From Candidatus Omnitrophota bacterium (GTDB lineage: Bacteria > Omnitrophota > Gorgyraeia > Zapsychrales > Zapsychraceae), in the NCBI GenBank assembly GCA_018062515.1, contig JAGOSC010000002.1, forward strand, positions 20,807 to 84,806: a DNA stretch of 64,000 nt, in the 5' to 3' direction. The notes under the pieces are model-generated. The model was not told the origin of the DNA. It did no database searches and was given only the letters and a program-made list of their open reading frames with translations. Within the stretch, counting starts at the first letter, position 1. The number at the start of each line of letters is the position of its first letter. Positions 1 through 64,000 of this stretch are shown here, one piece after another. Made by a program: the position numbers and the translations under genes.

Positions 1-571
1 CTATTATGACTCCACCCGTGTAAACTTAGGATTATTTCAGCAAGATGTAAATGTGATTTGGGATTTGGCCCCGCATGATTTTTCTATCCTCGATTACTTA
101 TTGATGAAAACTCCCACCAAGATCAGCGCCGTCGGAATTGATCATTTTGATCGCGGTATTGAAAATATTGCTTATGTCACCATGTATTTTCAAGAGAATC
201 TGATCGCCCATTTTAATTTTAATTGGTTGTCTCCCGTCAAAATGAGAAATACATTAATCGGCGGAAGTAAACGAATGCTCGTATGGGACGACTTACAGAC
301 CGACGAGAAACTTAAAATTTATGATAAAGGTGTTGATATTGATAGCAAAGAAGGAATTTATCGTTCACTGATCGATTACCGTTTGGGCGACATGCGCTCT
401 CCCCGGGTCGATCCAAGTGAAGCCCTCAAGCAGGAATTAATTTATTTAGTCAAATGCATTGAAAATAATCAAACGCCGATTAATGATGGGCATGCCGGAT
501 TAAGGGTTGTCCGCATGCTGGAAGCCACGGACGAATCCTTAAAACACGGCGGAAAGGTCATCAAAATATAA
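1..571 (+). CDS. Gfo/Idh/MocA-family oxidoreductase, C-terminal part (5' end lies upstream of the window)
   Basis: The frame stays open to base 2 with no start codon. The C-terminal alpha/beta-domain sequence resembles sugar dehydrogenases (memory-based), and the context is a sugar-nucleotide cluster. Confidence 0.5.
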   Translation, partial: YYDSTRVNLGLFQQDVNVIWDLAPHDFSILDYLLMKTPTKISAVGIDHFDRGIENIAYVTMYFQENLIAHFNFNWLSPVKMRNTLIGGSKRMLVWDDLQTDEKLKIYDKGVDIDSKEGIYRSLIDYRLGDMRSPRVDPSEALKQELIYLVKCIENNQTPINDGHAGLRVVRMLEATDESLKHGGKVIKI

Positions 572-572
572 T

Positions 573-1553
573 ATGGATATTAAAAACAGCCGAATCATGA
601 TTACCGGCGGAGCAGGATTTGTCGGTTCTTTTATCGTCGAGCAATTGCTGAATGAACAGGTCGAAAAGATTATTGTTCTGGATAATTTTTTCCGCGGGTC
701 AGACCGGAATATCCGGGAAGCCTTAGGAACGGGAAAGGTTCAGCTGATTAAAGGCGATATCCGCAATCTGCCGTTAATCATCGAATCACTCAGTGATATT
801 GATTTTTGTTTTCATTTGGCTGCGCTTCGTATCACGCATTGTGTCGCTGAGCCGAGAGAAGCATTGTCGACGATGTATGACGGAACATTTAATGTTTTAG
901 AGTCATGCGCGGATTATAAAGTTAAAAAGGTGATTCTGGCTTCCTCGGCATCCGTGTACGGGCAGGCTGATCAATTTCCGACGCCGGAGACACAGCATCC
1001 TTACAATAATTACACATTCTATGGCGCCGCCAAAATGGCCAATGAACTCATGTGCCGGTCTTTTTACAATATGTATGGGCTAAACTTTTTAGCGCTACGA
1101 TATTTTAATATTTACGGCCCGCGTATGGATACGTATGGGAAATATACAGAAGTATTAATCCGCTGGTATTATTTGATTAAAGAAGGAAAACAGCCTTTGA
1201 TTTACGGCGACGGGAAACAGACGATGGATTTTATTTATATCGGTGATATCGCCCGCGCCAGCATCCTCGCCCTTAAATCTGATGCGACAAATGAAGCCCT
1301 TAATATAGCCTATGGAAAAGAAACGTCCCTCGAGGAATTATGCCAAACACTTTTGGATGTGATGGAATCTGATTTGAAACCAAAATATGTTCCGCTTCCT
1401 GATGAACGGAATAAAGTTGAAGTCATGAGACGCTTAGCTGATGTGTCTAAGGCTCGACGGATGATCGGTTTTGAGGCGCACGTATCTTTAAAAGACGGAT
1501 TAAAAAGCCTGGTTAAATGGCTTGATGAACAACCGCATCCCATAACAATATGA
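573..1553 (+). CDS. NAD-dependent epimerase/dehydratase (extended SDR)
   Basis: N-terminal Rossmann motif ITGGAGFVGS and a YxxxK motif (YGAAKMANE), typical of UDP-sugar 4-epimerase or 4,6-dehydratase enzymes. Confidence 0.8.
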   Translation: MDIKNSRIMITGGAGFVGSFIVEQLLNEQVEKIIVLDNFFRGSDRNIREALGTGKVQLIKGDIRNLPLIIESLSDIDFCFHLAALRITHCVAEPREALSTMYDGTFNVLESCADYKVKKVILASSASVYGQADQFPTPETQHPYNNYTFYGAAKMANELMCRSFYNMYGLNFLALRYFNIYGPRMDTYGKYTEVLIRWYYLIKEGKQPLIYGDGKQTMDFIYIGDIARASILALKSDATNEALNIAYGKETSLEELCQTLLDVMESDLKPKYVPLPDERNKVEVMRRLADVSKARRMIGFEAHVSLKDGLKSLVKWLDEQPHPITI

Positions 1554-2803
1554 TTCCAGTCGCTAAACCATATTTAACCGACGATGAAGTTAAGGCCGCA
1601 CAAGAGGTCATCTTATCCGGATGGGTGACTCAAGGACCTAAGGTAGCGGAATTTGAAAACGCCTTCAAACAATTTGTCGGGGCGGAATATGCGTGCGCCA
1701 CATCGAACTGTACAACTGCTTTGCATTTGGCGTTGAAAGTATGCGGCGTCAGTCCTGGAGATGTGGTCATCACCGTCAGTCATTCGTTTATTGCCACGGC
1801 GAATGTCGTTCGTCAATGTTTAGCCGAACCGGTGTTTATTGATATTGATCCCAATACGTATAACATGTGTCCTCGTCGGTTAGAAAAATTTCTCCAAGAG
1901 GAATGTGAAACTCAACCCGACGGGTTGTATTTTAAAAATATTCATGAGTTGTCTTGTGAAGAGACTCCGCTGCATTATATTGAACAGCGTCAAGGCCGAA
2001 TTTCTGCAATTCTCGCCGTGCATCAAATGGGAATGCCGTGTAATCTTAATCAGATCCTTCCATTAGCCAAGAAATATAATTTACCCGTCGTTGAAGACGC
2101 GGCTTGCGCTATCGGAAGTGAGATTTTTTTTGATAACAGAATTATGTTCGAAAAAATCGGCCGGCCTCATGGCGATGTAGTCTGCTTTTCATTTCATCCC
2201 CGCAAGGTTATTACGACGGGGGAAGGTGGAATGATCACCACCAATAACGCCGAATATGACCGTAAATTCCGTTTGCTTAGGCATCAGGGAATGGATGTAT
2301 CCGACATTGCGCGTCACGAATCAAAAACAGTTCAATTTGAGCAATATACGACGACAGCTTACAATTATCGGATGACTGACATTCAAGCAGCTATTGGTTT
2401 AGAGCAGTTGAAAAAGTTGCCGAAGATTATTGAGCAAAGGCGGAAAATCGTTGAGATGTATAGACGGAAACTCAGTGATGTCGATTATTTTAGATTGATT
2501 GAAGAGCCGGCTTATTGCAAAACGAATTGGCAAAGTTTTCCAATCCGTGTCCTCGATTCATCACCTCGCAGCCGCGATGAGATTATGCAGTATTTGATGG
2601 ACCATGATATTGCTACCCGTCGGGGAATTATGAATATTCATCAAGAACAACCTTATTTGAATAAGATATGGCAATTGCCCGAATCAGAAGCCGCTCGAGA
2701 TCAAACGATCATTTTACCCGTTTATCATACCTTGTCGGAAAAAGCGGTGGATTTGATTGTTGAACAATTAAAGATGGCCATTTCCCAAGTTAATCATGGA
2801 TGA
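1550..2803 (+). CDS. DegT/DnrJ/EryC1/StrS-family PLP-dependent sugar aminotransferase
   Basis: The N-terminal ~50 aa are characteristic of the DegT family, the length fits (~417 aa), and the start overlaps the upstream gene by 4 nt. Confidence 0.8.
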   Translation: MIPVAKPYLTDDEVKAAQEVILSGWVTQGPKVAEFENAFKQFVGAEYACATSNCTTALHLALKVCGVSPGDVVITVSHSFIATANVVRQCLAEPVFIDIDPNTYNMCPRRLEKFLQEECETQPDGLYFKNIHELSCEETPLHYIEQRQGRISAILAVHQMGMPCNLNQILPLAKKYNLPVVEDAACAIGSEIFFDNRIMFEKIGRPHGDVVCFSFHPRKVITTGEGGMITTNNAEYDRKFRLLRHQGMDVSDIARHESKTVQFEQYTTTAYNYRMTDIQAAIGLEQLKKLPKIIEQRRKIVEMYRRKLSDVDYFRLIEEPAYCKTNWQSFPIRVLDSSPRSRDEIMQYLMDHDIATRRGIMNIHQEQPYLNKIWQLPESEAARDQTIILPVYHTLSEKAVDLIVEQLKMAISQVNHG

Positions 2804-3833
2804 TCAAACACTCATCACCAGCATAAAAAAAGCGGTTCAAGATCTTGAATTAGATTTATCGGGACGTATTGTTTTAACCGAAGCCGCCAATGGTCCGTAT
2901 TGCGTGACACCTTTGATCGCCGCTGTGGCGGGCGCGAAAGTGTACGCGGTCGGCCGAACGACAGCGTATGGAACAACGTCAGATATTTTTTCGGAATTGA
3001 ATCAAAGATTGAAGTTATTTAATTTAGATAATGTTCAAATGAGTGAATATCTCTCCGCCGAAATCATTCATCAGGCGGACATCATTACCAATTCAGGACA
3101 TTTAAGACCATTGGATGAGGATAAACTTCAGCACGTAAAAAAAGGGTGTGTGGTGGCATTAATGTACGAAGCCTGGGAAATACGTGAAGATGACCTTGAT
3201 TTAGATTATTGTCAAACATGGAAAATTCCTGTAGCGGCGGTTAATGAACGTCATCCTTTGGTGGGAGTATTTGATTATTTGGGCGACATGGCCGTGGAAT
3301 TAATCCGCCGGGCTGGTTTGACCGTCGAGAATAATACATTTATGTTGATTTGTAATAATGATTTTGGGCCGTACATCGCTCGCACCATCGTTCAACAAGG
3401 CGGCCGTTTGGGAGTTATTGATTCACCGCGTAATCGCGCTCAGTACGATAGCGGAGAGGTTTGGTTAACGGACCGGTTAGAAGATTTAAAAGATGATACA
3501 TTCCACGATTGCCAGGCCGTTATTTTTACGGCATATCCGTTTAATCAAATTTGGATTTCTGACCGGGCGAGTATTCCCGTCGATCAATTAAAAAAACAAT
3601 TTCCGAATGCGGTTTTATTGAGATTTGCCGGCGACGTGGATACCAGAGCGCTGGACCGCGAGGGAATAAGATATTTTCCTCAAGATGTTAAGAGCGGACA
3701 TATGGGAATTCTCCCGTCGGATATCGGTTATGAACCGGTGATTCGCCTTCAGGCTGGAGGATTGAAAGCGGCGCAGGCCTTTTTGGAAAACCGGATGACG
3801 CTCAATAATGAAATTATTTGTACTATTGTTTAA
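2796..3833 (+). CDS. hypothetical protein in the glycan cassette (possible nucleotide-binding fold)
   Basis: 345-aa ORF overlapping both neighbours. The N-terminal segment VLTEAANGPYCVTPLIAAVAGAKVYAVG looks glycine-rich and Rossmann-like. I recognise no family. Confidence 0.4.
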   Translation: MDDQTLITSIKKAVQDLELDLSGRIVLTEAANGPYCVTPLIAAVAGAKVYAVGRTTAYGTTSDIFSELNQRLKLFNLDNVQMSEYLSAEIIHQADIITNSGHLRPLDEDKLQHVKKGCVVALMYEAWEIREDDLDLDYCQTWKIPVAAVNERHPLVGVFDYLGDMAVELIRRAGLTVENNTFMLICNNDFGPYIARTIVQQGGRLGVIDSPRNRAQYDSGEVWLTDRLEDLKDDTFHDCQAVIFTAYPFNQIWISDRASIPVDQLKKQFPNAVLLRFAGDVDTRALDREGIRYFPQDVKSGHMGILPSDIGYEPVIRLQAGGLKAAQAFLENRMTLNNEIICTIV

Positions 3834-3845
3834 ATCAGGACATTC

Positions 3846-4232
3846 ATGAAATTTCATCATATCGGAATTATTTGCAAAGATATTGATGCTGAGCTTAGGG
3901 CTTTAAGAAAAATTCATCTGGTGAATCATGAAAGCGCCGTAATCTATGATGAACTTCAAGATGCCAATCTCTGTATCATTAACGTCGACGATGGGACGAA
4001 TTTGGAATTGATATCCGGCCCTAAGGTGAACGGGCTTCTCGATAAAGGAATCCGATACGCACATGTCTGTTACGAGGTTCATGATTTGAATCAAGCTATC
4101 GAAGAGTTAAGAACAAAGGGTGCGGTATTGGTCAGCGCCCCAAAACCAGCTAAATTATTTAATCTGCGTCGGGTAGCTTTTTTATATGTATCTTATGGGT
4201 TAATCGAATTGATCGAGGAAAACAATGAATAA
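3846..4232 (+). CDS. VOC (glyoxalase / methylmalonyl-CoA epimerase-like) family protein
   Basis: N-terminus MKFHHIGIICKDID is a typical VOC beta-alpha-beta-beta-beta start with His and Glu metal ligands; 128 aa. Confidence 0.5.
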   Translation: MKFHHIGIICKDIDAELRALRKIHLVNHESAVIYDELQDANLCIINVDDGTNLELISGPKVNGLLDKGIRYAHVCYEVHDLNQAIEELRTKGAVLVSAPKPAKLFNLRRVAFLYVSYGLIELIEENNE

Positions 4233-5877
4233 AATTGCGATTTTAAGCAATGTTAATATGGATCCGATTAAATCGCAGTGGGAAAAGGCAGGACTAGGCG
4301 CTCCTTATTTGGCTCCCTTTGGACAATACATGCAGCAATTGATCGATGAAAAGTCAAATACTAATCATACGGATAATCATTATATTTGGTTACATCTCGA
4401 CGCTGAAGAATTTTTAAAAGATAATTATTATCAGCTTCCGGATGAGCAAAAAATAATTGACTCATTTGAAACGCTTTTGAGTGTTGCCGGTAAATGGACG
4501 GAACAAAATCCAAATAAAATATTGATTATTTCATCGTTTGTTTTTCCTTCTCATGCGGTAATTAATTTCCTCGATTTTAATTCTACATATTCTTTTTCAC
4601 GAATTGAGAATGAATTCACACGGCTTCTGCAGAATTTTGTTCTATCATGCGATAATGTTTTGCAGCTCGATTTTCATCGTATCGTCAAGCAATTTGGATT
4701 TGACGCTTTATCTGACGAGAAATATTGGTATTTAGGACGCATCAAATACACTGAACTCGGTTTCGCTGCCCTTTTCCAGGAATTTAACGCCCTGATCAGG
4801 GCTCATGAAGGAAAATCGTGCAAGCTATTAGTCTGTGATTTGGATAACGTGTTGTGGGGAGGAATCGTCGGAGAGGAAGGACCGACAGGCATCATTTTAT
4901 CTGAAGAGGGTGTAGGAAAGGTTTTTCGCGATTTTCAAAAAACCCTAAAAGCTTTAAAAAAACAAGGTGTATTATTGGCCATCAATTCTAAAAATAATGA
5001 AAATGATGTTAAAGAAGTTTTTGAAAAAAATTCAATGATGATATTAACTTGGGATGATTTTATCGTGACTAAAGTCAACTGGAACAGTAAGTCCGATAAT
5101 TTATTTCGCACAGCGTCTGACTTAAATATAGGTCTGGATTCAATGGTCATGATCGACGATTCAGCTCAAGAAAGGCATATGATTCGAAAAGCCTTGCCGC
5201 AGGTCATCGTTCCCGAATTTCCGCAAAATATCGCGCTATTAAAAAAATGGCTGATTCGTGATGTTGTTTATCCGTATTTTGGGAAAACAAAATTGACGGT
5301 TGAGGACAAAAATAAAGAACAGCAGTATAAAAGTAAAATCAAGAGGGATTCTTTGTCCAAAAAATTGGATATCGGGGAATATATAAAGTCTTTGAATATT
5401 CAGTTGGATATTTTGAAAAATTCGGATAATGATTTAGAGCGGATCGCGCAATTAACTCAAAAAACGAATCAGTTTAACTTGACCACAAAGCGTTATCAGG
5501 CTCATGAAATAAAGGCTCTCATCACAAACGGCGAGGCAGGCATTTACGGCCTTCGTTATCGGGATCAATTCGGAGATGAAGGTGTCGTTGGAGCGGCCAT
5601 TGTAAGATATGCGGCTGACATCGCTGCAGTAGATACTTTTTTATTGAGTTGCCGGATTTTAGGACGAGATGTTGAGTTTCAATTTATGCAAATGATGTTA
5701 ACGGATTTGGCTCAGAACGGAATTAGTGAACTGCTTGCGGAATTTATTCCGACAACTAAGAATAATTTGGCCGAGAAATTTTTTGTTCAATGCGGATTTG
5801 ATGAAATAGAATCTAAGCGTTACAAAGCACAGATCACAAGATTAATTCGTAAGATGAACGCAGCAACTATTAAATAA
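4225..5877 (+). CDS. FkbH-like HAD-superfamily (subfamily IIIC) phosphatase domain protein
   Basis: HAD motif I embedded in LLVCDLDNVLWGG, and later MIDDS; the ~550-aa length is typical of FkbH. It is followed directly by an ACP gene. Confidence 0.65.
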   Translation: MNKIAILSNVNMDPIKSQWEKAGLGAPYLAPFGQYMQQLIDEKSNTNHTDNHYIWLHLDAEEFLKDNYYQLPDEQKIIDSFETLLSVAGKWTEQNPNKILIISSFVFPSHAVINFLDFNSTYSFSRIENEFTRLLQNFVLSCDNVLQLDFHRIVKQFGFDALSDEKYWYLGRIKYTELGFAALFQEFNALIRAHEGKSCKLLVCDLDNVLWGGIVGEEGPTGIILSEEGVGKVFRDFQKTLKALKKQGVLLAINSKNNENDVKEVFEKNSMMILTWDDFIVTKVNWNSKSDNLFRTASDLNIGLDSMVMIDDSAQERHMIRKALPQVIVPEFPQNIALLKKWLIRDVVYPYFGKTKLTVEDKNKEQQYKSKIKRDSLSKKLDIGEYIKSLNIQLDILKNSDNDLERIAQLTQKTNQFNLTTKRYQAHEIKALITNGEAGIYGLRYRDQFGDEGVVGAAIVRYAADIAAVDTFLLSCRILGRDVEFQFMQMMLTDLAQNGISELLAEFIPTTKNNLAEKFFVQCGFDEIESKRYKAQITRLIRKMNAATIK

Positions 5878-6119
5878 TGGACAGAAAAAACATTACAGAA
5901 AAAACGATTGAACTTGTGTCTTTAATATTTAAAGAAGATAAGGCCGCGCTTAATTTGGAAACGGAGTTAAGTCATATTAAAAATTTTGATTCTTTGGAAC
6001 AATTAAATTTGTTTTTGAAAATCGAACAAGAATTTAAAACCAATTTCGATATGCAGGAACTTGTGCGTATGAAAAAAATTAAAGACATCGTCGACGGTAT
6101 AGCGGTACGGAAATTATGA
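5877..6119 (+). CDS. acyl carrier protein
   Basis: 80 aa with a DSLEQL phosphopantetheine-attachment serine motif; start overlaps the FkbH stop. Confidence 0.7.
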   Translation: MDRKNITEKTIELVSLIFKEDKAALNLETELSHIKNFDSLEQLNLFLKIEQEFKTNFDMQELVRMKKIKDIVDGIAVRKL

Positions 6120-6664
6120 TTTTTAAAGAAGTTATCCAGGGGAAGAATATTCGTTTGCGTTCCGCTGAGGAAAAAGACGCTGCGTTTATCGTCGAATTAC
6201 GGCTGAACCCGCGGATTCGAGGGTTTATAGGGAAAACAGACCCGTCGGTCGAAAAGCAGGAACAATGGATTGAAGAAAAACGCGCGTTATCCAATGATTA
6301 TCATATGATTATTGAGAGCCTCGACGGAACATCACAAGGGACCATTGCGGTTTATGATATTGATTTTGTTCACAAACGGGCGGAATGGGGACGATGGGTC
6401 ATTCAGGAAAATGCCGGTTTTTTTATCGCATTTGAATCAGCGGTTTTAATGTATCATTTTGCGTTTAATACATTAAACTTGAAGGAATTGTATTTCGGCG
6501 TTCAAAATCAAAATACAAAGGTAATTAATTTTCATAAAGAATTTGGTTCAAAAATTACCAAACAAGATCATAAAGAAATATGGTTTACGTTTGATCAAAC
6601 TTGTCTGGATCAAGTTTTAAGAAAATATAGGCCTTTTCATTCCCTACCGATAAAGGAAAATTAG
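6116..6664 (+). CDS. GNAT-family N-acetyltransferase
   Basis: 182 aa; acyl-CoA N-acyltransferase-like pattern (RimL-like), 4-nt overlap with the ACP gene. Confidence 0.55.
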   Translation: MIFKEVIQGKNIRLRSAEEKDAAFIVELRLNPRIRGFIGKTDPSVEKQEQWIEEKRALSNDYHMIIESLDGTSQGTIAVYDIDFVHKRAEWGRWVIQENAGFFIAFESAVLMYHFAFNTLNLKELYFGVQNQNTKVINFHKEFGSKITKQDHKEIWFTFDQTCLDQVLRKYRPFHSLPIKEN

Positions 6665-6665
6665 C

Positions 6666-7589
6666 ATGAGTACGAATTACGATATCACGATCATCATTCC
6701 TTGTTTTAATGAAGAAAATAATATCGAAGCGTTAACCGCTGAATTAAATCGCAGTTTATCGATGATGAATAACGTGAAATGTGAAGTTATTTTTGTAGAT
6801 GACGGTTCCGTCGACGGGACTTTTGAAAGGCTCAAACAGGCTCAACATAAAGGATATTCCTCTAAAATCATTCGTTTTTCCAGAAATTTCGGGTCACACG
6901 CCGCCATGTCTGCGGGAATACACGCTTCACAAGGCCTTTACACAACTCATTTAGCGGCCGATTTACAATATTCTCCCGACGTCATCAGCCGTTTGTACCA
7001 AAAATGTTTGGAAGGTTATGACCTGGTCCGTTTAGAACGGGAATCTTCCGGGGATCCTTTTTTAAAAAGAATGGGTTCAAAAATGTATGCCGCTTTAATA
7101 CGAACGTATGTTTGCCCGAATTATCCGCCGAACGGTTTTGATGTCATTATGTTCCATGAAAAAGTTCGTAATCAGATTAAGAACCACGTTGAAGCAAATA
7201 CGTCCATATTAATTCGATTAATATCGATGGGTTTTAAACAAACCGGTATTTTCGGCGTTAAAGTGAAGCGAGAAAGAGGAAAATCGAAATGGACATGGCA
7301 GAAAAATATTAAGCTTCTCATTGATTCATTTGTATCGTTTTCTTATATTCCTATACGTTGCATTAGTTTGGCGGGATTAGTTTTTTTAGTTTTTGGAATT
7401 TTGTATCTCATTAAAGTTTTGTTCGTCGGAGAAACATCTGTTCAACAAATTATTTTGGTTGTTTTATTAATGGGATTTGGCGTGACTAACATGGCGCTGG
7501 GAATTTTAGGTGAATATGTATGGAGAACATTCGACGCTGTTAGCCCTAACAAAGCATTTGTTATCGATTCAACGATTGAATTGAGTTAA
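6666..7589 (+). CDS. GT2 polyprenyl-phosphate glycosyltransferase (GtrB/ArnC-like)
   Basis: N-terminus ITIIIPCFNEE followed by a VDDGSVDGT DxD motif, plus two C-terminal transmembrane helices as in GtrB or dolichol-P-mannose synthase-like enzymes. Confidence 0.75.
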   Translation: MSTNYDITIIIPCFNEENNIEALTAELNRSLSMMNNVKCEVIFVDDGSVDGTFERLKQAQHKGYSSKIIRFSRNFGSHAAMSAGIHASQGLYTTHLAADLQYSPDVISRLYQKCLEGYDLVRLERESSGDPFLKRMGSKMYAALIRTYVCPNYPPNGFDVIMFHEKVRNQIKNHVEANTSILIRLISMGFKQTGIFGVKVKRERGKSKWTWQKNIKLLIDSFVSFSYIPIRCISLAGLVFLVFGILYLIKVLFVGETSVQQIILVVLLMGFGVTNMALGILGEYVWRTFDAVSPNKAFVIDSTIELS

Positions 7590-7591
7590 AA

Positions 7592-8320
7592 ATGGATTTT
7601 AAAAAAGAAAAAAAAATATTAGAGCAAATTGCGAATAAGTATCACGATGACAATCCAGGTCGGGCGATTAATCGGAAAATCATGATGATGGTGGTGAGGC
7701 AGGTGATGCCGTGGATTAACGGCCCCGACGTATTGGAAATGGGTTTTGGTGAAGATGCTTGGACCGCGAACATTATTAAAAAGTTCGGAAAATCCAGCAT
7801 CGTCGATGCGTCGGAAATCTTGTTGAAACAAGCCCGGGGAAAATATGGGAAGAAAATCATCGCTTTTCATAATTTGTTCGAAGAGTTTGAACCGCCGGTC
7901 AAATATGATTCTATTATTGCTTCTTTTATTTTGGAGCATGTGGAAAATCCCATCGAGATTTTAAAAAAAGCTAAGTCTTGGCTTAAACCGAAAGGCCAAA
8001 TCATTGTGATTGTCCCTAACGCTAATTCTTTTCATCGCCGGGTGGCTGTTGAGATGAAACTCCACAAGAAAGTTAATGATATCGGTAGGACAGATAAGCA
8101 GATAGGCCACCGTCGAGTTTATACCGTTGTCGCGATGAAAAAAGATATCACCTCGGCGGGATTGAAAATTAAGGGGAAAAAAGGCCTTTTTCTAAAATTT
8201 TTGCCGCAGGATATGATGACTGGTTTTAGCGATGATTTGTTGATGGGATTTATGAAATTGGGTGAAAACATTCCGATGGAAGACTGTGCGACAATAGCGT
8301 TTGATTGCCGCATAAAATAA
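7592..8320 (+). CDS. class I SAM-dependent methyltransferase
   Basis: Motif I VLEMGFGEDA and post-I acidic residue; 242 aa. Confidence 0.65.
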   Translation: MDFKKEKKILEQIANKYHDDNPGRAINRKIMMMVVRQVMPWINGPDVLEMGFGEDAWTANIIKKFGKSSIVDASEILLKQARGKYGKKIIAFHNLFEEFEPPVKYDSIIASFILEHVENPIEILKKAKSWLKPKGQIIVIVPNANSFHRRVAVEMKLHKKVNDIGRTDKQIGHRRVYTVVAMKKDITSAGLKIKGKKGLFLKFLPQDMMTGFSDDLLMGFMKLGENIPMEDCATIAFDCRIK

Positions 8321-8353
8321 TATTTAATTAATCAGCTAAAGATAAGGAACCGC

Positions 8354-8677
8354 ATGGCTACTATTGAAGATTTTCTTAAATTGGAATTTAAAGTGGCTCA
8401 AATTAAAGAAGCCAAAAACCATCCCAATGCGGATCGGCTTTTTGTGTTAAAAATTGATTTGGGTGGCGGTGATGAACGTCAGCTTGTCGCTGGTATACGT
8501 TCCACTTATACGGCCGAACAATTAGTCGGCAAAAGAATCGTTGTCATTGCCAACCTCGAACCCGCTGTTTTGCGCGGTGAGGAATCACAAGGCATGCTTT
8601 TAGCCGCTTCCGATGAAAATGGGCCGGTGATAATCAGTCCGGAAAAAGACGTGGCCTTAGGCAGTCGCGTGAAATAG
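8354..8677 (+). CDS. CsaA/Trbp111-like tRNA-binding domain protein
   Basis: EFKVAQIKEAKNHPNADRLFVLKIDLGG is the EMAP/MetRS C-terminal-like tRNA-binding OB-fold signature. Confidence 0.7.
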   Translation: MATIEDFLKLEFKVAQIKEAKNHPNADRLFVLKIDLGGGDERQLVAGIRSTYTAEQLVGKRIVVIANLEPAVLRGEESQGMLLAASDENGPVIISPEKDVALGSRVK

Positions 8678-8694
8678 TCCTGTCTGATCCTTTC

Positions 8695-8723
8695 TTGACA
8701 ATTTCCTTCAATAACCGTACAAT
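8695..8723 (+). promoter_or_regulatory. sigma70-like promoter TTGACA-17-TACAAT; the pabB ATG lies 9 nt downstream, implying a leaderless or near-leaderless mRNA
   Basis: TTGACA at 8695-8700, 17-nt spacer, TACAAT at 8718-8723; ATG at 8733. Confidence 0.5.
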
Positions 8724-8732
8724 GTCGGTACG

Positions 8733-10136
8733 ATGAAGGATTACCTTAAAGAAACAATTGAATTAACCCGCGATCCACTGCTTCTTCTCAAGGCTTTTGA
8801 AGATCAGCCCTACCGCTTTCTTCTGGATAGCAGTTTGCCTGACCCCCATCGAGGCCGCTATTCTTTTTTCGGATTTGACCCGTTTAAGGTGTATCAACAT
8901 AAAAACCGTTCTCATTTTGATCAATTAAAAAAAGAATATTCGATGTACTGCTTTGATCAATCTTCCGACGATATTTTACCGTCGGGAATTGTTGGTTTTA
9001 TCGGCTATGATCACGGCTTACATCAAGAAAATATTCCGCTCAAATCCATCGATGATTTTAATCTTCCCGATTGTTTATTTGGCTTTTATGACTGCATCAT
9101 CACGGTTGATCACGTATTTAAGAAAATGCACATTACCTCGACGGGTTACCCAGAACAGGAGCCCGCAAAACGGTTAAAAAGGGCTCAAGATCGGATTCAC
9201 TTTGTTAAAGACCGGCTGAATCGATTTAAGAAAATTAATGTTGCCGGGCTTACTTCAGATCTCGTTCATACCGACACAGAAATGGAGTTAGATTGTAATT
9301 TTACAAAAGACCAGTATATCAACGCCGTCGAGAAAGCGCTGGGTTACATCGCCAAAGGGGATATTTATCAAGTAAATTTATCCCAACGGTTTAATGTTTT
9401 GAAAGAACCAAATGCTGATCCGTTGTTATTATATCAATATCTGCGCCGCTATTCACCGTCGAGATTCGGTGTTTATTTTGATGGCGGCCCCTTCCAAGTG
9501 ATCAGCAGTTCGCCCGAACGATATTTGCAATTAAGAGACAATGTACTACAAACTCAACCGATGAAAGGTACGCGCCCACGGGGAAAAACACCGCAGGAAG
9601 ACGCGCGTTATCGTCAGGAGATTTTGTCGTCGGAAAAAGATAAGGCTGAGCTGTTGATGATCACGGATTTAGAGCGCAATGATTTAGGCCGCGTGTGTGA
9701 ATATGGCTCAGTTAAGGTCAGGGATATGCGGACAATCGAAGAATATTCGACGGTATTTCAAACAACATCGACGGTGGAAGGCCAATTGCGAACAGATAAA
9801 GATATGTTTGATGTGTTATCAGCCTGTTTTCCCGGCGGATCGATCACCGGTTGTCCTAAAATTAAATCTATGAATATTATTGAAGAATTGGAACCGACGA
9901 GACGTTCGATTTATACCGGAGCGTTCGGCTATATTGGGTTTAATCGGCAAATGGATTTTAATATTTTGATTCGCACCATCCTTTCTTATCAAGATCGGTA
10001 TTTTTTCCAGGTCGGAGGCGGAATTGTCGCCGAATCGGTTCCCGAGGACGAATACGAAGAAACATTAGTAAAAGCCAAGGCCATACAATCTTCCCTGAAG
10101 GCCCTAAATCTTACATCGAATTTTCAGAAGGTATAA
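8733..10136 (+). CDS. pabB: aminodeoxychorismate synthase component I (anthranilate-synthase component I family)
   Basis: Chorismate-binding-enzyme C-terminal signatures (SPERYL, PMKGT, DLERNDLGRV, FPGGSITGCPK). An adjacent class-IV lyase gene supports PabB over TrpE. Confidence 0.7.
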   Translation: MKDYLKETIELTRDPLLLLKAFEDQPYRFLLDSSLPDPHRGRYSFFGFDPFKVYQHKNRSHFDQLKKEYSMYCFDQSSDDILPSGIVGFIGYDHGLHQENIPLKSIDDFNLPDCLFGFYDCIITVDHVFKKMHITSTGYPEQEPAKRLKRAQDRIHFVKDRLNRFKKINVAGLTSDLVHTDTEMELDCNFTKDQYINAVEKALGYIAKGDIYQVNLSQRFNVLKEPNADPLLLYQYLRRYSPSRFGVYFDGGPFQVISSSPERYLQLRDNVLQTQPMKGTRPRGKTPQEDARYRQEILSSEKDKAELLMITDLERNDLGRVCEYGSVKVRDMRTIEEYSTVFQTTSTVEGQLRTDKDMFDVLSACFPGGSITGCPKIKSMNIIEELEPTRRSIYTGAFGYIGFNRQMDFNILIRTILSYQDRYFFQVGGGIVAESVPEDEYEETLVKAKAIQSSLKALNLTSNFQKV

Positions 10137-10139
10137 TCC

Positions 10140-10946
10140 GTGAAAAGACCGATCATCAATTTTAATCAAGAGTGGACGGAGGCTTCTGACGATTTGCTTC
10201 ATGCTTTGTCTCCCGGTGTGATTAGAGGACATGGCGTTTTTGAAACCATTCTGATCGATCATGGGCACGTTTGCCTTTGGCAGGAACATTTTGATCGATT
10301 AAAACGAGGTTGTGGATTGTATAAAATCCAATTCACATTTTCGTCGATAAAGTTATTACAGCAGATTAAGAAAATCGTTCAGTTAAACCATCTTATTCAT
10401 GGGCGTGTAAGAATTTCTATCTATAAAGATCAAGGACAAATTTTTTTTAATATCGTCGGTGTACCACTGAATTCTAAAAAAGATTCGATCAAGGTTATGA
10501 TTTCACCGATTAGAAGAAAAAAGAATGCATTCTCTCATGTTAAATCCATAACGTATGAACCGTATTTTGAAGCTAATAAAGAAGCAAAATCAAAAGGATA
10601 TGATGAAGCAATTTTATTGAATCCGTCAGGATTTTTGGTTGAAGGATCGACGACGAATATTTTTATGGTGGAAAAAAATCTCCTACTTACGCCGTCGATA
10701 GACACAGGTTGTCTTAACGGTATTATTCGGCAAAAAGTCATAGGTTTGGCCCGGCAAGCGGGAATAAAGGTAAAGACGGGAAAATACAAATTGAACCGTC
10801 TTGTTAAGGCCGATGAAGTTTTTCTCACCAATTCACTGATTGGACTAAAACCCGTGAGTTGTGTGAATCAGTTTCGCTTTTTGAAAAAGCCAAGACCGGT
10901 TTTCGATTTACTTCTTGATCTATATAAAAAATCCCCGCAATACTGA
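10140..10946 (+). CDS. pabC: aminodeoxychorismate lyase / class IV aminotransferase
   Basis: 268 aa, class IV (BCAT/PabC) fold pattern, immediately downstream of pabB. Confidence 0.6.
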   Translation: MKRPIINFNQEWTEASDDLLHALSPGVIRGHGVFETILIDHGHVCLWQEHFDRLKRGCGLYKIQFTFSSIKLLQQIKKIVQLNHLIHGRVRISIYKDQGQIFFNIVGVPLNSKKDSIKVMISPIRRKKNAFSHVKSITYEPYFEANKEAKSKGYDEAILLNPSGFLVEGSTTNIFMVEKNLLLTPSIDTGCLNGIIRQKVIGLARQAGIKVKTGKYKLNRLVKADEVFLTNSLIGLKPVSCVNQFRFLKKPRPVFDLLLDLYKKSPQY

Positions 10947-10998
10947 GAAATTTCCAGTTTATGATTGCAGGTAAAAACTTCTCAACTATAATAAAAAC

Positions 10999-11976
10999 AT
11001 GACACAGGCAACCCACCGACCATTTATCATCTTAATTTTTTCTTTTCTGATTCTTTTAACTGCCTCTTCTTCGTTGAAAGCGGAAGAAGAGACGGATTCA
11101 CTGTATCAACCGCGCACATCCCGTTACGATACGATGAAAAAACTCAAAGATGATATCGCTGTTTTGATCGCCGAGAATAAAAAATTAGAAGAACGGTATT
11201 CACAATTAAAAGAAGAATGGCAATTGATTCAAGATCAGAGCCCTTCATCTCAAAAAGAAGTTATCCAAAATAACCCCGAATCGCTGTTTCCAACAAAAAT
11301 AAATGCTGGTCAGGAAAATTTTGATCCATATATCGACGACAAAAACTTGGATAGTCAAAAACGTTACTTGAGTGGTGAGTTGATGGATTACAGCGAACAA
11401 TTGTCGTTATTGCAGTTACATTTAGCTGATTTACAATACCAGCGTCGGGAATTAGAGCTTGAATTAAAGTTAAACAAAGTTCAGAATCAGGATAAAGAAC
11501 GAAAAGCTTTGGAATTGAAAGAAGCGGAGAATATTGCGCTTCAGCAAGCGCTGCAAAAAGAACGGCAATTATTAGAAGAAATTACTCGTCGAGAAGAGGA
11601 ATTAAGAACCACTCCGGAACAGGTATCGGTTTTAGAAAAAGAAAATCAAGATCTCGAAGAAAAAGCGGTTTCTTTGGCAAAGAAAAAAGAATTTAAAGAA
11701 AAAGAGCTGTCGATTCTTAAAGACAAAAAAATGTTGAAGGAAAAATCTACCGCACAATCTCTATCTAAGGCGGAAAAAGAAAAATCTGATCTTAAAAATC
11801 AGGTGGAAGATTTGAAAAAACAGCATGATCAGCTATCCAATCAAATAACCACTTCCCTAGGCCGGCAAGACCGTAGAAATGAGCTGATTCAAGGAATCAA
11901 GAAATACGACCTGGAAAATCAAAAACTCCGTACCCAAATTGATGAAATGAGCTTAATGCTTAAACGTCAAGAATAA
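10999..11976 (+). CDS. secreted coiled-coil protein
   Basis: Signal-peptide-like N-terminus followed by ~250 aa of E/K/L/Q-rich heptad-like sequence. Confidence 0.5.
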   Translation: MTQATHRPFIILIFSFLILLTASSSLKAEEETDSLYQPRTSRYDTMKKLKDDIAVLIAENKKLEERYSQLKEEWQLIQDQSPSSQKEVIQNNPESLFPTKINAGQENFDPYIDDKNLDSQKRYLSGELMDYSEQLSLLQLHLADLQYQRRELELELKLNKVQNQDKERKALELKEAENIALQQALQKERQLLEEITRREEELRTTPEQVSVLEKENQDLEEKAVSLAKKKEFKEKELSILKDKKMLKEKSTAQSLSKAEKEKSDLKNQVEDLKKQHDQLSNQITTSLGRQDRRNELIQGIKKYDLENQKLRTQIDEMSLMLKRQE

Positions 11977-12022
11977 CCTTCCAAACCCGCCATTTATCCA
12001 TCTTTTCAAGAAAATTTCTATT

Positions 12023-12048
12023 TTGCCGATATAACCATTGGCTTTTTT
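12023..12048 (+). terminator. possible intrinsic terminator (6-bp stem with one G-U pair, followed by T8)
   Basis: The sequence gccgat/attggc can pair and is followed by tttttttt downstream of the coiled-coil gene. Confidence 0.3.
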
Positions 12049-12193
12049 TTGTTCCATGTTATAATTGGCTATCGTATTTATAATAATATTACAATTAAGT
12101 TACGGTACTCCTGTTTTATGGAAAAGGTAGGATTTAAAACGGGATTCATTCTCTCTTATGGGCGGGAGTGAGAAAAATAAATGGGAGTATAGT

Positions 12194-12679
12194 ATGGACG
12201 AGATATTGGAAATTTTATCAAATGATGCGCGGGTAAGCACCGCTGAAATTGCCAAGTTGACGGGAAAAACGGAAGACACGGTTAAGAAGGCGATCAAGAA
12301 ATATGAAGCGGATGGGACTATTGTCAAATATAAGACTGTTATTGATTATGATTTGGTCAGTGAAGGTAAGGAAAACGTACGCGCCTTGATTGAAGTCAGC
12401 GTTTCTCCGCAAAAAAATGTCGGTTTTGAAAATATCGCGGAAAGAATTTATAGTTTTCCGGAAGTAAAAAGCTGTTATCTTTTGTCGGGATCTTACGACC
12501 TTTTGGTCGTCGTCGAAGGTGAAACGCTGCAAACGGTGTCTAATTTTGTCGCCTCCAAGCTTTCTTCTATGGAACAAGTGCGCGGCACAACGACGCATTT
12601 TCTTCTAAAGAAGTACAAAGAAGACGGACACGTTCTTAAGAAAAACTCTGAAGGTAAACGATTAAACATTTCATATTAA
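12194..12679 (+). CDS. Lrp/AsnC-family transcriptional regulator
   Basis: HTH segment ARVSTAEIAKLTGKTEDTVKKAIKK plus a RAM domain. Start set at MDEILEIL, which has a GGGAG Shine-Dalgarno-like sequence 7 nt upstream. Confidence 0.8.
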   Translation: MDEILEILSNDARVSTAEIAKLTGKTEDTVKKAIKKYEADGTIVKYKTVIDYDLVSEGKENVRALIEVSVSPQKNVGFENIAERIYSFPEVKSCYLLSGSYDLLVVVEGETLQTVSNFVASKLSSMEQVRGTTTHFLLKKYKEDGHVLKKNSEGKRLNISY

Positions 12680-12688
12680 CGGAAATCT

Positions 12689-13840
12689 ATGGACTATAAT
12701 ATTTCAAAAAAAGTGGAAAAGATGGCGCCGTCGGGTATCCGCGCCTTTTTTGACCTTGTTTTAGGTATGAAGGATGTTATTTCGCTTGGCGTCGGGGAAC
12801 CGGATTTTGTGACTCCCTGGATGGTGCGGGAAGCCGGGATCCATTCCCTGGAAAAAGGTTATACATCCTATACCTCCAATAAAGGTATGCCGGAATTACG
12901 TAAACAAATCGTCCAGTTTTTAACCAAAAGATATGGACTTACGTATGATTTTGATAATGAAGTATTAATCACCGTCGGAGTATCAGAAGGATTAGACCTA
13001 GTCATGCGGGTCCTTCTTAACCCGAATGATAAAGTTTTAATTCACCAGCCTTGTTATGTATCTTATGCCCCCGTCGTTGAATTAGCCGGCGGTATTCCTG
13101 TCATTATTCAAACGGATGTCAGTAATGGATTTAAACTCAGCCCCGAACAGATTGAAAAAGCTTGCACCAAAGACGCCAAGGTGTTGATGCTGAATTATCC
13201 TTGTAACCCGACCGGAACGTCATACACAAAAGAAGAATTGAGCGCGATTTGTAAAGTCGTTAAGAAACATAATCTTATTGTTGTCAGCGACGAGGTTTAT
13301 GATGAATTAACCTACGATTTTGATCACACGCCGATTTCTACTTTTCCTGGAATGAAAGAGCGAGTCGTTTATTTAAATGGATTTTCAAAATCTTACGCGA
13401 TGACCGGTTTTCGTATTGGTTATGCGTGTGGCCCGAAAGAAATCATTGCCGGCATGACCAAGGTTCATCAATACACCATGTTATGTCCGTCGATTACCGG
13501 CCAAATAGCGGCCAGAGAAGCGCTTCTGCATGGATATAAAGATGTGCTGGAAATGAAAAAAGAATATAATCGCCGGCGATTATTTGTCGTCGATGGCCTA
13601 AATGAGCTTGGATTAAAATGCCATATGCCGCAAGGGGCTTTTTATGTTTTTCCGTCGATCACGAGTACCAAAATGAAATCGATGGACTTTGCTCAAAAAT
13701 TACTGACCGAACAAAAAGTCGCTCTTGTACCGGGCGTGGCCTTTGGCGCCGCCTGCGAAGGCTTTATCCGTATATCTTATGCGTCGAGTTATCAAAATCT
13801 TAAAGAGGCGCTTGCCCGGATTAAATTATTTCTAAAATAA
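12689..13840 (+). CDS. class I pyridoxal-phosphate aminotransferase (aspartate/aromatic type)
   Basis: NPTGT motif and the PLP-lysine motif SKSYAMTGFRIGYA. Confidence 0.8.
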   Translation: MDYNISKKVEKMAPSGIRAFFDLVLGMKDVISLGVGEPDFVTPWMVREAGIHSLEKGYTSYTSNKGMPELRKQIVQFLTKRYGLTYDFDNEVLITVGVSEGLDLVMRVLLNPNDKVLIHQPCYVSYAPVVELAGGIPVIIQTDVSNGFKLSPEQIEKACTKDAKVLMLNYPCNPTGTSYTKEELSAICKVVKKHNLIVVSDEVYDELTYDFDHTPISTFPGMKERVVYLNGFSKSYAMTGFRIGYACGPKEIIAGMTKVHQYTMLCPSITGQIAAREALLHGYKDVLEMKKEYNRRRLFVVDGLNELGLKCHMPQGAFYVFPSITSTKMKSMDFAQKLLTEQKVALVPGVAFGAACEGFIRISYASSYQNLKEALARIKLFLK

Positions 13841-13850
13841 GAGAATAGCG

Positions 13851-14252
13851 ATGGTTAAATTAAAGACTTCAAATACTGATCAGTTTGAAATTGAATTTTG
13901 TGAAGGTTTACTTAAAAAAATCCCGCATTTTTTTGAGGCCATGGTCTTGTTGGGCGATCTATACACAAAAGTCGGGCGTTATCAGGATGGCCTGGCTATC
14001 GACGAGAAATTGTATCAAATCGACCCCGAAAACCCCGTTATTTTATACAACCTAGCCTGCAGTTATTCTTTGATGAATCACATTGATCTTTCCTTCCGAT
14101 CGCTTAAAAAAGCCATTACCTGTGGTTATGATGATTATCGACATATAGAGCACGATTTAGACTTGGAAAATTTAAAAAAAGATAAACGATTCCAGAAATA
14201 TTTTGCTGCTTTGAACAAAAAAAGAACTACTTTTTTTAGCGATCATGCATAA
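13851..14252 (+). CDS. TPR-repeat protein
   Basis: 133 aa with TPR-like helical repeats. Confidence 0.45.
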   Translation: MVKLKTSNTDQFEIEFCEGLLKKIPHFFEAMVLLGDLYTKVGRYQDGLAIDEKLYQIDPENPVILYNLACSYSLMNHIDLSFRSLKKAITCGYDDYRHIEHDLDLENLKKDKRFQKYFAALNKKRTTFFSDHA

Positions 14253-15396
14253 AACAGCAAAAGATCCGCAAACATATCACGGCATGAAATATCGGCTTTT
14301 TTTTGCCGGTTTTTTTCTGGATACCATTTTGTTTTTGTTTTTGCTCTATAGTGGAATGACCTTTAGCATTAAACATTCCGCCCATTCCATAGTCAATCAA
14401 GTCTCCGTCGGGAATGCATTTTACGTTGCCTGCTTAAGTATCTTTTTGTATATCATTCACTTTCCGTTAGGTTATTTTAATGGATTTGTTTGGGAACATA
14501 GACATGGATTGTCCAACCAAACATTTGGACAATGGATAAAGGATGACCTTAAGAAATTTGTTTTGGGACTGGTTCTCTCGACGATCTTAGTGTGCGCGAT
14601 TTATTGGTTCTTAGGGCGGATGGGCGGCGCGTGGTGGTTGATGGCCGGAACTTTTTGGCTATTTTTAAGTGTCGTGTTAGCTAAATTAATGCCGAATGTC
14701 ATTGTGCCATTATTTTACAAATATAAGAATATCGACGATGAATTGTTGAAACATAGCATTCACGAAATGTTTAATCATTGCCGTACAACTCTTAAAGATA
14801 TTTACGCTATTGATTTTTCAAGTAAGACAAAAAAGGCCAATGCGTTTATCTGCGGGCTGGGAAAATCCCGTCGAGTTGTCCTGAGTGACACATTGCTCTC
14901 GGAATTTGATAAGGAAGAAATTGAAGCCGTGGTGGCGCACGAATTAGGACATTATTGTCATCGCGATATTGTTAAAATGCTGGCCGTGAACGCGGTTTTG
15001 ATTTTTTCAGGATTATATATCATCGATAAGGTTTTAAAGGGCGCGGTCAATTACTTTGGTTTTGATGGAATGAATGATATAGCCTCCTTGCCGCTTTTTA
15101 TTCTGGTTTTTTCTTTATTAGGCATTATTGTTACTCCGTTAACCAATTGGTATAGTTGTCGCATGGAGAAATCAGCCGACGAGTTTAGCTTAAAACTAAC
15201 AGATAAGCCCGGCGCTTTTATCAGTATGATGGAAAAATTAGGACAGATGAATTTGTCAGAATTTCAGCCGAATAAATTTATCGAAATATTTTTTTATGAT
15301 CACCCGCCCCTTCAACAGCGGATTAATTTTGCCAGAAATTTTAAAAAGGATAATGAACATGACCGAAGCAAAATCAGAAAAAAGAAAATATCTTAG
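14245..15396 (+). CDS. M48-family (Ste24/HtpX-like) membrane zinc metalloprotease
   Basis: Several N-terminal transmembrane segments and the HELGHY zinc-binding motif (VAHELGHYCHRD). Confidence 0.75.
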   Translation: MHKTAKDPQTYHGMKYRLFFAGFFLDTILFLFLLYSGMTFSIKHSAHSIVNQVSVGNAFYVACLSIFLYIIHFPLGYFNGFVWEHRHGLSNQTFGQWIKDDLKKFVLGLVLSTILVCAIYWFLGRMGGAWWLMAGTFWLFLSVVLAKLMPNVIVPLFYKYKNIDDELLKHSIHEMFNHCRTTLKDIYAIDFSSKTKKANAFICGLGKSRRVVLSDTLLSEFDKEEIEAVVAHELGHYCHRDIVKMLAVNAVLIFSGLYIIDKVLKGAVNYFGFDGMNDIASLPLFILVFSLLGIIVTPLTNWYSCRMEKSADEFSLKLTDKPGAFISMMEKLGQMNLSEFQPNKFIEIFFYDHPPLQQRINFARNFKKDNEHDRSKIRKKKIS

Positions 15397-15829
15397 AACC
15401 GCTAAAAAAGTCCCGATGGATTTCTCGCCGGTGGATCATCAGGAAATACTTCTTCCCGGTGTGGGTTGGCAGAAGGGACAAACCGTTAATGTCAGCCAAG
15501 GCGGTGTCTGTGTCGAAACGGAAACCTTAAATGAATCCGTGATTAGATATTTGAATCAACAGCAAATTTTGCTGGCTTTAAAGTTTCATATTCCGTTTTA
15601 TAAAAAAACGGTGCATGCGATAGGGAACGTCGCGTGGTATGAAAAAGAAGAAACCTCCATAGGCATACGTTATACATTAGGAATCAAGTATCGTTCGATA
15701 AAACCCGTCGACGTTCAGGTTCTTCTTCGGCAAACAGCGATTTTTAAATTTTTTCTTTATATTGTTTTTATTTTGACCACCCTTTTCGTCGGAAGTTTGA
15801 TGTATTATTTCTTAATCAGCGCACGTTAG
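15353..15829 (+). CDS. PilZ-domain protein with C-terminal transmembrane segment
   Basis: RKYLR (RxxxR) and NVSQGG (D/NxSxGG) c-di-GMP-binding motifs. An internal ATG was chosen to limit overlap with the upstream gene. Confidence 0.55.
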   Translation: MNMTEAKSEKRKYLRTAKKVPMDFSPVDHQEILLPGVGWQKGQTVNVSQGGVCVETETLNESVIRYLNQQQILLALKFHIPFYKKTVHAIGNVAWYEKEETSIGIRYTLGIKYRSIKPVDVQVLLRQTAIFKFFLYIVFILTTLFVGSLMYYFLISAR

Positions 15830-17589
15830 TGATCAGTATGCATCGAAAACCGATTATTATACTTATTGTGTTAACCGTATTAATATTCGGTAATTCGCTC
15901 TTGAATGGTTTTGTCGGTGACGACCATTTTTTGATTACGAATAATAAGTTTTATACCTCCTGGTCAAATCTCAAAGATCTGTTCACCTCCAAATATTTGG
16001 CCAACTCCGTCGATGTTCTCAATGTTCAGGATCAGGGCCGTTATTCATCCGGTTCAATCGCTTACCGTCCTGCTTTATCCTTAACTTATTTTCTGGATTA
16101 TTTTATCTGGCAATTAAAGCCATTCGGCTACCATTTGACAAATCTGTTATGGCATTTAGCGAATGTCGTCGGTGTTTATGGGTTGATATTTCTTTTAACG
16201 CGGACGGCGGGCTTGTCATTTTTAACGGCCCTATTATTCGCTGTTCATCCATACAAAAGTGAAGCGGTTTGCGGAATCGGCTATCGGGCAGATTTAGTTT
16301 CGACGTATTTTTTACTGATGACGTTTATTTTGTACATTGCTTACGCGTCTCAAACCAAGAAAATGCATTTATTAATCTTGTCGTGGCTAAGTTTTGGATT
16401 AGCGCTATTTTCCAAAGAATCGGTCATCATTTTCCCGGGATTGTTACTTATGTACGATTGTTGGATCAATCCCGACGGTAAACGACTAAAATTTAGTGAA
16501 TACCTGCGACGTTATAGCGGGTATATTGTCGTTATTTTGTCTTTCCTTTACGTTTATGTATACGTATTTCCTAATAAAACGGTTGAAACGCTGAACTGGT
16601 TTGGCGGAAATGTTCTGAATCATGCGGCCGTATGCATTCACATATTCGGAGAATATCTAACCGGTTTTTTTATGCCTGGCCTCGTCAAGGTTTTACCGCC
16701 CGCCTACAAGCCTCCAGTTGAACAACCGTGGGGAATAGAGACACAAATAGTGGTTTTAATCATTATTTTGTGTTTGTTTTTATTTTATAGAATGTCTGTC
16801 CAGCAGAAATTAAGTAAATTTTTTGTTGGATGGTTTTTAATCGCCTTGATACCCGTATCTAATCTCATTCCGCTGGCGAATCCCATGGCCCATCGTTTTA
16901 TGTATTTGCCTTCCGTCGGGATTTGTTTTATTTTAGCCCGTTTGATTTTCGATATCGGAGGATCGTTGAACATAAAAACGAAATCACAACGGTTCATTTA
17001 TATTTTAGCTTTAGCGTATGTGGGGTCGAGTTTAATCATGACTGTAAAAATCAATGCGATGTGGCGCCACAACTACATCATGGCTTTTCGTTTATACGAA
17101 AATCATCCCAACGATCCTTTTAGTTCAATGTTGATGGGAATCACGTATCAAAAGATCGGCGAAACGGAAAAGGCCAAAGATATTCTGGTAAAAGCATTGT
17201 CATTGGGATTGGAAGATCCGCGGGCATACTATGTTTTGGGACAATGTATGCTCAACGATTTGGATGCAGCACAGCGGTATTTGGAAGAAGGCGTTCACTT
17301 TTATCCGGATTATGGAATGCTTCGCCTCGGATTGGGCCGTATTTATTTGTTAAAGGGGCAAACAGATAAAGCTTTATTTCAGATTAAAAAAAGTATAGAA
17401 TTAACACCTTCCTATCGGGGATATTGTTATTTAACGCAAATTTATTTGATGAAAGGCGATGAACAAGCCGTTCGTCAAACGTTAGAAGATATAAAACGAG
17501 ATATGCCCGATCCCAAATACTATGATTTTATTCAGACGTTTATAAGTCGTAAAGACAAGATGGTTTTGCCCAAAGATATTGGGCTCTAG
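15829..17589 (+). CDS. polytopic membrane protein with C-terminal TPR array (TMTC/PMT-like putative protein O-glycosyltransferase fold)
   Basis: ~11 transmembrane helices, a loop-1 acidic motif FVGDDHF as in GT39/TMTC-type enzymes, and about 5 C-terminal TPRs. Confidence 0.5.
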   Translation: MISMHRKPIIILIVLTVLIFGNSLLNGFVGDDHFLITNNKFYTSWSNLKDLFTSKYLANSVDVLNVQDQGRYSSGSIAYRPALSLTYFLDYFIWQLKPFGYHLTNLLWHLANVVGVYGLIFLLTRTAGLSFLTALLFAVHPYKSEAVCGIGYRADLVSTYFLLMTFILYIAYASQTKKMHLLILSWLSFGLALFSKESVIIFPGLLLMYDCWINPDGKRLKFSEYLRRYSGYIVVILSFLYVYVYVFPNKTVETLNWFGGNVLNHAAVCIHIFGEYLTGFFMPGLVKVLPPAYKPPVEQPWGIETQIVVLIIILCLFLFYRMSVQQKLSKFFVGWFLIALIPVSNLIPLANPMAHRFMYLPSVGICFILARLIFDIGGSLNIKTKSQRFIYILALAYVGSSLIMTVKINAMWRHNYIMAFRLYENHPNDPFSSMLMGITYQKIGETEKAKDILVKALSLGLEDPRAYYVLGQCMLNDLDAAQRYLEEGVHFYPDYGMLRLGLGRIYLLKGQTDKALFQIKKSIELTPSYRGYCYLTQIYLMKGDEQAVRQTLEDIKRDMPDPKYYDFIQTFISRKDKMVLPKDIGL

Positions 17590-17598
17590 AAGGATGAA

Positions 17599-18018
17599 AT
17601 GAAACATTATCGGGAAGAGTTGTGGTTCAATACAGAAACACGGCGCGATTACATTAATATAACGTCGGACGTACAGAAGGCGATTGATAAAAGCGGTATC
17701 AAAGAAGGTTTATGTTTGGTGAATGCCATGCATATTTCCGCGAGTGTTTATATCAATGATGATGAGCGCGGTTTATTGCATGATTACGATCAATGGCTGG
17801 AAAAATTAGCGCCGCACGCGCCGGTTAATCAATATCGTCATAATGATACCGGTGAAGATAATGCGGATGCTCACTTAAAAAGACAAATCATGGGCCGCGA
17901 GGTAACCGTGGCGGTGACTAAAGGAAAGTTGGATTTTGGCCCATGGGAACAGATATTTTACGGCGAATTCGACGGCCGTCGGAAGAAAAGAGTTTTAATC
18001 AAAATAATTGGTGATTAG
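17599..18018 (+). CDS. YjbQ/UPF0047-family protein (secondary thiamine-phosphate synthase-like)
   Basis: 139 aa; the family-typical N-terminus and a conserved HxD segment are recognisable (memory-based). Confidence 0.65.
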
Positions 18019-18032
18019 ATAAAAAATCTTCA

Positions 18033-18776
18033 TTGACAAGCATAATGAAAAAATATTTTCTAGCTCTTATTGTGTCAATAATTTTTACTAGTTATCTCAA
18101 TGTTCATTATGCTAACGGATCAGACTCTGAAAAGAATGAGGGAGAAAAGGAGTTTGGTTCGCAAAATGAACAAAATGATGACTGTTATGTTTATTCCAAA
18201 GAGAACAGTCATGGTTACCAAGAGGGGGAAAGTATTCTCGCTTGTCTGAATAAGATCACATATTTTTATCAACTTTTTGGTTTTAAAATAACTCTTTCAC
18301 GTGATTGGAGACAAAAACAGATTGGTAAACAAAGTCCTGATGATCTTGCAAAGTTTAGGACCGTTCGTTTTTCGCACAAAGTCTATAATATTAATATTTA
18401 TCTTAAAATGGAAAAAAGTTCCGCTTCAACACTTGAGGAAGTAGTCAAACAAAGTATTCATTTATTACCTGGAGGACGTCTAAATTTAGATTCAAAGATA
18501 GAAAAGACAAAAATAAGGGGAATTAAAGCTGTAAAATATGCTTATTCATATCTGGAGTTTGAAGAAGAAAAATCATTCTTGAGTTATTTGATAGTTGGAA
18601 GAAGATTACAAACGATGAGATATTTAATTCTACATGAAGGCTTTTTGTATGAAATAAATCTTTCCGCATGGCCTAATAATAATAACGAATTTAATAAATA
18701 TATTTCCAGCTTCGAAGAAATAATAAATACCATTGAGTTTACAGAGAGAATTGTATTAAGAGAAAATGATGAATAA
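18033..18776 (+). CDS. hypothetical exported protein
   Basis: Signal-peptide-like N-terminus; no recognisable domain. Confidence 0.4.
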   Translation: MTSIMKKYFLALIVSIIFTSYLNVHYANGSDSEKNEGEKEFGSQNEQNDDCYVYSKENSHGYQEGESILACLNKITYFYQLFGFKITLSRDWRQKQIGKQSPDDLAKFRTVRFSHKVYNINIYLKMEKSSASTLEEVVKQSIHLLPGGRLNLDSKIEKTKIRGIKAVKYAYSYLEFEEEKSFLSYLIVGRRLQTMRYLILHEGFLYEINLSAWPNNNNEFNKYISSFEEIINTIEFTERIVLRENDE

Positions 18777-19698
18777 ACAGGAGCGCGATATGAGTTTAAT
18801 TACAATCGGAACGGTGGCTTTAGATAATCTAGTAACGCCGTCCGGAAAAAAAGAAGATTTGCTCGGCGGGTCGGCCAGTCATTTTTCGGTCTGCGCCCAA
18901 TTATTTACCCCTGTGCATCTTGTCAGTGTGATCGGAAAAGATTTCCCTAAACAGCATTTAAATTTTCTAAAGAAGAAGGGGATTAATTTAGATTCGGTAA
19001 CTATAGCCGACGGAAAAACGTTTTCCTGGACGGGGGAATATAAAAAAGAAGATTTGAATACGGCGATCACTCACACGACGGTGTTGGGTGTTCTTGAACA
19101 ATACACCCCACAAATAACCGCCGCACAAAAGAAAATCCCGAATGTTTTTCTCGCGAATTTCGATCCGGATATTCAAATGAATTTTCTCAAGCTCATGGAT
19201 AATCCTAAGTTCATAGGTATGGACACAATGAATCTATGGATTGATATCAAAAATAAATCTGTTAAAAATTTAATGAAAAAAGTTCATTTGATGATTGTGA
19301 ATGATCGCGAAGCAAAATTATTGACGGATGAAACAAATTTACATAAAGCCGCGAAAGCGATCCGTCGTATGGGACCCAAAATGGTTGTCATCAAAAAGGG
19401 GGAAAATGGGGTTATGTTTTACAGTGATCTTCATCATTTTGCTTTTTCCGCATACCCGGTTGAAACCGTTGTCGATCCGACGGGAGCAGGTGATTCTTTC
19501 GCCGGAGGAATCATGGGTTATTTATCTAAGTCAGGACGTGTCACGCAAAAAGTCTTACATAAGGCTATTTTATACGCGACGACATTATCCTCTTACAATG
19601 TCGAAGGTTTTGGCATGGCTAAGACTGCCAATTTAACATTAGACGGTATTAATACGCGCCTAAACGAATTACGTAAACACATTATGCCGGTGGGTTAA
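18766..19698 (+). CDS. PfkB-family carbohydrate/nucleoside kinase
   Basis: DPTGAGDSFAGG anion-hole motif and N-terminal GG dipeptide region. Confidence 0.75.
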   Translation: MMNKQERDMSLITIGTVALDNLVTPSGKKEDLLGGSASHFSVCAQLFTPVHLVSVIGKDFPKQHLNFLKKKGINLDSVTIADGKTFSWTGEYKKEDLNTAITHTTVLGVLEQYTPQITAAQKKIPNVFLANFDPDIQMNFLKLMDNPKFIGMDTMNLWIDIKNKSVKNLMKKVHLMIVNDREAKLLTDETNLHKAAKAIRRMGPKMVVIKKGENGVMFYSDLHHFAFSAYPVETVVDPTGAGDSFAGGIMGYLSKSGRVTQKVLHKAILYATTLSSYNVEGFGMAKTANLTLDGINTRLNELRKHIMPVG

Positions 19699-19699
19699 T

Positions 19700-19978
19700 A
19701 TGAAAGAATTTAATTGGATATATATTTCAGGAATGATCGGGGCCATCATCCTGCCATTTTTTAGCGTGCCTCTGATTATTAAAGTGGTTCAGCGCAAATC
19801 ATCCGAAGATATCAGTATGCTTTGGGCGATCGGAGTTTTTACCTGTTTTGTCATCATGCTTCCGTCGGCGTTGACGTCGTCGGATTTAATTTATAAAACC
19901 TACAGTCTTATCAATATCGTTCTCTTTTCCGGCGTCGTCTACGTCACATTAAAATACAAAGGTGGTTTAAAAAAATGA
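19700..19978 (+). CDS. small two-helix membrane protein
   Basis: 92 aa with two hydrophobic helices, tightly packed between the kinase gene and era. Confidence 0.4.
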   Translation: MKEFNWIYISGMIGAIILPFFSVPLIIKVVQRKSSEDISMLWAIGVFTCFVIMLPSALTSSDLIYKTYSLINIVLFSGVVYVTLKYKGGLKK

Positions 19979-20907
19979 AAGAAAGCAAACTAAAGCCCAA
20001 ATTCGGAATGGTTTCCATCGTTGGCCGGCCCAACGTCGGAAAATCTACTTTACTCAATAAAATTGTCGGTGAGAAGATAGCCATTGTTTCCAAAGTTCCG
20101 CAGACTACCCGTAATCAGATCCGAGGAATGTACAATGATCATCGCGGTCAAATTGTGTTTATTGATACGCCCGGTTATCACCCCGGAGGGGACAATCTGG
20201 GCCGTTATATGAATAGCGCGGCAGCGTCGACCATGGATCATGTGGATTGTTTGATTTATTTGGTGGATCCAAGCCGAAGAATCGGAAAAGAAGAAGAAAA
20301 CATGGCGGAGAAGATTAAGAACGTCAAGATTCCGGTTATTCTTGGACTTAATAAAGTGGATATCAGAAAAACCCCGCTCGATGAATATATTCGTTTTTAT
20401 GAAAAGGTCGTCGGAAAACCCATTACTGAAATGACAAATATTTCTCTAGTTGCTTTATCGGGTGAAAAAGGCATTAATATCGACAAATTGCTCGATGTTA
20501 TTTTTGAATATTTGCCTGAAGGTATTCCGATGTACGATAACGATGTCATAACGGATTTGCCGCAAAAAATGGCAATTGCAGATATTATCAGAGAGAAATT
20601 CTTAATGACATTGAAAGAGGAATTGCCTCATTCCATCGGTGTTTTTATTGAACAAATGCTGCCTTCCAAAGGTAATACCATTCATATTAAAGCTTTGATT
20701 TACGTCGAGCGTCCGACACAAAAAGAAATAGTGATTGGCAAAAATGGCGAGATTTTGAAAAATGTAGGCACGCTGGCGCGGGCAGATTTAGAACAATTAC
20801 TAGAGAAGAAAGTATTTTTGGAAACGTACGTGAAGGTGAGTAAACGTTGGCGGGATGACATTTCAATTTTGCAGGAATTAGGATACGACTCTTTAGGCTT
20901 GTCATGA
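19975..20907 (+). CDS. era: GTPase Era
   Basis: G1 motif GRPNVGKST, DTPG, NKVD, and a C-terminal KH domain. Confidence 0.85.
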   Translation: MKESKLKPKFGMVSIVGRPNVGKSTLLNKIVGEKIAIVSKVPQTTRNQIRGMYNDHRGQIVFIDTPGYHPGGDNLGRYMNSAAASTMDHVDCLIYLVDPSRRIGKEEENMAEKIKNVKIPVILGLNKVDIRKTPLDEYIRFYEKVVGKPITEMTNISLVALSGEKGINIDKLLDVIFEYLPEGIPMYDNDVITDLPQKMAIADIIREKFLMTLKEELPHSIGVFIEQMLPSKGNTIHIKALIYVERPTQKEIVIGKNGEILKNVGTLARADLEQLLEKKVFLETYVKVSKRWRDDISILQELGYDSLGLS

Positions 20908-21566
20908 AAACAGCGACGGTGAAGCAAATCCAAAAGTTGGATGCGCTCGCCATCAATCAATATGGTTTTCCGTCGCTGATTTTAATGGAAAATGCCGGGC
21001 GCCGGGTATTTGAAGAAATACAAAAAAAGTTTCGTCCGGCTAATATTGTGATCATTTGTGGGCATGGAAATAATGCTGGCGATGGATTGGTGATAGCCCG
21101 TCATTTTCACGAGGCCGGTATTAAAACTCAAGTGGTACTCGTCGGTCAAGCCAAACAGCTTAAGCCAGATGCATTAGTTCATTATCAGATTCTGAAACGA
21201 CTGAAATATTCAGTTAAAGAAATATCGAATGTGTCGACGAGTTTTTTGACGGTGATCAAAAATGCTGATGTTGTCGTAGACGCTATATTTGGAGTCGGCT
21301 TAAATCGTAATATAACTGACCCCTTTAAAAGTTTTATTGAAGCGATTAATCATCAAGCAAAAAAAATCGTGGCTGTTGATATTCCATCCGGATTGGATGG
21401 TACAACGGGACAAATTTACGGCGTTTGTATAAAAGCCGATTTAACGGTAACATTCAGTTTTGCAAAACAAGGTTTTTATCGACGCTATGGTCCTCAGCAT
21501 ACAGGGAAAATTGCGGTGGTTGATATAGGAATTCCGGGTAAGCTTAAAAGTAAAATAATTAAATAA
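20904..21566 (+). CDS. nnrE: NAD(P)H-hydrate epimerase (YjeF N-terminal domain)
   Basis: LMENAGR plus ICGHGNNAGDG motifs of YjeF-N; 220 aa, so the epimerase domain only. Confidence 0.7.
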   Translation: MKTATVKQIQKLDALAINQYGFPSLILMENAGRRVFEEIQKKFRPANIVIICGHGNNAGDGLVIARHFHEAGIKTQVVLVGQAKQLKPDALVHYQILKRLKYSVKEISNVSTSFLTVIKNADVVVDAIFGVGLNRNITDPFKSFIEAINHQAKKIVAVDIPSGLDGTTGQIYGVCIKADLTVTFSFAKQGFYRRYGPQHTGKIAVVDIGIPGKLKSKIIK

Positions 21567-21570
21567 TGTT

Positions 21571-22233
21571 ATGCCTGTAACGAATCGAAATATTGACGTT
21601 GTCATCGGAAAAATAAGAACGCAAATGAAAGATTTGCCTGATCCGTCGGTGACTTTGGTGGGAAAGAAATGGAAAAGTCCGTTTTTAGTGTTGATTTCCT
21701 GCATTATGAGTTTACGGACCAAAGATGAAACAACGCTTCCAGCATCGGAACGATTGTTTAAACTGGCTAATACACCGGAAACGATGATCAAATTGACGCC
21801 GGGGCAGATTGAAAAAGCGATTTATCCCGTCGGATTTTATAAAACAAAGGCCAAGACCATTCTCGGTATTTGTAAAGATATTATCGAGAAGTTCGATCAT
21901 AAAGTTCCTGATGATCTCGATACATTGATGACGATGAAGGGTGTAGGGCGAAAAACCGCTAATTTGGTTTTGACCGAAGGATTTGACATTCCAGCTATGT
22001 GTGTTGATACGCATGTTCATCGTATTTCAAACCGTTTCGGTTATGTGGAATCCAAATCGCCAGAAGAAACGGAATGGGCCTTAAGAAAAAAGTTGCCTAA
22101 AATATACTGGAAAGACTATAATGCGCTTTTGGTTACGTGGGGACAAAACGTTTGCCGGCCCATATCGCCTTTATGTTCACAATGTAGCGTTAATCAACAT
22201 TGTGCAAAAATAAATGTAACAACGAGTCGATAA
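21571..22233 (+). CDS. nth: endonuclease III (HhH-GPD DNA glycosylase with a 4Fe-4S cluster)
   Basis: HhH-GPD segment LMTMKGVGRKTANLVL and a Cx6Cx2Cx5C cluster at the C-terminus. Confidence 0.8.
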   Translation: MPVTNRNIDVVIGKIRTQMKDLPDPSVTLVGKKWKSPFLVLISCIMSLRTKDETTLPASERLFKLANTPETMIKLTPGQIEKAIYPVGFYKTKAKTILGICKDIIEKFDHKVPDDLDTLMTMKGVGRKTANLVLTEGFDIPAMCVDTHVHRISNRFGYVESKSPEETEWALRKKLPKIYWKDYNALLVTWGQNVCRPISPLCSQCSVNQHCAKINVTTSR

Positions 22234-22311
22234 AAACCACACATACATTTATTATATGTATTGTTGAAATTATTTCTCTAATAGTGTATTTTAAAGCTCT
22301 AAACTAATCCC

Positions 22312-23360
22312 TTGGAAAAAAAGATGAAAATAGGAATCACCTACGATCTGAAAACAGATTGGGTCAAGAAAGATGCTGACCCGACGGACATCAACGCGGA
22401 ATTTGATAAGCCCGAAACCGTGGATATGATTGTGGCTGCTATTGAAAGTGGCGGACATCAAGTCAAGCGCATTGGCAATATTCATCAGCTTATTAAGAGT
22501 GTTAAAGAACTGGATGTAGATTTTATTTATAACATGTCCGAGGGAAAAACCGGCCGTAACCGCGAATCACAAGTTCCGATCATTCTTGAAATGAATAATA
22601 TTCCTTATTTCGGAGCGGACGCTCTGTCATTAGGCATAACATTGGATAAATTGTAGCCAAACAAATTTTTATGGGCGAAAAAATTCCCACCGCGCCATAT
22701 TTTCGAGCTCAATCGACGGATAATTTAGAAAAATTAAATACAATCGGTTTTCCTTTGATCGTTAAAACAAAGCACGAAGGTTCATCTAAAGGAATCAATA
22801 AAGATTCGCGCGTTGAAAACTTTGAGGCTTTAAAACGGCAGGTTGAATTTATTAACCGGACTTATCAGCAGCCCGCTTTGGTCGAAAAATTTATTTCCGG
22901 AAAAGAATTTACGGTTGCGGTTTTAGGTAATCAGTCGCCGATGGCCATGCCGGTGGTTCAGATATGTATTGATGGTGAAGAAGAGTTGAATGAACGGATT
23001 TATACGAATGAACGGATTTATTCCGCTGCACTCAAATATTTATGTCCAGCGAGAATCAGTCCTGAATTAACGAAAAAAATTCAGGAAATTGCTGTGCATG
23101 TTTTTAAAGCGGTTGATTGTTGTGACGTAGCGCGAGTCGATTTTCGTGTCGACAAACAAGGTCAACCTTATGTTCTGGAAATTAATCCTTTGCCGACCAT
23201 GGATAAAGAAGATGTGTTCCACGTGTTTCCTAAATTGTTTGGGCTTGATTTTAACGGAATTTTAAACATAATACTAAATATAAGCCTGGCCCGGTACGGC
23301 CTTATTGATCAAACAGAACAAGAATTGCTGAAACCTTTTCATCAGGAGATAAATGTTTAA
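22312..23360 (+). pseudogene. D-alanine--D-alanine ligase-family ATP-grasp gene split into two ORFs by an apparent -1 frameshift near 22651-22656 (real pseudogene, recoding, or a 1-nt assembly error)
   Basis: ORF 22312-22656 encodes a Ddl N-domain ending in ...LGITLDKL*. Frame 0 continues directly as VAKQIFMGEKIPTAPYF..., which matches the Ddl DKxxTK...IPTAPY junction. The second ORF (22671-23360) is a full ATP-grasp domain. Confidence 0.55.
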
Positions 23361-24529
23361 TGAATCCTTTGGGTGCCATTGACCAAGAATTAGAAATTTC
23401 TCGCCTACCGCTTACGGCTCAAGAAAAAAGAGTCTTGGAGGCTTTTGACGGTGCGACGGAAGCCGATTGGCATGATTGGCGTTGGCAAATCCGTAATCGT
23501 ATCCGTAGTAAAGAGATTTTGGAAGGTATTGTCCATTTAACAAAAAGAGAAAAAGACGGTATTGTCGGCTGCGGAAAAAAATTGACGATGGCCATCCCGC
23601 CTTATTTTGCCGCTTTGATTAATCCGGATGATCCAGCCTGTCCCATTCGTTTGCAAAGTATTCCTCAAGTCGATGAATTAACAACAGCGCCTGAAGAAAT
23701 GGCTGATCCGTGTGGAGAAGATAAAAATTCACCGATTCATGGACTCGTCCATCGTTATCCAGATCGCGTTCTTTTCCTCGTTAATGAAATGTGTGCCATG
23801 TATTGCCGATATTGTACGCGTTCAAGAATGGTCGGTGATGGTGAACGTTCCCTCAGCATGGAATCTTATCAAAAAGCCTTTCAATACATTCGCGCTCACA
23901 AAGAAATTCGTGATGTTTTAATCTCCGGCGGCGATCCTTTAACTTTAAGTGACCGCGTGCTCGAACACATTATCCAAGAAGTAAAATCCATCGAACACGT
24001 TGAATTTGTGAGAATCGGAACAAGAATACCGGTTACCTTGCCTCAACGCGTCACACCTCAATTAATCAGCATGCTGAAAAAATATAGTCCAATTTGGATG
24101 AGTATACATTTTAATCATCCGGACGAAATAACTCCACGTGTCAAACATGTCTGCAATATGATCGCAGATGCCGGAATTCCCATGGGAAGTCAGACAGTTT
24201 TATTAAAAGGTATTAATGATCATCCGGAAACGATGAAGAAATTGATGCATGAACTTCTAAAAATCAGAGTACGTCCATACTATATTTATCAATGTGATCC
24301 GATTTTAGGATCAAAACATTTTAGAACGGACGTCGCTACTGGAATTAATATTATGGAACATTTAAGAGGACACACGACGGGATATGCCGTTCCAACGTAC
24401 GTTATCGATGGGCCCGGCGGCGGCGGAAAGATTCCGATTTCACCGAATTATTTAGTGAAGAAAGAAAAGAATAAATACACCTTACGTAATTTTAAGAATG
24501 ATGAATTTTATTATCATGACCCTGAATAG
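23360..24529 (+). CDS. lysine 2,3-aminomutase-family radical SAM enzyme (KamA family)
   Basis: CAMYCRYCTRS (CxxxCxxC) and KamA-family flanking sequence. The start ATG overlaps the upstream stop (TAATG), indicating translational coupling. Confidence 0.8.
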   Translation: MNPLGAIDQELEISRLPLTAQEKRVLEAFDGATEADWHDWRWQIRNRIRSKEILEGIVHLTKREKDGIVGCGKKLTMAIPPYFAALINPDDPACPIRLQSIPQVDELTTAPEEMADPCGEDKNSPIHGLVHRYPDRVLFLVNEMCAMYCRYCTRSRMVGDGERSLSMESYQKAFQYIRAHKEIRDVLISGGDPLTLSDRVLEHIIQEVKSIEHVEFVRIGTRIPVTLPQRVTPQLISMLKKYSPIWMSIHFNHPDEITPRVKHVCNMIADAGIPMGSQTVLLKGINDHPETMKKLMHELLKIRVRPYYIYQCDPILGSKHFRTDVATGINIMEHLRGHTTGYAVPTYVIDGPGGGGKIPISPNYLVKKEKNKYTLRNFKNDEFYYHDPE

Positions 24530-24545
24530 GTATCGGAGCGTTTAA

Positions 24546-24848
24546 ATGAAGAAGTTAGAAATTATTGTTAGAGAAGAAAAATTTAACGCGGTGATTGAAG
24601 TTTTGGAAGATTCCGGCATCGGCGGACTAACTGTTACCGAAGTTAGAGGTTTTGGAAGGCATCGAAATGGCCTTCAGCCAAAAAGAAAAATTGATATTTA
24701 TGTAGATGAGTTTCAGGTAGATAAAGTGGTTGAAATGGTGCGGCATGTGGCCAAGACAGGATTTACCGGAGATGGTAAGATTGCGGTTCTTCCTCTAGAT
24801 AATATTATAAAAATCCGAACCGGGGAAGACGGCGCTTTAGGTATTTGA
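24546..24848 (+). CDS. P-II (GlnB-like) family signal-transduction protein with shortened T-loop
   Basis: B-loop TGFTGDGKIAV and C-terminal IRTGE match GlnB. The T-loop region RGFGRHRNGLQPKRK is ~12 aa shorter than the canonical one and lacks the Tyr51 equivalent. Confidence 0.7.
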   Translation: MKKLEIIVREEKFNAVIEVLEDSGIGGLTVTEVRGFGRHRNGLQPKRKIDIYVDEFQVDKVVEMVRHVAKTGFTGDGKIAVLPLDNIIKIRTGEDGALGI

Positions 24849-25005
24849 TATAAGTGTTTTATTTTCAATGATTTATAACATTTTAGAAAATTATCATTTT
24901 GACAAAGATCAGTACGGAAAAATCCTTTACAATTTTTCAATCTCGTATATAATACATCCTCACGATTGAAAAATATTAACGGATAAAGGTAGGTGAATAC
25001 ACCCG

Positions 25006-25164
25006 ATGATCGAAGTCAAAGTCAATGATAATAACAGTTTTGAAAAAGCCATGCGAATTTTTAAAAAAGCCTGTCAAAAAGACGGCTTTATGATGGAATT
25101 GAAAGATAGACGTTTTTACAGCAAGCCTTCTGAAAAGAAACGTTTAAAAGGCAAAATTTATTAA
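25006..25164 (+). CDS. rpsU: 30S ribosomal protein S21
   Basis: 52-aa ORF MIEVKVNDNNSFEKAMRIFKKACQKDGFMMELKDRRFYSKPSEKKRLKGKIY, which matches the S21 pattern. It is missed by the ORF track because it is below the 60-aa cutoff. AGGTG lies 10 nt upstream. Confidence 0.8.
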   Translation: MIEVKVNDNNSFEKAMRIFKKACQKDGFMMELKDRRFYSKPSEKKRLKGKIY

Positions 25165-25217
25165 TTTAAATGATTATTTGCGGTCTTTCAAAATAATTAC
25201 CTTAAGGGACGCAGTTA

Positions 25218-25760
25218 ATGCGTCCCTTATTTATTTCTGAGGAAAATATGCCCAAATCAATTGCGTTATTAGTCGAAGACCAATATCAAGTCCTTGAAGT
25301 CTGGTACCCTTGGCTGCGTTTAAGAGAAAATGGTATCGATGTTCAATTCATCGGATCCGGAACAAAGAATGTTTATGGCAGCAAGGAAGGATATCCGGTC
25401 AAAGCAGATAAATCTATTGCTGATGTTCGCGCTGATCAATTTGACGGCGTGATTGTCCCCGGCGGGTTTGCCCCGGATTTTATGCGCCGGGTTCCGCGCA
25501 TGGCCCAGTTTGTCCGTGAAATTTATGATCAAAATAAAATTGTCGCGGCGATTTGTCACGGAGGTTGGATGCTGGTTTCCGCGGGAATCCTAAAAGGCAA
25601 AAAAGCGACCAGTTTTTTTGCGATTAAAGATGATTTGATTGCGGCTGGCGCAGAATGGTCTGATCAAGAAGTTGTGGTGGATCGAAATCTTATCACTGCA
25701 CGAAAACCGGAAGATTTAACCGCCTTTACCGTTGAAATCATTAAACAATTAAAAATATAA
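25218..25760 (+). CDS. DJ-1/PfpI-family protein
   Basis: Nucleophile-elbow AICHGG and overall PfpI layout; 180 aa. Confidence 0.75.
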   Translation: MRPLFISEENMPKSIALLVEDQYQVLEVWYPWLRLRENGIDVQFIGSGTKNVYGSKEGYPVKADKSIADVRADQFDGVIVPGGFAPDFMRRVPRMAQFVREIYDQNKIVAAICHGGWMLVSAGILKGKKATSFFAIKDDLIAAGAEWSDQEVVVDRNLITARKPEDLTAFTVEIIKQLKI

Positions 25761-25799
25761 TCCAAGCTAGCCCACAAAACATTTTCCAAACGTATCATC

Positions 25800-27356
25800 A
25801 TGCTTAAAGTCCACCGAATACTCATCAGCGTTTCCGACAAAAAAGGTTTAATCCCTTTTGTTAAAGGATTATCCGAATTGAATGTCGAAATTATTTCGAC
25901 TGGCGGAACAGCCAAATTAATCCGCGAAGCCGGCATTGCTGTTCAAGATGTGTCCGAATATACAGGTTTTCCGGAAATGCTCGACGGCCGAGTCAAAACA
26001 CTTCATCCCAAAATTCATGGCGGTTTATTATCCCTTCGTGATAACGCCGATCACATGGAACAAATCAAAAAACATGGTATTGGTCTTATTGATATGGTGG
26101 TGGTGAATCTTTATCCTTTTGAAAAAGTTACCCAAAAGAAAAATGTTCATTTAGAAGAAGCGATTGAAAATATTGATATCGGCGGACCATCCATGTTGCG
26201 TTCCGCGGCCAAAAATTACCGCAGCGTCGCTGTCGTTTGTAATCCTGATCATTACACGAATGTTTTAGATGAACTTAAACAGAATAATGGATTATTGCCG
26301 GATTCAATATTGTACAAACTAGCCGTCGAGGCCTTTGAACATACATCGCGGTATGATGATATCATTCAGAAATTCTTAAAGTCACGTCTGACAGGTTCTG
26401 ACTTTGATTCTTTGCCGGCCCAATACGAACAGAAATTTGAAAAGTTGCAGGTTTTGCGTTACGGTGAAAATCCCCATCAAAAAGCGGCCTTATATAAATC
26501 CGGCGCTGAAGCCTATGGTTTAGCGAATATTCATCAATTACATGGCAAAGAACTTTCATTCAATAATCTCTTAGATTTGAACGCGGCCATTGAATTTGTC
26601 AAAGACTTTAAAGACCCGGCAGCGGTCATTATTAAACATAATAATCCGACGGGTGTGGCGGTGGATGAATCACTCGGGGCAGCATATAAACAAGCTTGGG
26701 GCTGCGATCCTGTTTCGGCTTTTGGCGGAATTATCGGTCTAAACCAAGTTGTCGACGAGGAAACGGCGGAGTCGATTAGCCAAAGCGGTTTTATGGAATG
26801 TATCTTAGCGCCCAAATTCAGTCCGAAAGCAAAAACTATATTGGGTGTAAAAAAGAATTTAAGATTGATCGAATTTGATTTTAAAAAAATAGTCAAAGAA
26901 CCCTTTGATATTAAAAAAGTTTACGGCGGTTTACTTCTTCAGGAAAAAGATGAGCGTGTTCTAAGAACGGAGGATTTAAAGATTGTAACCAAGAAGAATC
27001 CGACACCGTCACAGCTTGAGGCGATGTTGTTCGGCTGGCATGTCATCAAGAATGTAAAGTCTAACGCGATTCTTTTGATTAAAGACAAACATACCGTCGG
27101 TATTGGTTGCGGCCAGACATCGCGCATAGAAAGTCTGCAGACGGCCATAAGTAAAGCCGGAAAAAAAGCCAAAAATTCAATCATGATTTCCGACGCGTTT
27201 CTCCCCAAGACCGATAATATTGAAGTGGCGGCTAAAGCCGGAATCACGGCTATTATTCAAACTGGCGGATCTATTGCTGACAAAGAAGTTATAGCTGCCG
27301 CCGACCATCACAAGGTGGCGATGATTTTTACATCGGTAAGGCATTTTAAGCATTAA
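25800..27356 (+). CDS. purH: bifunctional AICAR transformylase / IMP cyclohydrolase
   Basis: MGS-like N-domain ISVSDKKG...STGGTAK and an AICARFT C-domain; 518 aa. Confidence 0.85.
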   Translation: MLKVHRILISVSDKKGLIPFVKGLSELNVEIISTGGTAKLIREAGIAVQDVSEYTGFPEMLDGRVKTLHPKIHGGLLSLRDNADHMEQIKKHGIGLIDMVVVNLYPFEKVTQKKNVHLEEAIENIDIGGPSMLRSAAKNYRSVAVVCNPDHYTNVLDELKQNNGLLPDSILYKLAVEAFEHTSRYDDIIQKFLKSRLTGSDFDSLPAQYEQKFEKLQVLRYGENPHQKAALYKSGAEAYGLANIHQLHGKELSFNNLLDLNAAIEFVKDFKDPAAVIIKHNNPTGVAVDESLGAAYKQAWGCDPVSAFGGIIGLNQVVDEETAESISQSGFMECILAPKFSPKAKTILGVKKNLRLIEFDFKKIVKEPFDIKKVYGGLLLQEKDERVLRTEDLKIVTKKNPTPSQLEAMLFGWHVIKNVKSNAILLIKDKHTVGIGCGQTSRIESLQTAISKAGKKAKNSIMISDAFLPKTDNIEVAAKAGITAIIQTGGSIADKEVIAAADHHKVAMIFTSVRHFKH

Positions 27357-27374
27357 TGGCTTTGGAGGCCTGAC

Positions 27375-28748
27375 ATGACTTTCCAAGAAGCCCGCATCTA
27401 CCTCAATTCATTCATCGATTCCGAACAATCCCTTGATCAATTAACAAATAAAGCCTTTAAGCTTGAACGCGTGTTTCAAGTTTTAAATGCATTAGATAAT
27501 CCGCATAAAAAATTGAAAGCCATTCACGTCGCCGGATCTAAAGGGAAAGGCTCAACGTCGACGATGATAGCTCATATTCTAAAAGAAGCCGGCTATAAAG
27601 TCGGTTTATATACGTCTCCACATATTCAATCCTATAATGAAAGAATTCGTATTTTAAGCCATGAGGCGCCGACCTCGGCGAACATGCTGTTTTCGGATTG
27701 TATATCTGACCAGCAATTAGCCGAGAGTTTGACGTCTATTTGTCCCATCATTGAAAAATTTAGAAATGACCCCACGCTGGGAGCGTTAACATTCTATGAA
27801 GTATTTACGGTCTTGGCTTTTTATTTTTTTGATCAGGAGCAGGTTGATTTTGCAGTTATTGAAACGGGCTTAGGCGGACGATTGGACGCGACTAATGTAA
27901 TCGATTCTATGATTGCTGTCATCACGCCGATTAGCCTCGAGCATACGCATATTCTCGGTGACACATTGGACAAAATTGCTTTTGAAAAAGCAGCCATTAT
28001 TAAAAATTTTCAAGATGCAGTTATCGCGCCTCAACCTCCAGCGGCAAAGATTGTGATTTTTGAACATTGCGAACAATTTAAAATTAAACCGGTCGATGTT
28101 AGTCAGGTGGTTGATTTTCAAGAAATTAAACAAGATTTGAACAGTCAAACAATACAATTAAGGACGACGGAAAAGGTTTATCAAAATTTAGAAATTGCGT
28201 TATTGGGGCAGCATCAAATCTGGAATGCGGCTACGGCTATTATCGTCGCCGAACGGATAGGGAAAAGAGGATTTGCGGTCAATATGGATGCCATTTATCG
28301 AGGATTGAAAACGGTATTTTGGCCAGTGCGTTTTGAGGTAATCAGAAAAAATCCTACCATTATTTTAGATGGTGCTCACAATGAAGATTCGATGTTACAT
28401 CTAGTAAATACGGTATCGTCTTTATTTGGTGATCAAAAAGTTCATCTAATATTCGGTGTATCGAATGACAAAAAGATAAAAGAGATGTGCACCGCGATTA
28501 AAAGTGTTTCTCGACGGGTGTATATCACAAAGGCGGATCATAAAAGGGCGTATCATTTTAGTGACGATGAATTAAGTAATATTTTTTTTGACGTAGATAT
28601 TGTTAAAACAAACACCGTCGCTGAGGCATTGCGGGCTGCTCAAGACGATTGCTCGCCGGAAGATATTATTTTGATTACGGGATCAATCTTTTTGGCCAGC
28701 GAGGCTAGAAGTTTACTCTTAAGTAGGACCGACTATGTATCAATATGA
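27375..28748 (+). CDS. folC: folylpolyglutamate synthase / dihydrofolate synthase (Mur-ligase family)
   Basis: P-loop HVAGSKGKGST and Mur-ligase middle and C-domain arrangement. Confidence 0.8.
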   Translation: MTFQEARIYLNSFIDSEQSLDQLTNKAFKLERVFQVLNALDNPHKKLKAIHVAGSKGKGSTSTMIAHILKEAGYKVGLYTSPHIQSYNERIRILSHEAPTSANMLFSDCISDQQLAESLTSICPIIEKFRNDPTLGALTFYEVFTVLAFYFFDQEQVDFAVIETGLGGRLDATNVIDSMIAVITPISLEHTHILGDTLDKIAFEKAAIIKNFQDAVIAPQPPAAKIVIFEHCEQFKIKPVDVSQVVDFQEIKQDLNSQTIQLRTTEKVYQNLEIALLGQHQIWNAATAIIVAERIGKRGFAVNMDAIYRGLKTVFWPVRFEVIRKNPTIILDGAHNEDSMLHLVNTVSSLFGDQKVHLIFGVSNDKKIKEMCTAIKSVSRRVYITKADHKRAYHFSDDELSNIFFDVDIVKTNTVAEALRAAQDDCSPEDIILITGSIFLASEARSLLLSRTDYVSI

Positions 28749-30129
28749 AGGATTAAAAGACACGATCGCGGCCATTTCTACTCCAGCAGGGCAAGGAGGC
28801 ATTGGTATCGTTCGTTTAAGCGGACCAGATGCATTGAATATAGCCCAAAAAATGTTTCGTTCCCGACGATCTAATAAACTAACCTCATTTAAAAGTCACA
28901 CGATCCATTACGGTTGGATTGTTTCTCCGGACGAAAAAATTATTGACGAAGTGCTTGTCAGCGTTATGCGAGCTCCAAAAAGTTATACAACGGAGGATGT
29001 CGTCGAGATTAGTTGTCACGGCGGCTTAATATCATTACAGACAATTTTAAATTTGACGCATGATTATGGGGCGAGACTTGCTCAACCCGGAGAATTTACC
29101 AAAAGGGCTTTTTTAAACGGACGCATCGATTTAACACAAGCTGAAGCTGTTCTCGATATTATCCAATCGAAAACGAACGCCTTTCTTAAAGTCAGTGCCA
29201 ATCAATTAAGAGGCGAGTTATCATCGCAGTTGGCGCATATCCGGGAAAAGTTAATGAATATCTATATCGAAATCGAGGCCATTGTTAATTTTCCCGAGGA
29301 TGAAATTGATGCTAAAGGAAGAGACCGCTTGAGTAAAGATATTGAATCGACGAAAGAACTGGTTAATCAATTATTATCGTCGGCGGATCAAGGACGATTG
29401 CTCAAAGAAGGAATTAAAATTGTTTTGTGTGGGAAGCCTAATGTCGGAAAATCGTCGCTGTTAAATATCTTTTTGAAAGTCGAACGGGCTATTGTATCAA
29501 ATATCGCCGGGACAACGCGTGATACTATTGAAGAAACAGCGTCGATTAATGGTTATCCTTTTTTGTTCGTCGATACCGCTGGTATATTGACGCCGAGAGA
29601 TATTATTGAAGAAGAAGCCATTCGACGCAGCCATCTTCATATCGAAGGCGCTGATTTGGTCTTATTATTATTGGACAGTTCTTTGCCGCTTGAAGCAGCT
29701 GATTACGATTTGATTGAGCGTTTTAAAGTACAAAATATGATTATTGTCCTCAATAAATCAGATTTACCGCAACGCATCTCAAAGGAAGAATTAAATAAAG
29801 TTGCGTCGGGAAAATCACTTCAGTCTATATCAGCCTTAAAATCAAAAGACATTGATTCCCTGAAAAGATTGATTATTGAAAATGTCTTAAAAGGAAAAGA
29901 AGCTTCATCTCAAAATCTTCTCGTCAGTAATATGCGGCATATTACGGCGTTGAAAGATGGCTGCCAAGCCTTGGATAGAGCCCAGGAACATTTGAAGAAC
30001 GGATTATCTTTGGAGTTTGTTTCTGAAGAAATCAAGATTGCTGTCAATAATCTCGATGGAATTACCGGAAGAAATATTGATTATGATCTCTTGGATAATA
30101 TTTTTTCTCAGTTTTGTATCGGGAAATAG
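28735..30129 (+). CDS. mnmE: tRNA modification GTPase MnmE
   Basis: G-domain GKPNVGKSSLLN, DTAG, NKSD, and the C-terminal CIGK motif. Confidence 0.85.
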   Translation: MYQYEGLKDTIAAISTPAGQGGIGIVRLSGPDALNIAQKMFRSRRSNKLTSFKSHTIHYGWIVSPDEKIIDEVLVSVMRAPKSYTTEDVVEISCHGGLISLQTILNLTHDYGARLAQPGEFTKRAFLNGRIDLTQAEAVLDIIQSKTNAFLKVSANQLRGELSSQLAHIREKLMNIYIEIEAIVNFPEDEIDAKGRDRLSKDIESTKELVNQLLSSADQGRLLKEGIKIVLCGKPNVGKSSLLNIFLKVERAIVSNIAGTTRDTIEETASINGYPFLFVDTAGILTPRDIIEEEAIRRSHLHIEGADLVLLLLDSSLPLEAADYDLIERFKVQNMIIVLNKSDLPQRISKEELNKVASGKSLQSISALKSKDIDSLKRLIIENVLKGKEASSQNLLVSNMRHITALKDGCQALDRAQEHLKNGLSLEFVSEEIKIAVNNLDGITGRNIDYDLLDNIFSQFCIGK

Positions 30130-30134
30130 ACAAA

Positions 30135-30893
30135 TTATTTTTCAGGCGGGATTGCCTTCGATTTGGGAGGTTTTTGAATGTTGACCCCGCCTGAGCCAGC
30201 ATTAGTACTCATCATTTTCTTCTGTAATTCCATCAATCTTTTGACCATATCGGGATTATTTAACAAAGCCGTCATTTTTGCCATGGCTTCTTTATCACGC
30301 ATTAAACCTTCCATATCTTTTTCCTGGATATATTTTTGAATTTTCGGATCATTGACAATTTTTTTGAATTGATCGTCTTCCAAAATTTTTTTAAATTCTT
30401 CCGAGTCGGCTAACTGTTTCATTTCTTCGGGGGAGCTTGGTAACGTTATTGGATTTTGTTTTAAAAAATAATGGATGAAAGCATAAGTTTTTGTTTTTGA
30501 TAGTTGATCTTGGGTTAAAGCGGCATAAGGTAATCCGGAAGGCATAATCATAATTAATAAAATAAAAATGACAAGCATGCCCCCACTCCAAATCAAACTG
30601 ACGGCCGCTCCGAAAATACGGCTCACCATAGATAAATTTTTTTTCTTAGGCTTTGAAAAGGACCAAATATAAATGATGAGGATCATGGCCCACTGAAGTA
30701 AAAGGGGGCTAAAAAGGCCCAGCAATAATGCAGTAACCGCATTGTTTGTTTTTAGGTAATAGATGTAGCTAAAGATACTTCCTAATATAAGAGAAAGCGG
30801 GCCGAGGAGGCTTCGCAAAAAACCTTTTTCAAATCCCCTAATCAGGAAATAAAGGAATAAAAATACAAAAGCCAGATCAATATAAATATTCAT
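30135..30893 (-). CDS. CvpA-family membrane protein with low-complexity C-terminal tail
   Basis: N-terminal 4-transmembrane region resembling colicin V production protein, plus a Lys/Met-rich C-terminal extension. Confidence 0.55.
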   Translation of the reverse strand: MNIYIDLAFVFLFLYFLIRGFEKGFLRSLLGPLSLILGSIFSYIYYLKTNNAVTALLLGLFSPLLLQWAMILIIYIWSFSKPKKKNLSMVSRIFGAAVSLIWSGGMLVIFILLIMIMPSGLPYAALTQDQLSKTKTYAFIHYFLKQNPITLPSSPEEMKQLADSEEFKKILEDDQFKKIVNDPKIQKYIQEKDMEGLMRDKEAMAKMTALLNNPDMVKRLMELQKKMMSTNAGSGGVNIQKPPKSKAIPPEK

Positions 30894-31135
30894 TGTTTAT
30901 TGAAAGGGTTAGAGTTATGAATAGCAAAATTATTCGAGTATAACATTTCTGATATTTATGTTCAATTCCAATATTTCCGTGATAAAGTAATTTTGTAAAT
31001 CAATGGGGCATATGTTATGCTTTATTACTAGAACGGAATTTATGCAGAGGGTAAACCATCTGAGAAGTTGGGGCACAAAGCTAAAGGGTCTTGGTTGTTT
31101 CGAGATAGCCAGCTGCACGCATAATAATTACGGTT

Positions 31136-31173
31136 AAGCCTATTCTTCTCATAAAAAGAATAGGTTTTTTTTT
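31136..31173 (+). terminator. intrinsic-terminator-like hairpin (9-12-bp stem, 8-nt loop, T9) only 25 nt upstream of the next + strand gene
   Basis: cctattctt [ctcataaa] aagaatagg followed by ttttttttt (31139-31173). No + strand CDS lies upstream of it. Confidence 0.5.
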
Positions 31174-31198
31174 GAACTCATAAAAGGGCAGGAACAGG

Positions 31199-32332
31199 AT
31201 GAATCAGGCGAGAATCGCAATTTTTGTAATCTCCATAATGGCGATACCCGTTTTTGCTTTGGCAGAAACATTGACCATGACAACGTATTATCCTTCCCCT
31301 TTTGGTGTCTATCAATCATTAAGGTTGGCTCCCAACGCTTCAGCGCCAGCTTGCAGCGGTTCGACGACCGGAACGATGTATGTAGATACGTCAAATATAT
31401 TACAATATTGCGATGGAACATCCTATTCAACTATCGGTGAATGGATTTTAAGTGGAACGGATCTTTATCCTCGATCTTATGAGGATGCGAATGTCGGGAT
31501 AGGAACCAACGAACCAGATGCGAAATTGCACATATTTAGTGATACTGACCCAACCGCTATCCGAATACAAACTGGTCTTTTGCCTTCCTGGGAATTACAA
31601 GCTAATGACACAAATCCTCAGAAAGGATTTTCTATTTGGAGTGAATCTGTAGGAACGGTTTTGTCCATTTTACCCGCATCTGGAGGACTGGTTGGTATTC
31701 AAACAACCACACCTTCATCGGCATTGGAAGTGAATGGAGATATTGAATTAGAAGACAATTTGATTTTTAACGGAGTAACTCCAATGATTTCCACAACACA
31801 AGCTGATTTATCTGTAGTCCCGAGCAGTGGCTTTAGCCTTCGGGCCGACCTTAGTGGAAGAGGTCGGTTTTACGTTTATGATGGGGATGTGGGGGATCAT
31901 TTATTAACAGTTGATCAAACGACCAGACGCGTCGGAATCTTGAATGAGGCGCCGACATCGGAATTAGATGTTAATGGGACTGTTACGGCCATCAGCTATT
32001 TGTATGCTTCGGATGCTCGTTTTAAAGAAGATTTTAAACCAGTTTTAGGATTAGACGGCATTATGCAGTTGGAAGGTTTAAGTTATACCTGGAAAGAAAA
32101 TGGCAAACATGATATTGGAATCACCGCCCAGGATGTGGAAAAAGTTTATCCGGAATTGGTGTATACGGATGAAAAGTCCGGTAAAAAATATGTGGAATAC
32201 GGTAATTTAATTGCGCCGATGATCGAGGCCATTAAGGATCAGCAAAAATTAATTGAGTATCAAAACGCAGAAATTGATGCATTAAGGAAAGAATTCCATC
32301 AAATGAAGCATGATATGGATTTTTTGCGTTAA
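31199..32332 (+). CDS. exported tail-fibre-like protein with C-terminal intramolecular-chaperone (peptidase S74) domain
   Basis: Signal peptide; NVGIGTNEPDAKLHI-type tail-fibre repeat; C-terminal SDARFKEDFKPV...LSYTWKE...GITAQDVEKVYPELV pattern of the self-cleaving chaperone of endosialidase/tail-spike. Confidence 0.6.
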   Translation: MNQARIAIFVISIMAIPVFALAETLTMTTYYPSPFGVYQSLRLAPNASAPACSGSTTGTMYVDTSNILQYCDGTSYSTIGEWILSGTDLYPRSYEDANVGIGTNEPDAKLHIFSDTDPTAIRIQTGLLPSWELQANDTNPQKGFSIWSESVGTVLSILPASGGLVGIQTTTPSSALEVNGDIELEDNLIFNGVTPMISTTQADLSVVPSSGFSLRADLSGRGRFYVYDGDVGDHLLTVDQTTRRVGILNEAPTSELDVNGTVTAISYLYASDARFKEDFKPVLGLDGIMQLEGLSYTWKENGKHDIGITAQDVEKVYPELVYTDEKSGKKYVEYGNLIAPMIEAIKDQQKLIEYQNAEIDALRKEFHQMKHDMDFLR

Positions 32333-32349
32333 ATTTTAGGAGAAAAAAG

Positions 32350-33609
32350 ATGATAAAATATCTTTGGGAAAAAACAATCTTCTTCGTCACAATTATATTG
32401 TTTATGTTTGTTTCAACATCATATGCTGGTCAAGAAACGTGTGAGCGAGGAGAGTCTGGGTGTATTTGTTCATATACGAGAGATGGAAGTTATGTTTGTT
32501 ATAAGACAAAGATAGGAGATTCATGTAATCCTCGCGGGACTTTTGGAAGCGATGGTCAGGACGGCGAAATTGGAATCGGAGCTGATACGGGAAATATTGG
32601 GTCTTCTGAAGGATGTTATTGCGATGACGGTCCAACCGGAAAACAAAATTGCCGTACTTACGGAACGGAAACATCGGGATTTTTACTTGCTCAAGAGGCG
32701 GGACAAGGAAAAGTTCCGGCTTTACGAATAAATTTGACCTATACTTCTGACACGGAACCAAATCGCGGTGAGTTAGAATGTTGGGACATTACTAACGAGA
32801 ATCGTGAAGAATATTTTATCCCGACGGCTTCGCAGGAAGAATGGAATACTTTTAAAGCTAAGGTTTTAGAAAATACTGTGTCTGGTGTAACCATGACTAA
32901 GTGTCCGAGTTGCGGAGATCGGATATGTTCTAATCCCGCCACTTATTGGGGATATATTGAAGGTTGCGGTTCTGATGACAGCATGAATCCATCAGTTGAA
33001 ACCGGCGATCCGATGTGCAATACCGATTGTCATGCTTGTCCTATTGTTTGTGGGGACGGCGTTTGTGCCGCCGGAGCGGAAGATTGTACAGGCGGGATTG
33101 GAGATAATCCATGTGCTGATTGCGGAGCGTGTACCTGCGGAGACGCAGATTTCGATTGTACCGGGCAATGCGGTAAGTGTGCCGATTGTTCTCCCTGCTG
33201 TGAGGACGGAGTCTGTGATGCCACTGAAGATAATACAACTTGCGCGGCGGATTGCCCGGCAACAGGTGTATGCACGGGAGCAGTGCCGATTAATTCAATA
33301 TTATGTCCGGGAGATGATACAGGTTTAACAGCAGATGCGCCTAATTCATCAGTCACGGCTTGTACCCCTGGAACCAAATGTGAATATTTATGTAACGCCA
33401 ATACACAATTTGTTGCAGATGAATGCCGATATTGCGCGGTTGCAACAGGAAAAGGTTGCGATACTGGCGGGGGGGATGATTGTAGTCTTTTAGCTGATTG
33501 TTCCCTTAGTGATGGGTGTCCAGTTTTAGGCTATTGTCGTGTAGATTACACCGGTGACTGCAGCGTTTCTCCGTGCGGAGATTTATATGAATGTCAAATT
33601 TGTCTTTAG
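32350..33609 (+). CDS. exported cysteine-rich repeat protein (~60 Cys; CxDGxC / CGxC modules)
   Basis: Signal peptide (cleavage ~SYA/GQ), then Cys, Gly, Asp and Thr make up most residues. Recurrent CGDGVC, CEDGVC, CADCGAC units. Confidence 0.55.
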   Translation: MIKYLWEKTIFFVTIILFMFVSTSYAGQETCERGESGCICSYTRDGSYVCYKTKIGDSCNPRGTFGSDGQDGEIGIGADTGNIGSSEGCYCDDGPTGKQNCRTYGTETSGFLLAQEAGQGKVPALRINLTYTSDTEPNRGELECWDITNENREEYFIPTASQEEWNTFKAKVLENTVSGVTMTKCPSCGDRICSNPATYWGYIEGCGSDDSMNPSVETGDPMCNTDCHACPIVCGDGVCAAGAEDCTGGIGDNPCADCGACTCGDADFDCTGQCGKCADCSPCCEDGVCDATEDNTTCAADCPATGVCTGAVPINSILCPGDDTGLTADAPNSSVTACTPGTKCEYLCNANTQFVADECRYCAVATGKGCDTGGGDDCSLLADCSLSDGCPVLGYCRVDYTGDCSVSPCGDLYECQICL

Positions 33610-33784
33610 TTGCGTCAACTCAGCGGAAGTCATCCATACCATTTCCGCCGGGCTATGGTGATCCTTTAACTGGCCATTTCCTTTATATGATTGTCTGACA
33701 AATGTCATTAGTATTTGTAAAAATATAAATTTTTTCTAAACCATATATTCAAAAATTTTTACCAACATTCCTCAATAACTCTGC

Positions 33785-33813
33785 TTGAACAATAAAAAGT
33801 AATGATATATACT
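33785..33813 (+). promoter_or_regulatory. candidate sigma70 promoter TTGAAC-17-TATACT
   Basis: 33785-33790 TTGAAC, 17-nt spacer, 33808-33813 TATACT, 25 nt upstream of the 33839 start. Confidence 0.4.
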
Positions 33814-33838
33814 ATCACTACTTATAAGGCTCTTATTT

Positions 33839-35077
33839 ATGCGGAGATTCTCCCAAAAAATAAATTTTAAAAAGGGGCAAAGCATTTTCGAATATGCCCT
33901 TTTGATTTTTTTAGCCCTCGCCGGAGTTTATATTCTGACTCCTTTTGTTGTCCGTTCATGGAACGGAAATATTAAAGGTTGGCAAGATTCAATGACCGAC
34001 TCCTACCAAGAACCCATTGGGGCAGCGCCTCCAAGAGCTACTCATATAGATTGTCAATGTTCTTATCAATGTAATAATCCACCTCCGGGCGGAGACGGCC
34101 TTTGTTGTGGGCATGGCACCTGTGAAGAATATCAAAATGCCATGGTATGGACCTGTAATCATGCTGGTTGTCAGGATCCTCCGGGCGGAGAAGTTAATAG
34201 ATACGATTGTAGTGACGAAAACCCAGGATGTTGCACAACACCGGTTAAATTGAAGGTGCCGGATTACTGTGGTGAAACTCCGTGTTTGCCTGAGGAAGTA
34301 CCGGCCGGATATTTTTGTGGAGGGGATCCGCACACGCCACCTAATCCATGGGAAAGATACGTCTGTGAACCTGATCCGAGCTGCGTATATCAATGTGATC
34401 CACAATCCCCCGCGCCATGTGTTTTTCCTTTGCCTTGTGCTACACCGAAGGTAGGATATCATAATGATATTTGCCGAAATGACAATTTAAATTTACCGGG
34501 TCCGGACGATACGTTAATGACCTTCGTTGAAAGAGGCAAATGTAGCAGTCCGTCAGAGTATCCAAAATGTGAATGGGAATGTGAGCTACCGTATCACCCT
34601 GATAGAATGCATACTGAATGTAAATGTCCACCAGGATCTTGGGATCCGCCAGACCCTCCTCCTCCCGCTCCTCCTGTAGTTGAATGTGTCATGGATTGCG
34701 GTGCAGGCGCTTTAGATGGCTCTTGCGATCCAAGGACGCCCGGTCTGGGCGAACCAACCCGCTGTGAAGATTTAACATCGTTTCAAGCTTGTCAAGCCTA
34801 TAGAGGCGTATGTTCTTGGGACTCTTCAGCAAGTCCTGCAACATGTGAAACAGTCCTGACTTGTTCGGATTTGCGAACAAATGTGACATTAACACAGCCT
34901 GACCCGGCAATTTACGCTCAATTTACCCGTTGTGATTCTATTCCATGGTGTGGGTGGACCGGTCCAGGTGGCGGATACTGTTGTCCAGCGGTTTTATCAG
35001 TCGATTGTCCTACTGGTGAGGCGCAAAAAGGATCATGCCCGGCAGGTGAAGTTGTGAGATGTTGTGAAGAGCTCTAG
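33839..35077 (+). CDS. Flp/TadE-type (class III leader) protein with large Cys/Pro-rich extracellular domain
   Basis: N-terminus KKGQSIFEYALLIFLALAGV fits the G/XXXXEY prepilin-peptidase motif followed by a hydrophobic helix. The remaining ~370 aa has ~50 Cys and PP(P) runs. Confidence 0.55.
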   Translation: MRRFSQKINFKKGQSIFEYALLIFLALAGVYILTPFVVRSWNGNIKGWQDSMTDSYQEPIGAAPPRATHIDCQCSYQCNNPPPGGDGLCCGHGTCEEYQNAMVWTCNHAGCQDPPGGEVNRYDCSDENPGCCTTPVKLKVPDYCGETPCLPEEVPAGYFCGGDPHTPPNPWERYVCEPDPSCVYQCDPQSPAPCVFPLPCATPKVGYHNDICRNDNLNLPGPDDTLMTFVERGKCSSPSEYPKCEWECELPYHPDRMHTECKCPPGSWDPPDPPPPAPPVVECVMDCGAGALDGSCDPRTPGLGEPTRCEDLTSFQACQAYRGVCSWDSSASPATCETVLTCSDLRTNVTLTQPDPAIYAQFTRCDSIPWCGWTGPGGGYCCPAVLSVDCPTGEAQKGSCPAGEVVRCCEEL

Positions 35078-35118
35078 TTCATTAATCTGTTATATTAAAT
35101 TTTATGGGGAGGCTAATT

Positions 35119-35535
35119 ATGGCCGTTAGGAATTTTAAAATCCTATTTCTTCTTTTTCTCGTAACAAATATTCTTATTGTGGGTTTAAATTTTTTGAACA
35201 TAAACTCTAAAGAAGAAGTTGACGCCCAATGTATAAAAGTTTTACAAGGATATCCACCAATTGAGAATATAGATGCCTGGGATAGTAGTGGGGCTTGCGA
35301 TTCACGAGCTGGATGGGACTCCTCTAAAAAATATTCTTTATGCGTTTTATCCAAAGTGGAACATCAGGATGATAGTGGTGATGATTGTAGTGAAGACACT
35401 GGAAATTTTAGTAGATGTGAACTTTCGAGAATTGGGCCGCTTAGTTCAGATGGTAGAGATTTTTGGCATATACAGGCCTCACGACATCCTGCGTGCAATA
35501 GTTGTATACGATGCCAGGCATTATGTATAAACTAA
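35119..35535 (+). CDS. small exported Cys-protein, paralog 1 of 3
   Basis: GGGGAGG Shine-Dalgarno sequence 6 nt before the ATG at 35119. Hydrophobic N-segment, then EVDAQC, HQDD, and a C-terminal CIRCQALC. Confidence 0.5.
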   Translation: MAVRNFKILFLLFLVTNILIVGLNFLNINSKEEVDAQCIKVLQGYPPIENIDAWDSSGACDSRAGWDSSKKYSLCVLSKVEHQDDSGDDCSEDTGNFSRCELSRIGPLSSDGRDFWHIQASRHPACNSCIRCQALCIN

Positions 35536-35559
35536 ATATTTTCTATTAGGAGATTTGCT

Positions 35560-35934
35560 ATGACCGTCAACAACATTAAAACACCAATGATTCTTTTTTT
35601 TCTATTTAATATTCTTGTATTAGCCTTTAATTTCTTTATTAGTCAATCCAGCGATAAAGTTAACGCTCAACCGGTATGTGAGCAAGTTTTAACCCATTTA
35701 TCTGAGGGATTGAGTACATGTTTCCAGAAAAACGCGAGTTGTGGCCTTCAAACAGATATAACAACTGGGAGTCCGGCCTTTTGTTTTTTGACAAGAGTGT
35801 ATCAACAGGATTCTGCTAGGGATGATCTGTCGTCTTGTTTGCTGCAAAAGCGGACTCAGGATAATGAATGGCAATTGGACTCAATAGCAAACAATAATAA
35901 TAGGGTTGCATGCGAGGCTCAGTGCATAAAATAA
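35560..35934 (+). CDS. small exported Cys-protein, paralog 2 of 3
   Basis: AGGAG Shine-Dalgarno sequence. Same architecture: hydrophobic N-segment, KVNAQPVC, QQDSARDD, C-terminal CEAQC. Confidence 0.5.
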   Translation: MTVNNIKTPMILFFLFNILVLAFNFFISQSSDKVNAQPVCEQVLTHLSEGLSTCFQKNASCGLQTDITTGSPAFCFLTRVYQQDSARDDLSSCLLQKRTQDNEWQLDSIANNNNRVACEAQCIK

Positions 35935-35960
35935 AAATTTGAAATATGAAGGAAGTTAAT

Positions 35961-36344
35961 ATGTCTATCAAAAATAGAAAAAAATTATACATATTCTTTT
36001 TGGTATTTAATATTTTTATAGTTAGCCTGAATTTTTTCTTAATAAGATCAAAAGATGAGGTTAACGCGCAATGTATGTCGCCAATTCTGGGAATTCCAAC
36101 ACAAACTCTAGAGGCCACGCAAGGTAATACTTGTGCTTCAACTGGGGATCAGCATTCAACACTGCCTGCGACGTTGTGTTATCTGACTTTAGTAGAACAT
36201 CAGGATGATAAAACTCGGACGGACAATTTGGCTGAATGTCATGTTTATCAGAACGGAGACCATTGGACTTTACATGCAGGGGGTCCATCATCGGGAAATG
36301 GTACAGAGACTTGTATAAGATGTAAAGCGGAATGTATGAGGTAG
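35961..36344 (+). CDS. small exported Cys-protein, paralog 3 of 3
   Basis: GAAGGAAG before the ATG at 35961. Hydrophobic N-segment, EVNAQC, VEHQDD, C-terminal CIRCKAEC. Confidence 0.5.
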   Translation: MSIKNRKKLYIFFLVFNIFIVSLNFFLIRSKDEVNAQCMSPILGIPTQTLEATQGNTCASTGDQHSTLPATLCYLTLVEHQDDKTRTDNLAECHVYQNGDHWTLHAGGPSSGNGTETCIRCKAECMR

Positions 36345-36486
36345 AATCATCGAAATGTTGATTAAATATTTGATACAATTTTTAAAGGGAGATCATTGAT
36401 TTTTTAAAAATAAACTAAAATTTTCATCATAACAAAAAAATACTGATGATTTTTGTCAATATTTTCAATATATTTTCATTTCGCTA

Positions 36487-36515
36487 TTGAAATTTATTAA
36501 ATTGTGTTTTATATT
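36487..36515 (+). promoter_or_regulatory. candidate promoter TTGAAA-17-TATATT in a 300-nt AT-rich spacer
   Basis: 36487-36492 TTGAAA, 17-nt spacer, 36510-36515 TATATT, ~130 nt upstream of the first PilZ gene. Confidence 0.3.
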
Positions 36516-36646
36516 TGTCTTGTAAATTAATATTTCCACTTAGTCACTCCCCAAAACTTAAGATTACAAATTTTAGAAAATGATTGATAATTGCGTTAAC
36601 CTTGTTAAACTGAACACAAGGTAACCAACTTATACAGATTTTTACT

Positions 36647-36973
36647 ATGAATAGAGAATTAAACAAACGAAAAAATAAGAGACTGAATTGCGAAGTCCCT
36701 GTAGAAAGTAAAGAGGGGGCTATTTTTGATGCGAGCAGTGTCGTCGATATCAGTCAAGGCGGTTTAGGATTTGTTTCTGCCCGCCGTATTCCTGTCAATA
36801 AACGAATTCCCATTGAAATTGATTTAAAAGAAGATGATGATTCTGTTCTGGTGATCGGCCGCGTTTTATATTCCAAATTAATTTCAGGTTCGTCAAATTA
36901 CCGTATCGGTGTCACATTTGAAAATGTGATGCGCGGTTCTAAAGTACGTCTCCAGCAATATTTTCATAAATAA
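36647..36973 (+). CDS. single-domain PilZ protein
   Basis: RKNKR (RxxxR) and DISQGG (DxSxGG) motifs; 108 aa. Confidence 0.6.
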   Translation: MNRELNKRKNKRLNCEVPVESKEGAIFDASSVVDISQGGLGFVSARRIPVNKRIPIEIDLKEDDDSVLVIGRVLYSKLISGSSNYRIGVTFENVMRGSKVRLQQYFHK

Positions 36974-36980
36974 TATATCT

Positions 36981-37334
36981 ATGTTTGAAGAAATCCGAAA
37001 AGATGACCGGCGTTTATTCGACCGATTTTCTGCCCGTTACCCGGCGAAATTCAAGGACGAGCGCGAATCATTCGGAGAAAATGTGCAGTTATGTGACGCA
37101 TCCGCCTTCGGAGCGCAATTTTCCTCAAGAGACAGACTGTTTTTAAATGACAAAATTGCTTTGGAAGTAGAATTGCCGGATGGTTTGGCGCCGATGGATT
37201 TACGCGGCGAAGTGGTTTGGATCAGAAAAAATGCAGCGAATTCTTGGAATATCGGTTTGAAATTTTATCAAGTTGAGCTTCTTCGAATGGCCCGCCTCTA
37301 TAAATTCCAATCCCAAACATTATCTTCATCATAA
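36981..37334 (+). CDS. single-domain PilZ protein
   Basis: RKDDRRLFDR and DASAFGAQF motifs; 117 aa, tandem with the previous gene. Confidence 0.55.
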   Translation: MFEEIRKDDRRLFDRFSARYPAKFKDERESFGENVQLCDASAFGAQFSSRDRLFLNDKIALEVELPDGLAPMDLRGEVVWIRKNAANSWNIGLKFYQVELLRMARLYKFQSQTLSSS

Positions 37335-37438
37335 ATTAATCAATATATTTATTTAATCTTGACCGGGCTTGATTGTCCGTGATAAACTTTCAAAGTTTAA
37401 CTCAAGCTGAAAACACAATTATATTAATAACTTAACAC

Positions 37439-40135
37439 ATGTCCCATCCTTTGTACCGCTATAATGATGACCAGATTTCGTTTAAATCTGACAAAGCCGG
37501 TTTCAACCGTACGATGTATTTTCCCTTGTGCGGCCCGACATCTAATCACCTAAAATCTTCCATAACTGCCTATTTATCAGGCGATATTAAGCTCGATAAA
37601 AACCGCTATTTAACCAAACCTGTTTCCACGGAAGACTTGCGTCAGCCTCTACGTAATGTTTATCTTCAAATCGACAAAAACATTTTTAGTTTAGCTAATC
37701 CTCAGGATGATCCAAAGACCATTAACGTTGAGGCCGGCCCATTGTGGCATAAAGTCGTTAAACTTGATCCTCAATCTGAAATTGCTATTGAAGCTTTAAA
37801 TTTTATGCCTGTCAGCGGCGAGAATGCGGAATTAATGCGTGTGACAATCACAAATCATTCTTCTATCGTTAAAACAATGACGCCAACGGTCGCAATACCT
37901 TTATTTGCCCGCGCCTTGGAAAATAAACATGATCATGAACATGTGACGAGTTTACTTAACCGTATAAAACAAACCGAACATGGCGTTATGGTTTCTCCGA
38001 CGATGAAATTTGATGAACAAGGTCATAAGCCCAACAAAGACGTCTATTTTGTTTTTGGCATTGAAGATAATGGCCAGCGTATCAAAGGTTCTTTTCCGAC
38101 GGTAGAAACATTTTGTGGTTTGGTGGGCGATTTTAATCAGCCCGACGCTGTAATCACAAATAAAGAACCGGAAGATCTGCATGGGGATGATTTGCAAGGC
38201 CAAGAAGCGGTCGGCGCGCTGCGGTTTTACGATCTCACCTTAAATCCGAAAGAATCCAAAACGTATTTTATCGTGATTGGAATCGCCGGGAATGAAAAAC
38301 AAGCTGAAGAGGTATTTAATCGTTTTAAATTTAGTGAACAATTCAATCATGCGTTTACAGAAAATAATGCATTTTGGCTGAAAAAAACGGATTCCATCAT
38401 TGTCGACACACAGAATAAAGATTTTAACGCATGGATGCGTTGGGTCACCATTCAGCCGGTATTAAGAAGAATTTTCGGTTGTTCATTTCTTCCGGATCAT
38501 GATTACGGAAAAGGCGGAAAAGGCTGGCGCGATATTTGGCAGGATTTATTATCTTTAATTCTCATCGAACCGGAACAAGTGAAAGAGGCTTTACTGAATA
38601 ATTTTGCCGGTATTCGCATGGACGGCTCTAATGCGACGATCATTGGTTCGAATCCCGGAGAATTTATCGCTGATCGGAATGCCATATCCCGAGTGTGGAT
38701 GGATCATGGTGTTTGGCCGCTCATGACCTTGTTTCTTTATATTCATCAAACCGGTGATTTTGACATTTTATTGGCCGATAATACGTATTTTAAAGATCGG
38801 CAATTATCGAGAAATTATCGACGGGACAGTGCGGAATCCATTGATGAGGGCAATAAGTTAAAAGACATTCATAATAAAATTTATAAGGGAACGATTATTG
38901 AGCATCTTTTGGTTCAGCATCTTGTTCAGTTTTTTAATGTCGGTGAACACAATATTATTCGTCTGGAAAATGCCGATTGGAATGACGGTTTGGATATGGC
39001 CTTTCAGCGTGGAGAAAGTGTCGCGTTTACGTGTCAGTATGCGGGAAACATGTTTCAGTTGGCAACGATGCTGGAACAATTATCGACGAGATTACAGGTG
39101 CAGGAATTATCTTTAGCCAAAGAGCTAGCGATATTAATGGATACGATCAATCAACCGATTGATTATTCCAAGGTTCAAGCCAAAAAGACATTACTGTTTG
39201 ATCAATATTTTAAATCCGTCGAACCGAAACTTTCCGGAGAGAAAATCAGTCTTAACATACAAGACATTGTCAGTGATTTGCGTAAAAAAGGCCAATGGAT
39301 TTTTGATCATATCCGTCGGCAAGAGAAGATAACGGTTTCCAATCAAACTTGGTTTAATGGGTACTACGATAATAATGGGAAGCAAGTAGAAGGCCAAATC
39401 GGAAAAACGATTCGGATGACTTTGACCGGACAAGTCTTCGCGGTCATGAGCGGTTTGGCTCAAAAAGATGAAATCAAACAAGTGATCGCGGCGGCGGAAC
39501 AGTTTCTTAAAGATGAAAAGCTCGGCGGATATCGTCTCAATTCCGATTTTAAAGTTCCTCATTATCTTGAATTAGGCCGGGCATTCGGTTTTGCTTTTGG
39601 AACCAAAGAAAACGGCGCTTTTTTCAGTCACATGATTGTGATGTACGCGTTTGCTTTATATAAACAAGGTTTTGCCCGGGAAGGCTATGGGATTTTGCAA
39701 TCCATTTTCAAAATGGCGATGGACACGGACAAAAGCTGGATTTATCCCGGAATTCCTGAATATTTTGATTCCCATGGCCGGGGAAAATATCATTATTTAA
39801 CCGGATCGGCGAGTTGGCTGGTCTTAACTGTTTTAAATCAAATGTTTGGTATAGCCGGATATAATGGTCAGCTCATGTTAGCTCCGAAATTAGTCAAAGA
39901 ACAATTTGGTTCGGATGGAAAAGTCTCGATTCAATGTTATTTTGCCGGAAAGAGATTAAATATTACTTATATAAATTTAACTTTAAAGGATTATGGTCAA
40001 TACAAAGTCAAAGAAGTTGAATTCAATGGCCGTCCATTAACGTCCGTCCAGAATGAATTATCAGAATTTCTTCTCGAGCGTTCGTGGATTGAGAAATCGG
40101 CGGATGAAATAAATCTGGCGGTTAAATTAGGTTAA
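37439..40135 (+). CDS. large glycoside hydrolase / glycoside phosphorylase-like enzyme ((alpha/alpha)6-barrel type, GH94/GH15-like; family uncertain)
   Basis: 898 aa, cytoplasmic (no signal peptide). Segments such as WNDGLDMA and a long helical-repeat region are reminiscent of glucoamylase-like or cellobiose-phosphorylase-like catalytic domains (memory-based only). It heads a sugar ABC-transporter operon. Confidence 0.35.
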   Translation: MSHPLYRYNDDQISFKSDKAGFNRTMYFPLCGPTSNHLKSSITAYLSGDIKLDKNRYLTKPVSTEDLRQPLRNVYLQIDKNIFSLANPQDDPKTINVEAGPLWHKVVKLDPQSEIAIEALNFMPVSGENAELMRVTITNHSSIVKTMTPTVAIPLFARALENKHDHEHVTSLLNRIKQTEHGVMVSPTMKFDEQGHKPNKDVYFVFGIEDNGQRIKGSFPTVETFCGLVGDFNQPDAVITNKEPEDLHGDDLQGQEAVGALRFYDLTLNPKESKTYFIVIGIAGNEKQAEEVFNRFKFSEQFNHAFTENNAFWLKKTDSIIVDTQNKDFNAWMRWVTIQPVLRRIFGCSFLPDHDYGKGGKGWRDIWQDLLSLILIEPEQVKEALLNNFAGIRMDGSNATIIGSNPGEFIADRNAISRVWMDHGVWPLMTLFLYIHQTGDFDILLADNTYFKDRQLSRNYRRDSAESIDEGNKLKDIHNKIYKGTIIEHLLVQHLVQFFNVGEHNIIRLENADWNDGLDMAFQRGESVAFTCQYAGNMFQLATMLEQLSTRLQVQELSLAKELAILMDTINQPIDYSKVQAKKTLLFDQYFKSVEPKLSGEKISLNIQDIVSDLRKKGQWIFDHIRRQEKITVSNQTWFNGYYDNNGKQVEGQIGKTIRMTLTGQVFAVMSGLAQKDEIKQVIAAAEQFLKDEKLGGYRLNSDFKVPHYLELGRAFGFAFGTKENGAFFSHMIVMYAFALYKQGFAREGYGILQSIFKMAMDTDKSWIYPGIPEYFDSHGRGKYHYLTGSASWLVLTVLNQMFGIAGYNGQLMLAPKLVKEQFGSDGKVSIQCYFAGKRLNITYINLTLKDYGQYKVKEVEFNGRPLTSVQNELSEFLLERSWIEKSADEINLAVKLG

Positions 40136-40252
40136 GTAAATTATCCACACCCTACAGCTGGAATATAATTTACTTAATTAAAGGTTTTTGACATTTAATA
40201 TTGAGCGTGATATACTCCTAACTTCAACATTTTCAATATCCTTGGAGCTTAC

Positions 40253-41560
40253 ATGAAAAAACTATCTATTGCGATTCTGCTCATTGTTATGGCAGCCTTT
40301 GGTGTACAAATCATGGGCTGTGCAAAAGTTGAAGATACCAGCAACAAAATTGTTTTATGGCATTGGATGACCGACCGGGATAAAGCCTTTCAAACATTAG
40401 CTGCGAAATATGAACAGTTAACCGGTGTAAAAGTACAAATCCAATTATTCGCCCCGCCAGATACCTATTCCCAAAGAATCACCGCCTCCGCACAAGCCAA
40501 TACCCTTCCTGATATATTCGGAATTCTCGACAAAAAAGAAATTTTTGCGGACTTTATCAAATATAATTTTGTGGCCAACCTAACGGAAGAATTTAATAAA
40601 AATAACAGTGAATGGGAAGCATCGATTTTCCCCAAGGCTTTAGATGTGAACCGTTTTACCGCGGATAATATTTACGGCGTGGAACCCGGAATTTATGGTG
40701 TTCCTATTGATGTCACCAATATACAAATGCTTTACAATAAAAAACTTTTGCAAAAAGCCGGTATCAAGCAACCGCCGCAAACATTCGATGAATTTCTTGA
40801 AGCCATTGATGCTTTAAAACGAGTCGGTGTTCCCGGATTAGTTTCGGGTTGGGGAGAAATTTGGATGACCGACGCTTTTGCCTCCAATTATGCGTTTAAT
40901 ATTATGGGTGAAGAAAAAGTCATGGCGACGTACCGTGGTGATGTTCCATACACGGATAAAGATTGGATCAAAGTTTTAAGCATTTTTAGAACATTGAGTA
41001 AAAAAGGTGCTTTTATTGAAGGGATTGTGACCAAACCGAATAAAGAAGCTGAACAGGATTTTGCCCTTGAGCGGGCAGCTTTTGCTTATAACGGTTCGTG
41101 GTGTGTCAATGTTTATAGCGGGATGAATCCGGATTTGGAATATAGCGCCATGCTTCCTCCGTCGATTAATTCGAAATCACCGATGAAAATTTGGGGAGGC
41201 GCCGGATCTTCTTTTGTCGTTAACAATAATTCGAAAAACAAAGATAAGGCCATTGCCTTTTTGAAATGGCTCTCTGCGGAAGAACAACAAACTTATCTGG
41301 CCACAGAAACTAAGAATCTTCCATCAAATCAAAAAGCCTTAGCGTCCATTCCTGAAATACTTTCTGATTTCGCCAAGGTCATGGAAAATACCACTCATCC
41401 GACGATATGGAAATATAATGAATTGCCGGCGGTGACCGAAGCGTTTGATAAAGGTATTCAATCTATTATTATCGGTGAAAAAACTCCGGAAGATGTAGCT
41501 AAGGAAGTTCAGCAAGTCAAAACTCGTGAAATGGAAAAAGCGGCCAAGAAAGCTAAATAA
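40253..41560 (+). CDS. sugar ABC transporter substrate-binding lipoprotein (solute-binding family 1)
   Basis: Lipobox IMGC and a family-1 SBP pattern; 435 aa. Confidence 0.75.
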   Translation: MKKLSIAILLIVMAAFGVQIMGCAKVEDTSNKIVLWHWMTDRDKAFQTLAAKYEQLTGVKVQIQLFAPPDTYSQRITASAQANTLPDIFGILDKKEIFADFIKYNFVANLTEEFNKNNSEWEASIFPKALDVNRFTADNIYGVEPGIYGVPIDVTNIQMLYNKKLLQKAGIKQPPQTFDEFLEAIDALKRVGVPGLVSGWGEIWMTDAFASNYAFNIMGEEKVMATYRGDVPYTDKDWIKVLSIFRTLSKKGAFIEGIVTKPNKEAEQDFALERAAFAYNGSWCVNVYSGMNPDLEYSAMLPPSINSKSPMKIWGGAGSSFVVNNNSKNKDKAIAFLKWLSAEEQQTYLATETKNLPSNQKALASIPEILSDFAKVMENTTHPTIWKYNELPAVTEAFDKGIQSIIIGEKTPEDVAKEVQQVKTREMEKAAKKAK

Positions 41561-41564
41561 AATT

Positions 41565-42491
41565 ATGGCTCAATCAGCGACGGTCAAGACAATCAATTAC
41601 GAAAAATTAAAAAACACCTCTGAGAATTATATTTTTATTATTCCCGCCGTTATTATTTTTTCCATTTTTTATATTTATCCATTTATTGATATTATTATCC
41701 TTTCTTTACATGAATGGAAAGGAATAGGCCCAAAGACGTTTGTCGGTCTACAGAATTTTAAAGAACTCATAGGCGACAAAATCTGGTGGAAGTCCATTTG
41801 GAATGCCACCTACATCACTTTGTGGGCTCTGACATTTCAGAATGTTTTGGCTTTTATGCTCGCCTTGGCATGCGACCGTGAAATTCGTTTTAAGAAATTT
41901 TATCGTGTTGTTTTTTTTATTCCGCCAGTATTGTCGCAAGTCGTCGTCGGACTCATTTGGCGATGGATTCTATATTCAGGAACTCAAAATGGGCAAGAAA
42001 TTGGTCTGTTGAATTATTTTCTCGATTATGTCGGGTTGAATCATTTAGTGAATAATTGGTTGTCTAATCCAGAGACTGCTTTGACCTCTATTGCGATTGT
42101 GCATTGTTGGCAAGGATTTGGTTGGGGCTTTATTATGCTTTTGGCCGGACTGCAGACAATTGACAAGCAGTTATACGAATCAGCTAAGGTCGACGGGGCT
42201 GATAATTGGTCGACGTTTTGGAATGTCACTATTCCGATGATGGTTCCGGTTATCTTGGTGGTGGTGATTTTGACGGTTTTAGGAGCGATGCAGGCTTTCA
42301 TTTTGGTTTTATCCATGGTCAGTCAAGGGCTCGTGTATCACACGGAAGTTCCGGTGACGCGTATTTTGGCGGCCATGCAGGGGACAAAACAATTTGGTTA
42401 TGCCTGTGCTATGGGTATTAATTTTGCGATGATATTGATTTCCGTATCCGCGGTCATGAAATTAATTTCAAATAAGGCGCAACAAGCGTAA
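41565..42491 (+). CDS. sugar ABC transporter permease (MalF/UgpA-like)
   Basis: 6 transmembrane segments and the EAA-like loop (ESAKVDGADNWSTFWNVTIP). Start taken at the ATG just after the SBP stop. Confidence 0.75.
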   Translation: MAQSATVKTINYEKLKNTSENYIFIIPAVIIFSIFYIYPFIDIIILSLHEWKGIGPKTFVGLQNFKELIGDKIWWKSIWNATYITLWALTFQNVLAFMLALACDREIRFKKFYRVVFFIPPVLSQVVVGLIWRWILYSGTQNGQEIGLLNYFLDYVGLNHLVNNWLSNPETALTSIAIVHCWQGFGWGFIMLLAGLQTIDKQLYESAKVDGADNWSTFWNVTIPMMVPVILVVVILTVLGAMQAFILVLSMVSQGLVYHTEVPVTRILAAMQGTKQFGYACAMGINFAMILISVSAVMKLISNKAQQA

Positions 42492-42499
42492 ATTAAGCG

Positions 42500-43348
42500 A
42501 TGGAAAAAATAAATTTACATTTACTCAAAAGATCGTCGAAATACTTCTGTCTACATTTGTTTTTGATCGTCGTTGCTTTGACATGTTTGTTTCCTCTATT
42601 CTGGATGATTCGTTGTTCATTGATGGATAATCAGACGGTCTTTACTGATAAAGGCATCATTCCGCAGGTCATTAATTTCGGAAATTACCCAGATGCTTGG
42701 ATACAGGGAAATTTCGGAACGTATTTTTTAAATAGTTTGATTTATACAACCTGCGTTGTTTTTGGTATTGTTCTTATTTCTTCACTCGCCGCCTTTGCTT
42801 TTTCACGATTAAAATTCCCCGGAAGAAAATTTTTTTATTATATGTTTGTCATCGCTATGATGATCCCATTGCCCGGAAGTTTCGTTCCACTGTTTGTTCT
42901 TATGAACAAATTACATTTGGCTAATACCAAAATCGGCTATATCCTTTGTATGGTCAACGTGGGATTGTCGCTCAGCATCATTCTCTTAAAAACGTTTTTT
43001 GATAAAATGCCGTCGGACTTAGAAGATGCCGCCCGTATCGACGGATGTAATAAATGGCAAATTTGGTGGAATGTCGCTTTGCCGCTCGCTCGGCCTGCCG
43101 TCGCTGTCATTGTCATTTTTAATTCATTGAATGTTTGGAATGAATTTATTTTAGCCCAACTTTTGTTGAGTGATACAAAACATATGCCTCTTCAGAAAGG
43201 ATTGATGGAGTTTGCCGGCGTGCATAATACGAATTATCCGCTTTTGATGGCGGGTTTGACCATCGCCGCTGTTCCAATCATTCTTTTGTATTTGGCTATG
43301 CAAAAACATATTATTAAAGGACTATCTTCAGGAGCTGTGGTCGGATGA
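42500..43348 (+). CDS. sugar ABC transporter permease (MalG/UgpE-like)
   Basis: EAA loop DAARIDGCNKWQIWWNVALP; 282 aa. Confidence 0.75.
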   Translation: MEKINLHLLKRSSKYFCLHLFLIVVALTCLFPLFWMIRCSLMDNQTVFTDKGIIPQVINFGNYPDAWIQGNFGTYFLNSLIYTTCVVFGIVLISSLAAFAFSRLKFPGRKFFYYMFVIAMMIPLPGSFVPLFVLMNKLHLANTKIGYILCMVNVGLSLSIILLKTFFDKMPSDLEDAARIDGCNKWQIWWNVALPLARPAVAVIVIFNSLNVWNEFILAQLLLSDTKHMPLQKGLMEFAGVHNTNYPLLMAGLTIAAVPIILLYLAMQKHIIKGLSSGAVVG

Positions 43349-45675
43349 TCTCAAAATTTAAAAAATATTCCTCAATTTTTCAATATTCAGTTATTTTTTT
43401 ATGTTTAACGATGGATTGTCCGGTGTATGCACAAGACAATCCAGTTGATGTGACAGATAAGATCGTTAATGAATCTTGGGCCGCATCCAGTCAGCGTCAA
43501 GAGGAAAAGGTTAATGAGCTCGTCGGACAATGTGTTGAACGTTATCAGGAACAGGCTAAGGTACTACAAAATAGTTTAACAGCCTTCCCTAATATGACCG
43601 AAGCCAGAAAATATCAGCCGTTAAATGATATTGGTACGTGTCTTTTCATTCAAGCTGAGTATGTGATGAATTCCGGAAAAAAAGAAGAAGCGATCACCAA
43701 ATTCCAGTCGATTATTGACAATTACAGTTGGGCTCAATCATGGGATCCGAGAACCGGCGCGTTTTGGTCTATCGCCGAGAAAAGTCGTCAAAGTATTGAT
43801 GCGATGTTAGGAAAAGAAGATGTTGAAGTTGATGAAACTAAAGATGTGCTTAGAACGGTTCCGGTTTTGTTCACGAAGGGAACCGAAGACGTCGTCGATT
43901 ATACAAAATATGGACAATTTATGAATGTCGGTACTGAAAATTATATTTATCGCATGACCGATATTGAAGGCTTAAAGAAAGCGGTCGGTGAAGGGATTTA
44001 TCCAAACATCGGTGATATTTACAAAAATCCTGGTTATAAAAAAGCCAAGGCGGAAGGCCGTTTAAACGGCAGTCACTGGGATTTTGTCAATCAGGAAGAT
44101 TTAGAAGCTGCCTATTATAAATGGTTCATCGCGCCGGAACCTTGGGGCGTTCGATTGTTTTATTTAGGTTTTATTTTTGAAAGAGCGGGCATGTACGATG
44201 AGGCGCTCAAGGCTTATCAAGCTTTGGTTGTTCATTACCCAAAAACAATCGGGTACACGTATTGGCAAACACCTTGGTACCCTGGTCAAGCGGCCATTGC
44301 TAAAATCCGGCATATTTTGCGGACTCATCCGGAATTAAATTTGGAAGATGACGGCATGAGGATCATCGTCAAAAAAGGTTTTGATAATGATATTAAGAAC
44401 GATAAGATCATTACCTCGCCGGGAAAAATTTTCAAGAGAAAGACCGGTGCTAAGGCTGATAAACTGTATGCCAAAAGTAAACGAGTTAAATTGGATAAGA
44501 TCGTCGAGACCAAAGGCGATGGAATTGTTCAGTTAGTCAAATTTGATAATGGGCATTGGCAGTTAAGGGTCAATGGAAAGCCATACATAATTAAAGGGAT
44601 TACTTATGATCCGACCAAAATCGGACAATCTCCCGATAAAGGAACGCTTCAGAACTGGATGGAAGAAGATACGAACGGCAACGGCCTTGCCGACGGGCCA
44701 TTTGAGGCTTATGTGGACGCGAATCATAATAATAAGAGAGACGGAAAAGAAAAAGTCGTCGGTGATTTTAAAATCATGAAGGATATGGGCGTAAATACGA
44801 TCCGTTTCTATCACATTCCGACGACGCCGAATAAGGAAGTCCTTCGCAAGCTTTACAAGGATTATGGAATCAGAGTTATTCTCGGTGATTTTCTTGGGAA
44901 ATATGCGATTGGTTCCGGAGCGACATGGGTCGAAGGGACCGATTATGAAAATGAAGAGCATAAGAAAAATATGTTAGAGAAAGTTAAGCAAATGGTCATG
45001 GAACATAAAGATGAACCTTATGTTCTTATGTGGTTATTAGGAAATGAAAATAATTATGGGGTAGCATGCAACGCGGATAAAAAACCAGCAGCATATTTTC
45101 GTTTTGCTGATGAAGTGGCCCAATGGATTAAATCCGTCGACAAAAATCATCCCATCGCTCTCGGAAATGGGGACACTTTATTTTTAGATATTTTTGCTGA
45201 GAATACACCCAACATTGATATATTTGCCGGCAATGTGTATCGCGGAGATTATGGATTTGGATCACTTTGGGAACAAGTATCCGATGCGACTAATAATTCT
45301 AAGCCAGCTTTTATTACAGAATATGGGGCTCCTTCTTTTGCCAAACATTTGAATACCGAACAGGCGGAAAAAGCACAAGCGGATTATCATTTGGGAAATT
45401 GGCAGGACATTTATGAAAATTCCGCCGGTCAAGCTAGGGGTGTAGGAAATTCCATCGGCGGCGTTGCTTTTGAATATTTAGATGAATGGTGGAAAAATTA
45501 TGAACCATTCCGGCATGATAAAAAATCAGACGCTGTAGGGCCATTCCCGGGGGGATATTATTACGAAGAATGGTTTGGATTGGTGGGACAAGGCAATGGA
45601 CAAGACAGCCCATTTTTACGTCAACCACGTAAAAGTTATTATCTTTATAAAGAATTATGGAGTAAGGATAAATAG
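43345..45675 (+). CDS. secreted clan GH-A (TIM-barrel) glycoside hydrolase with an N-terminal ~130-aa domain of unknown function
   Basis: Signal peptide. Acid/base-like LGNENNYG and nucleophile-like ITEYG segments at GH2/GH5-type spacing. The N-terminal domain is shared with the next gene. Confidence 0.5.
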   Translation: MISKFKKYSSIFQYSVIFLCLTMDCPVYAQDNPVDVTDKIVNESWAASSQRQEEKVNELVGQCVERYQEQAKVLQNSLTAFPNMTEARKYQPLNDIGTCLFIQAEYVMNSGKKEEAITKFQSIIDNYSWAQSWDPRTGAFWSIAEKSRQSIDAMLGKEDVEVDETKDVLRTVPVLFTKGTEDVVDYTKYGQFMNVGTENYIYRMTDIEGLKKAVGEGIYPNIGDIYKNPGYKKAKAEGRLNGSHWDFVNQEDLEAAYYKWFIAPEPWGVRLFYLGFIFERAGMYDEALKAYQALVVHYPKTIGYTYWQTPWYPGQAAIAKIRHILRTHPELNLEDDGMRIIVKKGFDNDIKNDKIITSPGKIFKRKTGAKADKLYAKSKRVKLDKIVETKGDGIVQLVKFDNGHWQLRVNGKPYIIKGITYDPTKIGQSPDKGTLQNWMEEDTNGNGLADGPFEAYVDANHNNKRDGKEKVVGDFKIMKDMGVNTIRFYHIPTTPNKEVLRKLYKDYGIRVILGDFLGKYAIGSGATWVEGTDYENEEHKKNMLEKVKQMVMEHKDEPYVLMWLLGNENNYGVACNADKKPAAYFRFADEVAQWIKSVDKNHPIALGNGDTLFLDIFAENTPNIDIFAGNVYRGDYGFGSLWEQVSDATNNSKPAFITEYGAPSFAKHLNTEQAEKAQADYHLGNWQDIYENSAGQARGVGNSIGGVAFEYLDEWWKNYEPFRHDKKSDAVGPFPGGYYYEEWFGLVGQGNGQDSPFLRQPRKSYYLYKELWSKDK

Positions 45676-45741
45676 CATTTCCTTTAAATCATAAATCTAT
45701 GTAGATCAATGATTTGTGATTTTGGGTTGATTTTTGATTCA

Positions 45742-45770
45742 TTGTCAACAAATCATAGATATTGTATACT
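45742..45770 (+). promoter_or_regulatory. candidate promoter TTGTCA-17-TATACT followed by an 8-bp hairpin in the leader
   Basis: 45742-45747 TTGTCA, 17-nt spacer, 45765-45770 TATACT; acttattt/aaataagt hairpin at 45768-45789. Confidence 0.4.
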
Positions 45771-45877
45771 TATTTCACTTCAAATAAGTAGTCTTGGTTA
45801 ATAAAAATAATTTATTTTGCGATATAAATTAAATTTCTTACAACAAAAAGGCAGCAACTATCTCAAGGAGGAATGTA

Positions 45878-46735
45878 ATGAAAAAGTTTGTCTTAATGTT
45901 AACCTTTTTAGCAGCGACGGTGGGAATCATAAATCCGCACCAAGCCGCCGCTTATAATTTCGGGGATTTTCGTTCCGAAACATTAACAACAAAAGCATGG
46001 TTGGCCTTGAAAGAAGGCGATATCGAAGCTGTATTAGCTTATACGAATAAATGTGTTGAGTTATATGGTGAACAAGCTAAAAAAATGCAAAGCAGTGTGC
46101 AAGCTTATCCTACAGGAACGAATGATGAAATTTTTGGTTTTTGGGCATTAAATGATGTTGCCACAGCATTATTCATTCAAGGTGAAGCTTATCGTACAGC
46201 TAAGATGAATGATGAAGCTAAAGCCGCATATAACAAAGTGATCAATGAATATACATTCGGCCAAGCCTGGGATCCTAAAGGTTGGTTCTGGAAACCGGCT
46301 GATGCTTCAAAAGAAAAATTAGCGATGATTGAAAGCGGATCAAACGTTGATTTTGGTGATTACACCTCATCATTCTTGACGACGCAAGCCTGGAAGGCTC
46401 TTAACGATAAAGACGATGCATCTGTTATGACTTATACGGATAAAGTCATTGAATTATACGGCGCCAAGGCGACAGAAATGCAAGGTTCTTTGACAGAATA
46501 TGCATGGGAATCTAAAGATAAAATTTTTAGCTATTGGGCATTAAATGATGTCGGTACTTCATTATTTATCCGAGGCGAAGCTTACAAGAAAGCCGGTAAT
46601 GTTGAGAAAGCCAAGGAAGAATATAAAAAGCTAGTCGATAATTTCTTTTATGCGCAATGTTGGGATCCAAATGGTTGGTTCTGGAAACCCGCCGAAGCCG
46701 CTCAGCAAGCACTCGAAGAATTGAATAATTCTTAA
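45878..46735 (+). CDS. secreted protein made of two tandem copies of the ~130-aa domain also found at the N-terminus of the preceding glycosidase
   Basis: Signal peptide. Two repeats each containing Y(G)EQAK..MQ.S...YP...W.LNDV.T.LFI.GEAY....EAK..Y.K.....Y.Q.WDP.GWFWKPA. Confidence 0.5.
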   Translation: MKKFVLMLTFLAATVGIINPHQAAAYNFGDFRSETLTTKAWLALKEGDIEAVLAYTNKCVELYGEQAKKMQSSVQAYPTGTNDEIFGFWALNDVATALFIQGEAYRTAKMNDEAKAAYNKVINEYTFGQAWDPKGWFWKPADASKEKLAMIESGSNVDFGDYTSSFLTTQAWKALNDKDDASVMTYTDKVIELYGAKATEMQGSLTEYAWESKDKIFSYWALNDVGTSLFIRGEAYKKAGNVEKAKEEYKKLVDNFFYAQCWDPNGWFWKPAEAAQQALEELNNS

Positions 46736-46765
46736 GTTTATTTATAAATAATTCTTTCATTTTTT

Positions 46766-46805
46766 CTTCATCTCGGTACAATGTAAAAATTGTATCGAGA
46801 TGAAG
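46766..46805. repeat. 17-bp near-perfect inverted repeat (hairpin with 6-nt loop, one G-U pair)
   Basis: cttcatctcggtacaat [gtaaaa] attgtatcgagatgaag in the intergenic spacer. Confidence 0.6.
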
Positions 46806-46861
46806 CATTTCATCAAATCCGATCTTAATCAATCCAATATTTTAGAAAGGCTTACCCAACC

Positions 46862-47527
46862 ATGACACGGCGGTTTATTTTATTATCATGTATTTTTTTG
46901 TTATTTCTATGCGGAAAGTTATCAGCAGCGGCGGATAATTCCGTAGAAACAACCGCAGCCGAGGTTAAATCAGAAAAACCGATTGAACCGGATGTGCCTC
47001 AATCTTCTTATGTTCCTTTTTATGTATATTCCGATAAAGGCGCGAGAAGTAATCACTATGTTCCCTCGGGTTTTATGCCGGATGGCCAATGCGTTGTTTT
47101 TAATGACCAGTGGCGAGAAAATTGTGAGAGCGGCAAGACCTGCATCAAAGTCACTTACGATATAGAATGCTCCCGCAATAAAAATGAATGGGCGGGAATA
47201 TATTGGTTAAATCCTGCGAATAACTGGGGTCGACGAAAAGGCGGTTATAATTTGACTGGTGCTACGAAAATGACATTTTGGGCGAAAGGCGAATTAGGCG
47301 GAGAGCAAATACAAGAATTTACCATCGGCGGCATCGAAGGGGATTTTCCGGATACAGATAAAATTGTGATTGGGCCGGTCATTTTGTCCGACAAATGGAG
47401 AGAATATTCCATCGATCTTCAAGGAAAAGACTTGTCCTATATCAGCGGCGGATTTGCATGGACAACCGAAGTTGCTGTGAACCCAGATAATTGCGTTTTT
47501 TATCTTGATAATATAAAGTTTGAATAA
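46862..47527 (+). CDS. hypothetical secreted protein (possible carbohydrate-binding beta-sandwich)
   Basis: Signal peptide; Trp/Gly/Tyr-rich pattern (WAGIYWLNPANNWG, FWAKGELGG). No firm family. Confidence 0.4.
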   Translation: MTRRFILLSCIFLLFLCGKLSAAADNSVETTAAEVKSEKPIEPDVPQSSYVPFYVYSDKGARSNHYVPSGFMPDGQCVVFNDQWRENCESGKTCIKVTYDIECSRNKNEWAGIYWLNPANNWGRRKGGYNLTGATKMTFWAKGELGGEQIQEFTIGGIEGDFPDTDKIVIGPVILSDKWREYSIDLQGKDLSYISGGFAWTTEVAVNPDNCVFYLDNIKFE

Positions 47528-47544
47528 TAATTTAGAAAAATTAA

Positions 47545-47579
47545 AGAGACAGTCTATACGTGGACTGTCTCTTTTTTTT
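47545..47579 (+). terminator. rho-independent terminator
   Basis: agagacagtc [tatacgtg] gactgtctct followed by T7. Confidence 0.7.
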
Positions 47580-47705
47580 GTGTTTAAAAAATTCATATAA
47601 ATCAATAATATATTTAAGTTTAGGTTCCAAAAAAAGGTAATTTTTCTTGTTTAAGATATAATACTTTGTTATATTCATAGTTAAATTATTAACAATAGAG
47701 GAATT

Positions 47706-49049
47706 ATGTCTAGATCGACGAAGTTGGGATATATAGCGCTTATCATAATCAATATCGGTGTGATCGGGTTTTTAGGATACACGCTGTGCGAGATGAAAAA
47801 AGTGAGCGATACTAAAATCAGCGTCGAGAAAGAGTTAAAATCAGCTGAAGAGCGCGAAAAAAAATATGTCGAACAAGCCAAAAAAGCATCGACTGAAGTT
47901 GAAACATTAAAATCATCGAAGATTGATTTGGAAAAAAAATTAAGTTTGGCCCAAAAAAAATCTATTGGTCTGCAGTTAAGAATTAATGATGTCACCAAAA
48001 AAAGCAATAAATGGAAAACTCAGGTGGCATCGATCAGTCAAACCCGCGATCAACTCAATTCACAAGTAAAAACATTACAAGATCAAGTTAATACGACAAA
48101 GCAAAAGTTAGAACAACAATTAACTTTAACCCGCGAAAATATCAATTCCGGTTTAGTTTCGTCCGGTCAATCTTCAAAAGCCAGAGAAGTTTCTCCAGGG
48201 GTCATTGAGATCACTCCAGATCCATTTGATGAAAGTGTGCATCCCGTCAGCGACGAGATGTACTGGGCTTCCGTCCTGAAAGAAAAAGCCAGCCTCGAAG
48301 TTAAGATCCAACAAATGGAAGAAGCTTTAGCTAAAGGTTCAATCGAAATTGTTGAACTTAAACAATCCAATGACAGTATAAAACTAGAGCTGGAAAGCCT
48401 AAGAAACGCTAGTGATGATTTGGCTCAAGAAATCAAATACAAAAGTAATATGATCAATAATCTTTCTCTCGAATTGGCCAGAACCAAGAATGATAAGAAA
48501 TTTGTATCCGACCGTATGATCAAAATACAGGAAGAAAATAGTAATCTCCGAGGAGAAATGAAGCAGCTTGTTTCAGCTAAAGGTTCTCTTCAGAAATCCA
48601 TCGTCCGATTAACTCAAGATAAAAATAAAGTCGAACGTGAATTAGGCAGTTCAGAAAATTTAATCCAGAGTAAAATTGATGAAATCTGGGAAATCAAAGA
48701 CAGTCTCGACCGTTCGTTTAAAGAATCTGCAATAAATCTACAAAATCCCGGTTCGGTTGAGCTGCCGCCCATCATGGTCAGTTCAAATAATGATACGACG
48801 ATTGATTTCAACAGCGATGGTGCTGAGCCAGGATTTCACGGGCGCATCGTCAGCATTAATGAAGAAAATAATTTTGTGGTCGTCGATATCGGAGAAGGAT
48901 CAGGCATCGCGCTCGGCGATGCTTTGAGCGTTTATCGCGATTCGGAATATGTCGCCCGGTTGGAAGTGATCCAGGTCCGCAAAGACATTTCAGCGGCGGA
49001 CATTAAAGATCAATGGTCAAAAGTTCAAGTTGGCGACGAGATCCGTTAA
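47706..49049 (+). CDS. membrane-anchored coiled-coil protein with C-terminal beta-rich domain
   Basis: N-terminal transmembrane segment, ~330 aa of coiled coil, and a C-terminal ~90 aa rich in G/V/I/D. Confidence 0.45.
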   Translation: MSRSTKLGYIALIIINIGVIGFLGYTLCEMKKVSDTKISVEKELKSAEEREKKYVEQAKKASTEVETLKSSKIDLEKKLSLAQKKSIGLQLRINDVTKKSNKWKTQVASISQTRDQLNSQVKTLQDQVNTTKQKLEQQLTLTRENINSGLVSSGQSSKAREVSPGVIEITPDPFDESVHPVSDEMYWASVLKEKASLEVKIQQMEEALAKGSIEIVELKQSNDSIKLELESLRNASDDLAQEIKYKSNMINNLSLELARTKNDKKFVSDRMIKIQEENSNLRGEMKQLVSAKGSLQKSIVRLTQDKNKVERELGSSENLIQSKIDEIWEIKDSLDRSFKESAINLQNPGSVELPPIMVSSNNDTTIDFNSDGAEPGFHGRIVSINEENNFVVVDIGEGSGIALGDALSVYRDSEYVARLEVIQVRKDISAADIKDQWSKVQVGDEIR

Positions 49050-49089
49050 TCATATCTAAAAGAGGACTTGCTCCTCTGTCAATCATCGT

Positions 49090-50106
49090 ATGGTCAATGA
49101 AAAAATCAGTATTAATGATGTCGCTAAACTAGCCAAAGTTTCCGTGACGACCGTGTCACGGGTCATCAATAATATTTCCACGGTGTCGGATAAAAACCGT
49201 ACCAAAGTTGAAGAGGCTGTACGGGCATTAAAATATCGTCCCAATGTCAGCGCACAGCGTCTAGCCCGCGGCCATAACAATGCTATCGGTCTTGTTATTC
49301 CCGGATATCCGGGCGTTTTTCATTCCTTTTATGCGATCGAACTGATCCGGGGTATCGGACACGCGTTGGAAGCAGCCAAAATGGATATGGTTTTTCACAT
49401 CACCGACGGGAATAATCCGATTAATACGAATCATGTCGACGGCGTTATTTTCGCCGACATTATTGAGAACCGTAAACAAGTTGAAGCGGCGATTAATATT
49501 GGCACCCCGGTTTTGATTATTAACAATGAAGTTCATGACATCGACGTGAATTATATCGCTATTGATAATACATTGGGCGGTCAGCTCGTCGCGGAATATT
49601 TATTGGGTTTCGGACACAGAAAAATTGCCACCATTACCGGAAAATTAACCACTCAAGCCGGGCAAAATAGATTGAATGGATTTAAAGAATATTTGGAGAA
49701 GAATAATGGCGGCTTGCCGGCGCATTATATTATTGAAGGCGATTATTCACGGCGAAGTGCTCGATTAGCGGCTGAGGAATTTCTTAAAATGAAAGATCGT
49801 CCCACCGCCATTTTTGCGGCCAGTGATGATATGGCTTTAGAAGCTATTGCTTTTTTTCTCGAAAAAGGACTCAAAATTCCTGAAGATATTTCGGTGATTG
49901 GATTCGATGACAATCCAACCTGTCTATTTGGGCCGGTTGCCTTGACAACCGTTCATCAACCGCTGTTTCAAATGGCTGAAGAAGCCGTGAAAATGTTGGT
50001 CAATGCCATTTCCAAAAAGAACCACTCTAAAACAAAGAAAATTCTCATCCCCGAGCTGGTTGTCCGCGAAACCTGCTGTGCTCCTCGTCCCGAGCGGACG
50101 GCTTAA
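49090..50106 (+). CDS. LacI-family transcriptional regulator
   Basis: HTH segment ISINDVAKLAKVSVTTVSRVINN plus a periplasmic-binding-protein-like sugar-binding core. Confidence 0.8.
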   Translation: MVNEKISINDVAKLAKVSVTTVSRVINNISTVSDKNRTKVEEAVRALKYRPNVSAQRLARGHNNAIGLVIPGYPGVFHSFYAIELIRGIGHALEAAKMDMVFHITDGNNPINTNHVDGVIFADIIENRKQVEAAINIGTPVLIINNEVHDIDVNYIAIDNTLGGQLVAEYLLGFGHRKIATITGKLTTQAGQNRLNGFKEYLEKNNGGLPAHYIIEGDYSRRSARLAAEEFLKMKDRPTAIFAASDDMALEAIAFFLEKGLKIPEDISVIGFDDNPTCLFGPVALTTVHQPLFQMAEEAVKMLVNAISKKNHSKTKKILIPELVVRETCCAPRPERTA

Positions 50107-50192
50107 CACACCCGATACAAGTTGACAATTCATAGGTTTGCGGGTATCTTATATCATATTTGTATGAATCTATTTAGGAAAAGTGCACAAAA

Positions 50193-52082
50193 ATGAGTCA
50201 ATTTTATGATGTGATTGTTATTGGTGGAGGCCATGCTGGCGTAGAAGCGTCCTTGGCGGCTGCTCGTATGGGCGCAAAGACGCTTATGGTGACCTTTTAT
50301 TGGGACACCATCGGCCAAATGAGCTGTAATCCCGCTATCGGTGGCGTTGGTAAAGGCCAGTTGGTTAAAGAAATCGACGCCTTAGGCGGTGAAATGGGCT
50401 TAGCCGCGGATCGCACCGGTATACAATTCCGCCAATTGAATTCTTCTAAAGGACAAGCCGTCCGTTCATCCCGCTGTCAATCTGACCGTAAATTATATAA
50501 ACTCTATATTCAAAGCGTTGTCAAAAATCAATCCAATCTGGATATTGTTGAAGATAAAGTTGCTGAATTAACTGTCGTTGGCGGAAAAATAAAAGGACTT
50601 AAGACCGAAGGCGGATTAAGTTTTGATTGTCACAGTGTTGTCGTCACGACGGGAACATTCTTGAAAGGTCGTATTCACATTGGAAAAGATATTACGCCGG
50701 CCGGACGTATTGGTGAGCCAAACTCGACGAGATTAGCCGATAATTTTACGGATCTTGGTTTGGAAGTTGTCTTTTTTAAGACGGGAACTCCGCCGAGACT
50801 CGACGGAAAAACCATCGATTTTTCAAAGTTAATTCCTCAGCACTCCGACGATAATCCGATTCCGTTTTCTTTCCGCACACCGTTTATTCCCAAAGATCAA
50901 AAATTGCTGCCTTGTCATATTACAAATACAAATGAACGGACGCATGAAATTATTAAGAAGAATATGCATTTGTCGCCGATGTATTCCGGACAAATCAAAG
51001 CCACAGGTGTGCGTTATTGTCCGTCGATTGAGGACAAATTAGATAAATTCTCGAGTAAAAACAGTCATCAAGTATTTCTTGAACCGGAAGGATTGGATAC
51101 CGACGAGTATTATCCCAACGGAATTTCCACCGGACTTCCGGCGGATGTTCAGGAACAATTTGTGCATTCCATTGCCGGTTTAGAAAAAGCTGTTTTCACA
51201 AAACCCGGTTATTCGATTGAACACGGTGTTGTTCTTCCGACGGGGCTTAAGCCCAGTTTAGAGACAAAAAAAATTAACGGTTTATTTTTGGCCGGCCAAA
51301 TCAATGGGACGACAGGATATGAAGAAGCCGGCGCTCAAGGTATTATGGCGGGAATTAATGCCGTGTTATATAGCCGAAGCGAATCGCCGTTTATTCTCCG
51401 ACGAGATGAGGCTTATATTGGCGTTTTAATTGATGATTTAACGACCAAAGGAACTGAAGAACCTTACCGCATGTTTACGTCGCGTGTGGAATACCGGTTG
51501 ATCGTCCGGGAAGATAATGCGGACACTCGATTATCTAAATATGGATATCAATTCGGTATTTTTAATGAAGATTTTTATCAATTGGTTCAGAAAAAATATG
51601 AGACCATTGAACGCGAAATTCAGCACCTTCGCGCGACGCGCGTTCATCCTAATAAAGAACTCAATGTTCATTTGGCCAAATATAACAGTAGTCCTTTGTT
51701 ATATCCAGCGACCTTAAGTGATCTTTTAAAAAGACCGGAATTAAATTATGCGGCGATAGCACCCTACGACGGAGATCTGAAACATTGCGAAAGAGGCGTG
51801 ATTGAACAAGTCGAATATGAAATTAAGTATGAAGGCTTTATTCAGCGTCAGCTTAAAGATGTTGATAAGTTCAAGCATATCGAAAACATCAAAATACCGG
51901 TTGGAATGATTTATGATGATATACAAGGCCTTTCCATTGAAATCCGTCAAAAATTAAAACGCTTCTCGCCTGTGAGTTTGGGCCAAGCTAATCGTATCTC
52001 CGGAGTTACACCTTCCGCCATATCCATTCTTATGGTTTATCTGAAAAAGTATCGTGAGAATAACGCCGCCTCGTCGATCTAA
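50193..52082 (+). CDS. mnmG: tRNA uridine-5-carboxymethylaminomethyl modification enzyme MnmG (GidA)
   Basis: FAD motif YDVIVIGGGHAGVEA and GidA-specific segments; 629 aa. Confidence 0.85.
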   Translation: MSQFYDVIVIGGGHAGVEASLAAARMGAKTLMVTFYWDTIGQMSCNPAIGGVGKGQLVKEIDALGGEMGLAADRTGIQFRQLNSSKGQAVRSSRCQSDRKLYKLYIQSVVKNQSNLDIVEDKVAELTVVGGKIKGLKTEGGLSFDCHSVVVTTGTFLKGRIHIGKDITPAGRIGEPNSTRLADNFTDLGLEVVFFKTGTPPRLDGKTIDFSKLIPQHSDDNPIPFSFRTPFIPKDQKLLPCHITNTNERTHEIIKKNMHLSPMYSGQIKATGVRYCPSIEDKLDKFSSKNSHQVFLEPEGLDTDEYYPNGISTGLPADVQEQFVHSIAGLEKAVFTKPGYSIEHGVVLPTGLKPSLETKKINGLFLAGQINGTTGYEEAGAQGIMAGINAVLYSRSESPFILRRDEAYIGVLIDDLTTKGTEEPYRMFTSRVEYRLIVREDNADTRLSKYGYQFGIFNEDFYQLVQKKYETIEREIQHLRATRVHPNKELNVHLAKYNSSPLLYPATLSDLLKRPELNYAAIAPYDGDLKHCERGVIEQVEYEIKYEGFIQRQLKDVDKFKHIENIKIPVGMIYDDIQGLSIEIRQKLKRFSPVSLGQANRISGVTPSAISILMVYLKKYRENNAASSI

Positions 52083-52106
52083 GCCAATCTTGTGTTTTTT
52101 AATTGA

Positions 52107-52136
52107 TTGACATTTTCTTTGTCCCGGTGATATAAT
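52107..52136 (+). promoter_or_regulatory. sigma70-like promoter TTGACA-18-TATAAT
   Basis: 52107-52112 TTGACA, 18-nt spacer, 52131-52136 TATAAT, ~80 nt upstream of cysK. Confidence 0.5.
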
Positions 52137-52218
52137 CGGTTCTTCTTAGATTTTCTTATAAGAATAGTAGTCTCAATACGCTTTATTTCAACCATCTTAT
52201 CACCATGGAGGATTCAAT

Positions 52219-53178
52219 ATGGGTTCAACCGTCGACTCAACCATGAAAGTCGCTAATGACATTACAGAATTAATCGGAAACACTCCTCTGGTTAGGCTTA
52301 ACAAATTATGTGAAGGTTGCCACGCCGAAATCCTTCTTAAGCTCGAATTTTTTAATCCTTTAGGCTCCGTCAAAGACCGGATCGGCTTAGCTATGATTGA
52401 AGCCGCGGAAAAAGATGGAAAGATCAATAAAAATAAAACAGTTATTCTTGAGCCTACGTCGGGAAATACCGGTATAGCCTTGGCCTTTGTCGCCGCTGTC
52501 AAAGGATATAAATGTACATTGACCATGCCTGAAACGATGAGTTTGGAACGCAGGGCGCTGTTGAAGGCCTTTGGGGCGAACTTGATTTTAACTCCCGGCG
52601 CTGAAGGAATGCGTGGAGCCATTAATAAGGCTAAGGAATTAGCTGAAAATGATAGCCAATATTTCATTCCTCAGCAATTTGAAAATCCAGCGAATCCGGA
52701 AATTCATCGGAATACAACGGCCGAAGAAATATGGAAAGACACTAACGGTAAAGTGGATATCTTGATTTCAGGAATCGGAACCGGCGGAACAATTACCGGA
52801 GTTTCAGAAGTCCTTAAAAAGAGAAAACCCAGTTTTAAAGCAATCGCCATTGAGCCAAAAGGATCTCCTGTTTTATCCGGAGGAAAACCCGGGCCGCATA
52901 AGATTCAAGGTATAGGAGCCGGATTTGTACCGGGAATTCTTAACACCAAAATAATTGATGAAATTATTCAAGTGGATAATGCCGAGGCTTTTGAATACGC
53001 AAAACGGGCTATTCGCGAAGAAGGAATTCTTTGCGGAATTTCGTCCGGTGCTGCTATTTATGCCGCGATTCAGGTTGCTCGTCGAGAAGAAAATAAAGGA
53101 AAATTGATCGTCGCTATCATCCCGAGTACGGGTGAACGTTATTTAAGTACCGATCTTTTTGCTGAATACCGCAGTTAA
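52219..53178 (+). CDS. cysK: cysteine synthase A (O-acetylserine sulfhydrylase), fold-type II PLP enzyme
   Basis: PLP-lysine motif SVKDR, the GTGGT phosphate loop, 319 aa, and AGGAG 7 nt upstream. Confidence 0.8.
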
Positions 53179-53189
53179 TCTTAGAAAAA

Positions 53190-53237
53190 GGGAACAAGAC
53201 AAAAGTTGAAGAACTTTTATACATTGTTCCCTTTTTC
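53190..53237 (+). terminator. rho-independent terminator (nested hairpin + T5)
   Basis: gggaacaa...(inner aaaagtt/aactttt stem)...ttgttccc followed by ttttt immediately after the cysK stop. Confidence 0.55.
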
Positions 53238-53253
53238 ATTTATCATGAGTTGA

Positions 53254-53958
53254 ATGGATCATTCTAAAACCCGTCCCATCGTCAAGATTATTATATTCCT
53301 CATCTTAATTTTGATGAGTTGGTATTTAAGTCAGTATTTCAAAATAGATATAGAGCAGATTCGGCAAAGGGTTTTTCAATTTCCCTTAGGTTTATCCGGT
53401 TTAATTTTTGTCGTCGTCTATGTCAGTTTGACAAGTTTGATCTGGTTTGGGCCGCACGATGTTTTGCGTATTGCCGCGGCGATTTTTTTTGGCGCATCTA
53501 TAAGTACGGCGTTTATTTGGGTCGGAGAAGTCTTAAACTCGTTCGCCATGTTCCACTTGAGCCGTTTTTTTGGCCGCGAATACGTCGAAAACCGCTTGCG
53601 GATTAAATCCAATAAACTCGATCAAGTCGCCCAAGATCATTCAACATTAGCTATTGTGGCGTGGAAAATTAATCCGTTTATTCCCGGCCGCTTGACGGAT
53701 TTAGGGTATGGATTGACGAACATATCGTTTCGTCGTTTTGTTGTTCCGGCTTCTTTGGCGAATTTGCCGCGAATTTATTGGCAGCAATACATATTAGCGG
53801 ATTTAGGATTAAACTTTGTCAAAGATTTCTCTGGGACAGTCCAATATATTCAGGAAAATGTATTTTTTGCCAAATATACTTTAGTCTACTTGTCTGCCGT
53901 CTTGGTGATTTCGGTTTTGGCCGGAAGAAAAAAACATAAACAAAAAAATAGGAAATAG
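53254..53958 (+). CDS. DedA/TVP38-TMEM64-family membrane protein
   Basis: Polytopic 234-aa membrane protein with a DedA-like core; ends in a basic tail. Confidence 0.5.
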   Translation: MDHSKTRPIVKIIIFLILILMSWYLSQYFKIDIEQIRQRVFQFPLGLSGLIFVVVYVSLTSLIWFGPHDVLRIAAAIFFGASISTAFIWVGEVLNSFAMFHLSRFFGREYVENRLRIKSNKLDQVAQDHSTLAIVAWKINPFIPGRLTDLGYGLTNISFRRFVVPASLANLPRIYWQQYILADLGLNFVKDFSGTVQYIQENVFFAKYTLVYLSAVLVISVLAGRKKHKQKNRK

Positions 53959-53961
53959 ATT

Positions 53962-54549
53962 ATGGATGATGAAGCAGCCAAAATAATGAAGATTATTATA
54001 ATTATTTTAGCCGTCTCATATGGCCTTAAATTGTGGTTTTCTCGAGGATCTGATATTTACAAAGGCCCGGGTTATACCATTAAATTTCCGGCGGGCTGGA
54101 GTGATTACGACGATATCAATCCTCAGAAAAAGAAAGATAAGAAATTTGCCACTGAAGATAAGGCCGCCCCTAAGACTGTCACTTATGTCACTCAAGAGGT
54201 TGATGAAGATAGCGGCGCCTTTGTTGCGAGTATGAGCATTACGTCCATGAAACTCAAGTCCGCGGCATGGATCGAAGATGAATGGGGACAGATTGTCGAA
54301 TCGATTAGAGGCTATGGAAATAAAATTATTGATAAAGGAGAAATTAAAATCGACGGAATCGTTTCGAGGTGGATATTTTATGAAGGACGCCCCGGAGAAA
54401 ACGCGGTTAGTTTTGAGTTTTATATAATTACGGAAGGAAATATGTTTTATAAAATTTCTTACATGGCGCTAAAAAATAGTTTTGACAAATACAGAAAAAT
54501 TTTTGAAGCATCTAAAGATACAATCAGGATTAAGCAAGGTATGATTTAG
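53962..54549 (+). CDS. hypothetical membrane-anchored/exported protein
   Basis: N-terminal hydrophobic helix; no recognisable domain. Confidence 0.4.
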   Translation: MDDEAAKIMKIIIIILAVSYGLKLWFSRGSDIYKGPGYTIKFPAGWSDYDDINPQKKKDKKFATEDKAAPKTVTYVTQEVDEDSGAFVASMSITSMKLKSAAWIEDEWGQIVESIRGYGNKIIDKGEIKIDGIVSRWIFYEGRPGENAVSFEFYIITEGNMFYKISYMALKNSFDKYRKIFEASKDTIRIKQGMI

Positions 54550-55187
54550 GCGGATTTAATGTTGAGAGTTAAGTCCAGAACAATCTCGGCCATGCCCGCC
54601 GCGCAGGCTGTAACGCGTGGTGCCATCGGCGGATGTCCGCAGGCGGAATCAGTTGACCCGTCCCCGACGATATAAATATTTTTTAACTTTTTAATGACCA
54701 TTGGCTTTTTTTCCATCAATCCTGCCATTCCATTCCCGCTAATGACATAATCAGCTTTATCCTGATAGAATTCAACAAATCGAAATTTGAAATCTGCCTG
54801 ATCAAACGCTTCAATGATAAAATCACATCCAGTAAAAAATTGATCACCGTTAGATTCGTTCCATTGAATTCGGTGTGCGGTGATATTTAAATCGGGATTA
54901 ATCTCCAACAGCCGTTGTTTAGTGGTGTCAACTTTTACGCGGCCGATTTCATCATAATAATATTGCTGACGATTAAGGTTCGATGCCTCGATAACATCTT
55001 GGTCAAGCATTTCAAGGTTCATAAAGCCGCTGCGGACAAGAATCATTGCGACATTTGATCCCAATCCGCCAACGCCGCCAATACCAATCTTTTTAGATTG
55101 AATGGTGTTTAATTGCTCTTCCGTTAAATATCGAAGCAGACCTTTTTCGAAGAGATTTCTTGTTTTTGAATTAGTGGATGGGTTCAT
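54546..55187 (-). CDS. thiF: ThiF/MoeB-family E1-like adenylyltransferase (sulfur-carrier ThiS activation)
   Basis: Nucleotide-binding motif IGIGGVGGLGS..LD.D.IE.SNLNRQ, in a thiS-thiG-thiH context. An internal start was chosen to limit overlap with thiH. Confidence 0.6.
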   Translation of the reverse strand: MNPSTNSKTRNLFEKGLLRYLTEEQLNTIQSKKIGIGGVGGLGSNVAMILVRSGFMNLEMLDQDVIEASNLNRQQYYYDEIGRVKVDTTKQRLLEINPDLNITAHRIQWNESNGDQFFTGCDFIIEAFDQADFKFRFVEFYQDKADYVISGNGMAGLMEKKPMVIKKLKNIYIVGDGSTDSACGHPPMAPRVTACAAGMAEIVLDLTLNIKSA

Positions 55188-56196
55188 GCGTAATTCTTCT
55201 CCAATCGGTGAAGACCGGATCAAAGTTTTTTATTTTAAGAAGTTGAATAATTTCTTTAACGCTGCGTGTGTCCTCAATATCAAATTGCGGATCCTGCTCC
55301 TGTTGCGGTAAAATTGTATATCCACCGACGGAGGTATTTGATCCGGCGGACATTCGGGTGATGCCTAATTCTAAAATATTATCCCTTAATTGCGGACGCT
55401 CACGCGTCGACAAATTAATGCCCACCCTGGGGAATAAAATTCTCGTCATGCAGATAATCTTTACAAACAATTTGTCATCTATATTGGCTTTAACAAAATC
55501 AACATCTTTAATCGGCTGCAATCGCGGAAAAGACAGGCTGTATTCCACACCGGGAAAAGTTTTTTCCATGAATTGTAAATGCTGATAAAGTGCCAGGAGA
55601 TCTGACGCGACATCACTTAATCCTAAAAGAATGCCCATAGAAATGGTGCGCATACCGCCGGCCGCCGCACGCGCCGGAGCATGATAACGAAAATCATAGT
55701 CCGCTTTAATGCCAGATAAATGAACTTGTTTGTATATCGCGCGATCGTACGTTTCCTGATAGACGGTAATTCCGTCGACGCCGGTTTCAAAAAGTTCTTT
55801 GTATTGATCCGTTTCCATCGGGTGTACTTCTAAGGCAATATTCGGAAAATAATCCTGAGCGACCATCACGGCTTCCTTTAAATAGGATAAAGGAGTAACA
55901 GAATATGATTCTCCCGTCAGCATGAGAATATTTTCAATGCCTTGATTGGCAACAAATGACATTTCCCGGTGCATTTGTTCGGTATTTAATTTAAAACGTG
56001 TAATACGATTTTTACTGTGAAAGCCACAATAGGTACAATGGCTCGAACAAAAGTTGGATAAATAAAGCGGAGCGTACAGTGTGATGGTCCGTCCAAAATA
56101 CTGTTGAGTTAATTTTTTTGATTGCGCGGCGAGTTCTTCGATTTTTTCTCGTCGATCTTCATTAAGAATAGTTTGAATATAATCTTTGGTGATCAT
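55171..56196 (-). CDS. thiH: 2-iminoacetate synthase ThiH (radical SAM tyrosine lyase)
   Basis: [10 protein letters not shown] radical SAM motif and ThiH/HydG-like length. Confidence 0.75.
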
Positions 56197-56996
56197 GATT
56201 CGTAAAGAAATCCTGTGAGAGGAGAAGAGGCTTCAGCGATATTTTTTTTGAATGGCAGACGGCTTAAATAACCTAAGCGTCCGGCTTCAACAGCTAAAGA
56301 AAAAGCCTTGGCTAATCCGGCGGGATTTCCGGCGGTAGCAACGGCCGTGTTGACTAAGACAGCGTCGGCGCCAAGTTCCATAGCTTGGGCGGCTTGAGAA
56401 GGAGCGCCTATCCCTGCGTCGACAATAATAGGAAGATCAATCTCATCGACGAGAATGCGTATCATTTCTTCCGTTTTTAATCCTTGATTGCTGCCGATGA
56501 GAGAACCTAAAGGCATAACCGTCGCGGCGCCGGCTTTAACCAAAGCGCGAGCTACATATAAATCGGGTGTCACATACGGCAAGACAATAAAACCTTCAGC
56601 GGCTAAAATCTCCGTCGCTTTAATTGTTTCCTGATTATCCGGGAGTAAATATTTTGAATCATTAATCACTTCAATCTTGACCCATTTTCCGCAGCCTGAG
56701 GCTTCGGCTAGTCGGGCAATGCGCACAGCTTCTTGAGCGTTACGCGCGCCCGATGTATTAGTGAGTAATGTAACTCCGTCGGGAATATATTCTAAAATAT
56801 TATCTTCATGTCGTTCGAGATCAATGCGGCGCAAGGCCACAGTAACAATTTGCGTACCGCTTTCCTTAATACTTTCCGCCAGCTCTTTTTTATTTTTAAA
56901 TTTGCCGGTCCCTAAAAAAAAGCGGTTGGTGAAGGTTTTTCCAGCGATCACCAAGGGTGTGTCGTGAATTATCTGATTGTGATTTGTTGTCTGCAT
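56193..56996 (-). CDS. thiG: thiazole synthase
   Basis: ThiG TIM-barrel signature segments ([18 protein letters not shown], Schiff-base lysine region KWVKIEVI). Confidence 0.85.
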
Positions 56997-57042
56997 AGAA
57001 TTTAGATTTGTTATGGAAATCGGAGTATTGAAATTCGTTTAT

Positions 57043-57312
57043 TTAGTCATTAGAATACGGATCGCCTAGGATATTAATCCAACCTAAATATACAATTATA
57101 CCTAATATAGCAAGCGCTTTAATTGGATAGGTTTTTGCTAGTTGCCAAAGGGTGGAAATGATCATCAATATCCCGTATTCGGTAGGAAAACGAGGACTGT
57201 TAAAAAATTTTTTCCATATAACAAGAGTAGAAATGCAACTAAATAAAATAAACAAAAATCTTGTCCAATCGAAAGAAATTTCTTTTTTTTCCTTCCCATT
57301 TTTTTCTTGCAT
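57043..57312 (-). CDS. possible small membrane protein embedded between thiS and thiG
   Basis: 89-aa ORF with two hydrophobic helices. An alternative + strand ORF overlaps it, so the coding status is uncertain. Confidence 0.3.
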   Translation of the reverse strand: MQEKNGKEKKEISFDWTRFLFILFSCISTLVIWKKFFNSPRFPTEYGILMIISTLWQLAKTYPIKALAILGIIVYLGWINILGDPYSND

Positions 57313-57361
57313 ATCAAATTTCCTTATTTGGGAATGCTAAATAATCGGATTTGTTACTAAA

Positions 57362-57571
57362 TTAACCGCCTCCGACAAAACTAACGAGTTCAAGAGTATC
57401 GCCATCTTTAAGGATAATTTCTTCCCAGCGCGGATTTTTAACGATTTCCCCATTCAGTTCGGCAATAACTCGGCGATTATTTTGGCAAAAGGAAAGGACA
57501 ATATCATTAAGAGTTTTATTTCCGTCTAAAGTCTGTCTCGCCCCATTGACCGTGATGTTCATGGACATCAT
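57362..57571 (-). CDS. thiS: sulfur-carrier protein ThiS
   Basis: 69 aa ending in GG (FVGGG), ubiquitin-like size, upstream of thiG. Confidence 0.65.
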   Translation of the reverse strand: MMSMNITVNGARQTLDGNKTLNDIVLSFCQNNRRVIAELNGEIVKNPRWEEIILKDGDTLELVSFVGGG

Positions 57572-57641
57572 CTTAGATCAAATCTTATTAAAAATCAAAT
57601 ATTTCTCCTTTGGGGGAATGGTCGAACGATCAACATTTTTT

Positions 57642-57670
57642 TTGACGACTTACACTTCCGATGGCATAAT
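57642..57670 (+). promoter_or_regulatory. sigma70-like promoter TTGACG-17-CATAAT
   Basis: 57642-57647 TTGACG, 17-nt spacer, 57665-57670 CATAAT; the downstream ORF starts with TTG at 57679. Confidence 0.45.
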
Positions 57671-57678
57671 ATTTTACT

Positions 57679-57876
57679 TTGAACGAGTACATTTGCCCCC
57701 ATTGCAAAAATCCAATACATGATGAAGAGGCCTTGTCCTGTCATTTTTGCGGAGAAAGTCTGAATCGTGCCGGAAAAGGTTTTATCAGTAATTTACGGTA
57801 CGGTTCAAACCGATTGGGTTGGTATATTTTAGCGGTAATTTTAGCTTTGGCAGTGGTCATGTTATTTATCCGTTAA
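57679..57876 (+). CDS. small zinc-ribbon (CxxC...CxxC) membrane protein
   Basis: CPHCKN...CHFCGE double CxxC and a C-terminal transmembrane helix. TTG start 8 nt after the -10, so the mRNA is effectively leaderless. Confidence 0.4.
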   Translation: MNEYICPHCKNPIHDEEALSCHFCGESLNRAGKGFISNLRYGSNRLGWYILAVILALAVVMLFIR

Positions 57877-57884
57877 GATATTTA

Positions 57885-57958
57885 CGGGGAGTAGCGCAGC
57901 TGGCTAGCGTGCAACGTTCGGGACGTTGAGGTCGCGGGTTCAAATCCCGCCTCCCCGA
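57885..57958 (+). tRNA. tRNA-Pro (anticodon CGG)
   Basis: Manual fold: acceptor CGGGGAG/CUCCCCG, D-stem GCGC/GCGU, anticodon stem CAACG/CGTTG with loop UUCGGGA (U33, anticodon CGG), T-arm GCGGG-TTCAAAT-CCCGC, discriminator A, no encoded CCA. Confidence 0.8.
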
Positions 57959-57986
57959 TTTGATTTTGTACGAGAGGAGTTGATTT

Positions 57987-58913
57987 GTGAAAAATTATTA
58001 CAGAATAATGTTAGGAAGAGGAAGTAGTTATGCTGATGAATGTTATAAGGGTAATTTCATCGGAGCAGATTATGACATTAATGTTGACCTTACATTAAGG
58101 TTGCCAGAGAATTGGCGAGACTTTAATAAAGAGTTTATTCCAATTTTTCTTGAGAACCATCCTGAGAAGACGAAGATCGCCGCTGGGCTTGCATGCGGGA
58201 TGTTACATACCATCTGCAAAGGTATACAAAGGAACGATATTGTTTTGTGTCCCAATGGCTCAGGAGGCTATTACGTCGGTGAGGTTGTTGAGTCATACTC
58301 TTATCATCCTGGTGAAGTTCTCCCTCATAGAAGAGGCGTGCAATGGTATTCCAAATTGATTGATCGTTCCGAAATGTCTCAAGCATTACAAAATTCAACT
58401 GGTTCTATTGGTGCAGTTAGCAAGATTAGCAAATATGATGTTGAAATTGAATCCCTTATTGTTGGAGAGAGCCCAGCTACTCTTATATCAACTGATGAAA
58501 CAGTAGAAGACCCTTCTGTGTTTGGTCTTGAGAAGCATCTTGAAGACTTTCTAGTACATAATTGGAATCAAACAGAGCTAGGGAAGAATTATGATGTTTA
58601 TGAGGAGGATGGGGAACTCGTCGGCCAGCAATACCCGAGCGATACGGGTCCGATTGATATTTTAGCTATTAGTAAAGATAAAAAAGTGTTGTTGGTTGTT
58701 GAACTTAAGAAAGGACGTGCCAGCGATAGTGTTATCGGACAACTTCAACGATATATGGGTTACGTCAAAGAAGAGCTAGCAGAAGTCAATCAAACAGTAA
58801 AAGGTATTATCGTTGCTTTAGAAGATGATGTACGTATTAAGAGAGCCCTTTCAGTTACGAATAATATAGAGTTTTATAGGTATAAGGTAAGTTTCAAATT
58901 ATTCAAGAATTAA
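57987..58913 (+). CDS. PD-(D/E)xK-family nuclease, NucS/EndoMS C-terminal-like (DUF91-like) with unassigned N-terminal domain
   Basis: C-terminal GPIDILAI...VLLVVELKKGRASDSVIGQLQRYMGYV matches the D...E-x-K + QxxxY core of NucS/Mrr-type nucleases. Starts 29 nt after tRNA-Pro. Confidence 0.5.
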   Translation: MKNYYRIMLGRGSSYADECYKGNFIGADYDINVDLTLRLPENWRDFNKEFIPIFLENHPEKTKIAAGLACGMLHTICKGIQRNDIVLCPNGSGGYYVGEVVESYSYHPGEVLPHRRGVQWYSKLIDRSEMSQALQNSTGSIGAVSKISKYDVEIESLIVGESPATLISTDETVEDPSVFGLEKHLEDFLVHNWNQTELGKNYDVYEEDGELVGQQYPSDTGPIDILAISKDKKVLLVVELKKGRASDSVIGQLQRYMGYVKEELAEVNQTVKGIIVALEDDVRIKRALSVTNNIEFYRYKVSFKLFKN

Positions 58914-59050
58914 AAAAACCTGGGATGCGATCTTGTATCGCAAAGAACGATACCCCGCGAACATGATTCTACATGAAAACCAATTTTGCGTTTGGAACCT
59001 CGCTTTTTTAAGCTTCCAAAATGGAAGCTTATAGATGTGGGCTCATCTTC

Positions 59051-59074
59051 AATTGGTGCCCGCCGGCACCAATT
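59051..59074. repeat. perfect 10-bp GC-rich inverted repeat aattggtgcc-cgcc-ggcaccaatt
   Basis: Read directly from the sequence; one of several palindromes in 58926-59100 (also tgcgat/atcgca at 58926-58942 and aagcttcca/tggaagctt at 59010-59030). Confidence 0.6.
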
Positions 59075-59151
59075 CAGATTTCACCCGGCCTCGGGATTTA
59101 AAAAAGTAGCATTTTATTCTTTTTTGTAGTATAAAAATGCTCAGCGCTTAC

Positions 59152-59270
59152 GGGTTTATTGAGTTAATTGAGTTGTTTGAGTTTGTTGAGTTGATTGAGT
59201 AACGCAATCGACCCAACAAACTTTATAACCCAAAGAACCCAAGAAACCCAAAGAACTCAACAAACACAAT
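59152..59270 (+). repeat. two arrays of 9-bp tandem repeats: (nTTGAGTTn)x5 at 59152-59200 and (CCCAARGAA)x3-4 at 59222-59262, with a 12-bp long-range complement (59181-59192 vs 59255-59266)
   Basis: attgagtta attgagttg tttgagttt gttgagttg attgagt; cccaaagaa cccaagaaa cccaaagaa ctcaacaaa. gtttgttgagtt is the exact reverse complement of aactcaacaaac. Confidence 0.65.
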
Positions 59271-59281
59271 AAACCATAACT

Positions 59282-61762
59282 ATGCCCTACGTTATCCACG
59301 AAATTCGAAAATTAGAAGAGAAATGGCAGAAATACTGGAGCGATCACAAAGTATTTGAAGCCAGCTCTGACACATCAAAAAAGAAATACTATGTTTTGGA
59401 AATGTACCCTTATCCGTCGGGAAAACTGCATATGGGGCATGTGCGCAATTACACCATCGGTGATGTATTGGCCCGTTTCCGTCGTATGCAAGGCTATAAT
59501 GTCCTTTATCCGATGGGATTTGATTCCTTCGGGCTTCCCGCGGAAAACGCCGCCATTAAAAATAATGATCATCCCCGTCGTTGGACAGATTTACGCATGA
59601 ACGACATGGTCGAGCAAATGAAAATGCTCGGCATGAGTTACGATTGGTCCAGATTTTTGTACAGTCATGATCCCGATTACTATCGCTGGAATCAATGGAT
59701 TTTTATTCAAATGTATAAACAGGGATTAGTTTATAAAAAGAAATCTTTGGTCAATTGGGATCCTATCGACAATACGGTTTTGGCGAATGAACAAGTCATC
59801 GACGGAAAAGGTTGGCGTTCCGGGGCCGAAGTTGAGAAAAAGGAAATTGAGCAGTGGTTTATCAAGATCACTGCTTTCGCGGAAGAATTATTGGCTGATT
59901 TAGATAAACTTGATCATTGGCCGGAACGGGTCAAGTCTATGCAAAGAAACTGGATTGGTAAAAGTCACGGAACGACGATTCGATTTGATGTTTTAGATGG
60001 GCAAGGTAAAAAGATCGACGAGATAGAGACATTCACGACGAGACCAGACACCGTTTTTGGAATTGAATATTTAGTATTAGCGCCTGAACATCCGAAATGT
60101 AAAGAATGGATCAAGGGACAAAAAAATGAACAAGCTGTCCTGAAATATATCTCCAGCGTCGAGAAATCATCCATGGTGGAACGTATGGGTGAAGATCGGG
60201 AAAAAACCGGAGAGCCTCTTAACGTTTTTGCAAAAAATCCTGTTAATGGTAAAGTTGTTCCTTTATGGACGGCGGATTATGTTCTCATGGATTATGGAAC
60301 CGGCGCGGTCATGGCTGTTCCGGCGCACGATCAACGTGATTTTCTTTTTGCCAAAAAATATAATCTTCCTGTTTCCGTCGTGATTCGTCCGGAAAATGTG
60401 GCTAATTTAAAAGACGGGGATTTAAAAGAGGCTTTTGTCGAATCAGGAGTAATGATTAATTCCATGCAATTCGATGGAATGAGTAGTACGGACGCGATTA
60501 CAAGAATTTCTGAATGGTTAGAACAAAAAGATTTTGGTAAGCGGACGATTACATTCCGTCTTAAGGATTGGCTCATTTCTCGTCAGCGTTATTGGGGTAC
60601 ACCGATCCCGATGTATTATGATGAACAAGGGAAGCCTCATCCTATTCCTGAAGATCAATTGCCCGTTATACTTCCCGACGATATTGAATTCGGAAAAGGC
60701 AATCCTTTGGAGACGTCAGCGTCGTTCAAATTTTATACTGATCCTAAAACTGGAAAGAAATATCGTCGAGAAACGGATACCATGGACACCTTTTTTGATT
60801 CCAGCTGGTATTATATACGCTACACCGACTCACAGAATAAAAATGAACTTTTTAATAAAGAGAAAGCTAATTACTGGTTGCCGGTCGATCAATATATAGG
60901 TGGGATTGAACATGCCATCTTGCATCTTTTGTATTCACGTTTTTTTACTAAATTTTTCAAAAGCATTGGTTTGATTGAAACAGAAGAACCGTTTTATCGT
61001 TTGTTGACGCAAGGCATGGTGCTGTTACACGGAGAGGTTATGTCTAAATCCAAAGGAAATGTCGTCGATCCTGATGCTATCGTCAAGAAATATGGATCGG
61101 ATTCCATGCGTGTATTCATTTTATTCGCGGCGCCGCCGGAAGATCAATTGGAGTGGAATGATAAAGCCATTGAAGGCTCGTGGAAATTCTTAACCCGTAT
61201 ATGGAATCTCGTCGAGAAACGTGTGCAGCCCTCGAATGATCTTTTTAAGAAAAGCGATTTTGACAAAGATGATCAGGATATTTACCGCGAGCTTAATGTC
61301 GCTATCAAAAAAGTTACCGAAGATTTTCAAAGTTATAAATTTAATACCGCGATTAGCAGTTTAATGATTTTGCAGAATAGTCTTGATAAATATCAACCCG
61401 CAGAGGGCCAATTGAATAAACAGGCCTTGTTAAATCACATTGCCCGGACGCTTGTTTTGTTATCAGCGCCGATCGCGCCTCATATGTGCGAAGAATTATG
61501 GGAAAAACTCGGCCAAACAAATTGTGTCGCCCTCACGAGTTGGCCTACCTATGATGAATCGGCTTTAGAACAGGATGAAGTTCAAATCATTGCCCAAATT
61601 AATGGAAAATTAAGAGGACGTTTCCAAGTTGCCTCCAGCATCACCGAAGGGGATTTGAAACAACTTATTTTATCGGATGATAAAATCAAGTCTTTCCTCG
61701 ACGGTAAAGAAGTAAAACGTTTCGTGTATGTTCCAGGCAAATTAGCCAACATCGTTATTTAG
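59282..61762 (+). CDS. leuS: leucyl-tRNA synthetase
   Basis: HMGH (class I HIGH variant) at [13 protein letters not shown], the KMSKS motif VMSKSKGN, 826 aa with editing-domain insert. Confidence 0.9.
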
Positions 61763-61848
61763 AGCACATTTCATAACCTTCTAAAAAGTTTTTGAAATGT
61801 GCTTCAACCGCTCCCCCGCGCCTCACTCGATTTCCCGTTGGCAGTTAA

Positions 61849-62193
61849 ATGTTTATTCTCACCAAAAATGAAACTATCGTTTTAGCGGTTTTTGCCGTCG
61901 TTATTTGTTTGGGCTCAATATTTCATATGCTCATTAAAAAAGCTCCAGTTCTTACTCATTTCACCAATCAATCAGGCACAGGTCTGGTCCATCATAAAAT
62001 CGATATTAATACCGCTGATAAAGTAGAGCTGGAAAGCGTTCCTTATATTGGTGACTATACAGCGTCGGCCATTTTGGAATATCGTCTGAAAAATGGCGCT
62101 TTTAAGAACCTCGAACAATTAAAAATGATCCGCGGAATTCGGGAAAATAATTTTAAACGGTTCCAGCCGTATTTAAAAGTAGGTGGACCATGA
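61849..62193 (+). CDS. comEA: ComEA-like helix-hairpin-helix DNA-binding protein
   Basis: N-terminal transmembrane segment; HhH repeats DINTADKVELESVPYIG...IRGIRENNFKRFQPYL. Confidence 0.7.
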   Translation: MFILTKNETIVLAVFAVVICLGSIFHMLIKKAPVLTHFTNQSGTGLVHHKIDINTADKVELESVPYIGDYTASAILEYRLKNGAFKNLEQLKMIRGIRENNFKRFQPYLKVGGP

Positions 62194-63815
62194 TAGAAAT
62201 TTTTGAACCATCATCGTCTTCAAGAGGACATGTTCATCGTCCAGCTTTTTGGGTATGTTTAGGTTTAATGATAGGGATTGCCATCGATCCTGCCATTAAA
62301 ATTCCGTTGATTTTTTTGGTGGTATTCGTTTTTCTATCAATACTTTTAAACTGTTTTGTTATTCATAAAAATATATCTGCCGTTTTATGGTTAATCATTT
62401 TTATTATGGTGGGGTCTGTTTATAGACGGAGTTATGAAACTTTTGAACCTAATCATATAAGTCATATTACGTATAGTGAACGGAAGAATCCCGTCGTGAT
62501 AGAAGGAATGGTCGGTTCAGATGTTGAGCCTCGTCCATTTTTTAAGAAGAGAAAAACGGTTTTTACTTTAGAAATAAAGAGAATCAAATCGAAAGGTGAA
62601 TGGAAAGAAAAATCGGGGCTGGTTTTGGTCAATCTTTTCCGTATGGAAAATATTAAATATGGTGATTATTTGCGTTTAGAAGGAAAATTACATAAGCCGT
62701 TTAACTTCTCCAGTGACACCAATTTTTCTTATCGGGATTATCTTTCCCGGCGAGGAATAACATTTATCTTAAGTATCAAAAAAGATGGACGGGTGGAGAT
62801 ACTAAAAAGGCATCAAGGAAATGTTTTAGCTGACGTTTCATTTCGGATCAAACACCGACTTATTTCTATTCTCAAAAGACATTTGCCTAAGATGGAGGCG
62901 GGCATCATGCAGGCTTTTCTCCTCGGCGATCGGTATGACATTCCTAAGGATTTTTATGATTTATGCAAGCTTTCCGGTGTGGCGCACATCATCGCGATAT
63001 CCGGATACAATATTGGCATTGTAACTTTTGTTATTTTTTTGATTTTAAAAATATTTCCCATTTCCCGACGGATACAATATGTCTTAACGATGATTTTATT
63101 GATTTTTTATGCGTTTATGACGGGTGCGCAGCCGCCCGTCGTGCGCGCGACGATCATGGCGATGGTGTTTTTGATGAGCCTGATCATTGAGCGTGAACAA
63201 GACTCCATCAATACATTGTCTTTATCCGCGGTTATTATTTTGTTAATGAATCCGCTTAATTTATTTGATGTCGGATTTCAATTATCATTCATCAGCGTAT
63301 TATTTATTATTGTGTTTTATTCTCGGTTGCTCAATTTGTTTTATAAGTTGTTCCGGTTGGATGAGAACATTGAGAGGAGGGGAATTAGAGAAGCGGTGGT
63401 TAAATATTTTTTGCAATCGATGGCGTTATCGGTTGTGGCGTACATGGGCGTTCTTCCGCTGGTGGTTTATTACTTTCATCTTGTTACGCCTATCGTTTTT
63501 TTAGCTAATCTTTTGATCATACCTTTGTCATCACTGATTATTTTCTTGGGTATAGGCCTTCTCATCGTAGGCATTCTATGTCCTTATATTGCCTTTACGT
63601 TTGCCAACTGTATTACTATTTTGATGAACCTGATGGTGGCGGGTATTGTTTTTTTCACTAAAATTCCCGGCGCGTATTTTGCTGTTTCAAATCTCCCCGT
63701 ATGGAGTGTTTATACTTATTACGGATTGATTTTGGGGGCTTATTTTCTTCTTGATATTAGGCAAAAATTATCCTATCCAAGCATAGGAATTGACAAAAAT
63801 GTGCCGCTGTGCTAA
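62190..63815 (+). CDS. comEC: ComEC/Rec2-family DNA internalisation channel protein (short form without metallo-beta-lactamase domain)
   Basis: DUF4131-like N-terminal OB region plus the polytopic competence domain; stops at 63815, so there is no C-terminal MBL domain. Confidence 0.65.
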   Translation: MIEIFEPSSSSRGHVHRPAFWVCLGLMIGIAIDPAIKIPLIFLVVFVFLSILLNCFVIHKNISAVLWLIIFIMVGSVYRRSYETFEPNHISHITYSERKNPVVIEGMVGSDVEPRPFFKKRKTVFTLEIKRIKSKGEWKEKSGLVLVNLFRMENIKYGDYLRLEGKLHKPFNFSSDTNFSYRDYLSRRGITFILSIKKDGRVEILKRHQGNVLADVSFRIKHRLISILKRHLPKMEAGIMQAFLLGDRYDIPKDFYDLCKLSGVAHIIAISGYNIGIVTFVIFLILKIFPISRRIQYVLTMILLIFYAFMTGAQPPVVRATIMAMVFLMSLIIEREQDSINTLSLSAVIILLMNPLNLFDVGFQLSFISVLFIIVFYSRLLNLFYKLFRLDENIERRGIREAVVKYFLQSMALSVVAYMGVLPLVVYYFHLVTPIVFLANLLIIPLSSLIIFLGIGLLIVGILCPYIAFTFANCITILMNLMVAGIVFFTKIPGAYFAVSNLPVWSVYTYYGLILGAYFLLDIRQKLSYPSIGIDKNVPLC

Positions 63816-63826
63816 ATTTGGCTCTA

Positions 63827-64000
63827 TGTTTCCTTCCTATAAAAGACTATTATTCTTATTAATATTTCTTTTTTCCTACGCTGGCAACACATACGCCTTT
63901 TGGATGTGGACGCCTGAAACGAATCAATGGATCAATCCCAAATTTGCTGTTAAAGACACTCCCAAGGAGCAGTTTGATTTGGCGATGCAAGCCTACGATG
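63827..64000 (+). CDS. 5' end of an exported protein (continues beyond the window)
   Basis: ATG at 63827 with a signal-peptide-like LLFLLIFLFSYAGNTYA; open to the window edge. Confidence 0.3.

Follow-up and report, generated by a model that had tools for sequence, protein, structure and literature searches.

A TPR-like module shared by a secreted glycosidase and its non-catalytic neighbour in a putative beta-glucan cassette of Omnitrophota

What kind of domain is carried once by a secreted glycosidase (gene A) and twice in tandem by the next secreted protein (gene B), and what does it do there? We analysed a 64,000-nucleotide stretch of DNA from a Candidatus Omnitrophota bacterium (the window), for which a sequence-only reading had proposed this arrangement while allowing that the three segments might fail to align. 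In BLASTP comparisons the two halves of B (aa 27-148 and aa 158-279) were 49% identical (E=8e-46), A aa 37-151 was 34% identical to B copy 1 (E=4e-21), and A aa 40-154 was 32% identical to B copy 2 (E=4e-19). All three therefore align significantly (E 4e-19 to 8e-46), which confirms the arrangement, and are one homologous, discrete, mobile domain of ~125 residues. The A3 profile, built from 25 module sequences and run against every six-frame ORF in the 64-kb window, gave three strong matches, i.e. the A copy and the two B copies (E 2e-50 to 4e-55), and besides these a single weak partial match at A aa ~269-322 (E 0.55). The copy in A, previously placed at residues ~55-185, is corrected to aa ~37-156 (nt 43453-43812). 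The motif proposed for the domain was right for both B copies and in part for A, where it takes the form YQEQAK..LQNSL..FP...LNDIGTCLFIQAE...EEAI..FQSII.NY.WAQSWDPRTGAFWSIAEKS. Both proteins have signal-peptide-like N-termini, so the suggestion that they are secreted is reasonable.

Structure prediction, which had been proposed as a means of choosing between a helical and a beta-sandwich fold, favoured the former. The AlphaFold2 model of B (pLDDT 86.8) is all-helical and TPR-like, its helix pattern being broken only by a two-strand hairpin at WDPxGWFW. The A copy has the same pattern of helices and hairpin (helices 39-49, 53-77, 91-109 and 113-126; hairpin 131-134/139-142; helix 143-155). The module is made up of a divergent TPR hairpin whose second helix is long, then a loop, a canonical TPR hairpin, an aromatic beta-hairpin (consensus Q-x-W-D-P-x-G-W-F/Y-W) and a capping helix. 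The Pfam models TPR_6, TPR_2, TPR_8 and TPR_1 exceed their gathering cut-offs within the central repeat of both B copies (41.2 bits against 26.3 for TPR_6), although they span no more than ~30 of the module's ~125 residues. Every Foldseek match to the module in the PDB is a TPR protein (best TM <=0.35). The best PDB match by sequence is non-significant (6g5s, a CpoB/YbgF TPR domain, E 0.025), and the best NCBIfam match, TIGR02795 (CpoB/YbgF, E 7e-4), scores 20 bits against a family cut-off of 90. Searches of Pfam, NCBIfam and the PDB gave no family covering the module as a whole unit, and no CBM model in Pfam matched its sequence, in agreement with the earlier failure to recognise a named CBM. 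The description of the domain as unnamed holds in that it has no dedicated family in these databases; it does not hold for the fold, which is TPR-like, with Pfam TPR models on the central repeat and TPR proteins as the only Foldseek matches. GenBank labels the A and B proteins 'tetratricopeptide repeat protein', and B is 100% identical to an entry 'MAG: tetratricopeptide repeat protein [Candidatus Omnitrophica bacterium]'.

On the predicted structure, the module is a lineage-specific, helical variant of the TPR, and a classical sugar-binding fold is excluded. With the TPR superfamily it shares helix-turn-helix hairpins, the second of which has the canonical G8, Y11, A20 and Y24, and the YbgF/CpoB-type TPR_6 is its top-scoring model. 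It differs in being a fixed unit of ~2.5 repeats instead of an open array, in a long first B-helix and a conserved LND helix start, and in the invariant aromatic beta-hairpin inserted ahead of the capping helix. The residues that A-type and B-type copies have in common (W16, Y38, Q46, N67, D68, E78, Q104, W106, D107 and W113 in A3 numbering) are chiefly aromatics, acids and amides, and none of the conserved residues is basic. Hundreds of species share many invariant polar and aromatic positions, the entire hairpin among them. Because pLDDT in the hairpins of B is lower (68 and 76) than elsewhere in the model (>90), the model suggests that the invariant hairpin is an exposed element. Each B module opens with a conserved N/D-F-G-D-F/Y-x-S segment, and each has invariant positions of its own, e.g. 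E-Y-x-W-E-S in copy 2 only.

Beyond its module, A (Table 1) gives Pfam matches to GH2_C (6e-15) and GH72 (1e-6), and its orthologues in Omnitrophota MAGs are 60-83% identical. Among solved structures GH158 endo-beta-1,3-glucanases match best, both by sequence (phmmer; 9oro 1e-9, 6pal 2e-9) and by fold (Foldseek; 9p25 and 6pal, E 1e-10 to 1e-9), although GH72 and GH2 scores for the barrel are close to the GH158 score. The barrel shares with GH158 (BuGH158, 6pal; GH158(Pro), 9oro/9p25) the clan GH-A TIM fold and the catalytic NE and E motifs; the two are only ~17-20% identical where they align, and A has ~460 additional N-terminal residues, i.e. the module, a second TPR unit and a beta domain. 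N567-E568 (GNENNY) and E659 (ITEYG) are invariant in an alignment of 30 sequences (A2), and by the clan GH-A rule E568 would be the acid/base and E659 the nucleophile. The second, degenerate TPR unit is weakly similar to the B copies (BLASTP E 0.008-0.009) and ends in an aromatic-rich tail (YWQTPWYPGQAA). Pfam's TPR match in A (aa 271-301) falls in this unit, outside the aa 37-156 module.

Table 1. Features of the cassette, in window coordinates
Feature	Position	Strand	Evidence
GH94 phosphorylase, cytoplasmic, laminaribiose-phosphorylase type	37439..40135	+	Pfam GH94; phmmer
ABC sugar importer: lipoprotein solute-binding protein and two permeases	40253..43348	+	ORFs; orthologues with SBP_bac_1, BPD_transp_1
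Gene A, 776-aa secreted glycosidase: signal peptide, module, degenerate TPR unit, beta domain, clan GH-A TIM barrel	43345..45675	+	ORF; Pfam
Module copy in A, aa 37-156	43453..43812	+	BLASTP to B copies; profile A3 E 2e-50; AF2 helices
Second, degenerate TPR-like unit of A, aa ~245-327	44077..44325	+	Pfam TPR_6 3.6e-9 at aa 271-301; weak BLASTP and A3
Catalytic (beta/alpha)8 domain of A, aa ~465-776	44737..45672	+	Pfam region 467-666; GH158/GH72 structural matches
A-B intergenic 30-bp near-palindrome, a consensus match only	45686-45715	+	
A-B intergenic promoter-like site TTGTCA-17-TATACT	45742-45770	+	consensus match only
Gene B, 285-aa secreted protein: signal peptide and two tandem modules	45878..46735	+	ORF
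Module copy 1 of B, aa 26-152	45953..46333	+	BLASTP; profile A3; Pfam TPR_6 at aa 97-125
Module copy 2 of B, aa 157-285	46346..46732	+	BLASTP; profile A3; Pfam TPR_2 and TPR_8 at aa 228-253
Gene C, 221-aa exported protein, B's most constant neighbour	46862..47527	+	lipobox in most orthologues
Terminator-like hairpin right after C: 14-bp stem, then T run	47543..47574	+	
Gene D, 447 aa, hydrophobic N-terminal segment and long coiled coil	47706..49049	+	weak coiled-coil-type Pfam/NCBIfam matches only
LacI-family regulator, cassette end	49090..50106	+	ORF; L001-L005 orthologues with Pfam LacI and Peripla_BP

A and B lie in a cassette (in order: GH94 phosphorylase, ABC importer, A, B, lipoprotein C, coiled-coil D, LacI) that is retained in at least 60 Omnitrophota species genomes. 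Relative to B, A is upstream at 60/69 loci, C directly downstream at 71/75, D downstream at 60/68 and LacI present at 60/67. The phosphorylase matches PDB 6ggy, 'Laminaribiose phosphorylase', over aa 6-891 (phmmer E=6.6e-266); in other genomes its counterpart is of the cellobiose/chitobiose-phosphorylase type, which leaves the exact glucan linkage uncertain. Across loci the importer is 64-96% identical, and the median identity of B to the window is 66%, compared with 70-71% for the permeases and 61% for A; judged by these values, B is under strong constraint, near permease level and above A. C belongs to a family of >2600 clusters and had no match in Pfam, NCBIfam or the PDB, even when searched as a profile (A4), and the hydrophobic N-terminal segment of D is probably a membrane anchor. 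Because of the terminator-like hairpin after C, B and C may form a separate transcription unit; the B-C pair also persists where A is lost (L020, L051, L069). In variant cassettes, proteins with the C domain again occur together with D-like proteins and A-like glycosidases, and in a related cassette (L089, L090) A keeps its module and B is absent altogether.

A search of wider sequence sets with the module profile, one of the checks originally proposed, gave 1383 clusters (50% identity) at E<=1e-3 and 904 at E<=1e-10; a protein carries between 1 and 7 copies, and the family is so far nearly confined to the phylum Omnitrophota. Every family protein examined has a signal peptide or carries the module past a membrane span, i.e. 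the module proteins are probably extracytoplasmic. The commonest architecture is a single-module secreted protein of 150-230 aa (81/155 representatives). Fusions include two modules followed by a GH128 beta-1,3-glucanase (P0282; PF11790 5e-44, PDB 6uaq 1.5e-26), giant proteins with GH-A domains resembling that of A (P0291, P0363), an A-like GH with two modules and a GT2 synthase in one protein (P0294), a module with a chitobiase C-terminal domain (P0258), and a Ser/Thr kinase with two modules past its membrane span (P0347), a position typical for a ligand sensor. The module is not limited to glycan loci, since a single-module protein (P0305) lies in a phosphate-transport neighbourhood and two-module B paralogues lie amid housekeeping genes (L082, L083, L085).

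For the beta-glucan cassette we tentatively prefer, as the best reading, a glycan-handling role for the module, which would itself be non-catalytic. Its distribution is of the substrate-targeting type, as carbohydrate-active enzymes from several families carry it, and is CBM-like, as it occurs on unrelated enzyme families directed at one polymer, in tandem or standing alone. Like CBMs it is discrete and non-catalytic, and is found singly or in tandem on GH158-like and GH128 enzymes (the same polymer class); CBMs, however, are defined by binding, which for the module is putative. No CBM family is known to have a TPR-type helical fold. The closest precedent is PgaA, one of the exopolysaccharide TPR proteins (also BcsC, AlgK and PelB) in which a periplasmic TPR is coupled functionally to a glycoside hydrolase; the concave groove of the PgaA TPR module binds its polysaccharide and the partner hydrolase PgaB is stimulated (PMC9384988). 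The fusion of module, GH and GT2 synthase in P0294 recalls such synthase systems. However, the module has no detectable sequence relationship to these TPRs, its proteins are without a porin domain, and PgaA-type operons serve secretion whereas the setting in the window is catabolic (importer, phosphorylase, LacI), the module's polysaccharide binding being putative. In layout alone, B resembles the SusD/surface glycan-binding proteins of Bacteroidota PULs, i.e. a helical TPR accessory beside a glycosidase, transporter and regulator, with lipoprotein C adjoining it as a second accessory protein. In contrast to those systems B is not a lipoprotein and had no Pfam match to SusD/RagB, and a TonB-dependent SusC partner is missing, the sugar being taken up through an ABC system. 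Sus-type architecture is reported to be lacking from the collection of complete Omnitrophota genomes described in a 2026 preprint (10.64898/2026.06.07.730766).

TPR domains are classical protein-protein modules, and this tradition stands against glycan handling, as do the phosphate-transport and housekeeping contexts, the copy-specific residues of B and the related cassette without B. A protein-protein scaffold is a close rival, though we consider it somewhat less likely: the A copy would dock on B, homotypically or via the N/D-F-G-D-F/Y-x-S segment, and B would bind C and/or D, giving a periplasmic or surface enzyme complex in which B is a small scaffold with 2-3 sites and sugar contact is unnecessary. 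One copy on the enzyme and 2-3 in tandem on a non-catalytic neighbour resembles an enzyme/scaffold layout, the B-C adjacency is the tightest link in the cassette and outlasts the loss of A, the copy-specific invariant residues fit a distinct partner for each copy, and the very high conservation of B is expected with several interfaces. The TPR of PgaA also binds its enzyme partner (PMC9384988). However, the module occurs on GH128, GH-A, GT2 and kinase proteins at loci where B, C or D are not in evidence, and on A in the related cassette that has no B; a weak argument is that the conserved residues include no basic/hydrophobic clamp of the kind found in peptide-binding TPR grooves.

It is improbable that B, C and D form an envelope system (Tol-Pal/CpoB-like or lipoprotein-tethering) which is unrelated to sugar capture and merely shares a glucan locus, the module of A being an anchoring tag. 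Consistent with this are the non-significant best matches to CpoB/YbgF TPRs, the predicted lipoprotein nature of C in most orthologues, the reading of D as a membrane-anchored coiled coil, the promoter-like and terminator-like signals flanking B-C, and the housekeeping contexts of B paralogues. However, the CpoB score is far under its family cut-off, the LacI-type sugar regulator closes the cassette in 60/67 loci with the order relative to importer and glycosidase kept, and C-domain, D-like and A-like glycosidase genes come together again in variant cassettes. Still less credible is a generic TPR spacer or folding/export helper without a specific ligand, whose glycan link would reflect repeat-family expansion in Omnitrophota secretomes: single-module proteins are indeed commonest and occur in varied contexts, but many polar/aromatic positions, with the whole hairpin, do not vary among hundreds of species, and a passive spacer is not expected to be conserved to the level of a permease. 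A new classical CBM, compact, non-TPR and beta-sandwich-like, might be suggested by an aromatic-rich module that is attached to glycosidases and covered by no CBM or other Pfam family, but is ruled out by the AF2 helices, the above-threshold Pfam TPR matches, the exclusively TPR Foldseek matches and the TPR annotation.

If the module is a glycan-handling domain, its substrate in this cassette would be a beta-glucan. The cassette, with LacI at its end, would serve beta-glucan utilisation, A acting as an endo-glucanase outside the cytoplasm and releasing a di- or oligosaccharide, which would be imported by the ABC system and passed to the cytoplasmic GH94 laminaribiose-type phosphorylase. The concave face and aromatic hairpin of the module would hold the beta-glucan chain, so that substrate is brought to, or kept for, an enzyme fused to the module or adjacent to it, and B would be a multivalent soluble glucan-binding accessory partnered with lipoprotein C.

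The sequence-only reading had proposed that one segment, referred to here as the module (~125 residues), occurs once in A, a GH-A glycosidase, and twice in B, the protein encoded next to it. BLASTP supported this: one half of B is 49% identical to the other (E=8e-46), and each half aligned with residues 37-154 of A at 32-34% identity (E=4e-21 and 4e-19). We also built a profile from 25 diverse module copies (alignment A3) and searched it against all six-frame ORFs of the 64-kb window; it recovered the same three copies, with E values of 2e-50 to 4e-55, and a further weak partial match in A at residues ~269-322 (E 0.55), with no other site found in these ORFs. Together, the BLASTP and profile scores show that the repeat is real and lies far beyond chance. 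The limits that had been given for the copy in A (residues ~55-185) have to be shifted, since BLASTP and the profile place it at residues ~37-156. Both A and B start with a signal-peptide-like sequence, and GenBank entries from a Candidatus Omnitrophica MAG that are 100% identical to A and to B are annotated as 'tetratricopeptide repeat protein'.

Pfam TPR models matched the centre of each B copy above the gathering threshold, the scores on B being 41.2 bits for TPR_6 (cut-off 26.3), 33.9 for TPR_2 (27), 31.6 for TPR_8 (25.7) and 29.2 for TPR_1 (27.8). In A, TPR_6 (37.1 bits) and TPR_2 (28.3 bits) both fell on a second, degenerate unit (residues 271-301) and not on the module copy. No other Pfam or NCBIfam model covers the remaining ~95 residues of each module. 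An AlphaFold2 (AF2) model of B, built from a 30-sequence alignment of B (pLDDT 86.8), predicted for copy 1 helices at residues 33-45 and 49-72 (the second of which is long), a loop with a short helix, helices at 89-107 and 111-124, and a capping helix at 140-153, with a two-strand hairpin at the motif W-D-P-x-G-W-F-W between helix 111-124 and the capping helix. The same helix pattern recurred in copy 2 and in the N-terminus of A. Foldseek searches of the PDB returned exclusively TPR proteins, all as weak matches (best E 1.2e-3, TM ≤0.35), and PDB sequence and profile searches with the module gave nothing significant, the best match being the CpoB TPR (6g5s; E 0.025 with the profile).

Both the scores above the thresholds of curated models and the predicted antiparallel helix-turn-helix hairpins of an alpha-solenoid point to the TPR superfamily; an array of at least three canonical 34-residue repeats is not present, as Pfam recognises one canonical repeat per module. 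The combination of one canonical repeat, a divergent first hairpin and a beta-hairpin insert before the capping helix indicates a TPR-derived domain and not a classical array. The domain is predicted to comprise ~2.5 repeats, and two elements of the model are peculiar to it: the aromatic hairpin, and a first B-helix that is extended and has a conserved L-N-D at its start. Sequence and predicted fold both place it in the TPR superfamily, as a lineage-specific variant. A beta-sandwich had been left open as an outcome of structure prediction; AF2 gave a helical, TPR-like module instead, and its secondary structure and the TPR matches rule out a classical beta-sandwich carbohydrate-binding module (CBM). 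Membership of CpoB/YbgF, BamD or SctY was rejected because the scores lie far under the cut-offs, e.g. the CpoB/YbgF model TIGR02795 reached 20.2 bits on B against an NCBIfam equivalog cut-off of 90.1 and covered residues 94-125 alone.

Relatives of B number more than 2000 at the 90% clustering level and are mostly 284-286 aa long and ~70% identical; longer forms of 397-464 aa exist, and those examined have three copies. When the module profile was searched against 1.84 billion representatives, 1383 clusters matched at E≤1e-3 and 904 at E≤1e-10. One copy is present in 81 of the best 155 proteins, two in 46 and three in 15, the maximum being seven, and almost all of the single-copy proteins inspected (N-termini of 25 of 66) start with a signal peptide. 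Module proteins with a named source came from Omnitrophota, the sole exception being a 5953-aa protein labelled Parcubacteria. A GTDB scan (one genome per species) with an alignment of B, which counts B orthologues only and not all module-bearing proteins, detected relatives of B in 203 stretches; nearly all of the 80 best come from Omnitrophota MAGs or bear the generic label 'uncultured Planctomycetales', and one locus is labelled Lysobacterales. All three of these other labels are probably placeholder or binning labels. The restriction to Omnitrophota is drawn from named members and the GTDB loci, with 3 of the 20 divergent representatives looked up carrying a source name. Our literature search found no description of the module or the cassette and no paper connecting GH158 with TPR; the Omnitrophota papers that it covered mention generic TPR and GH2-type flanking genes, and neither the module nor the cassette.

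Features of the window, related loci (L numbers) and database proteins (P numbers) that carry the module
Feature	Position	Strand	Size	Description
GH94 phosphorylase	37439-40135	+		upstream of A; PDB 6ggy laminaribiose phosphorylase
A	43345-45675	+	776 aa	ORF of the window
A-B spacer signals	45686-45770		spacer 202 bp	near-palindrome and promoter-like site
B	45878-46735	+	285 aa	ORF of the window
C	46862-47527	+	221 aa	most constant neighbour of B
Hairpin	47543-47574			14-bp stem and T run, directly 3' of C
D	47706-49049	+	447 aa	hydrophobic N-terminal segment, coiled coil
GH94 of L001	L001:1212-3629
B paralogue	L082:6001-6858
B paralogue	L083:5779-6852
B paralogue	L085:5941-6855
Paralogous cassette	L089:4181-14538			Omnitrophota
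Paralogous cassette	L090:5542-15654			Omnitrophota
P0282				signal peptide, two modules, then GH128 domain (PF11790 5e-44; PDB 6uaq family 1.5e-26)
P0291, P0363				giant module proteins with GH2_C/GH72-like barrels (GH-A)
P0294			1202 aa	hydrolase-TPR-synthase fusion; ENA metagenome contig, outside the window
P0258				module and chitobiase C-terminal domain
P0311				module and RHS repeats
P0347			638 aa	Ser/Thr kinase, membrane span, then two modules

A and the fusions listed in the table show that the module has repeatedly been combined with enzymes of beta-glycan cleavage or synthesis, among them members of two unrelated families that are related to beta-1,3-glucanases. A GH5 gene adjoins the gene for the giant protein P0291. 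P0294 consists of an N-terminal membrane anchor, an A-like GH (GNENNY), two modules, more membrane spans and a GT2 cellulose-synthase-like domain, an arrangement that recalls the division of labour between BcsA, BcsZ and BcsC. Judging by the layout of the kinase P0347, whose cluster member P0396 (702 aa) is found on a 160-kb contig, the module can serve as a sensor domain outside the cytoplasm. As expected of a CBM, the module is a contiguous, discrete (as judged from AF2), non-catalytic domain in carbohydrate-active enzymes (A, P0282, P0291, P0363 and P0294); no CBM model was found among the Pfam matches of A or B at E≤1.

In the window, the GH94 gene and an ABC sugar importer lie upstream of A, and C, D and a LacI regulator lie downstream. 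The order SBP (the importer's solute-binding protein), permease, permease, A, B, C, D, LacI was repeated in distant Omnitrophota genomes. A lay directly upstream of B in 60 of the 69 GTDB loci with enough flank (from the best 80), and, again where the flank sufficed, C lay directly downstream in 71 of 75, D was present in 60 of 68, LacI in 60 of 67 and the second permease in 54 of 62. Compared with the window, the permeases have a median identity of 70-71%, B of 66%, A of 61%, C of 57% and D of 38%, which places B with the most strongly constrained cassette genes; D keeps its position (60 of 68 loci) at only ~38% sequence identity. Of the sugar-acquisition loci seen in the sampled genomes, the cassette is one of the most conserved. 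In the paralogous cassettes L089 and L090 an SBP and two permeases come first, then (MFS), an A-like GH that bears one module, and a protein with two C domains. Next are a second A-like GH without the module (416-432 aa) and a protein of 519-550 aa, and a ROK kinase, a D-like coiled coil and LacI complete the cassette; B is absent, and a kinase stands where the phosphorylase would.

A has a clan GH-A barrel as its catalytic domain, and the closest solved relatives of this domain are GH158 endo-beta-1,3-glucanases and then GH72 beta-1,3-glucanosyltransferases. The match to GH158 had a phmmer E value of 1e-9 over ~135 residues, with GH72 and GH2 close behind, and a Foldseek E value of 1.7e-10 (TM(target) 0.47-0.53, 17-20% identity). 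As GH72 and GH2 follow so closely, the barrel could be a distant GH158 or belong to an unclassified GH-A family. N567-E568 and E659, the NE and E catalytic motifs, were invariant in 30 orthologues. The window GH94 is similar over its full length to the characterised enzyme 6ggy (E=6.6e-266, residues 6-891 against 8-901) and is predicted to be of the laminaribiose-phosphorylase type. The related loci L001 and L002 have a GH94 partner of the cellobiose/chitobiose-phosphorylase type, the L001 enzyme matching 3qde (4e-144) and being 23% identical to the window GH94. The glucan linkage may therefore differ between lineages, and the comparison suggests that the cytoplasmic step has been swapped ahead of an otherwise conserved cassette. 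The simplest reading would be a LacI-controlled pathway in which an extracytoplasmic endo-beta-glucanase acts first, followed by import of the disaccharide or oligosaccharide and its phosphorolysis.

The components predicted to be exported are A, which carries the module, B, which is made up of it, C and D. For C, neither Pfam nor NCBIfam nor the PDB yielded a match, and a profile of 18 sequences found none either; it is a second domain specific to the lineage that curated libraries lack, and it is arguably more enigmatic than the TPR module. Its family exceeds 2600 clusters, including some ~383-aa Omnitrophota proteins with two C domains in tandem, and most orthologues have a lipobox, with several Cys and many Trp/Gly positions invariant. 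In D the hydrophobic segment, a probable membrane anchor, is followed by a ~350-residue coiled coil and a small C-terminal beta-rich domain with a weak FlgT_C match (E 0.08). The A-B spacer contains a 30-bp near-palindrome, AAATCATAAATCTA-tg-TAGATCAATGATTT, which is a candidate operator, and a promoter-like TTGTCA-17-TATACT; this promoter-like site and the hairpin after C suggest that B-C may be its own transcription unit. A search of the regions upstream of SBP and B for a LacI operator in common yielded no palindrome present in both.

We tentatively favour a glycan-handling role for the module. It occurs on unrelated glycan enzymes, in tandem, as a stand-alone protein and on the outer side of a kinase, which is the pattern of a ligand-binding module. 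In the A3 alignment, the positions that A-type and B-type copies both conserve hold aromatic or acid/amide residues, and no basic residue is conserved. Canonical TPR geometry would place at least E103 (repeat position 9, helix A) facing the concave groove, and the AF2 confidence of the invariant aromatic hairpin is lower than that of its surroundings, as would be expected of an exposed loop and not of a core element. There is also a precedent in PgaA, whose TPR module binds its polysaccharide and stimulates the partner hydrolase (PMC9384988).

The main alternative, which we consider rather less probable, is a protein-protein scaffold joining A, B, C and D. TPRs are classically protein-binding, the enzyme has one copy and its neighbour two or three, each copy in B has some invariant residues of its own, and the B-C pairing is very tight. 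As PgaA does both, the glycan-handling and scaffold models are not exclusive. It is somewhat more doubtful that the module founds a TPR-fold CBM family for beta-1,3/mixed-linkage glucans and, with C and the coiled-coil D, forms an undescribed non-Sus glycan-capture apparatus feeding the ABC importer. B differs from SusD/RagB in having no SusD Pfam match, in lacking a cysteine in its signal-peptide cleavage region, whereas SusD/RagB are lipidated at the N-terminus, and in its transporter, which in the cassette is ABC-type, whereas SusD/RagB stand beside the TonB-dependent SusC. On the scores obtained, the module lies outside CpoB/YbgF, SusD and every CBM family tested. An envelope system co-located with the sugar genes is improbable. 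A passive spacer is more improbable again, set beside the invariant hairpin, and a non-TPR CBM fold is barely credible beside the helical prediction. The distribution of the module has some complications: three loci (L020, L051 and L069) have B-C-D-LacI without A and the importer, and some genomes (e.g. MAGs nzgw300 and nzgw301) have a second two-module B paralogue (~60% identity; L082, L083 and L085) amid unrelated genes of housekeeping type, where neither a glycosidase nor C or D is close by. One single-module protein lies in a phosphate-uptake neighbourhood.

The fold class is ordinary and the 'TPR protein' annotation was already known; however, the family is large and strongly conserved, and it is linked to beta-glucan enzymes in a phylum that is poorly understood. 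A dedicated profile could supplant the uninformative 'tetratricopeptide repeat protein' label on well over 1000 protein clusters. Should the module serve as a protein scaffold only, it would be a routine lineage-specific TPR subfamily. Beta-glucan binding would instead bring a helical, TPR-type architecture into the range of carbohydrate-binding modules, a TPR-type CBM being new. The very small bacteria of the Omnitrophota are uncultured, and it is debated whether they are free-living, predators or parasites; the phylum is thought to be largely host-dependent or predatory. If the module does bind beta-glucan, this would be a clue to their food, e.g. algal laminarin or the beta-glucan walls of host or prey.
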